Shown in pieces: positions 1 to 64,000 of a stretch of DNA of 64,000 nucleotides (the stretch's first letter is position 1; each line of letters opens with the position of its first letter). Origin of the DNA: Anaeramoeba ignava BMAN (Eukaryota; Protista; Anaeramoebae); NCBI GenBank assembly GCA_028826165.1, contig JAPDFW010000022.1, positions 124,001 to 188,000 on the forward strand, given 5' to 3'. The notes below the pieces were generated by a model that made no database searches, was not told where the DNA came from, and worked only from the letters and a program-made list of their open reading frames with translations. The translations under genes were made by a program, and so were the position numbers.

Positions 1-477
1 TTCAAAACATTATTCAAAATCTTATTCAAAACCTTATTCAAAATTTTATTCAAAATCTTATTCAAAATCCCCTTTTATGTATTTAAATCCTTTTCTTTTA
101 ATTTCAATTCATTTCATCAAATTTTATGTATCTAGAACTTTCAAAAAAAAAAGAACTTTATTTGTAGCTAAATTTTTTCAAACCATTTCCATCTTTCATT
201 TCTCAAAATAAATTGATCAAATCAAATCAAATTAAATTAAATTAAATCAAATCAAAAAGAATTTGTATCAATTATTTTTTTTTTTCACCTTTAATTTCTT
301 TTTTTTTTTCTTTTGAAATTCACTTTTTAATTCTTTCTTTTATTTGAGTATCAAAACTCAAATTTTTTTTTTTGAATAAACCTCTTTTTTTTTGCTTTTA
401 AAAAATGAAAAAGAAAAAACAAAAACAAATTATGATTTGAAAGAAAAAGAAAAAGAAAGAAAAAAGAAAAAAGAAAA

Positions 478-3400
478 TTATTTAAATGAAGAATATTCTG
501 AATCAAAAATAAGCATTGGAATATTGATATTTGAACTAAATTTAACTTCATATTCATTTAATTTGTTTAAAATTTCTTCATATTCTACTTTTTTAAAATA
601 TCCTAAAATCCATTTTAAAACTTCATTTATTCCATTTCCAAAATCTTTTGAATATTTTCTAAATAATTTAGGAAGTAATATTTTTTTTGATTTTGTACTA
701 ATAATAACATTTTTTTCAATAAATGTTTTTGTTGTTGTTTCAAGTTCTTCTTCATAATTTTGATTATAATATACTCTAACTGGTGATCCCATCCAAAAAT
801 TAACAATTCCAAAATGTATTCTTGGATCTAATTTCTTAATTGAATAATTACTTCTTTCATCGTTTGTTTTAAAATGTTTACTTTTTATTCCTTTTCCTTG
901 ATTTTGTCTTAATATTCCATTTTTGATATCATTTAATGAAAAGAAATATTTTCCAATTTGATATTTAGTTTCATTCATAAATTTATTTTGTGCTTTTTTT
1001 TCTCCTGTTGTTCCTTTCAATATTATTCCATGAATAGATAAAACATTATAAATATTGATGAAAAATGGTATTAATTCTTCTGAACTTAATTCATTCAATT
1101 CAACATTTTGTAATTCAAGTGTTGCTAATGCAAATCTTCTAAAACTAACTGAATGTGAAACTGAATCAAGTGTTATTGTTTCAGTACTTATCGAATAATT
1201 AGCTGAACATATATCAATAATTTTCTCACAAAGTTCTTCTGCAACAACGCATGGATGTCTTGATACATATTTATATTCAAATTGTGAATTTAATGCTTTG
1301 GATTCTCTTAATCCTTTAGTTATATCAATCTTTATTTTAATTTTAATTTTAATTTTAATTTTAATTTTAATTTTAATTTTAATTTTAATTTTAATTTTAA
1401 TTTTAATTTTAATTTTAATTTTAATTTTAATTTTAATTTAAATTTTAATTTTAATTTTAATTTAATATTAATTTTAATTTTAATTTTAATTTTAATTTTA
1501 ATTTTAATTTTAATTTTAATTTTAATTTTAATTTTAATTTTAATTTTAATTTTAATTTTAATTTTAATTTTAATTTTAATTTTAATTTTAATTTTAATTT
1601 TAATTTTAATTTTAATTTTAATTTTAATTTTAATTTTAATTTTAATTTTAATTTTAATTTTTAATTTTAATTTTAATTTTAATTTTAATTTTTAATTTTA
1701 ATTTTAATATTTTTACTTTTTGATTTTAATTTTGATTTTAATTTTAATTTTAATTTTAATTTTAATTTTAATTTTAATTTTAATTTTAATTTTAATTTTA
1801 ATTTTAATTTTAATTTTAATTTTTTTACTTTTTTGATTTGAGGAATATTTTCTAATGTTTTTTTTTGATATCTAATTCTTAATAATTTATATATATTAGA
1901 ATTAATAAATGCACTCCAAAAATTTTGTTCTAAAATGTTATAAATGTTTTCTTGAAGCTATTTTGATTTTTATAATTTTTTAATTTTTATAATTTTATAT
2001 TTTTAATTTTTATAATTTTATAATTTTATAATTCAAACCTCATTAAAAATTGTTAATGGTATTTTTTGAGTTGATATCAAATCACTAATTTCATTTCTTT
2101 TTTTTGGATTCATTTCAATTTCAAAAATAGAATCTTGTTTAATAAATTTTTCATAAATATTTTTAGCAAATTCATCAACTTTCTATTTATTTTTAATTTA
2201 TTAATTTTATTAATTTTATTAATTTATTTTTGATTAATTGATTTTTACATCAGAATTTTCAGAAAGTTTTTTAAATTTTTCAATTTCAATATAAAGTAAT
2301 AAATTTTCTTGATTAAAATGTTCAACTAAAAATTCTCTAAAATATTCTACTGTTTGTGGATTATTTAAAACACTTGTTAAATCTTTAAATGGATTTTCAC
2401 TCTATAAATTTAAATTTAATTTAAATTTAATTTAAAAAAAAGGAAATATTATTTTTAAATAAATTTACATTTTCATCAAAAGAATTTTCTTCTATTTGTT
2501 GAAATCTTGTTGTTGTTGATGATGTTGTTCCATCTTTTGAACGTGCATCCTATTTATTTTATTTATTTATTTTATTTATTTTTTTAAATATTATTTATAA
2601 ATATTATTTATAATAACAAACTTCTGAAATATCAGAATAAGTATCAGTTTCTAATGAATTTGCTAAATCTGTTTGACTCATATTTTCAATTTCAATTCGA
2701 AGTTTATTATTTTCAAATGTTTTCTTTTTCAATTCATTCATTAAAATATTGATTTTTCTTGAATTGCTTTTTGTGCTTTGATTTCTTTTTTGTCTTTTGT
2801 ATTTCTGCTTTCTTTTTATTTCTTTTTCTTCATTTATTTTTTCTGAATTTCAATAATTTCATTTTGATATTTTTCAACTTCAATTTCAAGTTCATCTTCA
2901 CTTTCTGATCTCATTTCAATTTCTTCATTATCTGAAATCATTTCATAATTTTCTTTTTCTTCTTTTTTTTCAACAACTGCTTCTATTCTTTTTTGATTTT
3001 CATTTTTTAATTCATCATTAATTTCTTTTTCAACTTCTTCTTCAATTTTTTTGGATATTTCTTTAATAATTTTAAATATTTTATCTTCTTCATTTTCATT
3101 TTCATTTTCATTTTCATTTTGATTTTCATTTTCATTTTCATTTTCATTTTCATTTTTTCATTTTCAATTTGATTTTTATTTTCATTTTCATTTTCATTTT
3201 CAATTTGATTTTTAATTTGATTTTCAATTTGGTTTTCATTTTGATTTTGATTTTCAATTTGGTTTTCATTTTGATTTTGATTTTCAATTTGGTTTTCATT
3301 TTCAATTTCAATTTGATTTTCATTTTCATTTTCATTTTCATTTTCATTTTCATTTTCATTTTCAATTTGATTTTGATTTTGATTTTCAATTTGATTTTTA

Positions 3401-5214
3401 TCTTCATTTTCATTTTTATTTTCATTTTCAATTTGATTTTGAATTTGATTTTGATTTTTATTTTCATTTTGATTTTTATTTTGATTTTGATTTTGATTTT
3501 CAATTTGATTTTGATTTTTATTTTGATTTTGATTTTCAATTTGATTTTGAATTTGATTTTGATTTTGATTTTGATTTTGATTTTGATTTTGATTTTGATT
3601 TTCAATTTGATTTTGATTTTCATTTTGATTTTGATTTTGATTTTGATTTTCATTTTCAATTTGATTTTCAATTTGATTTTCATTTTGATTTTCATTTTGA
3701 TTTTCAATTTGATTTTGATTTTTATTTTGATTTTGATTTTCAATTTGATTTTCAATTTGATTTTCAATTTGATTTTTATTTTGATTTTCAATTTGATTTT
3801 GATTTTGATTTTGATTTTCATTTTCATTTTCATTTTTATTTTCATTTTGATTTTCAATTTCAATTTTATTTTCAATTTTATTTTCAATTTCATTTTGAAT
3901 TTGATTTTCATTTTTATTTTCATTTTGATTTTCAATTTGATTTTGATTTTGATTTTGATTTTGATTTTGATTTTGATTTTGATTTTGATTTTGATTTTGA
4001 TTTTGATTTTGATTTTGATTTTGATTTTGATTTTGATTTTGATTTTGATTTTGATTTTGATTTTGATTTTCATTTTGATTTTCATTTTGATTTTGATTTT
4101 GATTTTGATTTTGATTTTGATTTTGATTTTGATTTTCATTTTGATTTTGATTTTGATTTTGATTTTGATTTTCATTTTGATTTTGATTTTGATTTTGATT
4201 TTGATTTTCATTTTCACTTTCTTTAAAATCAGAATCAGGTTCTAATGATTTTATAAATTCATTTGATTTAATTTCTAAATTTTTCTTTTTGATTTTTAAT
4301 TCTTCAAATAATTGTTTATGATAATCTAATTCTCTTTTATATTTTTTAGATTTCTTGGTTTCTTGATTTAATAAATGTTGGAATTGTTCTCTTTTTCTTT
4401 CTGTAACCCATCTTGTTTTAATGATTTCAAATAATTTTTGTTTTTTTTCTAAAAGTTCATCAATTTTTTCTTTTAATTTATTATTTTCTTTTTCTCCAAG
4501 TTGCATTTTTAAAGAATCAATTTTCAAATTTAAACTTTCAACTTCTTTATTTTTTGTTTTCAATCTTTCAAGCATTGCATTATATTTCATTTGAAGTGAA
4601 CCTTTCATATCTGAACTTTCTAAATTTTTAATTTCAAATTTAAGTTTTTTGATTTTCAATTTGATATTTTCAATTTCTTGTTTATAATCTTTAGTTTTTT
4701 TTGCAGCTTTTTCTTCTAATTGTTTCATTCTTTCTGAAGGTTTTGTAAAAACACATTCAATAGCTTTTGAACCAGATAAATTGATTGTTGTAATAAATAC
4801 ATGAACAAAAATTGGATTTTTTTTAGCTGTTAAACATTGAAAATCAACATCAATAGTTCCACTTTGTAATCTTTTATTTAATTTTTTAATAAATAATAAA
4901 TAATAAATAATAATAAATAAATAATTTATAAATTTAATTATTTACTGAGAAACAGCATCAAGTAAATCTTGAATAAATTCTTTTGTGTTTTTTTTGGGAA
5001 TATCTTGAAATTCAACTGTTAAATTTGATAAAGATTCTTTTAATAAAAATGAATCATTTGGAACTTCAAAAAGAATTTGAGCTTGTTTATTTGCTTCAAT
5101 TATAACTCCATTTGAAAGAAATAAAATAACTGGTTGTTGTGATTCATGTATTTTCTTTCTATATGATTTTAATTGATTTTTTTTAATCATTTTTTTACTT
5201 TCAAAATTCCCCAT
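478..5214 (-). CDS. Multi-exon PAS-like / coiled-coil / NQ-repeat / RGS / DUF547 protein
   Basis: Spliced by hand at GT-AG introns. Exons approx. 5214-4946, 4870-2622 (two homopolymer frameshifts near 3155 and 2840), 2549-2469, 2401-2249, 2182-2039, 1957-1829, 1329-478. RGS motif LTSVLNNPQTVEYFREFLVEHFNQENLLLYIEIEKFK...AKNIYEKFIKQDSIFEI; DUF547 motifs FFINIYNVLSIHG, SLNDIKNGILR, DPRIHFG; PAS-like IEANKQAQILF. Confidence 0.8.
1330..1828. repeat. (TTTTAA)n microsatellite filling an intron
   Basis: Near-perfect hexamer array between the splice sites of the RGS-DUF547 gene. Confidence 0.9.
3090..4215 (-). repeat. Coding (AAT CAA / AAT GAA)n low-complexity NQ/NE tract
   Basis: Hexamer array in frame with ORF 3007..4728; the alternative-frame IK/IL ORFs are shadows of it. 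Confidence 0.85.
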
Positions 5215-5614
5215 TTTAAATTTTTAAATTTTAATAAAAAAATAACAAAAAAAAAATGAAAAAAAAATGAAAAAATTTAATTTCTTTTTCAATAAAGATC
5301 CTTTCTATTTAATAAAACATAATTGATTAAATTAAATAAATAAAGTTTTTGTAAATTAAATTTTAAAATATTTTTTAATTGAAAAAAATCATAATTTAAA
5401 AACTAAAAAAAGATTTTTTTTTAATTAAAAAAAAAGGAAAAAAAAATAAAAAAATTTTTTTATCATTTTTTCTTTTCTTTTTCTTTTTGAATTTTCTTTT
5501 TGAATTTTCTTTTTTCTTAAACAAAACAACAAAACAAAATTTTTTTTTTCTTTCGGTTTTTTTTTCTTTCATATTTTAAAAAGCAATCAAACAAAACAAA
5601 ACAAACAAAAATAA

Positions 5615-8600
5615 ATGTCAGCGCATAAACAACAAAAAAAAAATTTACATCACCAAAAAAGAACAATCACTGTCAAACTTCTTGATGGATCTGAATCAAT
5701 GCCAGTTATTGAAGACACAACAACTGTTTCAGATCTATTATCAATGTCATTAGTAAGTAAAAGAAATAACAAAGTTGAAGGATATCAAATTTTTGGATAC
5801 GAACCAAATAAAACTGGCATTGACAACGAAAATACGTTAAATTTACATGACAAACTTTTTCCGATTGGTGACTTTTTAGACTCATCAAGTTTAGTTTCAA
5901 ATTTTGCGCATTTGCAGTTAGAAGTAAGACACACACCTCAAGAAAAAGTTTTAGTGATTTTGCCACCAGATCCAAAAGATTTAACGCCGCGCCATGAAAA
6001 GGTGTCCATAGACAAAACTATACCTATGATTTTATATGAACTTTGTAGCCAATTTCATCTTCCTGAATCTGAATTTGCTTTGTTTTTAAAGCTTCCTTAT
6101 AATGCTTCTCATTCGTTTTTTAAACCAACTTCAAGTTTTCTTTTAAATCCTAAAGTTAATCAAAAGCAATTTCCTACTAGTCAACAAGGTTTTTGGTTGG
6201 AATTGAATCAACATCGAAAGCTTTTAACTTATACTTCTGTTTTTGATGTTTGTGTTTTTGATTTTTATCTGATTCTTTTTACAAATTAAAATTCGATTTA
6301 AAATTCAAATTTAAATTCGATTTAAAATTCATTTATAAAATTAAAATTAAAATTAAAATCAAAATTAAAATTAAAATTAAAATTAAAATTAAAATTAAAA
6401 TTAAAATTAAAATTAAATTGATTTAAAATAAAATTAAAATTAAAATTAAAATTTAAATTCGATTTAAAATTAATATTAAAATTCAAATTAAAATTTAAAA
6501 TTAAAATTAAAATTGAATTTAAAATTAAAATTAAAGTTAAAATTCATTTATAAAATTAAAATTAAAATTAAAATCAAAATTAAAATTAAAATTAAAATTA
6601 AAATTAAAGTTAAAATTAAAATCAAAATTAAAATTCATTTATAAAATTAAAATTAAAATTAAAATCAAAATTAAAATTAAAATTAAAATTCATTTATAAA
6701 ATTAAAATTCATTTATAAAATTGAAATTAAAAATTAAAATTAAAATTAAAATTAAAATTAAAATTAAAATTAAAATTAAAATTAAAATTAAAATCAAAAT
6801 TAAAATTCGATTTAAAATTAAAATTCATTTATAAAATTAAAATTCATTTATAAAATTAAAATTCATTTATAAAATTCAAAATTAGTCAAATGAAATGCTC
6901 TTCCTTCAACTCCAAAGAAAACCAGGAAAAGTTTCTGTTGAATATGATGAATTTGACGAAAAAACAGACGAAAAAATAGGACACAAAGTGGAAGAAATAC
7001 TTCTAGATTTCACAGCACCAGTGAAAACATTCATCCAACAATTCACAGAAACACATTATGTACCAACAAAATACATTATGTCATTATTCCACGCAATAAC
7101 GGACAAAAAGAAAAAAGAATCAGACCAAAAGGAAAGCTTCGTCGCAAACGCACAATCGGAAAACGATACGTTTGTAGACTCAGATTTCGAAATTGTGCCG
7201 ACAAACCACAAGGATTTAAGTTCAGATACGGAAATTTATGCTAAAGAGGATCTTGTTATTTTGGAATTAAACAACCTTACTGAAGACTTCTCGTTTGCTC
7301 AACAGGCCGTTCCTGAAGAATCCCTTTTGAAATTTGTGCCAACAATCCCCAAATTTGTTGTTAGAAGAGAAATGGGAGCAAAATCAACAAAAAATAATTT
7401 TGATCAATTTTTGGATCAGAATTTTGACTCAAATTTGGATCATAATTTTTTCAGTGACGTTTCTGATCAAACGTTTTTTTGGGACGAAATAAAAAGCCAA
7501 ATACCGAACATTCTATGGGAAGAAGGGGGACAAATGGATGAGTTTAGAACACCCATTTTTGAGCGGATTCGCGGGGCGAGTTTGAACAAGTCAATAGAAA
7601 TTCTGACAAGTATTGAGGGGTTTGAGCCTGAGTTTGTGGATCTCTTCTTTGAGATGATGCCGACAATAACGGACGAGATGACGTTTTTGAGTCGGCTTTT
7701 TGAACGGTTCAAAGTGCCTATTGGATTCTATACCTCTGATCAAAAGACCGCGATCCAATCAGCCGTTATCGGCGTTACTGAGAAGATGATTGAGTTTCGT
7801 CCTTACAAACTGCCTCAAGAAATCAAGACAATGATCCGTTCTTTTGTGAAGACAGAACTGAAAAACCATTACAATAAAGATTTTCGCGAACGCGGAAAAA
7901 ACGTTCTTGGTTATTTGTCGAACAAGAAAAAAATTCGCAGAAGAACCGCTTGGGCAACTTTCACTTCCTCCAAAAATCTAGCAAATTCCTCTTTTTTTGA
8001 ACTGGCAAAAGTAGGAAAAACACGTTCGGTACTTAAGTTGAATCGAACCGAATTAATGCATTTGAACAACGACTCCAGTGAGTTACATAATATCCCGATC
8101 GAGCCGCGTTTTCGACCGAAGAAAACACGGTCAACAAGCAAAAAAAAGTCACAGAAATATCGCGATATGGATCCATCGATTCCGCAGCCGATTATCCCGA
8201 AAGAAAAAGATATTCGAATGCTGACATTATTTAAAATTGACAGCTACGAAATTGCTAAGCAAATTACACTTGAAACCCATAAGCTTTTTTCGAAGATCAA
8301 AACACAGGAGTTTTTGAATAACTCATGGACCAAACCGAACAAGAAGACTCTTAGCCCAGACATCCTGAAGATGATCAACTGGTTCAATCACCTTGCAGAC
8401 TGGACAGCCACACAAATACTGATGTACCGCAACTTAAAAGAAAGGGTCAAAGTGTTTGAAAAGATGATCACAATTGCCGTTGAACTATATATCCAGAACA
8501 ACCTCAACGACACAATGGCAATCGCCTCAGGAATGCAAATGATGCCCATTGAAAGACTCACCAAAACACGCGCCCTCTGTTCTCAAAAACTACTCGATTG

Positions 8601-8952
8601 GCTTGCTTACATTGAAAAGTTAACCGACGCTGTTGGATCATATCGAGCAATGCGCACACACATCCGCACAAAGCAACCCCCTCTCATCCCTTATCTCGGC
8701 ATGTATCTTGCTACTCTTACAACCCTTGAAGAATTGCCAAGTCGCATCGAAAATAATTTGATTAATTGGGCCAAAAGGAGAAGAATTTTTCGCGCAATTT
8801 CGGAAATTAAAACATTTCAATCAGTTGATTTTAAGTTCTATTTTGTTCCTCAAATTAAACAATTCTTGTATCAGGATAAATGTTTGGATGAAAATCAATT
8901 GTGGGATATTTCTTGCGAATTTGAACCTGATGATCAAGAAGATCAATTTTGA
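5615..8952 (+). CDS. Ras guanine nucleotide exchange factor (ubiquitin/RA-like N-terminus, REM, CDC25)
   Basis: Exons 5615-6247 and 6886-8952 join in phase 0 across an (AAAATT)n intron. REM IRGASLNKSIEIL; CDC25 EIAKQITL, FNHLADW, NNLNDTMAI, PLIPYLGMYL, LINWAKRR. Confidence 0.9.
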
Positions 8953-9237
8953 TTTCTTCTTTCTTTATTTTTCTTTCTTTATTTTTCTTTCTTTCTTTCT
9001 ATTTTTTTTTCTTTTGTTTGTGACATTTTTCTATTAAAATGTATTCATAAAAAAAATAATCTTTTTTTCTTTTTAAAAAAAGAAATTCATATTGAAAAAT
9101 AATTTTTAATTCTTCAAAAAGAAATAACTTTCACAATCCAAAAACTTCTTTTTGTTTGTTTTTTTTTGAAAAAAAAATATCAAATCAAATTGGAAAAAAA
9201 AAATATTCTTATTCTTATTCTTATTCTTAAAAAATTC

Positions 9238-12200
9238 TTATTTAATTTGTGGTTTATTTGCTGAAACTCTTGGTTCAACTTCCAATGATCTTGAATACAA
9301 TTCTGTTTCGTCATATTTCTTCAACTTAATAAGGAGTTGAGCAATTTGATGAACATATTGCAAATCATAAGATTTTTGTTGATATTGTTGAATATTCAAG
9401 ATAACTTTACTAATTTGAGTTCTTTTTGAATAATTAATTAAATTTCCCAAATAATCAGGACTTCCGTCTTCAATAAAAGTAAGATCTGTCAAATAGATAC
9501 CCAAATAAGGAATACAAGGAGGATTTGCTTGTTTTAATGATTCCCGATATGCTTTATAAGATTGGGTTGATGACATTTCTGTTTGAAGTGATTGATAAGT
9601 ATCATAATGACTTTGTTTCACTATTTCCCATGATTTTTTCAATCGGAAAATTGGTGATGAATTCAATCCAGCTAAAATTGCTGTTAATCCATTAAAATTG
9701 TTTAATTTTCGGCAATGTTCCGCAATTTTAATAAATTTGTTGATAATATTCGCTCGGGATTTAGGTTTATCCCTTCTCACTACGCATGTTGCAACCCATA
9801 AAGATACATCATTGAATCGTTGAATAAATGCAAGAACATTAGGTGCTCTGTGTTTGTATTTGGCTTTGTTCCATGCTTGATTAAGCAATTCAGTTGGCTT
9901 TATAAATAATTTTATAAATAATTTTATAAATAATTTTATAAATAATTTTATAAATAATTTTATAAATAATTTTATAAATAATTTTTAAATAATTTATAAT
10001 TTTATAAATAATTTTATAAATAATTTTATATATAATTATATAAATAATTTTATAAATAATTTTATTTATAATTTAATAAATAATTATATAAATAATTTTA
10101 TAAATAATTTTATAAATAATTTTATAAATAATTTTATAAATAATTTTATAAATAATTTTATAAATAATTTAATAAATAATTTAATAAATAATTTTATAAA
10201 TAATTTTATAAATAATTTTATAAATAATTTTATAATTAATTTAATAAATAATTTTATAAATAATTTTATAAATAATTTTATAAATAATTTTATAATTAAT
10301 TTTATAAATAATTTAATAAATAATTTTATAAATAATTTTATAAATAATTTTATAAATAATTTTATAAATAATTTTATAAATAATTTAATAAATAATTTTA
10401 TAAATAATTTAATAATTAATTTTATAATTCTTCCAAATTTGTTTATTTACACTAATTTTCGTATAAACTTGAAACTCAATTAATGTTAATTGTCTTGCAA
10501 TTTCTTCTTCGTTTACATCAAATATTGAAAGTTTTGGACTAAATATATTTTTAGGAATAATTGGTTCTGGTAAATTTGGAGGTTCGAAAATGGTTTTTTT
10601 TGCATCAAATCCTTTTTCTTTCTTTTCTAATATAGATCTTAATCTATTAGCAAGATTTAAATTATCTTGAGCTAAAATTTTATCAATAAATTCTCTTAAA
10701 TCATGGATTAATGATTTATTAAAATGTGAAAAGAAGTTTTCAAGCCATTTCATCAATACATTCACAACCTTTAGTTGAATTGCCTTTCTTTTGTTCTGAT
10801 ATTCTTCTTCTGTAGATTCTCCAACTTTAGGAACATGATATCTTTTATTATATATTTATTTATTTATTTTGAAAATATTTTGAATATATTTTGAATATAT
10901 TTTGAATATATTTATTTTGAATATATTTTGGATATATTTATTTTGAATATATTTATTTTGAATATATTTTGAATATATTTTGAATATATTTTGAATATAT
11001 TTTGAATATATTTTGAATTTATTTTGAATTTATTTTGAATATATTTTGAATATATTTTGAATATATTTTGAATATATTTTGAATATATTTTGAATATATT
11101 TTGAATAATTTTGAATATATTTTGAATATATTTATTTTGAATATATTTTGAATATATTTTGAATATATTTTGAATATATTTTGAATATATTTTGAATATA
11201 TTTATTTTGAATATATTTATTTTGAATATATTTATTTTGAATATATTTATTTTGAATATATTTTGAATTTATTTTGAATATATTTTGAATATATTTTGAA
11301 TATATTTTGAATTTATTTTGAATTTATTTTGAATATATTTTGAATTTATTTTGAATTTATTTTGAATATATTTTGAATATATTTTGAAAATACCTTTGAA
11401 CAAGTTTTTGAAACAATATCTTTGGTGTTGTAAATGATTGATAAGTCAATAAAAATGTTTCAATTTTAATTCCTCCTCCTTTTTGTGCTGTTAATGCTTC
11501 AACCAATTTATTTAAACTTGCTGCTTTAATTTCTATAAAATTATATTTTAAAATTAAATTATTGATAAAATATTTTTGTTTTTGCTTTAAAAAAAAACCA
11601 TCTTGTAAACTATCTGTATCTTCCATATATAAAATATTCTGATCTGAATCAGGAGGTTCATCCCAAATTGGAACATCTTCTTTTAAATTTTCTTCTTCTT
11701 CATCTTCATAACTATAATTGAATTTATTTTGAATTTATATTTTTTTTTTTTCAATTTTTTAATTTAATTGAATTTAATAAAAAAGCAAACCCAAGATTAA
11801 TTAAATGTTCAATTAATTCTTGGACTGTGTCACTATCTTTATGAGATTTTGGTTCCAAAACAATATCAAATATTTTCTCAATTTGCATAATAGCAACTCT
11901 TAAAAGTGTTTTTAATCGACTATTTTTAAAATAATGTTCTTGATCTTTTTATAATTTATAATTTTTAGTTTATAGTTTTTAATTTTTAATTTTTAATTTA
12001 TAAAATACATTGAACTCGACTTTCTTCTTCAAGTGCTTCTTGAGTTTTATGAAGTCCTAAACATTTTAAATGTTGCATAACAAGTTGAATTACAATATCT
12101 TCTGTAATATTTTCTTTTACGTCAGTAGAACCAAAGCTAAAAATTTGAGCAAAACTATTTAAAATGTTTTTAAATTTTTTAATTATAATTTTAATTTTAA

Positions 12201-12934
12201 TTATAATTTTTTGAATTGTTTTTTTTTACCATCCAGCTCTTTCAATGGGATAAAGCCTTTCATGTAAATCTCTTAATCCTGGATGTTTTTCCATAATTTG
12301 AGAAAACCATTTTGATCGATCTATATTTGGGTCTTGAAGAAGAACTAAAAACAAAAATTTTCAAATAAATAATAACATAAATATTAACATAAATATTAAA
12401 TTAAATATTAAATTAAATATTAAAACAAATATTAAATTAAATATTAAATTAATTATTAACTTAATTATTAACATAAATATTAAAACAAATATTAAAACAA
12501 ATATTAACATAAATATTAAATTAAATATTAAAATAAATATTAAAATAAATATTAAAACAAATATTAAATTAAATATTAAATTAAATATTAAAACAATTAT
12601 TAAATTAAATATTAAAGTAAATTTTAAATTAAATATTAAATTAAATATTAAATTAAATATTAAATTAAATATTAAAACAAATATTAAAACAAATATTGAA
12701 GTAAATTTTGCTTTTAAGTTTTGATTTGAAATGTCAATTTTATTTGATTTGAAATGTCAATTTTATTTTAGATGGTAATATTTATTTATTTATTTTAAAT
12801 ATAAATTGCCAATTTTAAATTGAATTTATTTAGTTAATTTTTTTACTTTTTCTTGGATGTTTTTGATAATCTGTTGTTTGTATAATTTCATTTGTTGTTG
12901 TGTTTTGTTGTTCTTTTATGTCAGAATCTTGCAT
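9238..12934 (-). CDS. LisH-REM-CDC25 RasGEF (Aimless/RasGEFA-like architecture)
   Basis: ATG at 12934, about 8 exons. LisH EDIVIQLVMQHLKCLGLHKTQEALEEES near 12020-12110; REM IKAASLNKLVEALT...FLLTYQSFTTP; CDC25 EEIARQLTLIE, NNFNGLTAIL, PCIPYLGIYLTDLTFIEDG. Confidence 0.88.
9900..10410. repeat. Intronic 13-bp tandem repeat (TATAAATAATTTT)n
   Basis: Seen directly, inside a RasGEF intron. Confidence 0.85.
10865..11390. repeat. Intronic 11-bp tandem repeat (GAATATATTTT)n
   Basis: Seen directly, inside a RasGEF intron. Confidence 0.85.
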
Positions 12935-13038
12935 ATTTTAAAGAAAAAACAAAGAAAAAAATGAAAAAATTTTCTTTTTGTTTTTTTTTTTCATTTCTTT
13001 TTCATTTTTTTTTTCATTTTTTTTTTCATTTTTTTTAA
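12935..13038. promoter_or_regulatory. 104-bp divergent promoter with TCATTT initiator-like elements on both strands
   Basis: Lies between head-to-head ATGs at 12934 (-) and 13039 (+). Four TCATTT on + before the RagC ATG and AAATGA near 12960 for the minus gene. Confidence 0.6.
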
Positions 13039-14614
13039 ATGGTAGATCTTGATGCTTTTGATAATTTATATGGAGAAACAAAACAGTCGTAAAAATCCTA
13101 TTCAATTTATAACTAAAAATTAAAATTCAAATTGAAATTCAAAATTCAAATTGAAATTCATTTTGAAATTCATTTTGAAATTCATTTTGAAATTCATTTT
13201 GAAATTCAAATTAAAATTAAAATTAAAATTTAAAATTCAATTTAAAATTAAAATTCATTTTGAAATTCATTTTGAAATTCATTTTGAAATTAAAATTAAA
13301 ATTCATTTTGAAATTCATTTAAAAATTCAAATTCATTTTAAAATTCATTTTAAATTTTAAATTTAAAATTCAAAATTATAATTCGTTAGCGAAAACCCTT
13401 TTCGTCAACAATCAGAATTTGAAGAAGAAAAAACACCAAAAATATTATTAATGGGACTTAAAAAAAGTGGAAAAACAAGTATCAAGCATGTTGTTTTTTA
13501 CAAAATGCCACCAAATAAAACAATTGAGCTTGAAAGCACACCAACATTGGTTCAATCAGATATCTCCAATTCATCTTTTATTAAATTTCAAATTTGGGAA
13601 TTTCCCGGACAACTTGATTTTTTTGATTCAACTTTCGATTCAATAGGAATATTTGATAACTGCCAAACAATCATTTACGTTATTGACTCACAAGAGGAGG
13701 TTCCCGAATCTGTGTCCAATCTCGCCAAAACAATACATCATATCCATAAAAATAACTACCACAAAATTGGAAACAAACAAGATGAAAAAACAATTGAAAT
13801 GAATTTCGAAGTTTTTATTCACAAAGTGGAACGTTTAACTGACGAAGGAAAAAACGATTTGCAAAACGATATCGAACAAAGAGTGCTCGAGTTGCTCTCT
13901 GAAAATAACCTCGAAAACGAGTTTGAAATCCGTTATTATTGCACAAGTATTTATGACTACTCAATTTTTCAGGCGTTTTCAAAAGTCATCCAAAGACTCA
14001 TCCCTCAATATGCAACTCTTGAAAATCTTTTGGACCAACTTGTCAAAAACTCAAAGATTGAAAAAGTTTTTCTATTCGATGTTCTCTCTCGGATTTATGT
14101 CGCAACCGATTCTTCTCCTGTTGAAGATGATGTTTATGAACTTTGCAGTGAATTCATCACAATGATTTTTGATTTTTCAAATGTTTATTCAGTTGGCAAA
14201 ATCCAAACTAACAAACCAATCAAATCTCAGGATTCTTGGATCTCAAACACTTTTGATAATGATATCAATAACGAAATTGATTTGGAAATTGATTTGGATC
14301 AAAACATCCAAAAAAATCAATCAAACTCAAATAACACTAACAAATCTAATAAATCATCCCAAGTTATAAACGAAAGAAATTCCGCAGTCGTTAAACTTCA
14401 AACAAAAAACGTTTTGTATTTTTATGAAGTCAATGATTATCTTTCTTTGGTTTGTTTGATTCCTGAAAAAGATTTTGATTTTCAAGGTTTGATTGTTTAT
14501 AACTTTGAAAACTTTCGTCAAGCAATTTCTCAAATTTTCAAATTGGACCACATCAATTTATTTAAAAGATTCGGTTCCAAATTCGATTTAGTTAACCGAG
14601 AAAAATTGAAATGA
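13039..14614 (+). CDS. RRAGC: Rag GTPase RagC/RagD (Gtr2)
   Basis: Exons 13039-13088 and 13390-14614. PKILLMGLKKSGKTSI, VFYKMPPNKTIELEST, FQIWEFPGQLDFFD, FEVFIHKVE, TSIYDYSIFQAFSKVIQRLIP, roadblock domain FLFDVLSRIYVATDSSPV. Confidence 0.93.
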
Positions 14615-14753
14615 TTTTCTTTTTTCTTTTTTCTTTTAAATTTGGAAAACAAAAAAAAAAAGAAGAACGAAAATCAAATCCAAAAAATAATAAAATTTAA
14701 TTTTTTTAATTTTTATTTTCAATTTTCAATTTTCATTTTTTTTTTAAATATTA

Positions 14754-17700
14754 ATGGGAAATAAAAGTTTTATTGAAGCAGTACAAAAAGAAAATGAAGA
14801 AAAAATTAAACAAATTTTTCATAAAGGAAAAAATTTAGATAAAAGAGATGTAAATAAAAAATAAATTCAAAACATTGCATTTTTAAACCTTTTTTATTTA
14901 TAATTTTTTTTATTAGGAAGTTTGCTTTTGTTTTCTTTAAATTTTCTTTAATTTTTTAATCTCAATTTTTCCTTTTTTTATTTTATTAAAAAATTTTAGT
15001 TTGTAAAAATTATAAAAAATTTTCAACTTTATTGAAATAATAATTTTAATAATTTATTTTCAGAATAATTCTCCACTTCATGTTGCTTTAAGACATCGCG
15101 CTTCATTTAAAATTGTCTCTCTTTTAATTTCTTTGGGTGCAGATGTAAAAGCAGTTAATGTACATTTTAATTCATTTATTTTTTAAAAAAAAAAACACAA
15201 AAAATAAAATTTCAATTTAAAATCATTTTTAATTAAAGGATGTAATTTTTATCAAAGAATTCATTTTAAAAAATCAAAATTAATTTATTAAATAAAGGAA
15301 GTAATATTTATTCAATAAAAATATAGATAATTATTTATTTATTAATTTTAGAATGCAACAATTCTTCATACTGCTTTGAAAATGGGGAGTTCTTATGAAA
15401 TTATCAAACTCTTAATAGATTCCGGATGTAATTTAAAAGCAGTCAATGTAATTAAAGTTAATTCTTTTTTTTGTTCCTCCTTCAATTTTAATTTTTACAA
15501 ATAATTTTTTAGAATGTAAAAACCAGAGAAATTACTTCTTTCTTTTTTTCTATAGATTGAAAAATATTCATTTAATTGTTTTCGTTTTGTTTTTAGTCCG
15601 TAAATTATCTTTATTAAAAAAAAATATATAAATTTCTTTTAACATTTTCAAATTAAAATTTTTATTTTTAGCTTAATTCATTAATACACTATGCAGTTAT
15701 ATATCAAGCTACTTTTGAAACAATTAAATTATTAATTGAATCTGGTGCTGATTTTGATTCACCAAATGTTTATATTTTGCTAAATTTGAAGTTATACATT
15801 TTCATTTAAATGAAAATCAATAAAAATAATAGAACGTAAATTTATTTTTTTAATCCAAATAATATTATTTAGTTTTGATTAAACTTACTTTAAAAAATTT
15901 TTTTTTTCTTTTAGATTGTATTTAATCAAAATTCTTTTTTTTTATTATAAATTGATATATTTTTATAAATTTGAATATAGCAAAATACTCCTCTACTTTC
16001 AGCTTGTATAAATAGTTCTCCTTGTGAAGTAATTTCCTTACTAATTTCTTCAGGAGCATCTGTTTCAACATCAAATGTTTTTTTTTACAAAAGAAAAATA
16101 AATCTTTTGCATTTCTTGTTATTTAATAATTAATATTTTTAGAAAGTATTTTATTTATATTTTTAACAAGAAAAGAAGAGAATTTACCCGTTTTTATAAT
16201 TTAGTATGTAATTTAGCAAAGAATATTCATCTTTTTTTTTCTAGATGATTAAATAGAATTTTTTAAAAAATAAAAAAAAAATAGAAAGAAAATTGTTTAC
16301 ATCATATTTGTAAACATCCAAATAATGAATCTATTGTGAAACTTTTAATTTCTCATGGAATTGATGTGAATGAAAAAGATGTAAAAACAAAATTCTTAAA
16401 ACAAAAAAAAGAGAATAACAATTAATAACCTTTTTTTTTCAGAATGTAAAATTATTTTCTTTTTTTTGAAATTTTTCATTTAATTTTATAACTTTAAATA
16501 TTATTTATTTTTTTTTAGTATGTATTTTAATCATAAAATAAAAATAAGAAAATAATTAAAATCATAAAAATAAATAGAAAAACACTGCACTTCATTATTC
16601 TGTATGGCATAAATCTGGACTTGAAGTTGCAAAAATATTAATTAATTCAAATGCAAAAGTTAATCTGAGAAATGTATTTTTAAAATTTAAAAATGAATCA
16701 AATTTGAAAATTTTTAAATTTTTTTATTAATTAGTATGTAAATAATTTGAGATTCTTCCATTTTAAGTATTTTTGTAATTTTTTTTAAATCTTTATTTTA
16801 GAGAGTAATTGAAACAAAAAAAGGTTGTTTTATTTTTTTTAATAATATATAAATTTTAATCATTTTGAAAACTAGGGAAATACACCTTTACATACTGCTT
16901 TAAGATATAATCCTGATCTTGAATTAATAAAATTACTTGTTTATTCTGGTGCAGATGTGAATATTGCAGATGTATTTTTTCAAAAAAAACATTTCTTTTT
17001 CTTCATTTTTTATTCAATATCCATTTAGTATGTAAAAAATCAAACATATTTTTTTTAGGGAATAATAAGGAAAATCAAATAACATTTTTTTTGTTTTAGA
17101 ATGTAAATATGCTTTTTTTTTTTTTGAGTTGTTTTATTAAATAGATATTTTTTTAATCGTAATATTAACATAAATAATTCATTTATAGAATAATACTCCA
17201 ATGCATTTTGTATGTTCAAAGCATGATCCAAATGAAGAAATTGTTGAAATTGTTAAATTCTTATTATCAACTGGAGCGAATATTACCAAAAAAAATGTAG
17301 AAAAAAAAAATCTGTTTTTATTCATTATTATTATTATTATTTAATATGAAAATTATAGAAAGTATAAAATAATAATTATTTAAAAAGAAATGAAACAGGA
17401 AAAAAAATTAAAATATTTGATAAAATTTAGTGGGTAATTTAAATATATAATGAAAGTATATAATTTAAATATAATAAAAATATATATTTTAATTAAAGGG
17501 AGAATCACCTATTGATTTAGCAAAAACTAAAGAAATTAAAGATTTGTTCAAATGCCATTTATCTGTGGTTGAAGATTTCAAAACATTTCTACAAAGACAA
17601 GAGGAAACAAACATTTCTTTTCAAGTTGAAGATGGAGAATTGCATTTAAATAAGACAATACTGAAAATGAGAATAGGAGAAGATGGAATCAATCAACTCA

Positions 17701-18512
17701 AACTTTTAACAAAACATCAAAAAATGCAGAACATAATGGGATTAATCAAATGGATTTATTATGGAAAACCACCTCATAAACTAAAAAATGATGAAAAAGA
17801 TAAAATACATGACAATCAGGATCAATCACTTGAAAGACAGGATTCAAGAAATTTTGATACTCCATTTAAAGAAAACACAATGCAAAGTGGAAAACTCGAT
17901 TCAAGAATAAATAGTCTTTCAGAAAACACATCAATTACAAATACAGGAAATTCACCACAACATATTCGAGTAGTAAAAGGATTGGTTGATGATAGTTTTG
18001 ACATGGAAAAAGAAGAAATTTTAGAAATGGAAAAAAACAAATTTTTAAATTATTTAAAGTTTCTCAATCTTGGAGATGAATTTTCAAAAAAATCATATCG
18101 ACCCGGATTAGTTCTTGACTTGAAAAAGTTGTGGGAAGATGAAGAAAGCAAAGATTTCAAAATCATTGCAGAAAATTCCGTTATTAAGGTTCACCGAGCC
18201 ATTTTGTATGTAAGATCAGAATTATTTCGCGGAATGTTTTTGCTTAATAAAGATGATAAATCCGACCAAGTTTCTGATTACAGTGAAAGAAGTGCAAAAG
18301 CAATAAGTGCTTTAATGAAGTTTTTATATACTGATGAACTTGATGTTGATTTAGATGAGAAAATTCTTTTTGAACTTGAAGGTGCTGAAGATTATTATCA
18401 ATTAAATGAAAATTCTTCACTTCCGTTACAATTAACTGAAGTAAGAAAATATCAATATAAAAAGCAAATTGAAGAAAGAATCCAAGAACAAAAAAAAAAG
18501 GATCAAAAATAG
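14754..18512 (+). CDS. Ankyrin-repeat + BTB protein (~647 aa), 28 exons including 18 single-codon micro-exons
   Basis: Large exons: 14754-14849, 15064-15159, 15352-15447, 15672-15767, 15981-16076, 16285-16380, 16578-16673, 16876-16971 (each 96 nt), 17189-17296 (108 nt), 17499-18512. Internal large exons each encode one ankyrin repeat (e.g. GNTPLHTALRYNPDLELIKLLVYSGADVNIAD). All introns are phase 0 GT-AG. C-terminal BTB: SKDFKIIAENSVIKVHRAILYVRSELFRGMF. Confidence 0.92.
14917..17433 (+). other. 18 three-nucleotide micro-exons (AG|NNN|GT), two per ankyrin junction
   Basis: 14917-19 GAA E, 15000-02 TTT F; 15239-41 GAT D, 15298-300 GAA E; 15513-15 AAT N, 15597-99 TCC S; 15833-35 AAC N, 15915-17 ATT I; 16143-45 AAA K, 16205-07 TAT Y; 16443-45 AAT N, 16519-21 TAT Y; 16735-37 TAT Y, 16802-04 AGA R; 17029-31 TAT Y, 17100-02 AAT N; 17359-61 AAA K, 17431-33 TGG W. 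The resulting 27 introns are 51-86 nt. Confidence 0.88.
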
Positions 18513-19114
18513 GGAAAATATTTTTTTCAACAAACAAAAAACAAAATAAAAACTAAAAATAAAAATAAAAATAAAAATAAAAAATAAATAAAAAGATTAA
18601 AAAATCTGAATAATTTTTAAAATAAAAATAAAAATAAAAACAAAAAAAAATAAAAATAAAAACAAAAGATTAATAATTTTTGAATAATTTTTAAGATAAA
18701 TTAAAAGAAAGAATCCCCAGAAAAAATAAAAACAAAAACAAAAACAAAAATAAAAATAAAAATAAAAATAAATTTTGAATAATTTTTAAGATAAATTAAA
18801 AGATAAATTAAAGAAAGAATCCAAAAATAAAAAATAAAAAAAAAAAAAAAAGATTAATAATTTTTGAATAATTTTTTAAGATAAATAAAAAGATAAATTT
18901 AAGAAAGAATCCAAAAATAAAAACAAAAAATAAAAAGATTAATTTTTTAAGATAAATTAAAAGATAAATTCGTTTTTTCCAACAAGACAATTTTAATTTA
19001 ATTTTTTTTTTTTTTTTTTTTTAATTTTTCTTTTGATCAATTTTTTTTCATTTTTTTTTATTTTTATTTTTGTTTTTATTATTTTTATTATTTGCAAAAT
19101 CCTATTTAAATCTA

Positions 19115-22100
19115 ATGGGAAATGCACAAGTTAAAGATAAGAATCAAAAAAATATTTTTGTTTTAAATAAAAGATTAACGAAATTTCCACCAGAACTTAA
19201 ACAATGTCACCAATTCACACTTCTAAACTTATCACTAAATTACATTTCAGAAATCCCGACATTTATGGAAGAAAAAACGCAATTACAATCATTATATCTA
19301 TCTTCGAATAACTTCACAGAAATATCTCCAATTATTTTCAATTTACCACATTTGGAAACACTTAGTTTAACGAACAATTATATCACTTCAATTCCTCGAA
19401 ATATTAATTACTTACAAGAACTAACGTCATTGCAACTTTCTCATAATAAAATAACCTCAATTGAAAATTCTAATTATAAACATCTTTCAAAACTTAATGA
19501 AATTTTTCTTGATGTCAATCAACTGCAAAGTCTTCCTTCTTGCTTTGCATCTTTGCAAGGTCTTCGTTTACTTTGTCTTTCTTACAATAAGTTTTCTTCA
19601 ATTCCTTCTCCAATTTTTAACCTTTCTCACTTGCAAATTTTGGAACTTGCTGGAAATGATATTGATATTATTCCTGAAAATATTTCTAAGCTTTCCAAAC
19701 TAAAAAAATTGGATTTGCGCTCAAATAAAATTAATATCATCCACAAATCTATTGGTGATCTTAAAGAGCTTTCTCATCTTAATCTCCAATCAAATCGTTT
19801 GAAAACTTTACCTTCTTCTATTTCTAAATTACAGTTTCTTATTTATTTAAATTTGAAAAATAATCAATTTGATACTTTTCCTGAAGTTCTTTTAGAATTT
19901 AAATTGTTGAAGGATTTTCAATTTTCTCAAAATAAAATTCATTTTAAAATTAAAAAAGAAAATTCAAAAGAAAATCCAAAAGAAAATCAAAATCAAAAAG
20001 AAAATTTGAAAGAAAATTTGAAAGAAAATTCAAAAGAAAATTCAAAAAAAAATCAGAAACAAAATCAAAAAGAAAATTTGAAAGAAAATTCAAAAGAAAA
20101 TCAGAAAGAAAATTTGAAAGAAAATTTGAAAGAAAATTTGAAAGAAAATCAAAATCAAAATCAAAATCAAAAAGAAAATCAGAAAGAAAATCAAAATCAA
20201 AATCAAAAAGAAAATCAAAAAGAAAACCAAAAAGAAAATCAAAATCAAAATCAAAATCAAAAAGAAAATCAAAAAGAAAATCAAAATCAAAATCAAAATC
20301 AAAATCAAAATCAAAATCAAAATCAAAATCAAAATCAAAAAGAAAATCTGAAAGAAAATCAAAATCAAAATCAAAATCAAAAAGAAAACCAAAAAGAAAA
20401 TTCAAAAGAAAATCAAAAAGAAAACCAAAAAGAAAATTCAAAAGAAAATCAAAATCAAAATCAAAATCAAAATCAAAAAGAAAATCAAAAAGGAAACCAA
20501 AAAGAAAATTCAAAAGAAAATCAGAAAGAAAGTTTGAAAGAAAATCAGAAACAAAATCAAAAAGAAAATCAGAAAGAAAACCAAAATCAAAATCAAAATC
20601 AAAATCAAAATCAAAATCAAAATCAAAATCAGAAAGAAAATCAAAATCAAAATCAGAAAGAAAATCAAAATCAAAATCAAAATCAAAATCAAAATCAAAA
20701 CCAAAAACAAAATCAAAAACAAAATCAAAAACAAAATCAAAAACAAAAAGAAAAATTGAAAGAAAATCAAAAAGAAAACCAAAATCAAAAAGAAAATCAA
20801 AATCAAAAAGAAAATTTAAAAGATTTAAAAGATTTAAACGATTTAAATGATAATCCAAAATATCCTCTTCTTTCAGAATTAGATCTTAGCTTAAATAATA
20901 TTACAATTCTTCCTGATAATTTTTCCAAGAAACTCCAAAAATATCTCATCTATCTCTTCGTGGAAATATGATACAAAAACTCCCAAAATCAATTACTTCA
21001 ATGAAAATTCTATCATTTTTACTTTTACAAAATAATCAAATTCAAGATATTTCTTGTTTATGTTCTTTGACTTTATTGACTGATATTGATTTATCCAATA
21101 ACAAGATTAAACAAATTCCAAATGAATTTAGTAATTTAATTAACCTTGAAAAACTTAATTTATGCGATAATCAACTTTCGAGTCTTCCAACTGAATTCAA
21201 ATTATTAAATAAAATCAAAATCTTGAACTTATCTCGAAATTTGTAATTAGAAATTAAAATCAAAATTAAAACCAAAATTAAAATTAATATCGAAAATCAA
21301 AATCAAAATTAAAATTAAAATTAAAATTAAAATTAAAATTAAAATTAAAATTAAAATCAAATTTAAAATTAAAATTAAAATCAAATTCAAAATCAAAACC
21401 AAAATTAAAATCAATATTAAAATTAAAATCAATATTAAAATTAAAATTAAAATTAAAATCAAAATCAAAATTTAAATCAAAATCAAAATCAAAATTAAAA
21501 TTAAAATTAATATCGAAAATTAAAATCAATATTAAAATCAAAATCAATATCAAAATTAAAATTAAAATCAAAATCAAAATCAAAATTAAAATTAAAATTA
21601 AAATCAAAATCAAAATCAAAATTTAAATTAATTTTTGAAAAATTTTTCTAGATTTGAAATATTTCCAAGAGAAATTCTCAACAATTCACAAATGGAAAGA
21701 CTTTATATTTCACATTGTAAATTGACAAGAATCCCATCTTCAATAATTTGTCTTCAATCTTTAATTGAACTAAATGCAAGTTCAAATCAAATACGCAAAA
21801 TTCCATCCACATTCCAATTTCTTTCAAATATTTCAATCATTAATTTTAGTGATAATATGATTCGAAAAATTCCACAAAACATAGCAAAATTTTATAATAA
21901 ATCACAATCTACACAAGTTCGAATCAATCTTGCAAAAAATCATATAAGAAAGTTTCCACAACAAATATTTGAAATCCGACATCTTTTTGAAGTTGATATT
22001 TCTTATAATTTTATTAAAAAATTCCCAAAAAATGGATTTGAGAAATTAACGCATTTACGGAGTTTTAAAGTATCTCATAACAAAGCAAAATCTCTTGATC

Positions 22101-24667
22101 TTTCTTCTCTTTCAACCTTAAAAAATCTTCGTCATTTACATATTGAAGGAAATAAACTATCCAATAATTTCCACGATTTATTAAAACAAACAAAATGGAA
22201 TTCAAGTTGCAATATCCAAAGAAATCATCATAATCATAGTCCAAATCAAGTGAATAATAACAATAATTCTAATAATAACATAAAAAACGAAGACAAAACT
22301 GAACCAATTAATGAGAAAGATAAAAAAGAAAAAGATAAAAAAGAAAAAGATAAAAAACAAGATCAAAAGAAAAATGTAATTCGAATTCCTACTTTTCCTG
22401 CTCTAAATGAGCTTATTATCAGCGAAGATAAATCTTCTTCAATTAATATCGGCAAAAGTTTGATAACAAAACACAAGCAATTTGAAGTTGGATATTATGA
22501 ATTGTGGGGAAGAAGAAATTCTATGGAAGATTCAATTGATATTAAATGTCAATCGGAAAAGAATATTAAATTTGATTATTTTGCTGTTTTTGATGGACAT
22601 GGTGGTCGAGAATGTGCAGATTTGGCTGGATTAATTATTTTTCAAATGGTTAAAAAAAATTTGAAAAGATGGATGAAATTTAATGAAAATCAAAGTACAA
22701 GAAAATCAAATTAAAAATCAAAAATTAAAATTCAAAATTAAAAATTAAAAATTTAAAATTAAAATTAAAAATCAAAAATTAAAAATCAAAATTTAAAATT
22801 AAAAATCAAATTAAAATTAAAATTAAAAATCAAAAATTAAAATTAAAAATTAAAAAGAAAAAATAAGAGATGATAATAATAATCGACCATTTATTCAAGT
22901 TATTCATGAAATATTTCGAACTATTTTTAATGAATTTAATTCAATATTCTCTAAATTTCGAGATTCAAGTGGATCAACAGCTGTAATTGCTTTAGTAATT
23001 GATTCAGTTTGTTATGTTATTAATTCAGGAGATTCAAGATGTATTTTATGTCGTGATGGTAAAGCAATTAGAGTTTCAATTGATCATAAACCACAAGAAG
23101 CAAGAGAACGAGAAAGAATTTTAAAATATGGAGGTTATATTAATGATGAAGGGAGAATTAATGGAATATTAGCAGTTTCTCGAGGATTGGGTACAAAAAT
23201 TATAATTAAATTTAAATTTAAAATTCATTTATAAAATTAAAATTAAATTTAAAATTAAATTTAAAATTAAAATCAAAATTAAAATTAAAATTAAAATTAA
23301 AATCAAAATCAAAATCAAAATCAAAATTAAAATTAAAATTAAAATTAAAATTAAAATTAAAATCAAAATCAAAATCAAAATCAAAATTAAAATCAAAATC
23401 AAAATTAAAATCAAAATCAAAATTAAAATCAAAATCAAAATCAAAATCAAAATCAAAATCAAAATCAAAATCAAAATTAAAATTAAAATTTAAAATTAAA
23501 ATTAAAAAATTAATTTATAAACTTCTTTGATAAAAAATTTTCAAGGCGATTTCCAATATCATCCATTTTTAACTCATGAACCAGATGTTTTTGAATTCAA
23601 ATTAGATAAAAGAAATTCCCATTTAATTTTAGCTTGTGATGGATTATGGGATGTTGTTTCAGATGAAGAAGTTGCCAATTTAGCCATGAAAAGTGAAAAT
23701 GCAACTTCAGCTGCTATTAAATTAGTAAATTTAGCTTATAATAGAGGAAGTACTGATAATATTTCAGCAATTGTTATTCGTTTTTTTCCTGAAAAGAAAG
23801 TTAAAGATCCAAAATTACTTCAATCTGAAAAAAAAAAAATTTATGAAATTTATTTCAAAGATAAATCAACAGATCAAGATAAAGAACTTATTTGGAATCA
23901 AAAAGCTCTTCAACTTATAATGGAAATACAATCACAAAAAAAGAAAAATATTCGAAATGAAAATGAAAATGAAAATGAAAATGAAAATGAAGAAAATTTG
24001 AAAAAAAATTATAATGAAAATCTAACTGATAATTCAAGTGATAATTCAAGTGATAATTCAAGTGATAATTCAGATGATAATTCAGATGATAATTCAGATG
24101 ATAATTCAGATGATAATTTATATGACAATTTTGATGAAAATTTTTATCGAAATCTAAAAGAAAACATAAAAAGAGATCTCAAAGAAAATCCAAATTTAAA
24201 AGAAATTCCATTTGTAAATGAAAATGAAAATGAAAATCAAAATCAAAATCAAGATCAAAATCAAAAAGAAAAAGAAAAAGAAAAAGAAAAAGAAAATCAA
24301 AATCAAAAAGAAAATGAAAAGAAAATCAAAAAAAAGAAAATGAAAAAGAAAATGAAAAAGAAAATGAAAAAGAAAATGTAAATGAAAATCAAAAAGAAAA
24401 TCAAAAAGAAAATCAAAATCAAAATCAAAATGAAAATCAAAAAGAAAACGAAATTGGAAATGAAAATCAAAAAGAAAACCAATTTCAAAAAGAAAACAAT
24501 GAAAATTCAAACCAAATTTAAATTAAAATTTAAAATCAAAATCAAAATCAAAATCAAAAAGAAAACAATGAAAATTCAAACCAAATTTAAAATCAAATTT
24601 AAAATCAAATTTAAAATCAAATTTAAAATCAAAATCAAAATCAAATTGGAAATCAAATCCAAAAATG
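19115..24667 (+). CDS. LRR + PP2C (PPM) phosphatase, PHLPP-like architecture, with NQKE low-complexity insert and tail
   Basis: ATG 19115 (MGNAQ). Many LxxLxLxxNxL repeats. Homopolymer frameshift near 20930; introns 21243-21651, ~22695-22869, ~23192-23545. PP2C motifs GRRNSMED, FAVFDGHGG, SGSTA, NSGDSR, DHKP, LAVSRGLGD, ILACDGLWD, GSTDNIS. The 3' end is uncertain (24381 or ~24667) because of slips in the repeat. Confidence 0.85.
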
Positions 24668-24776
24668 AAAATAAATCTTTGTTGCTTTTTTCCTTTTACT
24701 TTTTATTTTAATTTTAATTTAAGTTTGAATTTGAATTGAAAATTTTTGAAAAGAAACAATTTTTATTATATTCCTT

Positions 24777-27071
24777 TTAAATCATTTCTGTTGCTAATTT
24801 CAACCATTCTTTTGTTTTTTCATTTTCAATTTTTGGCATAATTTTTTCAAGAATTTCTTTATTGTAATTATTTATCCATTCAATTTCTTTCTCATCTAAA
24901 AGTTCTTTTGCAATAAGTTGTCTTTCAAAAGGAATTAAAGAAATTGTTTCAAAACATAAAAATTTACCATAATCTGTGAATGAATGTTCTTTAACTAACA
25001 TAACATTTTCAATTCTAATTCCCATTTTTCCTTCTTCATAATAACCTAAAAAAAATTTTTTTTAAATATTTGAATTTAAAATTAATTCCAATTCAAATAT
25101 AAAGTTGATTTTAAATTAATTCCAATATAAAATTAATTTCAATTTAAAATTAATTCCAATTCCAATTTAAAATTAATTTCAATTCCAATTTAAAGTTGAT
25201 TTTCAATTTAAAATTAATTCCAAATTTAAAATTAATTCCAGTTCAATTTAAAGTTGATTTTTAATTTAAAATCATTTCAAATTAATCAAATATAAAGTTG
25301 ATTTTCAATTTAATCATTTCAAATTCCAAATTCCAAATTTCAAATTTAAAATTAATTTTAATTTAAATTTAAAGTTGATTTTCAATTTAAAATTATTTCA
25401 GTTTAAATATAAAGTTGATTTTCAATTTAATCATTTCAAATTCCAAATTCCAAATTCCAAATTTAAAATTAATTGAAATTCAAATTTAAAGTTAATTGAA
25501 ATTTTTTAAAAATTACCAGGTTCATTTGACAAAACCATTCCTGCAGCCAAAGTATTAGAATCATTAATCAATCTTCGAGAAAAAGAAGGAGGATACTCAT
25601 GAACATTCAAACAACAACCAACACCATGACTAGTACCATGTCTATAATCCAAGCCAACTGACCAAAGAGGGAGTCTAGTAAGAACATCAAGAAAAGCGCC
25701 GTTTGTTGTTTGATCAGGAAAAATAGCACGAGCAAGAGAAATATGACCTTTCAAAACAAGTGTGAATTTTGTCTTAATATCTTGAACTGGCAAATCTCCA
25801 AAAAAAATGGTTCTTGTTACATCGGTTGTTCCTTCAATATATTGACCACCTGAGTCAATAAGCACAACATCATTTGCTTGAATTTCTCTTGAATTTTGGG
25901 GATCGGGCTGGTAATGAATAACAGCTCCGTTTTCTCCACTTCCAACAATTGACGGGAAACTTTTCCCTAAAAAACCGTTTTGTTTTGATCTGAATTCATC
26001 AAGTTTTTCTGAAAAATCATATTCGCAAAGCTTGTTTTTCAATTCGTTTGTGCTTTCTTTGTACAGCTTCTTCTGATCATCAACCCAACTTAAAAACTCA
26101 ATCATTGCAACGGAATCTTTAATTTGTGCCGCTTTTATTGCCTTTATTTCAGACTCTGTTTTGATGCTTTTTGTTCTGTCGATTCCAACGCTTTTCAAAA
26201 TAACGTTTCCTTTGATTTTCATAAAGATTTTGTAATTTGAATGATCTGGATCAAGAAGAATATTTTCAGTTTCTTTTAAAAGATCCACTTTTTCGAAAAA
26301 GGAATCATAAGGGAAAATTTCAACGTGATTTTCTTTAAGATAATTTTCGACTTCATTGTTGATTTTTTTCGGATCAATAAAAAACAAAACGGAATTGTTT
26401 GTGACGATCAAATAAGAGATAACCACAGGATTGCATTCAATATCACTTCCGCGAATATTAAGAATCCACGCAATATCATCAAGCTTAGAAATAATGCACA
26501 CAGTAGCGTTATTTAAATCCATTTGATTTCGAATAAAAATAATTTTTTCTTCTGTTGATTTGCCGGAAATTTCTAACGGAAAAAGAAAAGCAGGATTTGG
26601 TTCGCTTTTGGGTCTAAGATCTGCCCAAACAAGATCAACAAGATTTGTCTCGATGCTTTTGAATGTGATGTTTGGGTTTTTTTGAGTGACTTTTTGCTGC
26701 CAGATTTGGAAATCACTAAGAGAAACAACTTCTGGATCGAATCCAATTTTAATTTGAGAATTTTTAACGGAAAAATTATTCAAAATAAATTGTTCCAGTG
26801 TCTCAACATAAAGAGCTATTTTCATTAATTTCCACCCATTTTCCAGTTGCTTTTCTGCTTGAATCCAATACCGTGAGTCTGTCCATAAAAGTGCGTCTTC
26901 CATTGTTATAAGTGCTCGTCCTGCTGAACCACTAAATCCACTTATAAATTCTCTTCGTTTGTAATTTTGTGGTGTGTATTCGCTCATGTGACTGTCTTCG
27001 CTAGGGATTATGTACCCTTCTATTCCTTCTTTTTGCATTAATTCGCGTATTTTTGTTAATTTGGTGTTCAT
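24777..27071 (-). CDS. XPNPEP1: Xaa-Pro aminopeptidase (aminopeptidase P, M24B)
   Basis: Exons 27071-25517 and 25045-24777. DSHMSEY, SGFSGSAG, WTDSRY, NGAVIHY, DSGGQYIEGTTDVTRT, HGTSHGVG..LNVHE, SNEPGYYEEGKMGIRIEN. Confidence 0.93.
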
Positions 27072-27145
27072 TTGATTTTTATTTTTTTGAAAAATGAAAA
27101 ATTAAAATTCATTTTTTTATTTTTCATTTTTTTACTTTTTTAAAA

Positions 27146-28922
27146 ATGAATGAAATTTTATTTTTTGGTCAAAATGAAAATCCAATACTTATAAAAAATG
27201 AATCAAATAGAATAACAAAACCAATTCAATTTAAATTTGAAAATGAAAATGAAAATGAAAATGAAAAACAAATTAAACAAATTTCATCAGGAAGATTCTC
27301 AACAATTTTCCTTTTTAAAAATGGAAAAGCAATAGAATATTTAAAAGAAGATGATTCCAAATCAAAATCCTGAAAAAATCCAAATTGAAGAAAATATTCA
27401 AAAAGTAACTGTTGGTGTTCAAAATGAAGCTATTTTAACAATAGAAGGAAATGTATTTGCAAAAGGAAGAGATATTAATCCATATAATCCAACTGAATTT
27501 ATCAATATTTCATCATTAATTGAAGATACAAACGATAGAATAATTGAAGATATTGTTTCTGGAGCTCATGCAATTTATTTATTAACTTCAAATCAAAATG
27601 TTTATGGAATTGGTTCAAATGAATATGGCCAACTTGGTTTTGATTCTAAAACACTTCCAAAAACAGAAAAACCAATTTTAATAATGAAAAATGTTTCTAA
27701 AATATTTTCAGGAAATACTTCAAATCATGTTTTTCTTTTAAATCCAAATCAAGAATTATTTGTATGCGGATTTAATATATATGGTCAAGTTGGATTAGGA
27801 GAATCAAGAAAAGAAGAAATAAAAATCCAAAAATTAACCAAAATCCAAAATATTCCAAAAGGCAAAATAATTGATATTCAATGTGGAAATTATTTTTCAA
27901 TAATGTTGATTGAAGATGAAAATGAAAATCCAAAAAGAAAACTTTATTCATGTGGAGATTATACATATACAGGACTTAATAAAAATTCTCATATTCATCA
28001 ATTTACTGAAATCAAATCATCTTTATTTGAAAATGATGATAATATTATTGATTTTTCTGTTGGAGGTTATCATACTTTGATTTTAACTTCCAATTCAAAA
28101 TTAATAGGATTTGGAGATAATTACTTTGGTCAATTAGGAACTAGAGATACAAATAATCAAAAAATTCCAATTCAAATTGAACTTCCTAAATTAAGATTTA
28201 ATGAAGATATTTCTAATTATCATGTTCTTTGTGGAAATTTCAATAATTCATTTCTTTATTATTCTCTTACTTCTTTTTCCAATCTTGAAGAAGATTTGAT
28301 AAAATTATTTGAAAGAAAAGAATTTTGTGATATTTCATTTAAAACCAAAAATGGAGAAATAATCAAAGCTCATAAATTAATATTGAAATATAGATTAAAT
28401 CAAAATGAAAATCAAATTGAAAAACTTCAAGAAATTATTTCAAAAAAATCAATTAAAGAATCAAATCAAATATTTGAAATGATTTATTCAAACAGAATAA
28501 TAAATCCAAAATTATATTCTGAAATTAAAGAAATTATAAATTCCAATGAAAAAATTGAAGAAACAATGAAAAGAATTTATTTAAATGAAAATGAAAATGA
28601 AAAAGATTTTATAATTGAAAGAAAAGAAAAACAATATAAATTTCCCAAATTAATATTAATAATGAGAAGTGAATTATATCGAGGAATGTTTTTATCCGTA
28701 ACAGAAGATAAATCTAATAAAGTTACAGATTATAGTGAATTAAGTAAAGAATCATTTCAAATATTTGAATATTGGATTTATTCAAATCAAATTAAAGATG
28801 AAATTCAAATTACACAAGAAATAATTGATGAAATTCAAATTGGAATTGATTATTTTCAATTAAATCAAACAAATCCAAATTTATTTGATTTATTAATTAA
28901 CAAATTTAATAATCAAAATTAA
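27146..28922 (+). CDS. RCC1-repeat + BTB protein (copy 1; 1-nt frameshift near 27360)
   Basis: ORFs 27146..27373 and 27351..28922 together align to the intact paralog at 29089. RCC1 motifs GSNEYGQLG, SVGGYHTLILT, GDNYFGQLG; BTB FCDISF..IKAHKLIL, RSELYRGMF. Confidence 0.85.
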
Positions 28923-29088
28923 AATTAAAATCAAAATTAAAATTAAAATCAAAATCAAAATTAAAATTAAAATTAAAATTAAAATTAAAATTAAAATTAA
29001 AATTAAAATTAAAATTAAAATTAAAATCAAAATTAAAATTAAAATTAAAATTAAAAATATTTTTTTCATTTTTTTTCTTTTTTTAAAA

Positions 29089-30864
29089 ATGAATGATTGT
29101 TTATTTTTTGGTTTAAATGAAAATCCAAAACTTATCAAAAATGAACCAAATGAAATAAAAAAACCAATTCAATTTAAATTTGAAAATGAAAATGAAAATG
29201 AAAATGAAAAACAAATTAAACAAATTTCATCAGGAGATTTCTCAATAATTTTCCTTTTTGAAAATGGAAAAGCAATAGAACATTTAAATGAAAATTATTC
29301 AAAGCAAAAACCTGAAAAAATCCAAATTGTAGAAAATATTCAAAAAGTAACTGTTGGTTATGAAGATGAAGCTATTTTAACAATAGAAAGAAATGTATTT
29401 GCAAAAGGAAAAAATATTAATCCAAAAAATCCAAAAGAATTTATCAATATTTCATCATTAATTGAAGATTCAAATGATAGAATAATTCAAGATATTGTTT
29501 CTGGAAGAAATACAATCTACTTATTAACTTCAAATCAAAATGCTTATGGAATTGGTTTAAATGAAGATGGTCAACTTGGTTTTGATTCTATAACACTTTT
29601 CAAAACAGAAAAACCAATTTTAATGATGAAAAATGTTTCTAAAATATTTTCAGGAAATACTTCAGAACATGTTTTTCTTTTAAATTCAAATCAAGAATTA
29701 TTTGGATGCGGAAATAATATATATGGTAAACTTGGATTAGGAGAATCAAGAAAAAAAGAAATAAAAATCCAAAAATTAACCAAAATCCAAAATATTCCAA
29801 AAGGCAAAATAATTGATATTCAATGTGGGCATGCTTATTCAATAATATTGATTGAAAATGAAAATGAAAATCCAAAAAGAAAACTTTATTCATGTGGAGA
29901 TTATGAATTTAATGGATTTGGCAAAAAAAATAAAGATACTTATGAATTTACTGAAATCAAATCATCTTTATTTGAAAATGATGATAATATTCTTGAAATT
30001 TCTGTTGGAAATGCTCATACTTTGATTTTAACATCAAATTCAAAATTGATTGGATTTGGATGGAATCAATATGGTCAATTAGGAACTGGAGATACATATA
30101 ATCAATTAATTCCTATTCAAATTGAACTTCCTAAATTAAGATTTAATGAAAATATTTATAATTATCATATTTCTTGTGGATTGTATAAATCATTTATTTA
30201 TTATTCTCCTTTTCTTTCTTCTTTTTCCAATCTTGAAGAAGATTTGATAAAATTATTTGAAAGAAAAGAATTTTGTGATATTTCATTTAAAACCAAAAAT
30301 GGAGAAATAATCAAAGCTCATAAATTAATATTGAAATATAGATTAAATCAAAATGAAATTGAAATTGAAAAACTTCAAGAAATTATTTCAAATAAATCAA
30401 TTAAAGAATCAAATCAAATATTTGAAATGATTTATTCAAATAGAATAATAAATCCAATATTATATTCTGAAATTAAAGAAATTATAAATTCCAATGAAAA
30501 AATTGAAGAAACAATTAAAAGAATTTATTTAAATGAAAATGAAAATGAAAAAGATTTTATAATTGAAAGAAAAGAAAAACAATATAAATTTCCTAAATTA
30601 ATATTAATAATGAGAAGTGAATTATATCGAGGAATGTTTTTATCTGTAACAGAAGATAAATCAAACAAAGTTACAGATTATAGTGAATTAAGTAATAAAT
30701 CATTTCAAATATTAGAATATTGGATTTATTCAAATCAAATTAAAGATGAAATTCAAATTACACAAGAAATAATTGATGAAATTGAAATTGGAATTGATTA
30801 TTTTCAATTAAATCAAACAAATCCAAATTTATTTGATTTATTAATTAACAAATTTAAAAATTAA
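29089..30864 (+). CDS. RCC1-repeat + BTB protein (copy 2, intact, intronless)
   Basis: 591-aa ORF, tandem paralog of copy 1. Confidence 0.9.
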   Translation: MNDCLFFGLNENPKLIKNEPNEIKKPIQFKFENENENENEKQIKQISSGDFSIIFLFENGKAIEHLNENYSKQKPEKIQIVENIQKVTVGYEDEAILTIERNVFAKGKNINPKNPKEFINISSLIEDSNDRIIQDIVSGRNTIYLLTSNQNAYGIGLNEDGQLGFDSITLFKTEKPILMMKNVSKIFSGNTSEHVFLLNSNQELFGCGNNIYGKLGLGESRKKEIKIQKLTKIQNIPKGKIIDIQCGHAYSIILIENENENPKRKLYSCGDYEFNGFGKKNKDTYEFTEIKSSLFENDDNILEISVGNAHTLILTSNSKLIGFGWNQYGQLGTGDTYNQLIPIQIELPKLRFNENIYNYHISCGLYKSFIYYSPFLSSFSNLEEDLIKLFERKEFCDISFKTKNGEIIKAHKLILKYRLNQNEIEIEKLQEIISNKSIKESNQIFEMIYSNRIINPILYSEIKEIINSNEKIEETIKRIYLNENENEKDFIIERKEKQYKFPKLILIMRSELYRGMFLSVTEDKSNKVTDYSELSNKSFQILEYWIYSNQIKDEIQITQEIIDEIEIGIDYFQLNQTNPNLFDLLINKFKN

Positions 30865-30869
30865 AATTA

Positions 30870-31720
30870 ATAAAGAAAATGGGAACAGATTTAATTTAAA
30901 ATTTAATTTATAAATTAATTTAAAAATATAATTTAATATTTAATTCCATTATTAAAATAATAATTTATTGTTTTAGATTTAAATATTTTATTATTTAAAA
31001 ATTAAACATATAAATATAAAAAATGAAAATAGATTTAATTTAATATTTAATTTATAAATTAATTTAAAAATATAATTTAATATTTAATTTTATTATTAAA
31101 ATAATAATTTATTGTTTTAGATTTAAATATTTTATTATTTAAAAATTTAACATATAAATATAAAAATAAGAATAGATTTAATTTAATATTTAATTTATAA
31201 ATTAATTTAAAAATATAATTTAATATTTAATTTTATTATTAAAATAATAATTTAATGTTTTAGATTTAAATATTTTATTATTAAAATATTTACATATAAA
31301 TATAAAAATGAAAATAGATTTAATTTAATATTTAAATTATAAATTAATTTAAAAATATAATTTAATATTTAATTTTATGTTTAAAATAATAATTTATTGT
31401 TTTAGATTTAAATATTTTATTATTTAAATATTAAACATATAAATATAAAAATGAAAATAGATTTAATTTAATATTTAATTTATAAATTAATTTAAAAATA
31501 TAATTTAATATTTAATTTTATGTTTAAAATAATAATTTAATGTTTTAGATTTAAATATTTTATTATTTAAATATTTAAAATATAAATATAAAAATGAAAA
31601 TAGATTTAATTTAAAGTTTAATTTATAAATCAATTTAAAAATATAATTTAATATTTAATTTTATGTTTAAAATAATAATTTATTGTTTTAGATTTAAATA
31701 TTTTATTATTTAAAAATATT
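30870..31720. repeat. AT-rich satellite A, ~143-bp unit, ~6 copies
   Basis: The anchor AGATTTAATTTAA recurs near 30887, 31031, 31174, 31315, 31459, 31602. Confidence 0.88.
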
Positions 31721-32017
31721 TTCAATTTTTTACTTTATTAAATAATTTTTTAATAATAAATTATAATTGATTTGTTTCCTATTTTATATTTTATAAAATG
31801 TTTTACAATTAATAATAATTAATTTCTATTTTCAATGTTTATATATTTTTGATTTTTCTTTTTTTCAATTTAATCTTCTTTTTAATAATATTTTTAAATT
31901 AAAATTAAATTGTTTAAAATTAGGTTTGTTTCTTATTTATTTATTTGAAGAATTTAAATTGATTGAAAGTAAATGAAAATTGAATTGAATTTTGAAAAAA
32001 AAATGAAAAAAAAGTTT

Positions 32018-35000
32018 TTAAATGAAATAAGTCTCAAGTTCATCAACAAACCATTCATCAAAAGAACCAGCTAAACAACTTCTAGCTTCATTTGTATCAT
32101 ACTTAATTCCATTAGGTAGATTATAACTAAAACCAAAATTTGAATAACCAGATTGTAAATCAGAATCTATCCAAATATCAGCTATAAATATTTTAATAAA
32201 GATAAATAATTAATTTTAATAATAATTAATAATAATTTAATTTAAAATTAATTTTATTTTAAATTTAAATAATAATATTATTTATTATATTAATATTTTG
32301 GATTATTTATTAATTTAATTTTAATTATAATAATAAATATTTATTAAATATATATTATTTACGATCTATTTTAATAAAGATAAATATTTAATTTTAATAA
32401 TAATTAATAATATTTTAATTTTAATTTTTTTTAAATTGAAATAATAATATTATTTATTATATTAATATTTTGGATTATTTATTAATTTAATTTTAATTAT
32501 AATAATAATTATTTGTTAAATATAAATTATTTACCATCTATTTAAATAAAGATAAATAATTAATTTTAATAATAATTAATAATAATTTAATTTTATTTTT
32601 AAATTGAAATAATAATATTATTTATTATATTAATATTTTGGATTATTTATTAATTTAATTTTTAATTATAATAATAATTATTTATTAAATAAAAATTATT
32701 TACCATCTATTTTTAATAAAGATAAATAATTAATTTTAATAATAATTAATAATAATTTTATTTAAAATTAATTTTATTTTAAATTTAAATAATAATATTA
32801 TTTATTATATTAATATTTTTGGATTATTTATTAATTTAATTTTAATTATAATAATAAATATTTATTAAATATATATTATTTACAAACTATTTTAATAAAG
32901 ATAAATAATTAATTTTTAATAATAATTAATAATAATTTTATTTAAAATTAATTTTATTTTAAATTGAAATAATAATATTATTTATTATATTAATATTTTG
33001 GATTATTTATTAATTTAATTTTTAATTATAATAATAAATATTTATTAAATATTAATTATTTACCATCTATTTTAAATAAAGATAAATAATTAATTTTAAT
33101 AATAATTAATAATAATTTAATTTTATTTTAAATTGAAATAATAATATTATTTATTATATTAATATTTTGGATTATTTATTAATTTAATTTTAATTATAAT
33201 AATAATTATTTGTTAAATATAAATTATTTACCATCTATTTAAATAAAGATAAATAATTAATTTTAATAATAATTAATAATAATTTAATTTTATTTTAAAT
33301 TGAAATAATAATATTATTTATTATATTAATATTTTGGATTATTTATTAATTTAATTTTAATTATAATAATAATTATTTATTAAATAAAAATTATTTACCA
33401 TCTATTTTAAATAAAGATAAATAATTAATTTTAATAATAATTAATAATAATTTTATTTAAAATTAATTTTATTTTTAAATTGAAATAATAATATTATTTA
33501 TTATATTAATATTTTAGATTATTTATTAATTTAATTTTAATTATAATAATAAATATTTATTAAATATAAATTATTTACCATCTATTTAAATAAAGATAAA
33601 TAATAATTTATTTTTAAAATTAATTTTATTTTTAAATTAAAAATAATAATATTATTTATTATATTAATATTTTGGATTATTTATTAATTTAATTTTAATT
33701 ATAATAATAAATATTTATTAAATATATATTATTTACTAACTATTTTAATAAAGATAAATAATTAATTTTAATAATAATTAATAATAATTTAATTTAAAAT
33801 TAATTTTATTTTAAATTAAAATAATAATATTATTTATTATATTAATATTTTGGATTATTTATTAATTTAATTTTAATTATAATAATAAATATTTATTAAA
33901 TAAAAATTATTTATATTTACCTCCTCCAAAAATTGGACCATAATTTAAATAATAAAGAAGTGCATGTTTTTCTTCTCCTTTTTGAATTGTAAACTTCTCT
34001 GGTTTTCTATCTCCTTTACCATTTCTTAATGAAAAAATAAATGAATTTGAATCTGGAATATTTCCATAATCATCGTTTCTATCTTCTTCTCTCCATTTTG
34101 ATTTATCATTTGTCCATCCAACTTGAGTAAATCCTCCAAAAATAAAATTATCTTTTGTTTTGATAATAACTAATGTTTTTCCTTTATCATCACAAATTGA
34201 ATGCCAATTTTTAGAATTAAATCCATCTTTTTTTGCTGAAAATCCTTTTTTCATTTTAGAAAAAAAATCATTATCATTTATCCATTCTTGTAATTTCTTA
34301 ACATATTCAATATCTTGAATAATTTCTGAATCTGAAAGAAATCTTTGTTTAAAAATGAATGAATTTCGATTTTGATTTTCTTTTTCAATGAATTCATTTA
34401 ATTCATTTAATTTTTCTTTATCATTTTGAATAATTTGAAATTGAATTAATTTTTGTGAAATTTGATTTGGAATTAAATCTTCTTTCAAACTATCTTCAAG
34501 TTCTTGGTTTGTGAAATCAATAAATCTGATTTTATCAATAATATTTGAAATTTGATTTTGTAATTTTTCTTTTTCTTCTTTTTCAAGTTTTTGATTTTCT
34601 TTTTCTTGAATAATATTTGATTTATGTTTTCCCCATTTGATTATTGATTGGAAAATTTTAAATTCATTTGTTAGAATATAATCATTTGATAAAATTGAAT
34701 TTAAATGATTTTCTTCAAGTTCAAGAAAAAATGGAGTTTTAATAAATTCTTCAAAATTTTTTGAAATAAATTTATAAGAAGAATTCAATAATTGATTTAA
34801 GTTCATTGATTCAGATAATTTAAGAACATCAACAATAGTTTCAATTTGTAAATTGTTTTTGATAAAATTTAAACAAATTTCAGTTAATTCATCAATAAAA
34901 TATTTTGATGAAAAAATTAAAATTTCTATTGCATTTTCTAAATTAATTTCAATTTTTCCTGAATAAAAATAATTCAAAATTGAAGATAGAATTGAACTTG

Positions 35001-35235
35001 AAACATCTTTTAGAATCATTTTATTTTCTTGATATTCTTTCATTTTTGATTTGAAAAGAGATTTAAAATATTGACTTCTTGAAGAAAGAATTGATTTATG
35101 AGTTTTAAATGAAGTTTTGTTTTGTTCACAAATTATTTCAAAATCAAAATAACTTTCTTCTTCTTTTTCATTTTGATTTTGAAATAAATTTTTTAAATCA
35201 TTTGAAAGTTTTTCTAAATTTAAATAAGTTTCCAT
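32018..35235 (-). CDS. BTB-BACK-TLDc protein with micro-exon array in the TLDc domain
   Basis: Exon 35235-33921 (BTB FKTHKSILSSRSQYFKSLF, BACK, TLDc KDGFNSKNWHSICDDKGKTLVIIKT..FIFGGFT..GPIFGG). Terminal exon 32181-32018 (DIWIDSDLQSGYSNFGFSYNLP...WFVDELETYFI*) matches the C-terminus of paralog 37660..38265. Confidence 0.88.
32182..33920 (-). other. Tandem array of 10 near-identical introns (155-181 nt) separated by nine 3-nt micro-exons
   Basis: On the minus strand each junction reads AAATAG|NNN|GTAAATAA. Micro-exons 5'->3': TTA 33739-37, ATG 33581-79, ATG 33401-399, ATG 33234-32, ATG 33066-64, TTT 32886-84, ATG 32706-04, ATG 32537-35, ATC 32365-63. Full inclusion (phase 1) gives GG-VNDDDVYDDP-DIW. 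Confidence 0.78.
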
Positions 35236-35277
35236 TTTAAATAAAATTTGAAAGAAAAAAAATGAAAAAAATGAAAA

Positions 35278-36270
35278 AATGAAAATAGATTTGATTTAAT
35301 ATTTAATTTATAAATTAATTTAAAAATATAATTTAATATTTAATTCAATTATTAAAATAATAATTTAATGTTTTAGATTTAAATATTTTATTATTTAAAT
35401 ATTTAACATATAAATATAAAAAATAAGAATAGATTTAATTTAATATTTAATTTATAAATTAATTTAAAAATATAATTTAATATTTAATTTCATTATTAAA
35501 ATAATAATTTATTGTTTTAGATTTAAATATTTTATTATTTAAAAATTTAACATAAAAATATAAAAATGAAAATAAGTTTAATTTAATATTTAATTTAATA
35601 AATTAATTTAAAAATATAATTTAATATTTAATTTCATTATTAAAATAATAATTTATTGTTTTAGATTTAAATATTTTATTATTTAAATATTTAACATATA
35701 AATATAAAAAATAAGAATAGATTTAATTTAATATTTAATTTATAAATTAATTTAAAAATATAATTTAATATTTAGTTTTATGTTTAAAATAATAATTTAA
35801 TGTTTTAGATTTAAATATTTTATTATTTCAAATATTTAACATATAAATATAAAAAATAAGAATAGATTTAATTTAATATTTAATTTATAAATTAATTTAA
35901 AAATATAATTTAATATTTATTTTTATGTTTAAAATAATAATTTAATGTTTTTTAGATTTAAATATTTTATTATTTCAATATTTAACATATAAATAAAGAA
36001 AATAAGAATAGATTTAATTTAATATTTAATTTATAAATTAATTTAAAAATATAATTTAATATTTAATTCTATTATTAAAATAATAATTTAATGTTTTTTA
36101 GATTTAAATATTTTCTTTATTTAAATATTTAACATATAAATATAAAAATAAGAATAGATTTAATTTAATATTTAATTTATAAATTAATTTAAAAATATAA
36201 TTTAATATTTAATTTTATTATTAAAATATTAATTTAATGTTTTAAATTTAAATATTTTATTATTTAAAAA
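35278..36270. repeat. AT-rich satellite A, ~145-bp unit, ~7 copies (same family and orientation as 30870-31720)
   Basis: Same unit (AATAGATTTAATTTAATATTTAATTTATAAATT...GTTTTAGATTTAAATATTTT). Confidence 0.88.
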
Positions 36271-36656
36271 TATTTTGAAAATTGATTTTTGAAATTAAAA
36301 TTTTATCTTTTTTTTGAATTAAATTGAATTAATATTAATTTGGAAATTTGTTTTAAAATTTAAATTTATTAATAATTTTTAAATTTCAAAAAAAAATTAA
36401 ATTAAAAATTAAATTAAAATAATTTTCCTTTTTTTTAATAAAAAATTAATAAAAAAATAATAATTTAATAATAAATTAATTTAAAATAATAAATTAAAAA
36501 GAAAATTAAATTAATTATTAATTTAAATTTATTCTTATTTTTATATTTTTATTTATTTTCAAAATCCACTTTTTTTATTCATTTTTTTCCTTTTTTTTAA
36601 AACATAAAAAACAAAAACAAAAAACAAAAAACAAAAAACAAAAAACAAAAAACAAA

Positions 36657-38265
36657 ATGGATAACAATAATAATAATAATAACCAAATTGAAAATGCAAA
36701 TCAAATTCAAAATCAAAATGAAATGAAAAATTTAGAAAAAAAAGTAACAAAAAATTTAATTGAAGATTATTCAAACCTTTTAAATGGAAATTCATTTAAA
36801 GATTTTTCAATTTTGTTGAGAATAAATCAAATCCTTTTGAAATTAAAGTTCATAAATCAATTTTATCTTCAAGATCTCCTTTTTAATGAATCATTAAGGC
36901 AAGAATCTCTTTCTATTTCTTTAAATCAATTTAATAAAAAAGAAATGGAATCAATTTTGAGTTATATTTATTATGGAAATATTTCTTTTGAGAATCAAGA
37001 AAATCTTATCCAATTATTAGAAATTTCAATTTATTTTAAATTAAATTTATTGAAAGAAATTATTCAAAAAAAATTTTAAATTCAATTAATTATTCAAATT
37101 TTTTCCAATTTTTATTCCAAAATCGAAATTTAAATTCAAATGAAATTGAAATAAAATGTTTTGAATTAATAAATCAAAATTTTTCCCAAATTCAGAATAA
37201 TGAGAATTTATTCAATTTAACTAAAGAAGAAATTATCAAATTTATTCAATTTAAACAAGAAAAAAAAGAAATTTTTCAATTTGATTTTTTTCAATTTTTA
37301 AATAATTGGATTGAAAAAAGAATTAAATCATTAAAATTAAGGAAATATAAACACAAAATGAATGCAAAGAAAAGATTATTTCATTCTTTTTTTTCATTAT
37401 TTGATAAAGATTCAATTTCAAAACAAGATTTTGATAAATTAAAACAATTTGAGATTTTTCTTCCTAAATCTTTTTTAGTTGATATTCAAAACAAAGTTAT
37501 TCAAGATAATCAAAAAGAAAATCAACAAATGAAAATTGAAATTGAAGAGAAATGGAAGATAAATGGAAGAAAGAAGTTGAAAATGGAACAAAAAAGAAAA
37601 GTTGAAGATAAAAACAAAGAAATTGAAGAAATGAGAAATGGAAGAAAGAGGTTGAGAAAATGAAACCTGTTTTTGATGAATATGAAAAGAAAATGCAAGA
37701 ATTAAAAAAGAATTTTCCTCAATTTGCAGATTCAGAAATTATTACAGAAGAAGAATATGTTAAGAAATTACAAGAATGGATAAATGATAATGATTTTTTT
37801 TCTAAAATGAAAAAAGGATTTTCAGCAAAAATAGATGGATTTAATTCTAAAAAATGGCATTCAATTTGTGATGATAAAGGAAAAACATTAGTTATTATCA
37901 AAACAAAACAAAATTTTATTTTTGGAGGTTTTACTCAAGTTGGATTTAATGGAAATACAGAATACATTAATGATTCAAATGCATTTATTTTTTCATTAAG
38001 AAATGATAAAGGAGATAGAATACCTGCAAAGTTTACATATAAACAAGGTGGTGCAATTTATTCTAATTTAAATTCTGGTCCAACATTTGGTGATGGAAGT
38101 AATGATTTTTGGTTATCTTCTAATTTACAACCTGGTTATTCAAATTTTGGTCGTAGTTATAATCTACCTAATGGAATTACTTATAATACAAATGAATCTT
38201 ATAGTTATTTAACTGGTTCTTTTGATAAATGGGTTGTTGATGAAGTTGAATCTTATTTCATTTAA
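36657..38265 (+). pseudogene. BTB-BACK-coiled-coil-TLDc paralog broken by several frameshifts (pseudogene or consensus errors)
   Basis: Pieces 36657..37079, 37358..37663 and 37660..38265; the BTB motif IKVHKSILSSRSP lies in an alternate frame near 36840-36880. The TLDc part is very similar to the 33907..35235 ORF and is intronless at GPTFGDGSNDFW. Confidence 0.7.
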
Positions 38266-38739
38266 AAATTAATTAATAATAAGAAAATCAAACTTTTTTT
38301 TTTAATTTTTTTTTTTCAAAATTTAATTCAATTTTAATTTACTTTTAATCAAATTAATTTCTTTAAAATAATAAATAAGAAACAAATTTAATTTTAAATA
38401 ATTTAATTTTAATTTAAAATATTTATTAAAAATTTAATTAATAAAAATAATCCAAAAAAAAAATAATAAATTTTAAAAATTGAATATTTTTAATATAATA
38501 AATAAAAATAAAAATTGAAAATAGAAATTAATAATAATTAAATTTAAATTCATTAATTAAAATATTAAAATAAAAAAAATCAAATAAAATTTATTATTAA
38601 TTAATATTTAAATATTAATAAATTATAATCAAAATCAAAAATAGAATAATTAGTAAATTATTTTTTTAGAAAGTTTATCTTATTCAATCATGTTAAATTC
38701 AATTTATTTAAAATTTTTTAATTTTTTAATTTTATTTTT

Positions 38740-39062
38740 AATATATTTTATTTTGGATTAAAATTGAAATAATAAATAATTAAAAATATTAATATAATAA
38801 ATGAAAATATTATATCAAATTAAAATAAAATAAATTTAAATTAAATTATTATTAAAAATTATTAAAATTAAATATATATCTTTATTAAAATATTTATTCC
38901 ACTTTTTAATATATTTTATTATAATTAAAATTGGAATAATAAATAATCAAAAATATTAATATAATAAATGAAAATATTATTTTAAATCAAAAATAAAATA
39001 AATTTAAATTAAATTATTATTAAATATTATTAAAATTAAATATTTATCTTTATTAAAAATAT
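38740..39062 (+). repeat. Two degenerate intergenic copies (~168 bp) of the micro-exon-array intron unit
   Basis: ATAATTAAAATT..AATAAATAATCAAAAATATTAATATAATAAAT...ATTATTAAAATTAAATATTTATCTTTATTAAAA matches the reverse complement of the 32182-33920 unit but lacks the GT/AG ends. Confidence 0.6.
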
Positions 39063-39074
39063 TTCGATTTTCTT

Positions 39075-39494
39075 CTTAATTTTATTAAATTATTGGGAAT
39101 AGTTTTATATTATTTTAAATAAATAAAATATTAATAAATATAAAATATAATTAATTTCAAATTTAATTATTTAATATTCTTTATTCCATTTTTGAAATAA
39201 ATTAATTAAAATATTTTTATTTATTTTATTAAATTATTGGGAATAATTTTATATTATTTTAAATAAATAAATATTAATAAAATATATAAAATATAATTAA
39301 TTTTAAATTTAATTATTTAATATTCTTTATTCCATTTTTGAAATAAATTAATGAAAATATTTTATTAATTTTATTAAATTATTGAGAATAATTTTATATT
39401 ATTTTAAATAAAGAAATATTAATAAAATATATAAAATATAATTAATTTTAAATTTAATTATTTAATATTCTTTATTCCATTTTTGAAATAAATT
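39075..39494. repeat. AT-rich satellite B, ~145-bp unit, ~3 copies
   Basis: TTATTCCAT at 39181, 39327, 39472. Confidence 0.8.
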
Positions 39495-39821
39495 AATGAA
39501 AAAGATTTTATAATTGAAAGAAAAGAAAAACAATATAAATTTCCTAAATTAATATTAATAATGAGAAGTGAATTATATCGAGGAATGTTTTTATCTGTAA
39601 CAGAAGATAAATCTAATAAAGTTACAGATTATAGTGAATTAAGTAATAAATCATTTCAAATATTTGAATATTGGATTTATTCAAATCAAATTAAAGATGA
39701 AATTCAAATTACACAAGAAATTATTAATGAAATTGAAATTGGAATTGATTATTTTCAATTAAATCAAACAAATCCAAATTTATTTGATTTATTAATTAAC
39801 AAATTTAATAATCAAAATTAA
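39495..39821 (+). pseudogene. 3' fragment of an RCC1-BTB gene (second BTB half only)
   Basis: NEKDFIIERKEKQYKFPKLILIMRSELYRGMF...NKFNNQN*, nearly identical to the C-termini of copies 1-3 and fused directly to satellite B. Confidence 0.8.
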
Positions 39822-40008
39822 AATTAAAATTAAAATTAAAATTAAAATCCAAAAATATTTTTTCATTTTTCATTTTTCATTTTTCAAATTTTAAATTTTC
39901 ATTTTTCTTAAAATTTTTTTAAATTCTTCAAAAAAAATTAAAATAAAATTAAAAAGAAAATCAAATTTTGAATACAAAATTAAAACAAATTTAAAATTAA
40001 AATTAAAA

Positions 40009-40896
40009 GAATATAAAGATGAAAACCTTTTAAAATTAAAACCACCTCAATTTTCAGAATTTTTCATTTTCAATTTTTGGTGAACAATTTTCAGTAATCA
40101 ATTTCAAAATCAATATCAATATCAATTTCAATTTCAATTTCAATTTCAATTTCAATATCAATTTCAATTCCAATTTCAATTTCAAAATCAATTTCAATTT
40201 CAATTTCAATTTCAATATCAATATCAATATCAATATCAATTTCAATTTCAAAATCAATTTAATTTCAATTTCAATTTCAATTTCAAAATCAATTTAATTT
40301 CAATTTCAATTTCAATTTCAAAATCAATTTCAATTTCAATATCAATTTCAAAATCAATTTCAATTTCAATATCAATTTCAAAATCAATTTCAAAATCAAT
40401 TTCAATTTCAATTTCAATATCAATTTAAATTTCAATATCAATTTCAATATCAATTTCAATTTCAATTTCAATTCCAATTCATTTCTTCTTCTCTTTTTCT
40501 TTTATTAAGACTCGTTTCTCAATTCCTCAATTTGAAGATTTAAAAAATAGAAGCGAAAATGCAAAACAACTTTTTGAAGATCTTAAAGGAAATGAAATTA
40601 ATGAACTTAAAAAATTAAATCATTCTTTATTGTTTTTATTTTATGAACTTGTTGATTTACTTTTAAAAAATCCTGATTTATTTTCATCTAAAATTCAAGC
40701 AATTGAAAATGTTTTAGTTAATTTTCATTATATTATTGATACAATTAGACTTCATCAAGCAAGAGAAATGATTATTGATATCTCAAAAGACCAAATTGAA
40801 AGAAGAAAAAAAGCAATTCAAAGTATTGAAGATTCTTTAATTAGCTCTCAAAAATCTATAAAAGATGTTATTGAAAAAATTAAAAACAAAAAATAA
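40009..40896 (+). CDS. MED7: Mediator subunit MED7 (5' end unresolved)
   Basis: EYKDENLLKLKPPQ..FSIFGEQFS, intron 40094-40509, then TRFSIPQFEDL...ELKKLNHSLLFLFYELVDLLLKNP...FHYIIDTIRLHQARE (cf. the MED7 'N.HHLINE.RPHQARE' motif). No plausible ATG found; one frameshift near 40060. Confidence 0.72.
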
Positions 40897-40934
40897 AAAT
40901 TTATTCAAAATTAATTTGTTTTTTCCTTTTCAAA

Positions 40935-42650
40935 AAAAATTAAAAATATAAAAAGAATATTAATTTTAAATAAATAATTTATTGTAAATAATTAAAATAA
41001 AATAATTTATAATTAAATTATTGATAACTTATTAATCCAAAAATTATTATAATATTATTAAAATATATTATTAAAAATATAAAAAGAATAAATATAATAA
41101 ATATAAATTTTAATTAAATAATTTATTGTAAATAATTAAAATGAATTAATTTATAATTAAATTATTAATAATTTATTAATCTAAAAATTAATATATTATT
41201 ATTAAAATATATTATTAAAAATATAAAAAGAATAAATAAAATAAATATTAATTTTAATTAAATAATTTTATTGTAAATAATTAAAATGAATTAATTTATA
41301 ATTAAATTATTAATAATTTATTAATCCAAAATTATTATATTATTATTAAAATATATTATTAAAAATATAAAAAGAATAAATAAAATAAATATAAATTTTA
41401 AATAAATAATTTTATTGTAAATAATTAAAATGAATTAATTTATAATTAAATTATTAATAACTTATTAATCTAAAATTAATATATTATTATTAAAAATATA
41501 TTATTAAAAATATAAAAAAGAATAAATATAATAAATATTAATTTTAATTAAATAATTTATTGTAAATAATTAAAATGAAATAATTTATAATTAAATAATT
41601 AATAACTTATTAATCCAAAAATTATTATAATATTATTAAAATATATTATTAAAAATATAAAAAGAATAAATATAATAAATATAAATTTTAAGTAAATAAT
41701 TTATTATAAATAATTAAAAATAAATTAATTTATAATTAAATTATTAATAAATTTATTAATCTAAAAATTATTATAATATTATTAAAATATATTATTAAAA
41801 AATATAAAAAGAATAAATAAAATAAATATTAAATTTTAATTAAATAATTTATTATAAATAATTAAAATGAATTAATTTATAATTAAATTATTAATAAATT
41901 TATTAATCAAAAATTAATATAATATTATTAAAATATATTGTTAAAAATATAAAAAGAATAAATATAATAAATATAAATTTTAATTAAATAATTTATTGTA
42001 AATAATTAAAATGAATTAATTTATAATTAAATTAATTGATAATTTATTAATCCAAAATTATTATATTATTATTAAAATATATTATTAAAAATATAAAAAA
42101 AGAATAAATATAATAAATATTAATTTTAATTAAATAATTTATTATAAATAATTAAAATGAATTAATTTATAATTAAATTATTAATAATTTATTAATCTAA
42201 AATTAATATAATGTTATTAAAATATATTATTAAAAATATAAAAAGAATAAATAAAATAAATATAAGTTTTTAATTAAATAATTTATTATAAATAATTAAA
42301 ATGAATTAATTTATAATTAAATAATTGATAATTTATTAATCCAAAATTATTATATTATTATTAAAATATATTATTAAAAATATAAAAAGAATAAATAAAA
42401 TAAATATTAATTTTAATTAAATAATTTATTGTAAATAATTAAAATGAATTAATTTATAATTAAATTATTAATAACTTATTAATCCAAAATTATTATATTA
42501 TTATTAAAATATATTATTAAAAATATAAAAAGAATAAATAAAATAAATATAAATTTTAATTAAATAATTTATTGTAAATAATTAAAATGAATTAATTTAT
42601 AATTAAATTATTAATAATTTATTAATCTAAAATTAATATAATGTTATTAA
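40935..42650. repeat. AT-rich satellite C, ~144-bp unit, ~12 copies
   Basis: AAAAAGAATAAAT recurs at ~143-146-bp spacing (41081, 41226, 41370, 41516, 41660...). Confidence 0.9.
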
Positions 42651-42959
42651 AATGAAAAGTGGAATTTATTTTTAAAAAGGAGAAAAAAAAATATTTAATT
42701 ATTTGTTTTATTCTTTTTTTTAAGTATAACTCTTTTTTTAAAGTTAATGATTAGTCATAATGGTTTTTTTTTAATTAAAATTTTTTTTCATTTTTTTCTT
42801 TTTTTTTTTTGCTTTTAAATTTTATTCACAAACTACAAATAATTTTTTTTTTAATTTTTTTCTCCTTTTTTTTTGCATAAAACAAATAATTTTTTTAACT
42901 TTTTTTAATAATTAAACTTTATACAAAAAACATTTGCAAATAATATATAAAAAGAAAAA

Positions 42960-43739
42960 ATGAATCCTTTTTTTATTGAAACAACAAATCCTTTTTCAGA
43001 TCTTTTCGAATTAGATTTTGATAACGAAAATTTATTCAAAGAAAGTAAGTGTCCTGATCTAACAAAGTCAAATGTATTAAATCAATGTGGGTTATTTCCA
43101 AATGACAAAGAAAACGAATATTATGGACAGTTACAAAGAGAAGAAACATTTGACAATTCAATAGATAGAAGAATAGAAGAAACAATAGAAACAAGTACTG
43201 TTAATAGTTCAATAAATTTAATAGAGTCGATTGATTTTAGTTCAAATTCAAATTCAAATTCAAATTCAAATTCAAATTCAATTTCAACTGATTTTAATTC
43301 AAATTCAAATTCAATTGATTTTAATTCAAATTCAACTTCAACTGATTTTAGTTCAAATTCAAATTCAATTGATTTTAATTCAAATTCAAATTCAACTGAT
43401 TTTAGTTCAAATTCAAATTCAGATTCAATTACTCAAAAACCAAAAAGAAAATATCAAAGAAAAAAAAGAAAAGAAGAAGATCAACAAACAAAAGAAGAAA
43501 AACTTCGACTTCGTCTTGAAAGAAATCGTATAAATGCTCGTCGATCAAGAGAAAGAAAAAAACTTTATGTTGAATCACTTGAAAAAGAAGTTCAATTTTT
43601 AAGAGAAGATAAAAAAGTAGTTAATTTACAACTTGAACAACTTAATATTCATAACGTAAAACTTCAAGCAGAAGTTGAAAGACTTAGAAAGTTTATCGAA
43701 AGTTTCAAAAAAGAAGATTTTCCACTTGATTTTAACTAA
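42960..43739 (+). CDS. bZIP transcription factor
   Basis: KLRLRLERNRINARRSRERKKLYVESLEKEVQFLRED followed by a heptad zipper; SN low-complexity linker. Confidence 0.9.
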   Translation: MNPFFIETTNPFSDLFELDFDNENLFKESKCPDLTKSNVLNQCGLFPNDKENEYYGQLQREETFDNSIDRRIEETIETSTVNSSINLIESIDFSSNSNSNSNSNSNSISTDFNSNSNSIDFNSNSTSTDFSSNSNSIDFNSNSNSTDFSSNSNSDSITQKPKRKYQRKKRKEEDQQTKEEKLRLRLERNRINARRSRERKKLYVESLEKEVQFLREDKKVVNLQLEQLNIHNVKLQAEVERLRKFIESFKKEDFPLDFN

Positions 43740-44135
43740 AAAAAAAATTTCAAAGATAAGAATTTTTTTCAATTTAATTTTCAATTTGATTTTGAATTTG
43801 ACTTTGAATTTGAATTTGATTTTGATTTTGCTTTGCTTTGCTTTGCTTTGATTTGATAATTTCGAATTTTTTTTTTTGATTTTAATTTTTTTTTTAATTT
43901 TTTTTGATTTAAATTTTTTTATTTTAATTTTTTTGATTTTGTTCAAAGTCACAAAAGGGAATTTCTATACATAATTTTTTTAGGATTTTTCTTTTTATTT
44001 TTTTTTTTTCTTCTTTTTCAAAAATAGATTAAAATGAAAATTTTTTAATCTTAAAGGAAAAGAAAAATAAATAAATAAAAAGAAAGGAAAAAATTTAAAT
44101 TTATTTTTTAATTTGAAATTTTTAAGTTAAATTTT

Positions 44136-45044
44136 TTAAAAAAGGCAAAATTCACTACTATAACCACATAAAAGAGTGTGGAATTGAAATAAAGAAGCAA
44201 TAATAACAAGTGAATGCCAAAAATGATGAGATTGACCAAAATAATCAAGTTTTCCAGCAAAAAATCTTTCAGGAAGTCTTAATTGATAAAGCAAAATTCC
44301 GATCAAATAAGACAAATACATCAAAAAAAAACTGAAAAAAACGGGTAAATAACGTTCTTTAGGGAAAATAAAAAGACCATGAAAAACAGGAACAGATCCA
44401 AGAAGAGCATAAATAAGATAATAACCAAATCTTTGCCATCTTTTTTCATAACCTTGGAAAGTGTCAGTTGAAGACATTACAAAATAAAAGGAAGTGGATA
44501 AAGCAAGTAAACTCAAATATAATTTTTGCAAAAAAGGAAAAGATCTATAAATAAAAAATAACGGTCCAATGTGCGAACCAGATCCAATAATAATAACACC
44601 GCATAAATCAATAAACAAGAGCTTTTTCTTGATATTTTTTGACATGCAATAAAAAGTGTGAAAAACAGTTGATGAACCAAGACATGATTCAACAGAAAAA
44701 ATATAATAAACAAAGAAGAATTTTTCTGTTCGAGTTGATTTTTGGAAAGTTTCTGATAAAACCAGTTTTATTAAAATTATGATGAATAAAATGAACCCAA
44801 AAAAATGAATGTAAATGTTCCATGTTTCGTTGTGAATAAATGTCAAAGATTTCAAACATTCTGTTTTATTCCAATTTACTCTATAACCTTTTTCAATATA
44901 TTTGTTATCTTGTAACCAATAAGGGATCTCTTTAAAAGTTATTAAATCTTGTTTTTTTGTTTTTTCATTTTCATTTTCATTTTCATTTTTGTTGTTATTT
45001 TTGTTATTTTTGTTATTTGTGTTATTTTTTAATCTTAAATTCAT
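44136..45044 (-). CDS. PAQR / adiponectin-receptor (haemolysin-III family) membrane protein
   Basis: IPYWLQDNKYIEKGYR, HNETWNIYIH, SSTVFHTF, D.CG, LPERFFAGKLDYFGQSHHFWH; about 7 hydrophobic segments. Confidence 0.9.
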   Translation of the reverse strand: MNLRLKNNTNNKNNKNNNKNENENENEKTKKQDLITFKEIPYWLQDNKYIEKGYRVNWNKTECLKSLTFIHNETWNIYIHFFGFILFIIILIKLVLSETFQKSTRTEKFFFVYYIFSVESCLGSSTVFHTFYCMSKNIKKKLLFIDLCGVIIIGSGSHIGPLFFIYRSFPFLQKLYLSLLALSTSFYFVMSSTDTFQGYEKRWQRFGYYLIYALLGSVPVFHGLFIFPKERYLPVFFSFFLMYLSYLIGILLYQLRLPERFFAGKLDYFGQSHHFWHSLVIIASLFQFHTLLCGYSSEFCLF

Positions 45045-45280
45045 AATCTGTTTTAATTTTCTTTATTTAAAAAAATATTTTTTTTTGAAAAGAAAAATTG
45101 AAAAAAAAAAATAATTTTTTTAAAAAAAAGAAATGTCAAATTGACAAATAAAAAAAAACTAAATTAAAATAATTATTAATGTTAATTACAAAATGTTTTT
45201 ATTCCATTTTTTTTTTAACAAAATATTTTTTTTTCATTTTTTTCATTTTCATTTTTTTTCTTTTTTTTTAAAAAAAAACA

Positions 45281-48200
45281 ATGACTACACAACATTCAGC
45301 AATTTCAGTTCAAGATTTTGTTTCTTTACAAGAAGAATTAGTCGGATTAAAACAACAAAAATATGAATTGCTTGAAAAATCAAGAACAAGTCAATTTCAA
45401 ATAGAAAAACTATCAAAAGAATTAAAAGAAGCTTTATCAAAAAATAAACGATTACAAAACGTAGTCGGAAAAAAAGGAGCAAAACAGCAACTTATTACTT
45501 TAATGAAAGAAAACGAAGAGTTGAAAGCAAATGTTCAAGATCTTCAAAATGAAATTAAAGAACATGATGAAGTATTCAAACAAAATATCAAAATTATTTC
45601 GGATGAAAATTCCAAAATGAAAAAAGAAAACGAAAAAATGAAGAAAAAAATTAAAAGTTCGGAAAAAGAAATTGATTCACTAAAATCAAAATATACAAAA
45701 ATTCTTCTTCAAAAAAACGAAGAAATTCGCAAAATTGCTTCTGATCAACACCAAAAAAAGCAATATTTTTCTTCTTTGTTTTCCTCTTTAACAGAAAATG
45801 TTCAAAATTTGATCCAGAATTTTCAATCTGGAAACAATGAAATTGAAAAAGATGATGAAAAAAATTTAACAAAACCTGATGAAGCACAAAAAAGTGAATT
45901 GCATGAGGTAAGCGATATAAATAATGAAGAAACTAAAGCAGAAAGTCCTCAAGAAACTTCACAAATTGAAGCGCAAAGAGAAGATGGAAATGAAAATGAA
46001 AACAAAATTGAAAATGAAAATGAAAACAAAATTGAAAATGAAAATGAAAACAAAATTGAAAATGAAAATGAAAACAAAATTGAGAATGAAAATGAAAACA
46101 AAATTGAAAATGAAAATGAAAACAAAATTGAAAATGAAAACAAAATTGAAAATGAAAATGAAAATGAAAATGAAAATCAAAATGAAAATGAAAACAAAAA
46201 TGAAAATGAAAACAAAATTGAAAATGGAAACAAAATTGAGAATGAAAATCAAAATCAAAATGAAAACAAAAATGAAAATGAAAATGAAAATGAAAACAAA
46301 ATTGAAAATGAAAACAAAATTGAAAACAAAATGAAAATCAAAATCAAAATGAAAATGAAAATGAAATTGAAAATGAAAACAAAATTGAAAATGAAAACAA
46401 AATTGAAAATGGAAATGAAAATGAAAACAAAATTGAAAATGAAAACAAAAATGAAAATGAAAATGAAAATGAAAATGAAAACAAAATTGAAAATCAAAAT
46501 CAAAATGAAAACAAAATTGAAAATGAAAATCAAAATCAAATTGAAAATCAAAATCAAAATCAAAAAACAGACCCAAAAATCATCAACTTTTTATCTCATT
46601 TACTTTCTATTCTTCAATCAGAAGAAATTCAACAAACAATTCAACCTTCTTTTGTTTCTCAACAACAAGAAAATAAACTAAATGAAGAACCAAAAAATTC
46701 AAAAGACTCTAAATCAAAAAATAAAGCAAAATCTCACTCAAAAAATCATAATTCACATCCATTAGAAGAAACAGATTCCAAAATACAAAGTGAAAAAAAA
46801 TCAAAGAAAAAATCCACAAAAAATGAAGATTCTGAAAAATCACAAAGAGCTGTTAAAACTGAAAGAAAAGACAAAAACTCTCGTAAATCAAGAACTCAAA
46901 AAAATGATAAAATAAATGAAAAAGAAAAAAACCAAAAAATTAAAAACGACAAAAGAAAAGAAAATATCCTTTCCAAGTACGAATTTAGTGAAAATCCAGA
47001 TGGAGATGGTTCAATTGATTTAACTGACGATTCTTATAATGCAAATACTATCAATGAAGTTGAAAAGAAAAATCAAAATGAGGATCAAAAAATATCAAAT
47101 AAAAATAAGAATAAAAATGAAAAAGAAAAAGAAAAAGAAAATAATCAAGAAAGCATACCAATATTTGAAACTAATGAAGAATATGAACTTGTTGTTGATG
47201 AAAATCGGAGATTAAACAGAAAAATTGGAGAACTGGAAAAAGAATTGGAGATGAAACAAAAAGAAATCGAAGAAACATCATCAAAGGCAAAAGAAGCAGA
47301 ATCACTTATAACAACAAGAACAATGGAATTAGTTGAAAAAGACAACAAAATCAATAACATTCTTGCACAATTCAACACAGTAAAAGAAGAATATCGAATC
47401 AAATCGCAATCATTATCAAAAGATTATTCAAAAGTATCATCTGAATTGGAAGCATATAAAAAAGAGATTCGAGAATCAAGAACCAAAATCCAAGAATTGG
47501 AATCACACAAAAAGGAAATCCATATTTCCTTAACAAAAAAAAATCAAGGATTAAAAGAAAAAGTTCAAAAATTAAAAGAAGAAAACAATAAATTGAATAG
47601 CGAACTTGAGCAAACAAAAGAAAAAGTGATCAAACTTGAGCAAAGAGTGAACTATTTGGAGGAATTTAATATTGAGAAAATGAAGGAAAAGGATCAAAAA
47701 ACAGCAGAAATTCTTAAAGAAAACGAGCAAATGCATTTGCAAAAAATCAAGGAAATAACGATAAAACATACAGAAGAATATAAGCATTTACAAACAGAAT
47801 ATACAAAAGTATTCGAAGAAAAAGAATCTTTGAAAAAAACCATTTCAGAATCAGAAAACAGGCTAAAACAAGCCGCTTTATCTGAGGAAGTATCAGATAA
47901 TATGATAAATACATTGAAAAATGAAAAAGTAAAATTGGAAACAGAAAAACAACAACTTCAAAAAGAAATTGGCGAAAAAGATAATCTTATTTTGAAAATG
48001 GAAACTAAAAGCAGTCAAGATGCTTTGGAGTTTAAAAAAGAAATACAAAAACTCAAGAATGATTTCCAAGATCGAGAAAATTTATTGCAATCCAATCAAT
48101 CTTCTCAAAATGAATTGAGAGAGAATTTACTTAGTTTGGAAAAAGAGAATCAAGAATTAAAAGAAAAACATCAAATTGAATTGGAATCAAATCAATCAAA

Positions 48201-49909
48201 AATTACTGAAATGGAAACATTGATTAAACAAAACGAATCTGAAATTGATGAATTAAAACAACAAATAACAAAAATACAAGAAGAACATAAAGATTCATCA
48301 AAACAAACAAATGAAATGGAACAAGAAATTAAAAAATATAAACAGCAAATTGAAGATTCAGTAACAGAAAGAAAAATTGCTGAAAGACAAAGTTTAAAAA
48401 TTATAACAGATTTAAAAGCTCAACTTCGAAAAGGTTTTGATAAAATTTTCAATTCTAAAAGAAATTATAAAAGTTTTTAAAAAAAATGTTTTTATATATT
48501 TTAGTTAAAAATAAAACTGATGGAGAAGAGGATGATAAATCAATAAAAGATGATCCACAAACTATAAAAGATAAAACGGAAGATTTAAAGAAAAAGAAGA
48601 CACAAGAAGAAAAAAGTTCACAATCTCATTTTATTACGCCAAAACCTCCAAGTAAAAATAAAAATAATATTCAAAATAAAAATAAAAATAAAAATATTCA
48701 AAATAATAATATTCAAAATAATATTCAAAATAATATTAAATAATATTCAAAATAATAATATTCAAAATAATAATATTCAAAATAATAATATTCAATAATA
48801 ATATTCAAAATAATATTCAAAATAATATTAAATAATAATATTCAAAATAATAATATTAAATAATAATATTCAAAAATAATAATATTCAAAATAATAATAT
48901 TCAAAATAATATTAAAAATAATATTCAAAAATAATATTCAAAATAATATTATTCAAATAATATTCAATAATATTCAAAATAATATTCAAAATAATAATAT
49001 TCAAAATAATAATATTCAAAATAATATTAAATAATAATAATATTCAAAATAATATTATTCAAAATAATATTCAAAAAATAATATTCAATAATATTCAATA
49101 ATATTCAAAAATAATATTCAAAATAATAATATTCAAAATAATATTCAAAATAATATTCAAAATAATAATAATATTCAAAATAATATTCAAAATAATAATA
49201 TTCAAAATAATAATATTCAATAATAATAATATTCAAAATAATAATATTCAAAATAATAATATTCAAAATAATATTCAATAATAATATTCAATAATATTAA
49301 ATAATAATATTCAAAATAATAATATTCAAAATAATAATATTCAAAATAATAATAAATAATAATATTCAAAATAATAATATTCAAAATATTATTCAAAATA
49401 ATATTCAAAATAATATTCAAAATATTATTCAAAATATTATTCAAAAAAAAAAAGATCAAAATCAAAGAGGAGCTGATGAAGAAGAAATCAACATTGAAAA
49501 ACTCTTATCTGAAAATACAAACTTAATATCCAGAATAGTAAAAATGAAAGAAACAAATTGGGCATTAGAAGAAAAGGTAGACATTTTAGAAGGACAAATA
49601 CAAGAATTAAAACAAGAAATCGATAAGAAAACAAAAATCATTGAAGAAATTATTTCTAGAGAACAAGAAAATAGAGAAAAGAATAAGAAACCAAATACTC
49701 TTCAAAACCAAATTAGACAACAAGCTCAAATTCTTTTAGAAGATACTATTTTACAAAATATTCAATTACAAAAACAAATTGAAGAACTAAAAAAACAACT
49801 TAATTCAAAAAATCCTCAAAATTTTTCAAATAAAGATTCAAATCAAAACGAACAAAAGAAATCTTCAAGAAGAAAACACAGAAATTCAAAACAAGATGAT
49901 AAAAAATAA
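45281..49909 (+). CDS. Long coiled-coil protein, GRIPAP1/GRASP-1-like
   Basis: Exons 45281-48433 (frameshift in the NE repeat near 46330), 48505-48651, 49455-49909. N-terminal ISVQDFVSLQEELVGLKQQKYEL and C-terminal EEKVDILEGQIQELKQEIDKKTKII...ILLEDTILQNIQL resemble GRIPAP1 termini (recognised from memory, not searched). Confidence 0.65.
48652..49454 (+). repeat. Intron filled with (AATAATATTCAA)n repeat
   Basis: GT at 48652 and AG at 49454 give a phase-1 join that restores the frame; the interior is a 12-15-bp tandem repeat. Confidence 0.75.
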
Positions 49910-50091
49910 TTTGAGTAAAAAAAAAGCAAATTTTTTTCTTTCATTTAAATTTTATTTTAAAAAATATTTTGATTTACTTCATTTTCTCAATAAAATAATT
50001 TGAGAAAAAAAATCACAAAAAAAAAATTTTTTTTTTGATTAAAAAATTTCTTTCATTTTTTTCATTTTTTTTTTTGAAATTAAAAACTATA

Positions 50092-50992
50092 ATGGAAGTT
50101 AAAAAAAATTCTGCTTTTAAAACTATTTTTTTTGGACCAATGAAAACTGGAAAAACATCAATTTTTTATAATTATTTTTACAAAGAATTTAAAGATATTC
50201 CTGATTTTTTAGGTAAAATTTCCAAAAAAAAAATTAATTAATTTTTTAAATTTTATGTTTAAATTTTTTTTGGAAAATTGAAATTGTGAAAAAAGGTTTT
50301 AAAACAATAAAAATACCAGTTGGAGAATTTGAAGTAATTTTTTAAATTTAATTTTAATTTTAATTTTAAATTTAATTTTAATTTTTAAATATTTTTTAAA
50401 AAAAGATTTCATTAAATGTATTTGATTTTCAAGGGAATGAAAAATATGCAAATATTGCTCCAATTTATTATATGAAAACAAGTGTTTTAATTTTAGTTTT
50501 TGATATAACACATTATGTAATAAATTTTTCAATTAATTTTTTTCAATTAATTTTTCAATTTAAATTCTTCTTTCAATTTAAAAGTCATCTTATGAAAGAA
50601 TTCCTATTTGTTTCCAAAAAGTAAAAGAGCATATTGATCCTCTTGTTACTGTTTTAATTGGAAATAAACTTGATCTTGAAAATGAAAGGGTTATTGAAAA
50701 AGAAAAAGCTATAGATTATGCAAAAGAAATGGGTTTTTTATATTTTGAAACATCAGCAAAAACAGGAGAAAATATTAAAGAAGTTTTTGTTGAAATTGGT
50801 AAGAATTTTTTTTTTTTTTTTAGATCAAAATTTTGGATCAAAAATTGATCAAAAAAAAAAAAATTTTTTTTTCGTTAAAAAAAAATAGCAAAAAAATTAA
50901 AGTTTTTAATAGAAAAAAATCCAGAAATTCTTGAAGAAAAAGAAGAAAAAGAAAAAAAGAAAAGAAAAAAATCTGAAAATAAATGTTTTTAA
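50092..50992 (+). CDS. Divergent Rab-family small GTPase (Rab5-like traits)
   Basis: Exons 50092-50212, 50296-50333, 50406-50516, 50585-50798, 50889-50992. G1 GPMKTGKTS, G3 DFQGNE, YANIAPIYY, G4 GNKLD, G5 ETSAK; C-terminus KKKRKKSENKCF*. Confidence 0.8.
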
Positions 50993-51117
50993 GAAAATGA
51001 AATTTGTTTTTTTTTTGATTCCTAATTTTTTTTAATTAAAAAAAAAATCAAAATTATTTTTTTTTCATTTTTCATTTTTCATTTTTTTTTTCCTTTTTTC
51101 ATTCCTTTTTAAAAAAA

Positions 51118-53093
51118 ATGTTTGGAAATCGACTCAAACTTGTTTTAGTTGGAAATTCACTTGTTGGAAAAAGTTCAATTTTGATACAATTTTGCGATTC
51201 AACATTTTCAAAAAATCAAGAAGCAACAATAGGAGTGGATTTCAGATTTTCCAACATAACAGTAAATAATGAAGAAATTGAGCTACAAATTGTAAATTAA
51301 AATTAAATTAAAATTTAAATTAAAATTAAAATTCATTTATAAAATTAAAATTAAAATTAAAATTAAAATTAAAATTAAAATTAAAATTCAAATTAAAATT
51401 AAAATTCAAATTAAAATTAAAATTAAAATTAAAATTCATTTATAAAATTAAAATTAAATTTAAAATTAAAATCAAAATTAAAATTAAATTTAAAATTAAA
51501 ATTAAAATTAAAATCAAAATTAAAATTCATTTATAAAATTAAAATTAAAATCAAAAATTAAATTCATTTATAAAATTAAAATTAAAATTAAAATTAAAAT
51601 TAAAATTAAAATTAAAATTAAAATTAAAATTAAATATAAAATTAAAATTCATTTATAAAATTAAAATTAAAAATCATTTATAAAATTAAAATTAAAATTA
51701 AAATTAAAATTAAAATTAAAATTAAAATTAAAATTAATATTAATATTCAAATTAAAATTAAAATTAAAATTAAAATTAAAATTCATTTATAAAATTAAAA
51801 TTTAAATCAAAAATTAAATAGTGGGATACTGCAGGTATTTTTTTAAAGATTTATTTTTCTCTTTTATAGACTCAATTTAACTAAATTCTAATTTCAGGAC
51901 AAGAACGTTTTCGTTCAATAACTAATCATTATTACCGAAATGCTGATGCAATTATGGTTGTTTATGATATTACAAATGAATCAAGTTTTACTCAATTAAA
52001 AAATTGGTATTCTGAAATTGTTTCTTCTGCTCCTCCTCAAACAAAAGTTATGCTTGTTGGTAATAAAGCTGATCTTGAAAATGAAAGAGCTGTTCAAAGA
52101 GAAAGGGCAGAGGTTGTTTATCTTTTTTATTTTAGTTTTTATTTTGCTTTGGAATTTCATCACAAAAAATTTTTTTCAAGAAATTTAAACAAGAATTTAA
52201 AAAGGAATTTTAACTCAAATTTAAACTAAAACTTTAAAACAAAATTTATTTAAAAAGAAAACGTTTATTAACAAATTTAATTATAATTTTGAATCAAAAT
52301 TTATTTAAAAAGAAATTTTAATTATAATTTAAACTAAAACTTTAAAACAAAATTTATTTAAAAAGAAAATTTCATTATAATTTTAAAACAAAATTTATTT
52401 AAAAAGGAATTTTAACTCAAATTTAAACTAAAACTTTAAAACAAAATTTATTTAAAAAGAAAACGTTTATTAACAAATTTAATTATAATTTTAAAACAAA
52501 ATTTATTTAAAAAGGAATTTTAACTCAAATTTAAACTAAAACTTTAAAACAAAATTTATTTAAAAAGAAAACGTTTATTAACAAATTTAATTATAATTTT
52601 AATTCAAAATTTATTTAAAAAGAAATTTTAATTTTAATTTTCATTTTAATTTGAAATTTTAATTTTAATTTTAAATTGAATTTAATTTAGATATTAATTT
52701 TAATTTTAATTTTGAATTTAATATTAATTTTAATTTGAAATTTTAATTTTAATTTTAATTTGAAATTTTAATTTGAATTCAATTTTAATTATTAATAATT
52801 TTTCTATATTTTTTGTTTTAGAAATTAGCTATGAAATATGGTTGGTCTTATGGTGAATTAAGTGCAAAAACAGGAGAAGGAATAAAAGAATCTTTTGAAA
52901 TTCTTGTAAAAGAAACACTTAGCGTGTAATTATTTCCAAATAATAAAATTTTTCCCAAATCCAAAAAAAAAAATAATAATCAAAAAATTCCTAAAAAATA
53001 ATAAAATAAATTTTTAGTTATAAAACATCTCAAAAAAAAAAACCTGATACAAACGTAAAAATAAAAGAAAATGGATCTTCTAAATGTTGCTAA
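51118..53093 (+). CDS. Rab-family small GTPase
   Basis: Exons 51118-51291, 51822-51834 (13 nt), 51898-52112, 52822-52925, 53018-53093. GNSLVGKS, TIGVDF, WDTAGQERFRSIT..YYR, GNKAD, ELSAK, C-terminal CC prenylation motif. Confidence 0.92.
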
Positions 53094-53407
53094 TTCATTC
53101 AAAATATTACTTTTTTTTTTGTCTTGTTTTTTACGGATTCATTTCCTTATTCATTGTTGTCATTTCTTTCAATGATTTATTGATTTGAATTCTTTTTTTT
53201 CTTTCTTTCCTTTCTTTTTTTTTTTTTTTTATTAATTTTAATTTATGATTGATTTTTATTTTTCGAATCAATAACAAATTAAAATTAAGGAATAATTGAA
53301 ATTAAAGAAAATTCTAATAAAAAAAAAATTTGAATTTTTATTAATTTTATTTTTATTATAAAAATTGAGTTGAAATCAAAATAAAAAGAAATATAATGAA
53401 AATGAAA

Positions 53408-53629
53408 TCAATTATAATATAAATCAATAGATGAACCATCATGTATTTCATAATCATCAAGTGTAAGATGATCTTTTAAAACTGAATACCATTTTTGCAA
53501 TCGAATTTTTTCAGCTTTTGTTCCAATTTGAGCTGCTATTAATAATTTAAGTTCTCCGATTGTATCATCTGGATTACATTTAATTGTAACTTTTCTTCCA
53601 AGTCGATCATTTACAATTATTTCAATCAT
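53408..53629 (-). CDS. UBL5: Ubiquitin-like protein 5 / Hub1
   Basis: 73 aa, [37 protein letters not shown]...[15 protein letters not shown], with the characteristic di-tyrosine C-terminus. Confidence 0.96.
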
Positions 53630-53779
53630 TTTTTGTTTTTTTTTATAATTTTTATTTCTTTTTGAAGAAGAAAAAAAATGATTTCATTTTTTTCATTTTT
53701 TTTATTTTTTTTTTTAAAATTAAAAAGAAATAATAAAATAAATTTGAAGAACAACAAAATATTCCACTTTTTTAAATTG

Positions 53780-54960
53780 ATTTTAAATTGATTTTTGAAT
53801 TTCATTTTGAATTTCATTTTGAATTTAAATTTCATTTTGATTTTCATTTTGATTTTCATTTTAATTTGAATTTGAATTTGAATTTAAATTTGAATTTGAA
53901 TTTGAATTTGAATTTGAATTTGAATTTGAATTTGAATTTGAATTTGAATTTAAATTTGAATTTGAATTTGAATTTGAATTTGAATTTGAATTTGAATTTA
54001 AATTTGAATTTGAATTTTAATTTTGATTTTAAATTGATTTTTAATTTAAATTTTTGAATTGATTTTGAATTTCAATTTGAATTTTAATTTGAAATTGAAT
54101 TTGAATTTGAATTTGAATTTGAATTTGAATTTGAATTTGAATTTGAATTTGAATTTGAATTTCATTTTTAATTTCATTTTGATTTTGAATTTGAATTTGA
54201 ATTTGAATTTGAATTTGAATTTAAATTTGATTTTGAATTTGAATTTAAATTTGAATTTGATTTTGATTTTCATTTTCATTTTGAATTTTAATTTAATTTT
54301 GAATTTTGATTTTGAATTTTAATTTAATTTTAAATTTGAATTTAATTTTGATTTTCATTTTCATTTTGATTTTCATTTTGATTTTGATTTTGATTTTCAT
54401 TTTGATTTTGATTTTCATTTTCATTTTGATTTTAAATTTGAATTTGAATTTGATTTTCATTTTGAATTTGAATTTGAATTTGAATTTAAATTTGAATTTG
54501 AATTTGAATTTTGAATTTGAATTTTGAATTTGAATTTGAATTTAAATTTTAATTTTGAATTTTCATTTTAATTTTCATTTTGATTTTCATTTTGATTTTC
54601 ATTTTGATTTTCATTTTCATTTTGATTTTCATTTTCATTTTGAATTTGAAATTGATTTTGAATTTGATTTTCATTTTGATTTTGATTTTGATTTTGATTT
54701 TCATTTTCATTTTGATTTTCATTTTAATTTGGATTTGAATTTGATTTTCATTTTGAATTTGAATTTGAATTTAATTTTCATTTTGAATTTGATTTTGAAT
54801 TTGAATTTGAATTTCAATTTAATTTTGATTTTAATTTTAATTTTAATTTTCATTTTGATTTTCATTTTGATTTTCATTTTGATTTTAATTTTGATTTTCA
54901 TTTTGATTTTCATTTTGATTTTCATTTTGATTTTCATTTTGATTTTCATTTTGAATTTTG
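53780..54960. repeat. Intergenic hexamer microsatellite (TTTGAA/TTTGAT/TTTCAT)n
   Basis: Seen directly; it produces the spurious LN/KF/IL ORFs. Confidence 0.85.
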
Positions 54961-54961
54961 T

Positions 54962-57243
54962 TCATTTAAATTCTTTTAAACAATAAGTTTCAAGAAATTC
55001 AATAGTTTCAAGATCACCATCACCAATACGACAAATAATATTAGCATAATCCTTCAAAGAAAGATTCATTTTAATAATAGAAGTAGCCAAATGTATTCTT
55101 CTATCAGGATTTGTAAGTAATAAATAAAGCAATTCTTCTTGCATTAAAATTTTCCTTTGAGAATTTGTAAGAATTTTTCCTTTTGGAGCGTTGACTTTCA
55201 GTTTGGGTTTTTTAACATCCTCTTCCGGGATTTCTGATTCAGCTTTGCGTTTGAGATCTGTTTCATCAGGAGGATTCTCTTGTTTCACTTTTGGATTCTG
55301 ATCATCTTCTGATTCAGATTCATTACTGTCAATTTCTTTTGATTGATCAAGTATGTTTTTTTTATTTGTTTTCATGCTTCTTTCTTTGCGTTTGACTTCG
55401 AGGATCATTCTCATCTTCTCATCCTGAAGCCATCTGCGAAGTCCAATTCTTTTTCTACGTTCGGAATCCTCACTTTGTTCGAAATAAAAATGTTCCATAA
55501 ATGAAAATTGTTTATCTTTTCGTTTTGTTTCTGTTCCCCATCTTTTCTCACTAACTTTCATTGTATTGATGGGATTTTCAACAACAAATATTCTTAACGA
55601 TCTATTGGCTTCCGTTTCATCCACAAAAAAGTCTAAGTAAGCTTGCCATAAATGTTTATTATTTTTTTTAACTTCATTGCATATTTCTAAAGTTGTTCCA
55701 GGTTCTCCTAGTGATATTAGTGCTTCCTCAAGGTAATGATATCCTCGACTGCGTACAATTTTTTTGGTTCTTAAAAACCGATTAAGATTTTTTGCAACAT
55801 GTCTTGATCTTCTATCTGGTCTTCTTTTCCTTTTTTGATCAGGATCTTTTTTTTAAAGAAATTATTTTAAAAATTATTTTATAATTAATTATAAAATTAA
55901 TTATAATATTAAATATAAAATTAAATATAAAATTAATTATAATATTAAATATAAAATTATTTATAAAATTATTTATAAAATTAATTATAATATTAATTAT
56001 AATATTAATTATAATATTAATTATAATATTAATTATAATATTTATTATAATATTAATTATAATATTTATTATAAAATTAATTATAATATTAAATATAATA
56101 TTTATTATAATATTAAATATAATTATATTATAAAATTAATTATAATATTAATTATAAAAATTTATTATAAAATTTATTATTAATTATAATATTTATTATA
56201 ATATTATTTATAAATATAATATTAATTATAATATTAATTATAAAATTTATTATAATATTTATTATAATATTAATTATAATATTAATTATAATATTATTTA
56301 CAAAATTAATTATAAAATTTATTTTAAAATTAATTATAATATTTATTTATAATATTTTTATTATAATATTAAATTATAATATTATTTTATAAAATTATTT
56401 ATAAAATTAATTATAAAATTATAATATTATTTATAAAATTAATTATAATATTAATATATAATTATAATTATAATATTAATTATAATATTAATTATTTATA
56501 ATATTATTTACAAAATTAATTATAAAATTAATTATAAAATTAATTATAATATTAATTATAAAATTAATTATAATATTAATTATAATATTATTTATAATAT
56601 TAAATACAATATTATTTATAAAATTTATTATAATATTAATTACAATATATTAATTATAATATTAATTATAATATTAATATTAAATATAATATTAATTATA
56701 AAATTTATTTTATTATAAAATTAATTATAATATTAATATAATATTAATTATAAAATTAATTATAATATTAAATATATTAATAATTATAAAATTAATTAAT
56801 TATTAAATACAATATTATTTATAATATTAATTATAATATTATTTATAATATTATTTACAAAATTAATTATAATATTATTTACAAAATTAATTATAAAATT
56901 AATTACAATATTAATTATAATATTAATTATAATATTAAATATAATATTAATTATAATATTAATTATAAAATTAATTATAATATTATTTAAAGAAATTATT
57001 ATAATATTTATTATAATATTAATTATAATATTAATTATAATATTAATTACCATTTTCATTTGGAGAATCTTCATCTCGATTTTCTGTTGATTGTAATTCT
57101 TCATGTGAAAAATTATCTGCTTGGTTTTCATTTTCTTCTTCTGATTGATTTTTTTTTTTGGAATTTCGTTTTAATTTATTAAAAAAAATAACGGCATTTG
57201 TTCCTGATTCAATTTCTTCTTCAGAAAAATCTTCAATTTCCAT
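54962..57243 (-). CDS. Hypothetical, probably nuclear, protein (2 exons)
   Basis: Exon 57243-57051 (MEIEDFSEEE...) joins 55845-54962 (DPDQKRKRRPDRRSR...CLKEFK*) in phase 1 across a 1.2-kb AT-repeat intron. Basic NLS-like patches; family not recognised. Confidence 0.7.
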
Positions 57244-57342
57244 TTTAAAATAAGAAAAAAAATGAAAAAAATGAAAAAAATGAAAAAAATGAAAAATAAA
57301 ATTTTGTTTTACATTTTAATTAAAATTTTTAAATTTAAAAAT

Positions 57343-60300
57343 TCATTTATCTTTTTTAGGAATTTCAAAGAAATCTGTTAATTTTAATTGTTTAAGTTCT
57401 TTTTTAACATTATTTTGATTTGAAACAATTTCTTTTTGATTTTTTTCACGAACAAAATAATCAAAAATAGTTTTTTGAATAAAATTTTTTTTTGGTTTTT
57501 TTTTTCTTTTTGGACGTTTTGGTGAAAAATAAGGTTTAATAGAAGGATAAAATTGGAAAAGAGTTGTTTGAGTGCCTTTTATATTTGGTTTCTTTAATGG
57601 TGCAGTTGGTTGAGTCAAACAAACTATATCAATTTTTTTTGGAGAAATTGGGAAAAAATTTAAAAGTCCTTTTTTTTCATTGAAATTTTGTTGACTTTTT
57701 GCTTGAAATTTTTTTGGTTTGGTTTCTAAAGTTTTTCTTTTTTCTGTTTGAGTTTTTTTGGATCTTTTTTTTTTGCTTTTTTCTTTTTTAATTATTGAAT
57801 CTTCAATTTTAAATTGTTTTTGTTTTTCTTGTATTTTTGAATCTGATTGTGTTTTTCTTTTTTTTTTCTGATAATTTTGATTTTTGATTTTATTTTGATT
57901 TGAATTAAAAGATTGAGTTGATAAATTAGTTGTTTTTTTTGGCAAATTTGAAAAATTATTTTGCAAATTGAAAATTTGATGAATTTGATTTTGAATTTGA
58001 TTTTCATTTTGATTTTGATTTTGATTTTGATTTTGAATTTTGATTTTGAATTTGATTTTGATTTTGATTTTGATTTTGATTTTGATTTTGATTTTGATTT
58101 TGATTTTGATTTTGATTTTGATTTTGATTTTGATTTTGATTTTGATTTTGATTTTGATTTTGATTTAAGAATTGATTTTGATTTAAGAATTGATTTTGCA
58201 TTTGAATTAAAAAATCTTTATTTTCCTTTCTATTTAGAAGTTGTTTTTCATTTTGGTTTTCATTCATCAATTCATTTATAATTTCATTTTCAATTTTATT
58301 TAAAAAGTCATTATGATTTTGAATTTGATTTAATTGGTTTTGATTTAATTGGTTTTGATTTAATTGATTTTGATTTAATTGATTTTGATTTAATTGGTTT
58401 TGATTTAATTGATTTTGATTTAATTGATTTTGATTTAATTGATTTTGATTTAATTGGTTTTGATTTAATTGGTTTTGATTTAATTGGTTTTGATTTAATT
58501 GATTTGTATTTGGATTTTGATTTGGATTTTGATTTGCAAAATCACGAATAATTGAAATAATATCATATTGTATTTTATGTTCTAGCATTTTTTTGATCTG
58601 AGATTGAACTTTAGGAGACTCAGTATTAACAGTTGGAATAATTTGTTTAATCCCTTTTAAAACACCAACAAATTGAGTTAATTCTGAAAGAGAACAATGA
58701 CTACTCACTGGAATATTAAATATCATATTTTCTGCATTTTGTTGAATACGAATATTTTGAATAGAATTTCGAGATTTTTTTGAATCAAGTGACCATCCAG
58801 TCATTTTGAATCCAATTATTTTTGTTTGTGTTTCTATTTAAGTGTTTTGTTTATCATTTTTTTTGAGTTGAAATTTAAATCAATGATTTTTTTTTTTTGG
58901 AAATTTATTTTATTTACGTTGATTGATTTCTTGCAAATATTTTCTCATCAAATCAAATCTAATTTTGTTCATATCAAAAAAATGAATTGGAGTTTGTTTT
59001 GGGTCTTGTGTAATTAATTTTTTATCTTCTTCATCTAAACAAAGCATTAATATTTTATATTTTCTTGGATTTGCATATATTTTGTATCCAAGATTTTTTG
59101 CAACAGTTAAAACAACCATTTCTTTTCCTAGAAAAAAAATCAAATTCAAATCAAATATTCAAATTAAATCAAATCAAATATTCAAATTAAATCAAATCAA
59201 ATATTCAAATTAAATCAAATATTTAAATCAAATATTCAAATCAAATCAAATATTCAAATTAAATCAAATATTTAAATTAAATCAAATATTAAAATTAAAT
59301 CAAAAATTAAATCAAATATTCAAATTAAATATTCAAATCAAATATTCAAATTAAATATTCAAATTAAATTAAATATTCAAATTAAATCAAATATTTAAAT
59401 TAAATCAAATCAAATATTCAAATTAAATTAAATATTTAAATTAAATTAAATATTAAAATTAAATCAAATATTAAAATCAAATCAAATATTCAAATTAAAT
59501 CAAATATTTAAATCAAATCAAATATTCAAATTAAATTAAATATTAAATCAAATATTCAAATTAAATCAAATATTTAAATTAAATATTCAAATTAAATCAA
59601 ATCAAATATTTAAATCAAATATTAAAATCAAATCAAATATTCAAATTAAATCAAATATTTAAATTAAAATTCAAATTAAATCAAAAATCAAATTTAAATT
59701 AAAATTAAATCAAATATTAAAATTAAATCAAATATTTAAATTAAAATTAAATATTAAAATTAAATTAAATATTCAAATTAAATCAAATATTAATATTAAA
59801 TCAAATCAAATATTCAAATCGGGTATAAATACCTAATGTATATGTTCCAAATAAACATAGAAATTTTAAATCCTTTTTCTCACAATTTTTTTGAATTTCT
59901 AAAATTTGATTCAAAATATAATTTGCAGCTTCGATTTCAGTCAAAAAAATAGATTTTGAATCATCACAAAAAGTAGTATCAAGATATAAAACATCAATTC
60001 TGGATTCATTTTTTAAAACTTGAAATTTATTATTGAGAAGTTCATTATTAAAACGAAAATCCCCAGTCTAAATAATTTATAAATTGTTTTAAATAATTTT
60101 TTATTTTGATTCGTTTTTCTTGATTTTTTTTTTGTTAAAATACATGCAAAGATTCTTTTTCCATCTTGAAATTTGAATAAAAACATACAAGAACCAGGAC
60201 AATGATTTGCATCCAAAAACTGAATTTCAATATTATCAATAAAAATGGATTGATTATCTATAATAATATTTGGAAATATTTAATTTGAGATAAAAATTCC

Positions 60301-60642
60301 TTTTTCTAATTCAAAATAAATTAAAACGAACATTCAAAACCAAAAATAATATTTGGTTGAATTCCTTTTAAAGAAACGAGTAAATTTTTGGTTTTCCAAT
60401 GACAATAAATGTTTTTTTTGAAGTTTTTTGTAATTCCTATTGTATGATCTGTATGGAAATGTGATAAAAAATAATGATTTAAAGATTCATCTTTATAACG
60501 AAATCCATCAACAATAAAAGAAGTTCCTTGAACTATAAAAAAAAAGCACAATGATTTAATTGAATTTTGTTATTTTATTTTATTTTATTTTATTTTATTA
60601 AAAACTTTCTTTACTTTGATTTTCTTTTGGAATTTGAATCAT
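57343..60642 (-). CDS. SNM1/Pso2 (DCLRE1A-like) metallo-beta-lactamase/beta-CASP DNA repair nuclease
   Basis: ATG 60642. Exons carry FIVDGFR, FLSHFHTDH, DANHCPGS, TGDFR, LYLDTT, GTYTLGKE, TGWS, SSHCSLSEL, IIPTVN, then an NQ repeat and a basic tail (57343..57966) with PIP-box-like motifs. Frameshifts near 60150 and 58020. Confidence 0.87.
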
Positions 60643-60840
60643 AAATGAAAAAAATGAAAAATGAAAAATGAAAAATGAAAAAAATGAATTTTAGTTTTAA
60701 TTTTAATTTTAATTTTAATTTTGATTTTAATTTTAATTTTAATTTTAAATTTAATTTTAATTTTAATTTTAATTTTAATTTTAATTTTAATTTTAATTTT
60801 AATTTTAATTTTAATTTTAATTTTAATTTTAATTTTGATT

Positions 60841-62599
60841 TTAATTTTGATTATTAAATTTGTTAATTAATAAATCAAATAAATTTGGATTTGTTTGATT
60901 TATTTGAAAATAATCAATTCCAATTTCAATTTCATTAATTATTTCTTGTGTAATTTCAATTTCATCTTTAATTTGATTTGAATAAATCCAATATTCAAAT
61001 ATTTGAAATGATTTATTACTTAATTCACTATAATCTGTAACTTTATTAGATTTATCTTCAGTTACAGATAAAAACATTCCTCGATATAATTCACTTCTCA
61101 TTATTAATATTAATTTTGGAAATTTATATTGTTTTTCTTTTCTTTCAATAATAAAATCTTTTTCATTTTCATTTAAATAAATTCTTTTCATTGTTTCTTC
61201 AATTTTTTCATTTGAATTTATAATTTCTTTAATTTCAGAATATAATTTTGGATTTATTTTGGAATTGTTTGAATAAATCATTTCAAATATTTGATTTGAT
61301 TCTTTAATTGATTTTTTTGAAATAATTTCTTGAAGTTTTTCATTTTGATTTTCATTTTGATTTAATCTATATTTTAATATTAATTTATGAGCTTCAATTA
61401 TTTCTCCATTTTTGGTTTTAAATGAAATATTGCAAAATTCTTTTCTTCTAAATAATTTTATCAAATCTTCTTCAAGATTGGAAAAAGAAGGATAAGAATA
61501 ATAAAGAAATGATTTGTTATATCCACAAGAAATATGATAATTAGAAATATCTTCATTAAATCTTAATTTAGGAAGTTCAATTTGAATTGGAATTAATTGT
61601 TCATTTGTATCTCCAGTTCCTAATTGGCCAAAATAATTATCTCCAAATACTATCAATTTTGAATTAGAAGTTAAAACTAAAGTATGATTATCACCAACAG
61701 AAAAATCAAGAATATCATCATCATTTTCAAATAAAGATGATTTGATTTCAGTAAATTCATAAGTATCTTCTTCATCTTCGCCAAGTCCATTAAACTGATA
61801 ATTTCCACATGAATAAAGTTTTCTTTTTGGATTTTCATTTTGATTTTCAATCAACATTATTGAATGAAACACTCCACATTGAATATCAATTATTTTGCCT
61901 TTTGGAATATTTTGGATTTTGGTTAGTTTTTGGATTTTGGTTTCTTCTTTTCTTGATTCTCCTAATCCAAGTTGACCAGAAACATTTCCACCACATCCAA
62001 ATAATTCTTGATTTGAATTTAAAAGAAAAACATGATATGAATCATTTCCTGAAAATATTTTAGAAACATTTTCTCATCATTAAAATTGGTTTTTTTGTTT
62101 TTTTAAGTGTTTTAGAATCAAAACCAAGTTGACGATCTTCATTTGAACCAATTCCATAAGCGTTTTTATTTGAAGTTAATAAGTAAATTGAACTATCTCC
62201 AGAAACAATATCTTGAATTATTTTATCATTTGAATCTTCAATTAATGATGAAATATTGATAAATTCATTTGGATTTTTTGGATTAATATCTTTTCCTTTG
62301 GCAAATACATTTCCTTCTATTGTTAAAATAGCTTCATTTTTAAAACCAGCAGTTACTTTTTGAATATTTTCAATTTGAATTTTTGAAGGATTTTGATTTG
62401 AATTTTGGAGATATTCTATTGTTTTTCCATTTTTAAAAAGGAAAATTGTTGAAAAACAACCTGTTGAAATTTGTTTAATTTGTTTTTCATTTTCATTTTC
62501 ATTTTCAAATTTAAATTGAATTGGTTTTGTTATTTCATTTGGTTCATTTTTGATAAGTTTTGATTCTTGATTTAAACCAAAAAATATAATTTCATTCAT
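60841..62599 (-). CDS. RCC1-repeat + BTB protein (copy 3; 1-nt frameshift near 62072)
   Basis: ORF 62060..62599 plus the frame continuing into 60841..61872 aligns end to end with copy 2. Confidence 0.85.
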
Positions 62600-62640
62600 T
62601 TTTGAAAAGAAAAAAAATGAAAAAATGAATTTTTGGATTT

Positions 62641-63445
62641 TTATTCTTTTTTTTCTTTTTGTTCTTTTTGTTCTTTTTTAATAAAAATAAATTGATAAAT
62701 TGATAAACAAAATCCAAAAATCAAAACTAAAAATGAAATTAAAAACCAAATTAAAATAATTGTAATATTCATTATTGTTGGAAATGGAAAATGAGAAACA
62801 AAATAATTATATTTTTGATTTAAAGAAAATGAATTTTCTTCAATTTCAAAAGTAACAAATCCTCCTCCAAAATCTCCAAGAATAGATCTTAAAGTATATT
62901 CAAAAATATAATTATTTTCATTATTTTTTTCATGTTTATAAATACATCCATAATGATCATGTCCAGTAAAAATTAATTTGGGTTTGATTTTTTCAAGAAT
63001 AAATTTAGAATTTTCTTCTGAAAGTAAATTTTGTTCAACAACTGCATTTTTAGATATTATAGATTCAAATTGATCAAGAGCTGAATCTCCTGAACAACTT
63101 CCTTTTGGTTTATAAAGTGGAATATGCATAAATAAAATGATTGGTTTTTCATTCGTAACTTCACTTAATTTCAAAACAAAATCCCAAGTTTTTGATTTTT
63201 CAATTTCATTTAATGAACCATCTAATGGAATATTATTTAGAAAAGCAAAAATATGATTTGATTCATTCATTTCAATGTTTAATTTATTAAAATTTTTTTC
63301 AAATCTTTCAATAATAAATGGAACACATTCAATTCCATATCCAATATCATGATTTCCAGCCATTGTTATTAATTCTATTGATTTATTTTTTTGAATCAAT
63401 TCGAAAATATTATTAAATCTTTCAATTCTTTGATTGAATTTGTAA
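62641..63445 (-). CDS. Calcineurin-like metallophosphoesterase, MPPE1/Cdc1/Ted1-like, C-terminal TM helix (5' part not found)
   Basis: FNQRIERFNNIF..AGNHDIG, FMHIPL, IFTGHDH, C-terminal hydrophobic helix and KKE tail. The N-terminal DxH and GD motifs are not found upstream. Confidence 0.75.
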
Positions 63446-63766
63446 TCATCTTTATCAGAATTTCTATTAAGTATTTCAAATGTTTCTATTTTTTTTACAT
63501 TTCTCTTTTATAATTAATCCAAGTATAATTTTTGCTAATTTAATTCTTAAATTAGATTAAAAAGTAAAAAAAGAAGTTTGAAAAGAAGTGTTTGATCAAA
63601 TTTAATCATTTCAAAAAAAAAAGAAGAAGAAGAAGAAGAAGGTATTTGAAAAAAAAAGAAAAAAAGAAAAAGAAAAATTTCGACTTTTGTCAATTGAAGG
63701 CAAAAAAAAAAATTGAAGGCAAAAAAACAACAAAAAGCAAACAAATTGAGACACAAAACAAAACAA

Positions 63767-64000
63767 TCATTTTTTAGCATTTTGGTCTAAATTTTTAACT
63801 GGATTCTTTTCATCCAACAAACGAAAAAGCATTTTCCCTCTTTTATATTTAGTATCATTAATATATCCCATATTGTTCATGAAAGAAGTGATGCTTCTTC
63901 TAACATTTTTCTTCTTTTGGTTTGTGTGATTTTCACAAAAATCAAAAAGTTTATCTTTAATAACAACTTTAAGTGGCTTTTTCGTTTGGATTTTTTTCAT
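63767..64000 (-). CDS. 3' part of a hypothetical protein running off the window edge
   Basis: Open 77-codon frame of non-repetitive, higher-GC composition reaching position 64000. Confidence 0.4.
   Translation of the reverse strand: MKKIQTKKPLKVVIKDKLFDFCENHTNQKKKNVRRSITSFMNNMGYINDTKYKRGKMLFRLLDEKNPVKNLDQNAKK

Follow-up and report, generated by a model that had tools for sequence, protein, structure and literature searches.

Does the interval at 32182-33920 on the minus strand of the window (the whole stretch of 64,000 nucleotides that was analysed) represent one long intron, or a series of introns separated by exons of a single codon? The interval is 1,739 nt long and occupies one phase-1 intron position of a BTB-TLDc gene of Anaeramoeba ignava. 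It consists of 10 complete GT...AG introns that lie end to end and are separated by nine 3-nt spacers. The exons, the array and a neighbouring paralog used for comparison are located as follows.

33921-35235, minus strand: exon 1 of the BTB-BACK-TLDc gene, an open reading frame from the ATG at 35235 to ...GGA GGA G (phase 1)
33740-33920, minus strand: unit 1, 181 nt, with the outer donor; starts with GTAAATATAAATAA, six bases more than internal units
33737-33739, minus strand: spacer 1, TTA
33582-33736, minus strand: unit 2, 155 nt, with an internal deletion of 23 nt
33579-33581, minus strand: spacer 2, ATG
33402-33578, minus strand: unit 3, 177 nt
33399-33401, minus strand: spacer 3, ATG
33235-33398, minus strand: unit 4, 164 nt; units 4-5 are similar to units 8-9 (higher-order repeat)
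33232-33234, minus strand: spacer 4, ATG
33067-33231, minus strand: unit 5, 165 nt
33064-33066, minus strand: spacer 5, ATG
32887-33063, minus strand: unit 6, 177 nt, the unit used for folding
32884-32886, minus strand: spacer 6, TTT
32707-32883, minus strand: unit 7, 177 nt
32704-32706, minus strand: spacer 7, ATG
32538-32703, minus strand: unit 8, 166 nt
32535-32537, minus strand: spacer 8, ATG
32366-32534, minus strand: unit 9, 169 nt
32363-32365, minus strand: spacer 9, ATC
32182-32362, minus strand: unit 10, 181 nt, with the outer acceptor; ends with AAAATATTTATAG, six bases more and T-richer than the internal AAAATAG
32018-32181, minus strand: exon 2, CT GAT ATT TGG ... TTC ATT TAA, 53 codons and the stop
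37660-38265, plus strand: TLDc part of the neighbouring paralog, which lacks an intron at the array site and has the loop DGSN

Array structure and reading frame of the host gene

On the minus strand the array starts at 33920 with GGAG|GTAAAT and ends at 32182 with TTTATAG|CTGAT. The internal junctions have the form (A)AATAG-NNN-GTAAATAA, with TAG and GTAAAT present in every one. The first-pass annotation of this DNA had described a tandem array of a complete intron plus 3 nt, with constant AG and GT and a varied triplet (TTA, four times ATG, TTT, twice ATG, and ATC); the ten units, the nine spacers and the constancy of both splice signals (9/9 junctions) were recovered in our analysis. Tandem Repeats Finder reports a period of 180 with 10.0 copies and 88% match, and the units align end to end. 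A period of 336 scores higher and corresponds to a two-unit higher-order repeat. The unit number and the single-base details are those of the public nanopore-based assembly.

Exon 1 (438 codons) is identical to residues 1-438 of a public protein, P0001, and exon 2 matches its residues 440-492; both exons are open. The precomputed Pfam assignments of this protein include all three domains, BTB (PF00651), BACK (PF07707) and TLDc (PF07534). The array sits entirely within an intron of an otherwise intact gene. In the direct join, exon 1 with its end ...GGAGGAG is followed by CTGATATTTGG, and the resulting GGAG|CTGAT gives the loop GG-A-D of the public model. This public direct-join protein served as the input for AlphaFold2, the joined pieces being translated only for reading the frame. 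The TLDc domain was modelled with a mean pLDDT of 94.5, and the model places the junction in the turn that connects strand 146-147 with strand 152-154. The intron position is predicted to coincide with this turn, which is four residues long and joins two strands of the TLDc fold.

The phase-1 translation with all nine spacers included reads GPIFGG-VNDDDVYDDP-DIWIDS, and the intronless paralog reads GPTFG-DGSN-DFWLSS; both peptides had been reported before and were obtained again. Any subset of the triplets had also been said to remain in frame, and each of the 512 ordered subsets is indeed in frame and free of stops (512/512), with 88 distinct peptides composed of D, V, Y, P, N, A, S, I and T. 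Alignment of the units of the window array confirmed the expected enrichment of substitutions in the triplets, with non-consensus bases in 5/27 triplet positions versus 37/1515 positions of the unit bodies (odds ratio 9, Fisher p = 6e-4).

Arrays across the TLDc family and constraint on their parts

The comparison of units and triplets among TLDc paralogs that was proposed in the first-pass annotation bore out the array and its variation in copy number; the array is not a private feature of the window gene and occurs family-wide at a fixed site. All 24 arrays examined adjoin the ends ...GPxFG(G)x|GTAAAT and ...ATAG|xTGAT of a TLDc paralog, and in each array-bearing paralog of this set the site is the same, in phase 1 at GPxFG | D-I/F. 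At least 32 array loci were found by BLAST, with unique flanks and differing series of spacers. The arrays of the paralogs contain 2 to 23 or more units and span 0.4-4 kb. Genome-wide, the pattern AAATAG-N(k)-GTAAATAA has ~651 matches at k = 3 versus ~2 in the reversed control, so that the 3-nt junction is far above chance across the genome. The 18 matches at k = 0-2 and the 42 matches at k = 4-9 are at or below controls, and a 0-nt spacing of acceptor and donor occurs twice in the genome.

The units are 96.5% identical within arrays and 96.3% identical between arrays; outside the array, the identity of the paralogs is 88.7% in exon 1, 84.9% in exon 2 and 86% in the 3' flank. The array had been taken for young and variable in copy number, and the unit identity of 96%, the higher-order repeat and the range of unit numbers among the paralogs agree with this. 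Four tandem paralogs on one contig (C1) carry the same array with units reduced to 56-159 nt, more than half of the interior being gone. In two of these paralogs a total of 33 junctions were read, each of which retains the donor, the final ~20 nt and the 3-nt spacing, and both arrays are open in frame without a stop (one of them as far as the fetched sequence reaches). These reduced units with their donors, acceptors and 3-nt spacing make plausible the earlier suggestion of a link to older micro-exon layouts. In one truncated gene (L044) the array is decaying and several donors are gone. A sibling of the unit that lacks splice sites was found only outside genes. Annotated introns of the genome have a mode of 76 nt and a mean of 300 nt; the longest one, of 4,168 nt, is probably one of the TLDc arrays. 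The public models of array genes either skip over the array or end within it.

Conservation of alignment columns was determined for 192 units whose boundaries were set independently of the junction. Of these, 188 retain the G of AG (98%) and the other 4 have a gap there; the G of GT is found in 186 (97%), with 2 substitutions and 4 gaps. The remaining G/C columns are retained at 55%, 64%, 84%, 78% and 42%. Among the 19 arrays with at least five units, polymorphism in these remaining columns is seen in 11-19 arrays, compared with none for the G of AG and two for the G of GT. These counts show that purifying selection acts on the Gs of the internal acceptors and donors, which means that the spliceosome does see the internal sites.

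The spacers appear to lack such constraint. Thirteen of 240 spacers (5.4%) are 2, 4 or 5 nt long, and 11 of the 24 arrays have at least one of them; the spacer has changed in length in 12 of 192 units, compared with 4 of 192 as the median for windows of 3 nt within the unit body. Avoidance of stops in the spacers is not significant, with 3 phase-1 stops versus 4.4-5.9 expected from shuffling (P = 0.30 and 0.12), and was discarded as a proof of translation. Two full-length, otherwise intact genes do not permit read-through: P0292/L013 has a GGGA spacer, and in P0003/L017 spacers with one and two additional nucleotides restore the frame yet enclose a TGA. Examples of frame-breaking spacers are located at C73:353587 (GGGA) and at C35:351483 and 352601. 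The consensus spacer xTG is equal to the first three bases of exon 2 (A/G/C-TGAT in the paralogs), and the spacer G+C content of ~27% is near the exon level, the introns having 8%. Each unconstrained G/C decays in this genome, and the variety of the triplets is mostly decay of exon-derived G/C. Family-wide, the spacers appear to evolve as free sequence with no coding constraint. The description of the array as a loop generator is not supported as it was stated, given the spacers of other lengths, the lack of stop avoidance and the direct join in the public models. Nearly all spacers of other lengths are a common triplet plus or minus one base in a short run of T or G, and the nanopore-based assembly was polished with short reads that have no unique placement in such arrays. 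If these spacers are assembly errors, the chief argument against inclusion falls.

Alternative readings of the array

We weakly favour a productive mRNA with the direct join GGAG|CTGAT, in which the spacers would be absent, over the use of the spacers as one-codon exons, and assign to it a probability of about 0.45. The founding event could have been a tandem duplication of the intron together with the first three bases of exon 2, as suggested by the identity of the consensus spacer with the exon 2 start. The number of copies would then shift by unequal exchange, to which the higher-order repeat and the variable unit numbers point. Exchange between arrays may have homogenised the arrays at the at least 32 loci, because the units are equally similar between and within loci and more similar than the flanking exons. 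In the spacers, the exon-derived G/C would be replaced by A/T, and the lengths would drift to 2, 4 or 5 nt. We speculate that mutual occlusion is probable between an acceptor and a donor separated by just 3 nt, and that if either site were lost, a strong cryptic site would be exposed within the intron; both Gs would therefore be retained while the spacer is free.

The direct join is found in all of the public genome-annotation models of array genes (at least 15). Protein searches for junction-spanning fragments or full-length proteins returned genome-annotation proteins only, and one transcriptome protein (P0106), a paralog of the long-loop type (loop DGNS) that is taken as array-free. The shrunken C1 units count against the direct join, since they look as expected of separately spliced introns. 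The direct-join loops are the shortest in the family, which has a mode of 3, and nine of ten one-residue loops belong to array genes. The naive expectation for equal sites and short introns is also pairing of neighbouring sites and hence inclusion of the spacers. Along with the direct join, the window gene may give rise to minor in-frame isoforms with 1 to 9 extra codons.

It is a serious possibility, at clearly less than even odds, that each unit is an intron of its own and that the 3-nt spacers are one-codon exons. The product would contain GG-VNDDDVYDDP-DIW or be a ladder of shorter forms, and the length and sequence of the loop would evolve codon by codon via unequal exchange. Retention of the internal AG and GT by selection is consistent with this, as are the C1 units, which have shrunk to normal intron size and keep the donor, the 3' zone and the 3-nt spacing; the loss of donors in L044 would be the outcome without selection. 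The arrays of the window gene and of 10 other genes with complete arrays are in frame and stop-free, every subset is readable in the window gene, the G+C content of the spacers is exon-like rather than intron-like, and the loops left by the direct join are abnormally short for the family.

Further support comes from an ankyrin gene in the same window, at 14750-17500, where each of nine inter-repeat gaps contains two AG-NNN-GT pieces (18/18 regular 3-nt candidates). If included, these pieces restore the canonical spacing of the repeats, and they suggest that 3-nt exons may well be spliced in A. ignava. The annotated ankyrin gene could not serve as a positive control, because the ankyrin region is missing from its public model (P0135, 261 aa); this omission would fit reads that are unalignable when they contain 3-nt exons.

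The evidence against one-codon exons is mainly that of the spacers themselves. Their frame is broken by 5.4% of spacers in 11 of the 24 arrays, the two intact full-length genes among them, and neither stop avoidance nor a constraint on length is seen. A 4-nt spacer would be as fatal as a lost splice-site G, yet the fast-mutating Gs are hardly ever lost, while changes of length, which arise slowly, are frequent. With 18 to 23 or more units, an array would contribute a loop that exceeds any in the family, and all public models have the direct join. The full form of this proposal is less likely than not: the 3-nt pieces would be true one-codon exons, one surface turn of ~30-40 BTB-TLDc proteins would be spelled as single codons between cloned introns, and arrays would age, as on C1, into scattered 3-nt exons like those of ankyrin genes. 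If it were true, unequal exchange, possibly together with alternative pairing of donors and acceptors, would lengthen, shorten or re-spell the loop residue by residue, and the arrays would represent both a mechanism of micro-exon birth and a splice-based diversification of a protein loop.

A selfish intron, whose excised RNA is copied back beside existing copies or into paralogs, is improbable. Only intact GT...AG copies would propagate, and the spacers would be leftovers of target sites. The units are exact introns, with variation clustered outside the excised part; their bodies are no less similar between loci than within a locus, and this similarity exceeds that of the flanking exons. However, every array with intact junctions occupies the same homologous site within a single gene family, and no insertions were seen in unrelated genes. 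No insertion mechanism is known that would produce a constant 3-nt spacing and a head-to-tail order, both of which unequal exchange explains, and the higher-order repeat suggests duplication at the DNA level. The spacers are not duplicated target sites. In a search for a known RNA within the unit, Rfam gave nothing at E <= 1, and no C/D or H/ACA boxes are visible in it by eye. The fold of the unit is modestly better than that of shuffled sequences (z = -2.5, which is weak in 92% A+T), and the 5' end can pair with a segment ~15 nt upstream of the AG.

At least as improbable is a neutral minisatellite within one long intron, in which the internal AG and GT are inert and their constancy reflects recent amplification. 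The array is young and homogeneous, the public models have the direct join, and long introns are annotated in this genome. The other G/C columns are nevertheless polymorphic in most of the 19 arrays and the splice-site Gs in 0 and 2; moreover, the unit sibling without splice sites is confined to the outside of genes, and the array of the truncated gene does lose donors. Finally, it is scarcely credible that the assembler made the array or its unit number, although the assembly is nanopore-based, since at least 32 loci share the architecture with unique flanks and different spacer series and the arrays are well below long-read length.

Three further candidate signs were considered and rejected. 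A spacer fused to exon 1 was suspected in the truncated models P0002 and P0005 as a footprint of unit-wise splicing; the DNA shows ordinary GGAT|GTAAATAT ends. The lack of fused units in the C1 arrays cannot be used as evidence of selection, because a deletion spanning a junction again yields a normal-looking unit. The loops of intronless paralogs were examined as fossil spacers (e.g. NYY = ATT ATT), and default A+T-rich codons give the same letters.

Comparison with known systems

We describe the array as a 'satellite intron' of family-wide occurrence in which the internal splice sites matter. Like an intronic minisatellite or VNTR, it is a head-to-tail array in one intron position, with a higher-order repeat and a copy number that varies among gene copies. 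In contrast to such repeats, the A. ignava unit comprises an entire intron, including both of its splice sites, and a further 3 nt, its internal Gs are selected, and the array is present at one homologous site in at least 30 dispersed paralogs and probably homogenised among them.

In a model that Rogers reportedly proposed in 1989, followed by later surveys, introns are gained by tandem duplication of an AGGT-containing segment. In both cases a tandem duplication at the DNA level adds GT...AG intervals and leaves the frame undisturbed; in A. ignava, however, it is an existing intron that was duplicated, many times, with 3-nt pieces left between the introns. Introners, or introner-like elements, are near-identical introns dispersed through a genome. 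They share with the arrays the presence of many near-identical spliceosomal introns in one genome, but 24/24 arrays examined are at one TLDc site and in tandem, the copies outside genes have no splice sites, and terminal repeats of the transposon type or target-site duplications are not evident.

Recursive splice sites (ratchet points) of long Drosophila and vertebrate introns consist of AG|GT with an exon of zero length, and nothing is left behind after splicing. They likewise have an acceptor adjoining a donor inside a long intron, and stepwise removal is conceivable in the arrays as well. The A. ignava sites, in contrast, are 3 nt apart, and their stepwise use would leave a codon. Very short internal exons are reportedly skipped owing to steric hindrance between factors at the 3' and 5' splice sites, a view associated with Black (1991) and with Dominski and Kole (1991). 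Interference of this kind would be expected wherever an acceptor lies within a few bases of a donor, which is the basis of the occlusion proposed above; the effect is known from vertebrate systems with exon definition, whereas the introns of Anaeramoeba are short (mode 76 nt).

Micro-exons of 1-15 nt have been described in plants (PMC8831610). The 3-nt pieces resemble the micro-exon genes of schistosomes and the 3-nt micro-exons of animals and plants in being symmetric and tiny, in that they could vary the protein, and in that such exons are often missed by annotation. Known micro-exons are conserved and have unrelated flanking introns; those of A. ignava are candidate exons between cloned introns, and these pieces are hypervariable, with 5% of them not multiples of three.

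Tandem arrays of whole introns at one site of dozens of paralogs, with selected internal splice sites, seem to be undescribed: a literature search for tandem arrays of complete introns found nothing, and the genome paper makes no mention of them. Should the arrays be removed whole, they would show, as a natural experiment, how a spliceosome of short introns passes over dozens of perfect decoy sites spaced by 3 nt. Should the spacers instead be included, the arrays would offer a new route by which a protein loop is built and varied, and would make an origin of micro-exons visible. The arrays are also relevant for annotation, as public models skip over them or stop inside. Poly(A) RNA-seq data of A. 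ignava BMAN are available under BioProject PRJNA634776.

The intron array in the window's TLDc gene

In the BTB-BACK-TLDc gene on the minus strand of the window (C13:124001-188000 of the 42.8-Mb assembly), coding halts at ...GGA GGA G (33921) and restarts at CT GAT ATT TGG (32181). The gap contains ten units of 155-181 nt, each starting with GTAAAT and ending with (A)AATAG; they are separated by nine triplets (TTA ATG ATG ATG ATG TTT ATG ATG ATC, in order). The first-pass annotation of the junctions, triplets and phase-1 peptide proved right in every detail on re-reading of the minus strand, and inclusion of all nine triplets yields GG-VNDDDVYDDP-DIW. Its statement that any subset of triplets is in frame and stop-free holds for 512/512 subsets. 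The substitution test that it proposed shows enrichment in the triplets, with 5/27 non-consensus bases versus 37/1515 in the unit bodies (p = 6e-4). Tandem Repeats Finder describes the array as 10 copies of period 180 but gives a better score to a 336-nt period; units 4-5 and units 8-9 are a duplicated pair.

Exon 1 is 100% identical to the 492-aa Anaeramoeba ignava protein P0001. The public model of this protein uses a direct join (...YGPIFGG-A-DIWIDS), in which GGAG of exon 1 is spliced straight to CTGAT of exon 2. The search matched more than 319 proteins of this very large family, and at least 150 genomic copies code for this part of TLDc without an intron. The public models of array genes all use the direct join or end within the first unit, and protein searches found no transcript-derived protein across the junction. 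AlphaFold2 predicts the direct-join TLDc domain with a mean pLDDT of 94.5 and places the exon junction within a four-residue turn between two strands. Among 120 family members compared, the junction loop has 1-21 residues with a mode of 3, and nine of the ten one-residue loops come from direct-join models of array genes.

When unit 6 (window 32887-33063, minus strand) is folded as RNA (MFE -25.4 kcal/mol, z = -2.5), the 13 nt at its start, among them the donor, base-pair with ATTAATTATTTAT, which lies about 15 nt 5' of the acceptor. This pairing could draw the intron ends together, or could be due to chance in a sequence with 92% A+T. A 143/144-nt satellite (94% match) is found in direct orientation on both sides of the gene, with about 6 copies at window 30852-31717 and 5 copies at 35274-35995; it could favour duplication or loss of the array-bearing gene.

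Arrays across the TLDc family

A search of the genome with a single unit gave at least 765 matches, with tandem clusters in at least 32 places on 17 contigs. The comparison of unit number among TLDc paralogs suggested by the first-pass annotation reveals a range of 2 to 23 or more units in the 24 arrays inspected, the resulting introns being 0.37 to 4.1 kb long. All 24 arrays have one edge of the form ...GG-CC-...TTTGG(x) followed by GTAAATAT and another of the form ...ATATTTATAG followed by xTGATATT, and thus all lie in a TLDc paralog at one and the same phase-1 site. The pattern AAATAG-N(k)-GTAAATAA has about 651 genomic matches at k = 3 (reversed control, ~2), 18 at k = 0-2 and 42 at k = 4-9, the latter two being at or below control. 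Units are 96.5% identical inside arrays and 96.3% identical between arrays on different contigs, whereas the flanks of the same paralogs are less similar (exon 1, 88.7%; exon 2, 84.9%; 3' flank, 86%). Hence the arrays either have been homogenised between loci or have spread in recent times, long after the genes diverged.

Among known kinds, the arrays come closest to intronic minisatellites and to tandem-duplication models of intron gain. Introners differ in that the TLDc arrays occupy one homologous site only, and recursive splice sites differ in spacing (0 nt rather than 3 nt). The arrays are not yet assignable to micro-exon cassettes, as 5% of the spacers have a length not divisible by three and spacer inclusion is putative. 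A literature search turned up no account of such whole-intron arrays.

The annotation of A. ignava contains 32,108 introns (length mode, 76 nt; mean, 300 nt; longest, 4,168 nt), and intron G+C is 8.1% (PMC11550330, supplement). The array intron of locus L015 (C137:744000-753999) is 4,132 nt long. Since array introns of the TLDc family reach a similar size, the longest annotated intron (PMC11550330) may also belong to this family.

Other unit families, of ~75 nt and ~107 nt, share the junction ...AATAAATAG-NNN-GTAAATAATTAAAT and have codon-like spacers (GAT, GAA, AGA, CAA, CCA, TAT and others). The array on C1 contains an (ATT)n interruption of about 1 kb, and GT is gone at a few of its junctions.

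Arrays of the ~75-nt and ~107-nt unit families
C1:408342-412019, loci L036/L039
C57:592567-595690
C137:611000-615100

Conservation of splice sites and variation of spacers

We compared 192 units from 21 arrays, cut at a mid-unit anchor so that the junctions played no part in their choice. The A/T consensus columns have a mean conservation of 99.0%, and the four C columns of the unit body are kept at 55%, 64%, 84% and 78%. The acceptor G (of AG) is retained in 188/192 units, the other 4 having gaps, and the donor G (of GT) in 186/192. Of the 19 arrays that have at least five units, none is polymorphic at the acceptor G and 2 are so at the donor G, compared with 11-19 at the other G/C columns. 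A sibling satellite has the same body as the intron unit and the junction ...AAAATATTTATTCCACTTTTT... without AG or GT; it is confined to DNA outside genes, and the two examples below lie immediately downstream of TLDc genes.

Sibling satellites
Window 38740-39058, plus strand: same body, no AG/GT
C137:161000-170999 (locus L016): about 31 units, downstream of a TLDc gene

From these sequence comparisons, we conclude that purifying selection maintains the internal splice sites, which implies that the spliceosome sees them.

The spacers are the most variable columns in the same units (position 1, A 53%; position 2, T 82%; position 3, G 42%). The commonest are xTG (ATG, TTG, CTG, GTG) together with their G-to-A/T derivatives (ATT, ATA), and exon 2 of the paralogs starts with A/G/C-TGAT; the variability looks mostly like decay of exon-derived G/C. 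Spacers of 2, 4 or 5 nt account for 13/240 and are spread over 11/24 arrays; nearly all are one-base changes in short T/G runs, the counts resting on a nanopore-based assembly. The spacer window changes length in 12/192 units, compared with a median of 4 for body windows, and spacer length is apparently unprotected by selection. Full inclusion is out of frame in 6 of about 17 complete arrays. Frame-breaking arrays are found in two otherwise intact full-length genes, L013 (protein P0292) and L017 (P0003); in L017, the frame is recovered by spacers of +1 and +2 nt, yet a TGA lies between them. Avoidance of phase-1 stops was not found in the spacers (3 observed versus 4.4-5.9 expected).

The truncated gene L044 (C114:13983-17279) carries a decaying array, with several donors gone (TAG TTT AAAAAT, TAG TTTT AAAT), some junctions wholly missing and one 4-nt spacer. 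Its public model P0002 (440 aa) terminates inside the intron.

Possible splicing of the arrays

The direct join as the productive mRNA is our leading reading, with a probability of roughly 0.45. With 3 nt between them, an acceptor and a donor would occlude one another, so that paired sites would have to be retained or lost together and the spacer would be free to vary. This would account for the retention of the Gs alongside tolerated frame-breaking spacers and for the missing stop and length constraint on spacers, and it agrees with the public gene models; however, the occlusion mechanism is only proposed for A. ignava.

Somewhat less probable is the cassette reading of the first-pass annotation, in which units are spliced singly and spacers become codons. 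It would account for selected internal splice sites, for the short direct-join loops and for the ankyrin gene described below. Its strongest point is the ageing pattern of the array in four tandem TLDc paralogs on C1 (about 1,057,900-1,073,500).

Array-bearing TLDc paralogs on C1
C1:1067968-1071264, L046, read
C1:1057841-1061137, L047, read
Near C1:1064744
Near C1:1073239

Both paralogs read have shortened units of 56-159 nt, with a median of around 70 nt that approaches the intron mode of the genome. The unit interior is mostly gone; GTAAAT and the last ~20 nt (ATTTATCTTTATTAAAATAG, 94-97% retained) are kept, and the spacer is 3 nt at 33/33 junctions. The complete array has a stop-free read-through, GPSFG-YYDDPWANFDDDDFYHA-DIE, and the second is likewise stop-free up to the limit of the sequence examined. 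Such a pattern would be expected for separately spliced introns. Against the cassette reading, the fast-mutating Gs of the splice sites are almost never lost, yet frame-breaking spacers occur in 11/24 arrays, although both losses would be equally fatal if the units were spliced singly.

The remaining probability is divided among three further readings: a selfish intron copied through RNA, an inert minisatellite and an artefact of assembly. For the gene in the window, a mixture is quite possible, with the direct join predominant and an in-frame ladder as the minor component.

The L046 and L047 arrays match unit by unit; of the 16 spacers that they share, 3 differ, in every case with ATG opposite GGG or AGG. 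The differences suggest that the source of spacer change is the copying of other junctions and not point mutation.

In an ankyrin-repeat gene (window 14750-17500, plus strand), the 32-codon repeat exons are separated by nine gaps, and every gap has exactly two AG-NNN-GT pieces (GAA/TTT, GAT/GAA, AAT/TCC, AAC/ATT, AAA/TAT, AAT/TAT, TAT/AGA, TAT/AAT, AAA/TGG) with good acceptor tracts as judged by eye. The repeat exons, also read by eye, span the G to D positions, and the two pieces would provide the canonical two residues ahead of the next G, restoring the D-x-x-G spacing. Only the C-terminal exon is included in public model P0135 (261 aa), which leaves out the whole ankyrin part. As the repeats are copies of each other, they represent one ancestral layout conserved nine times and not nine independent events.
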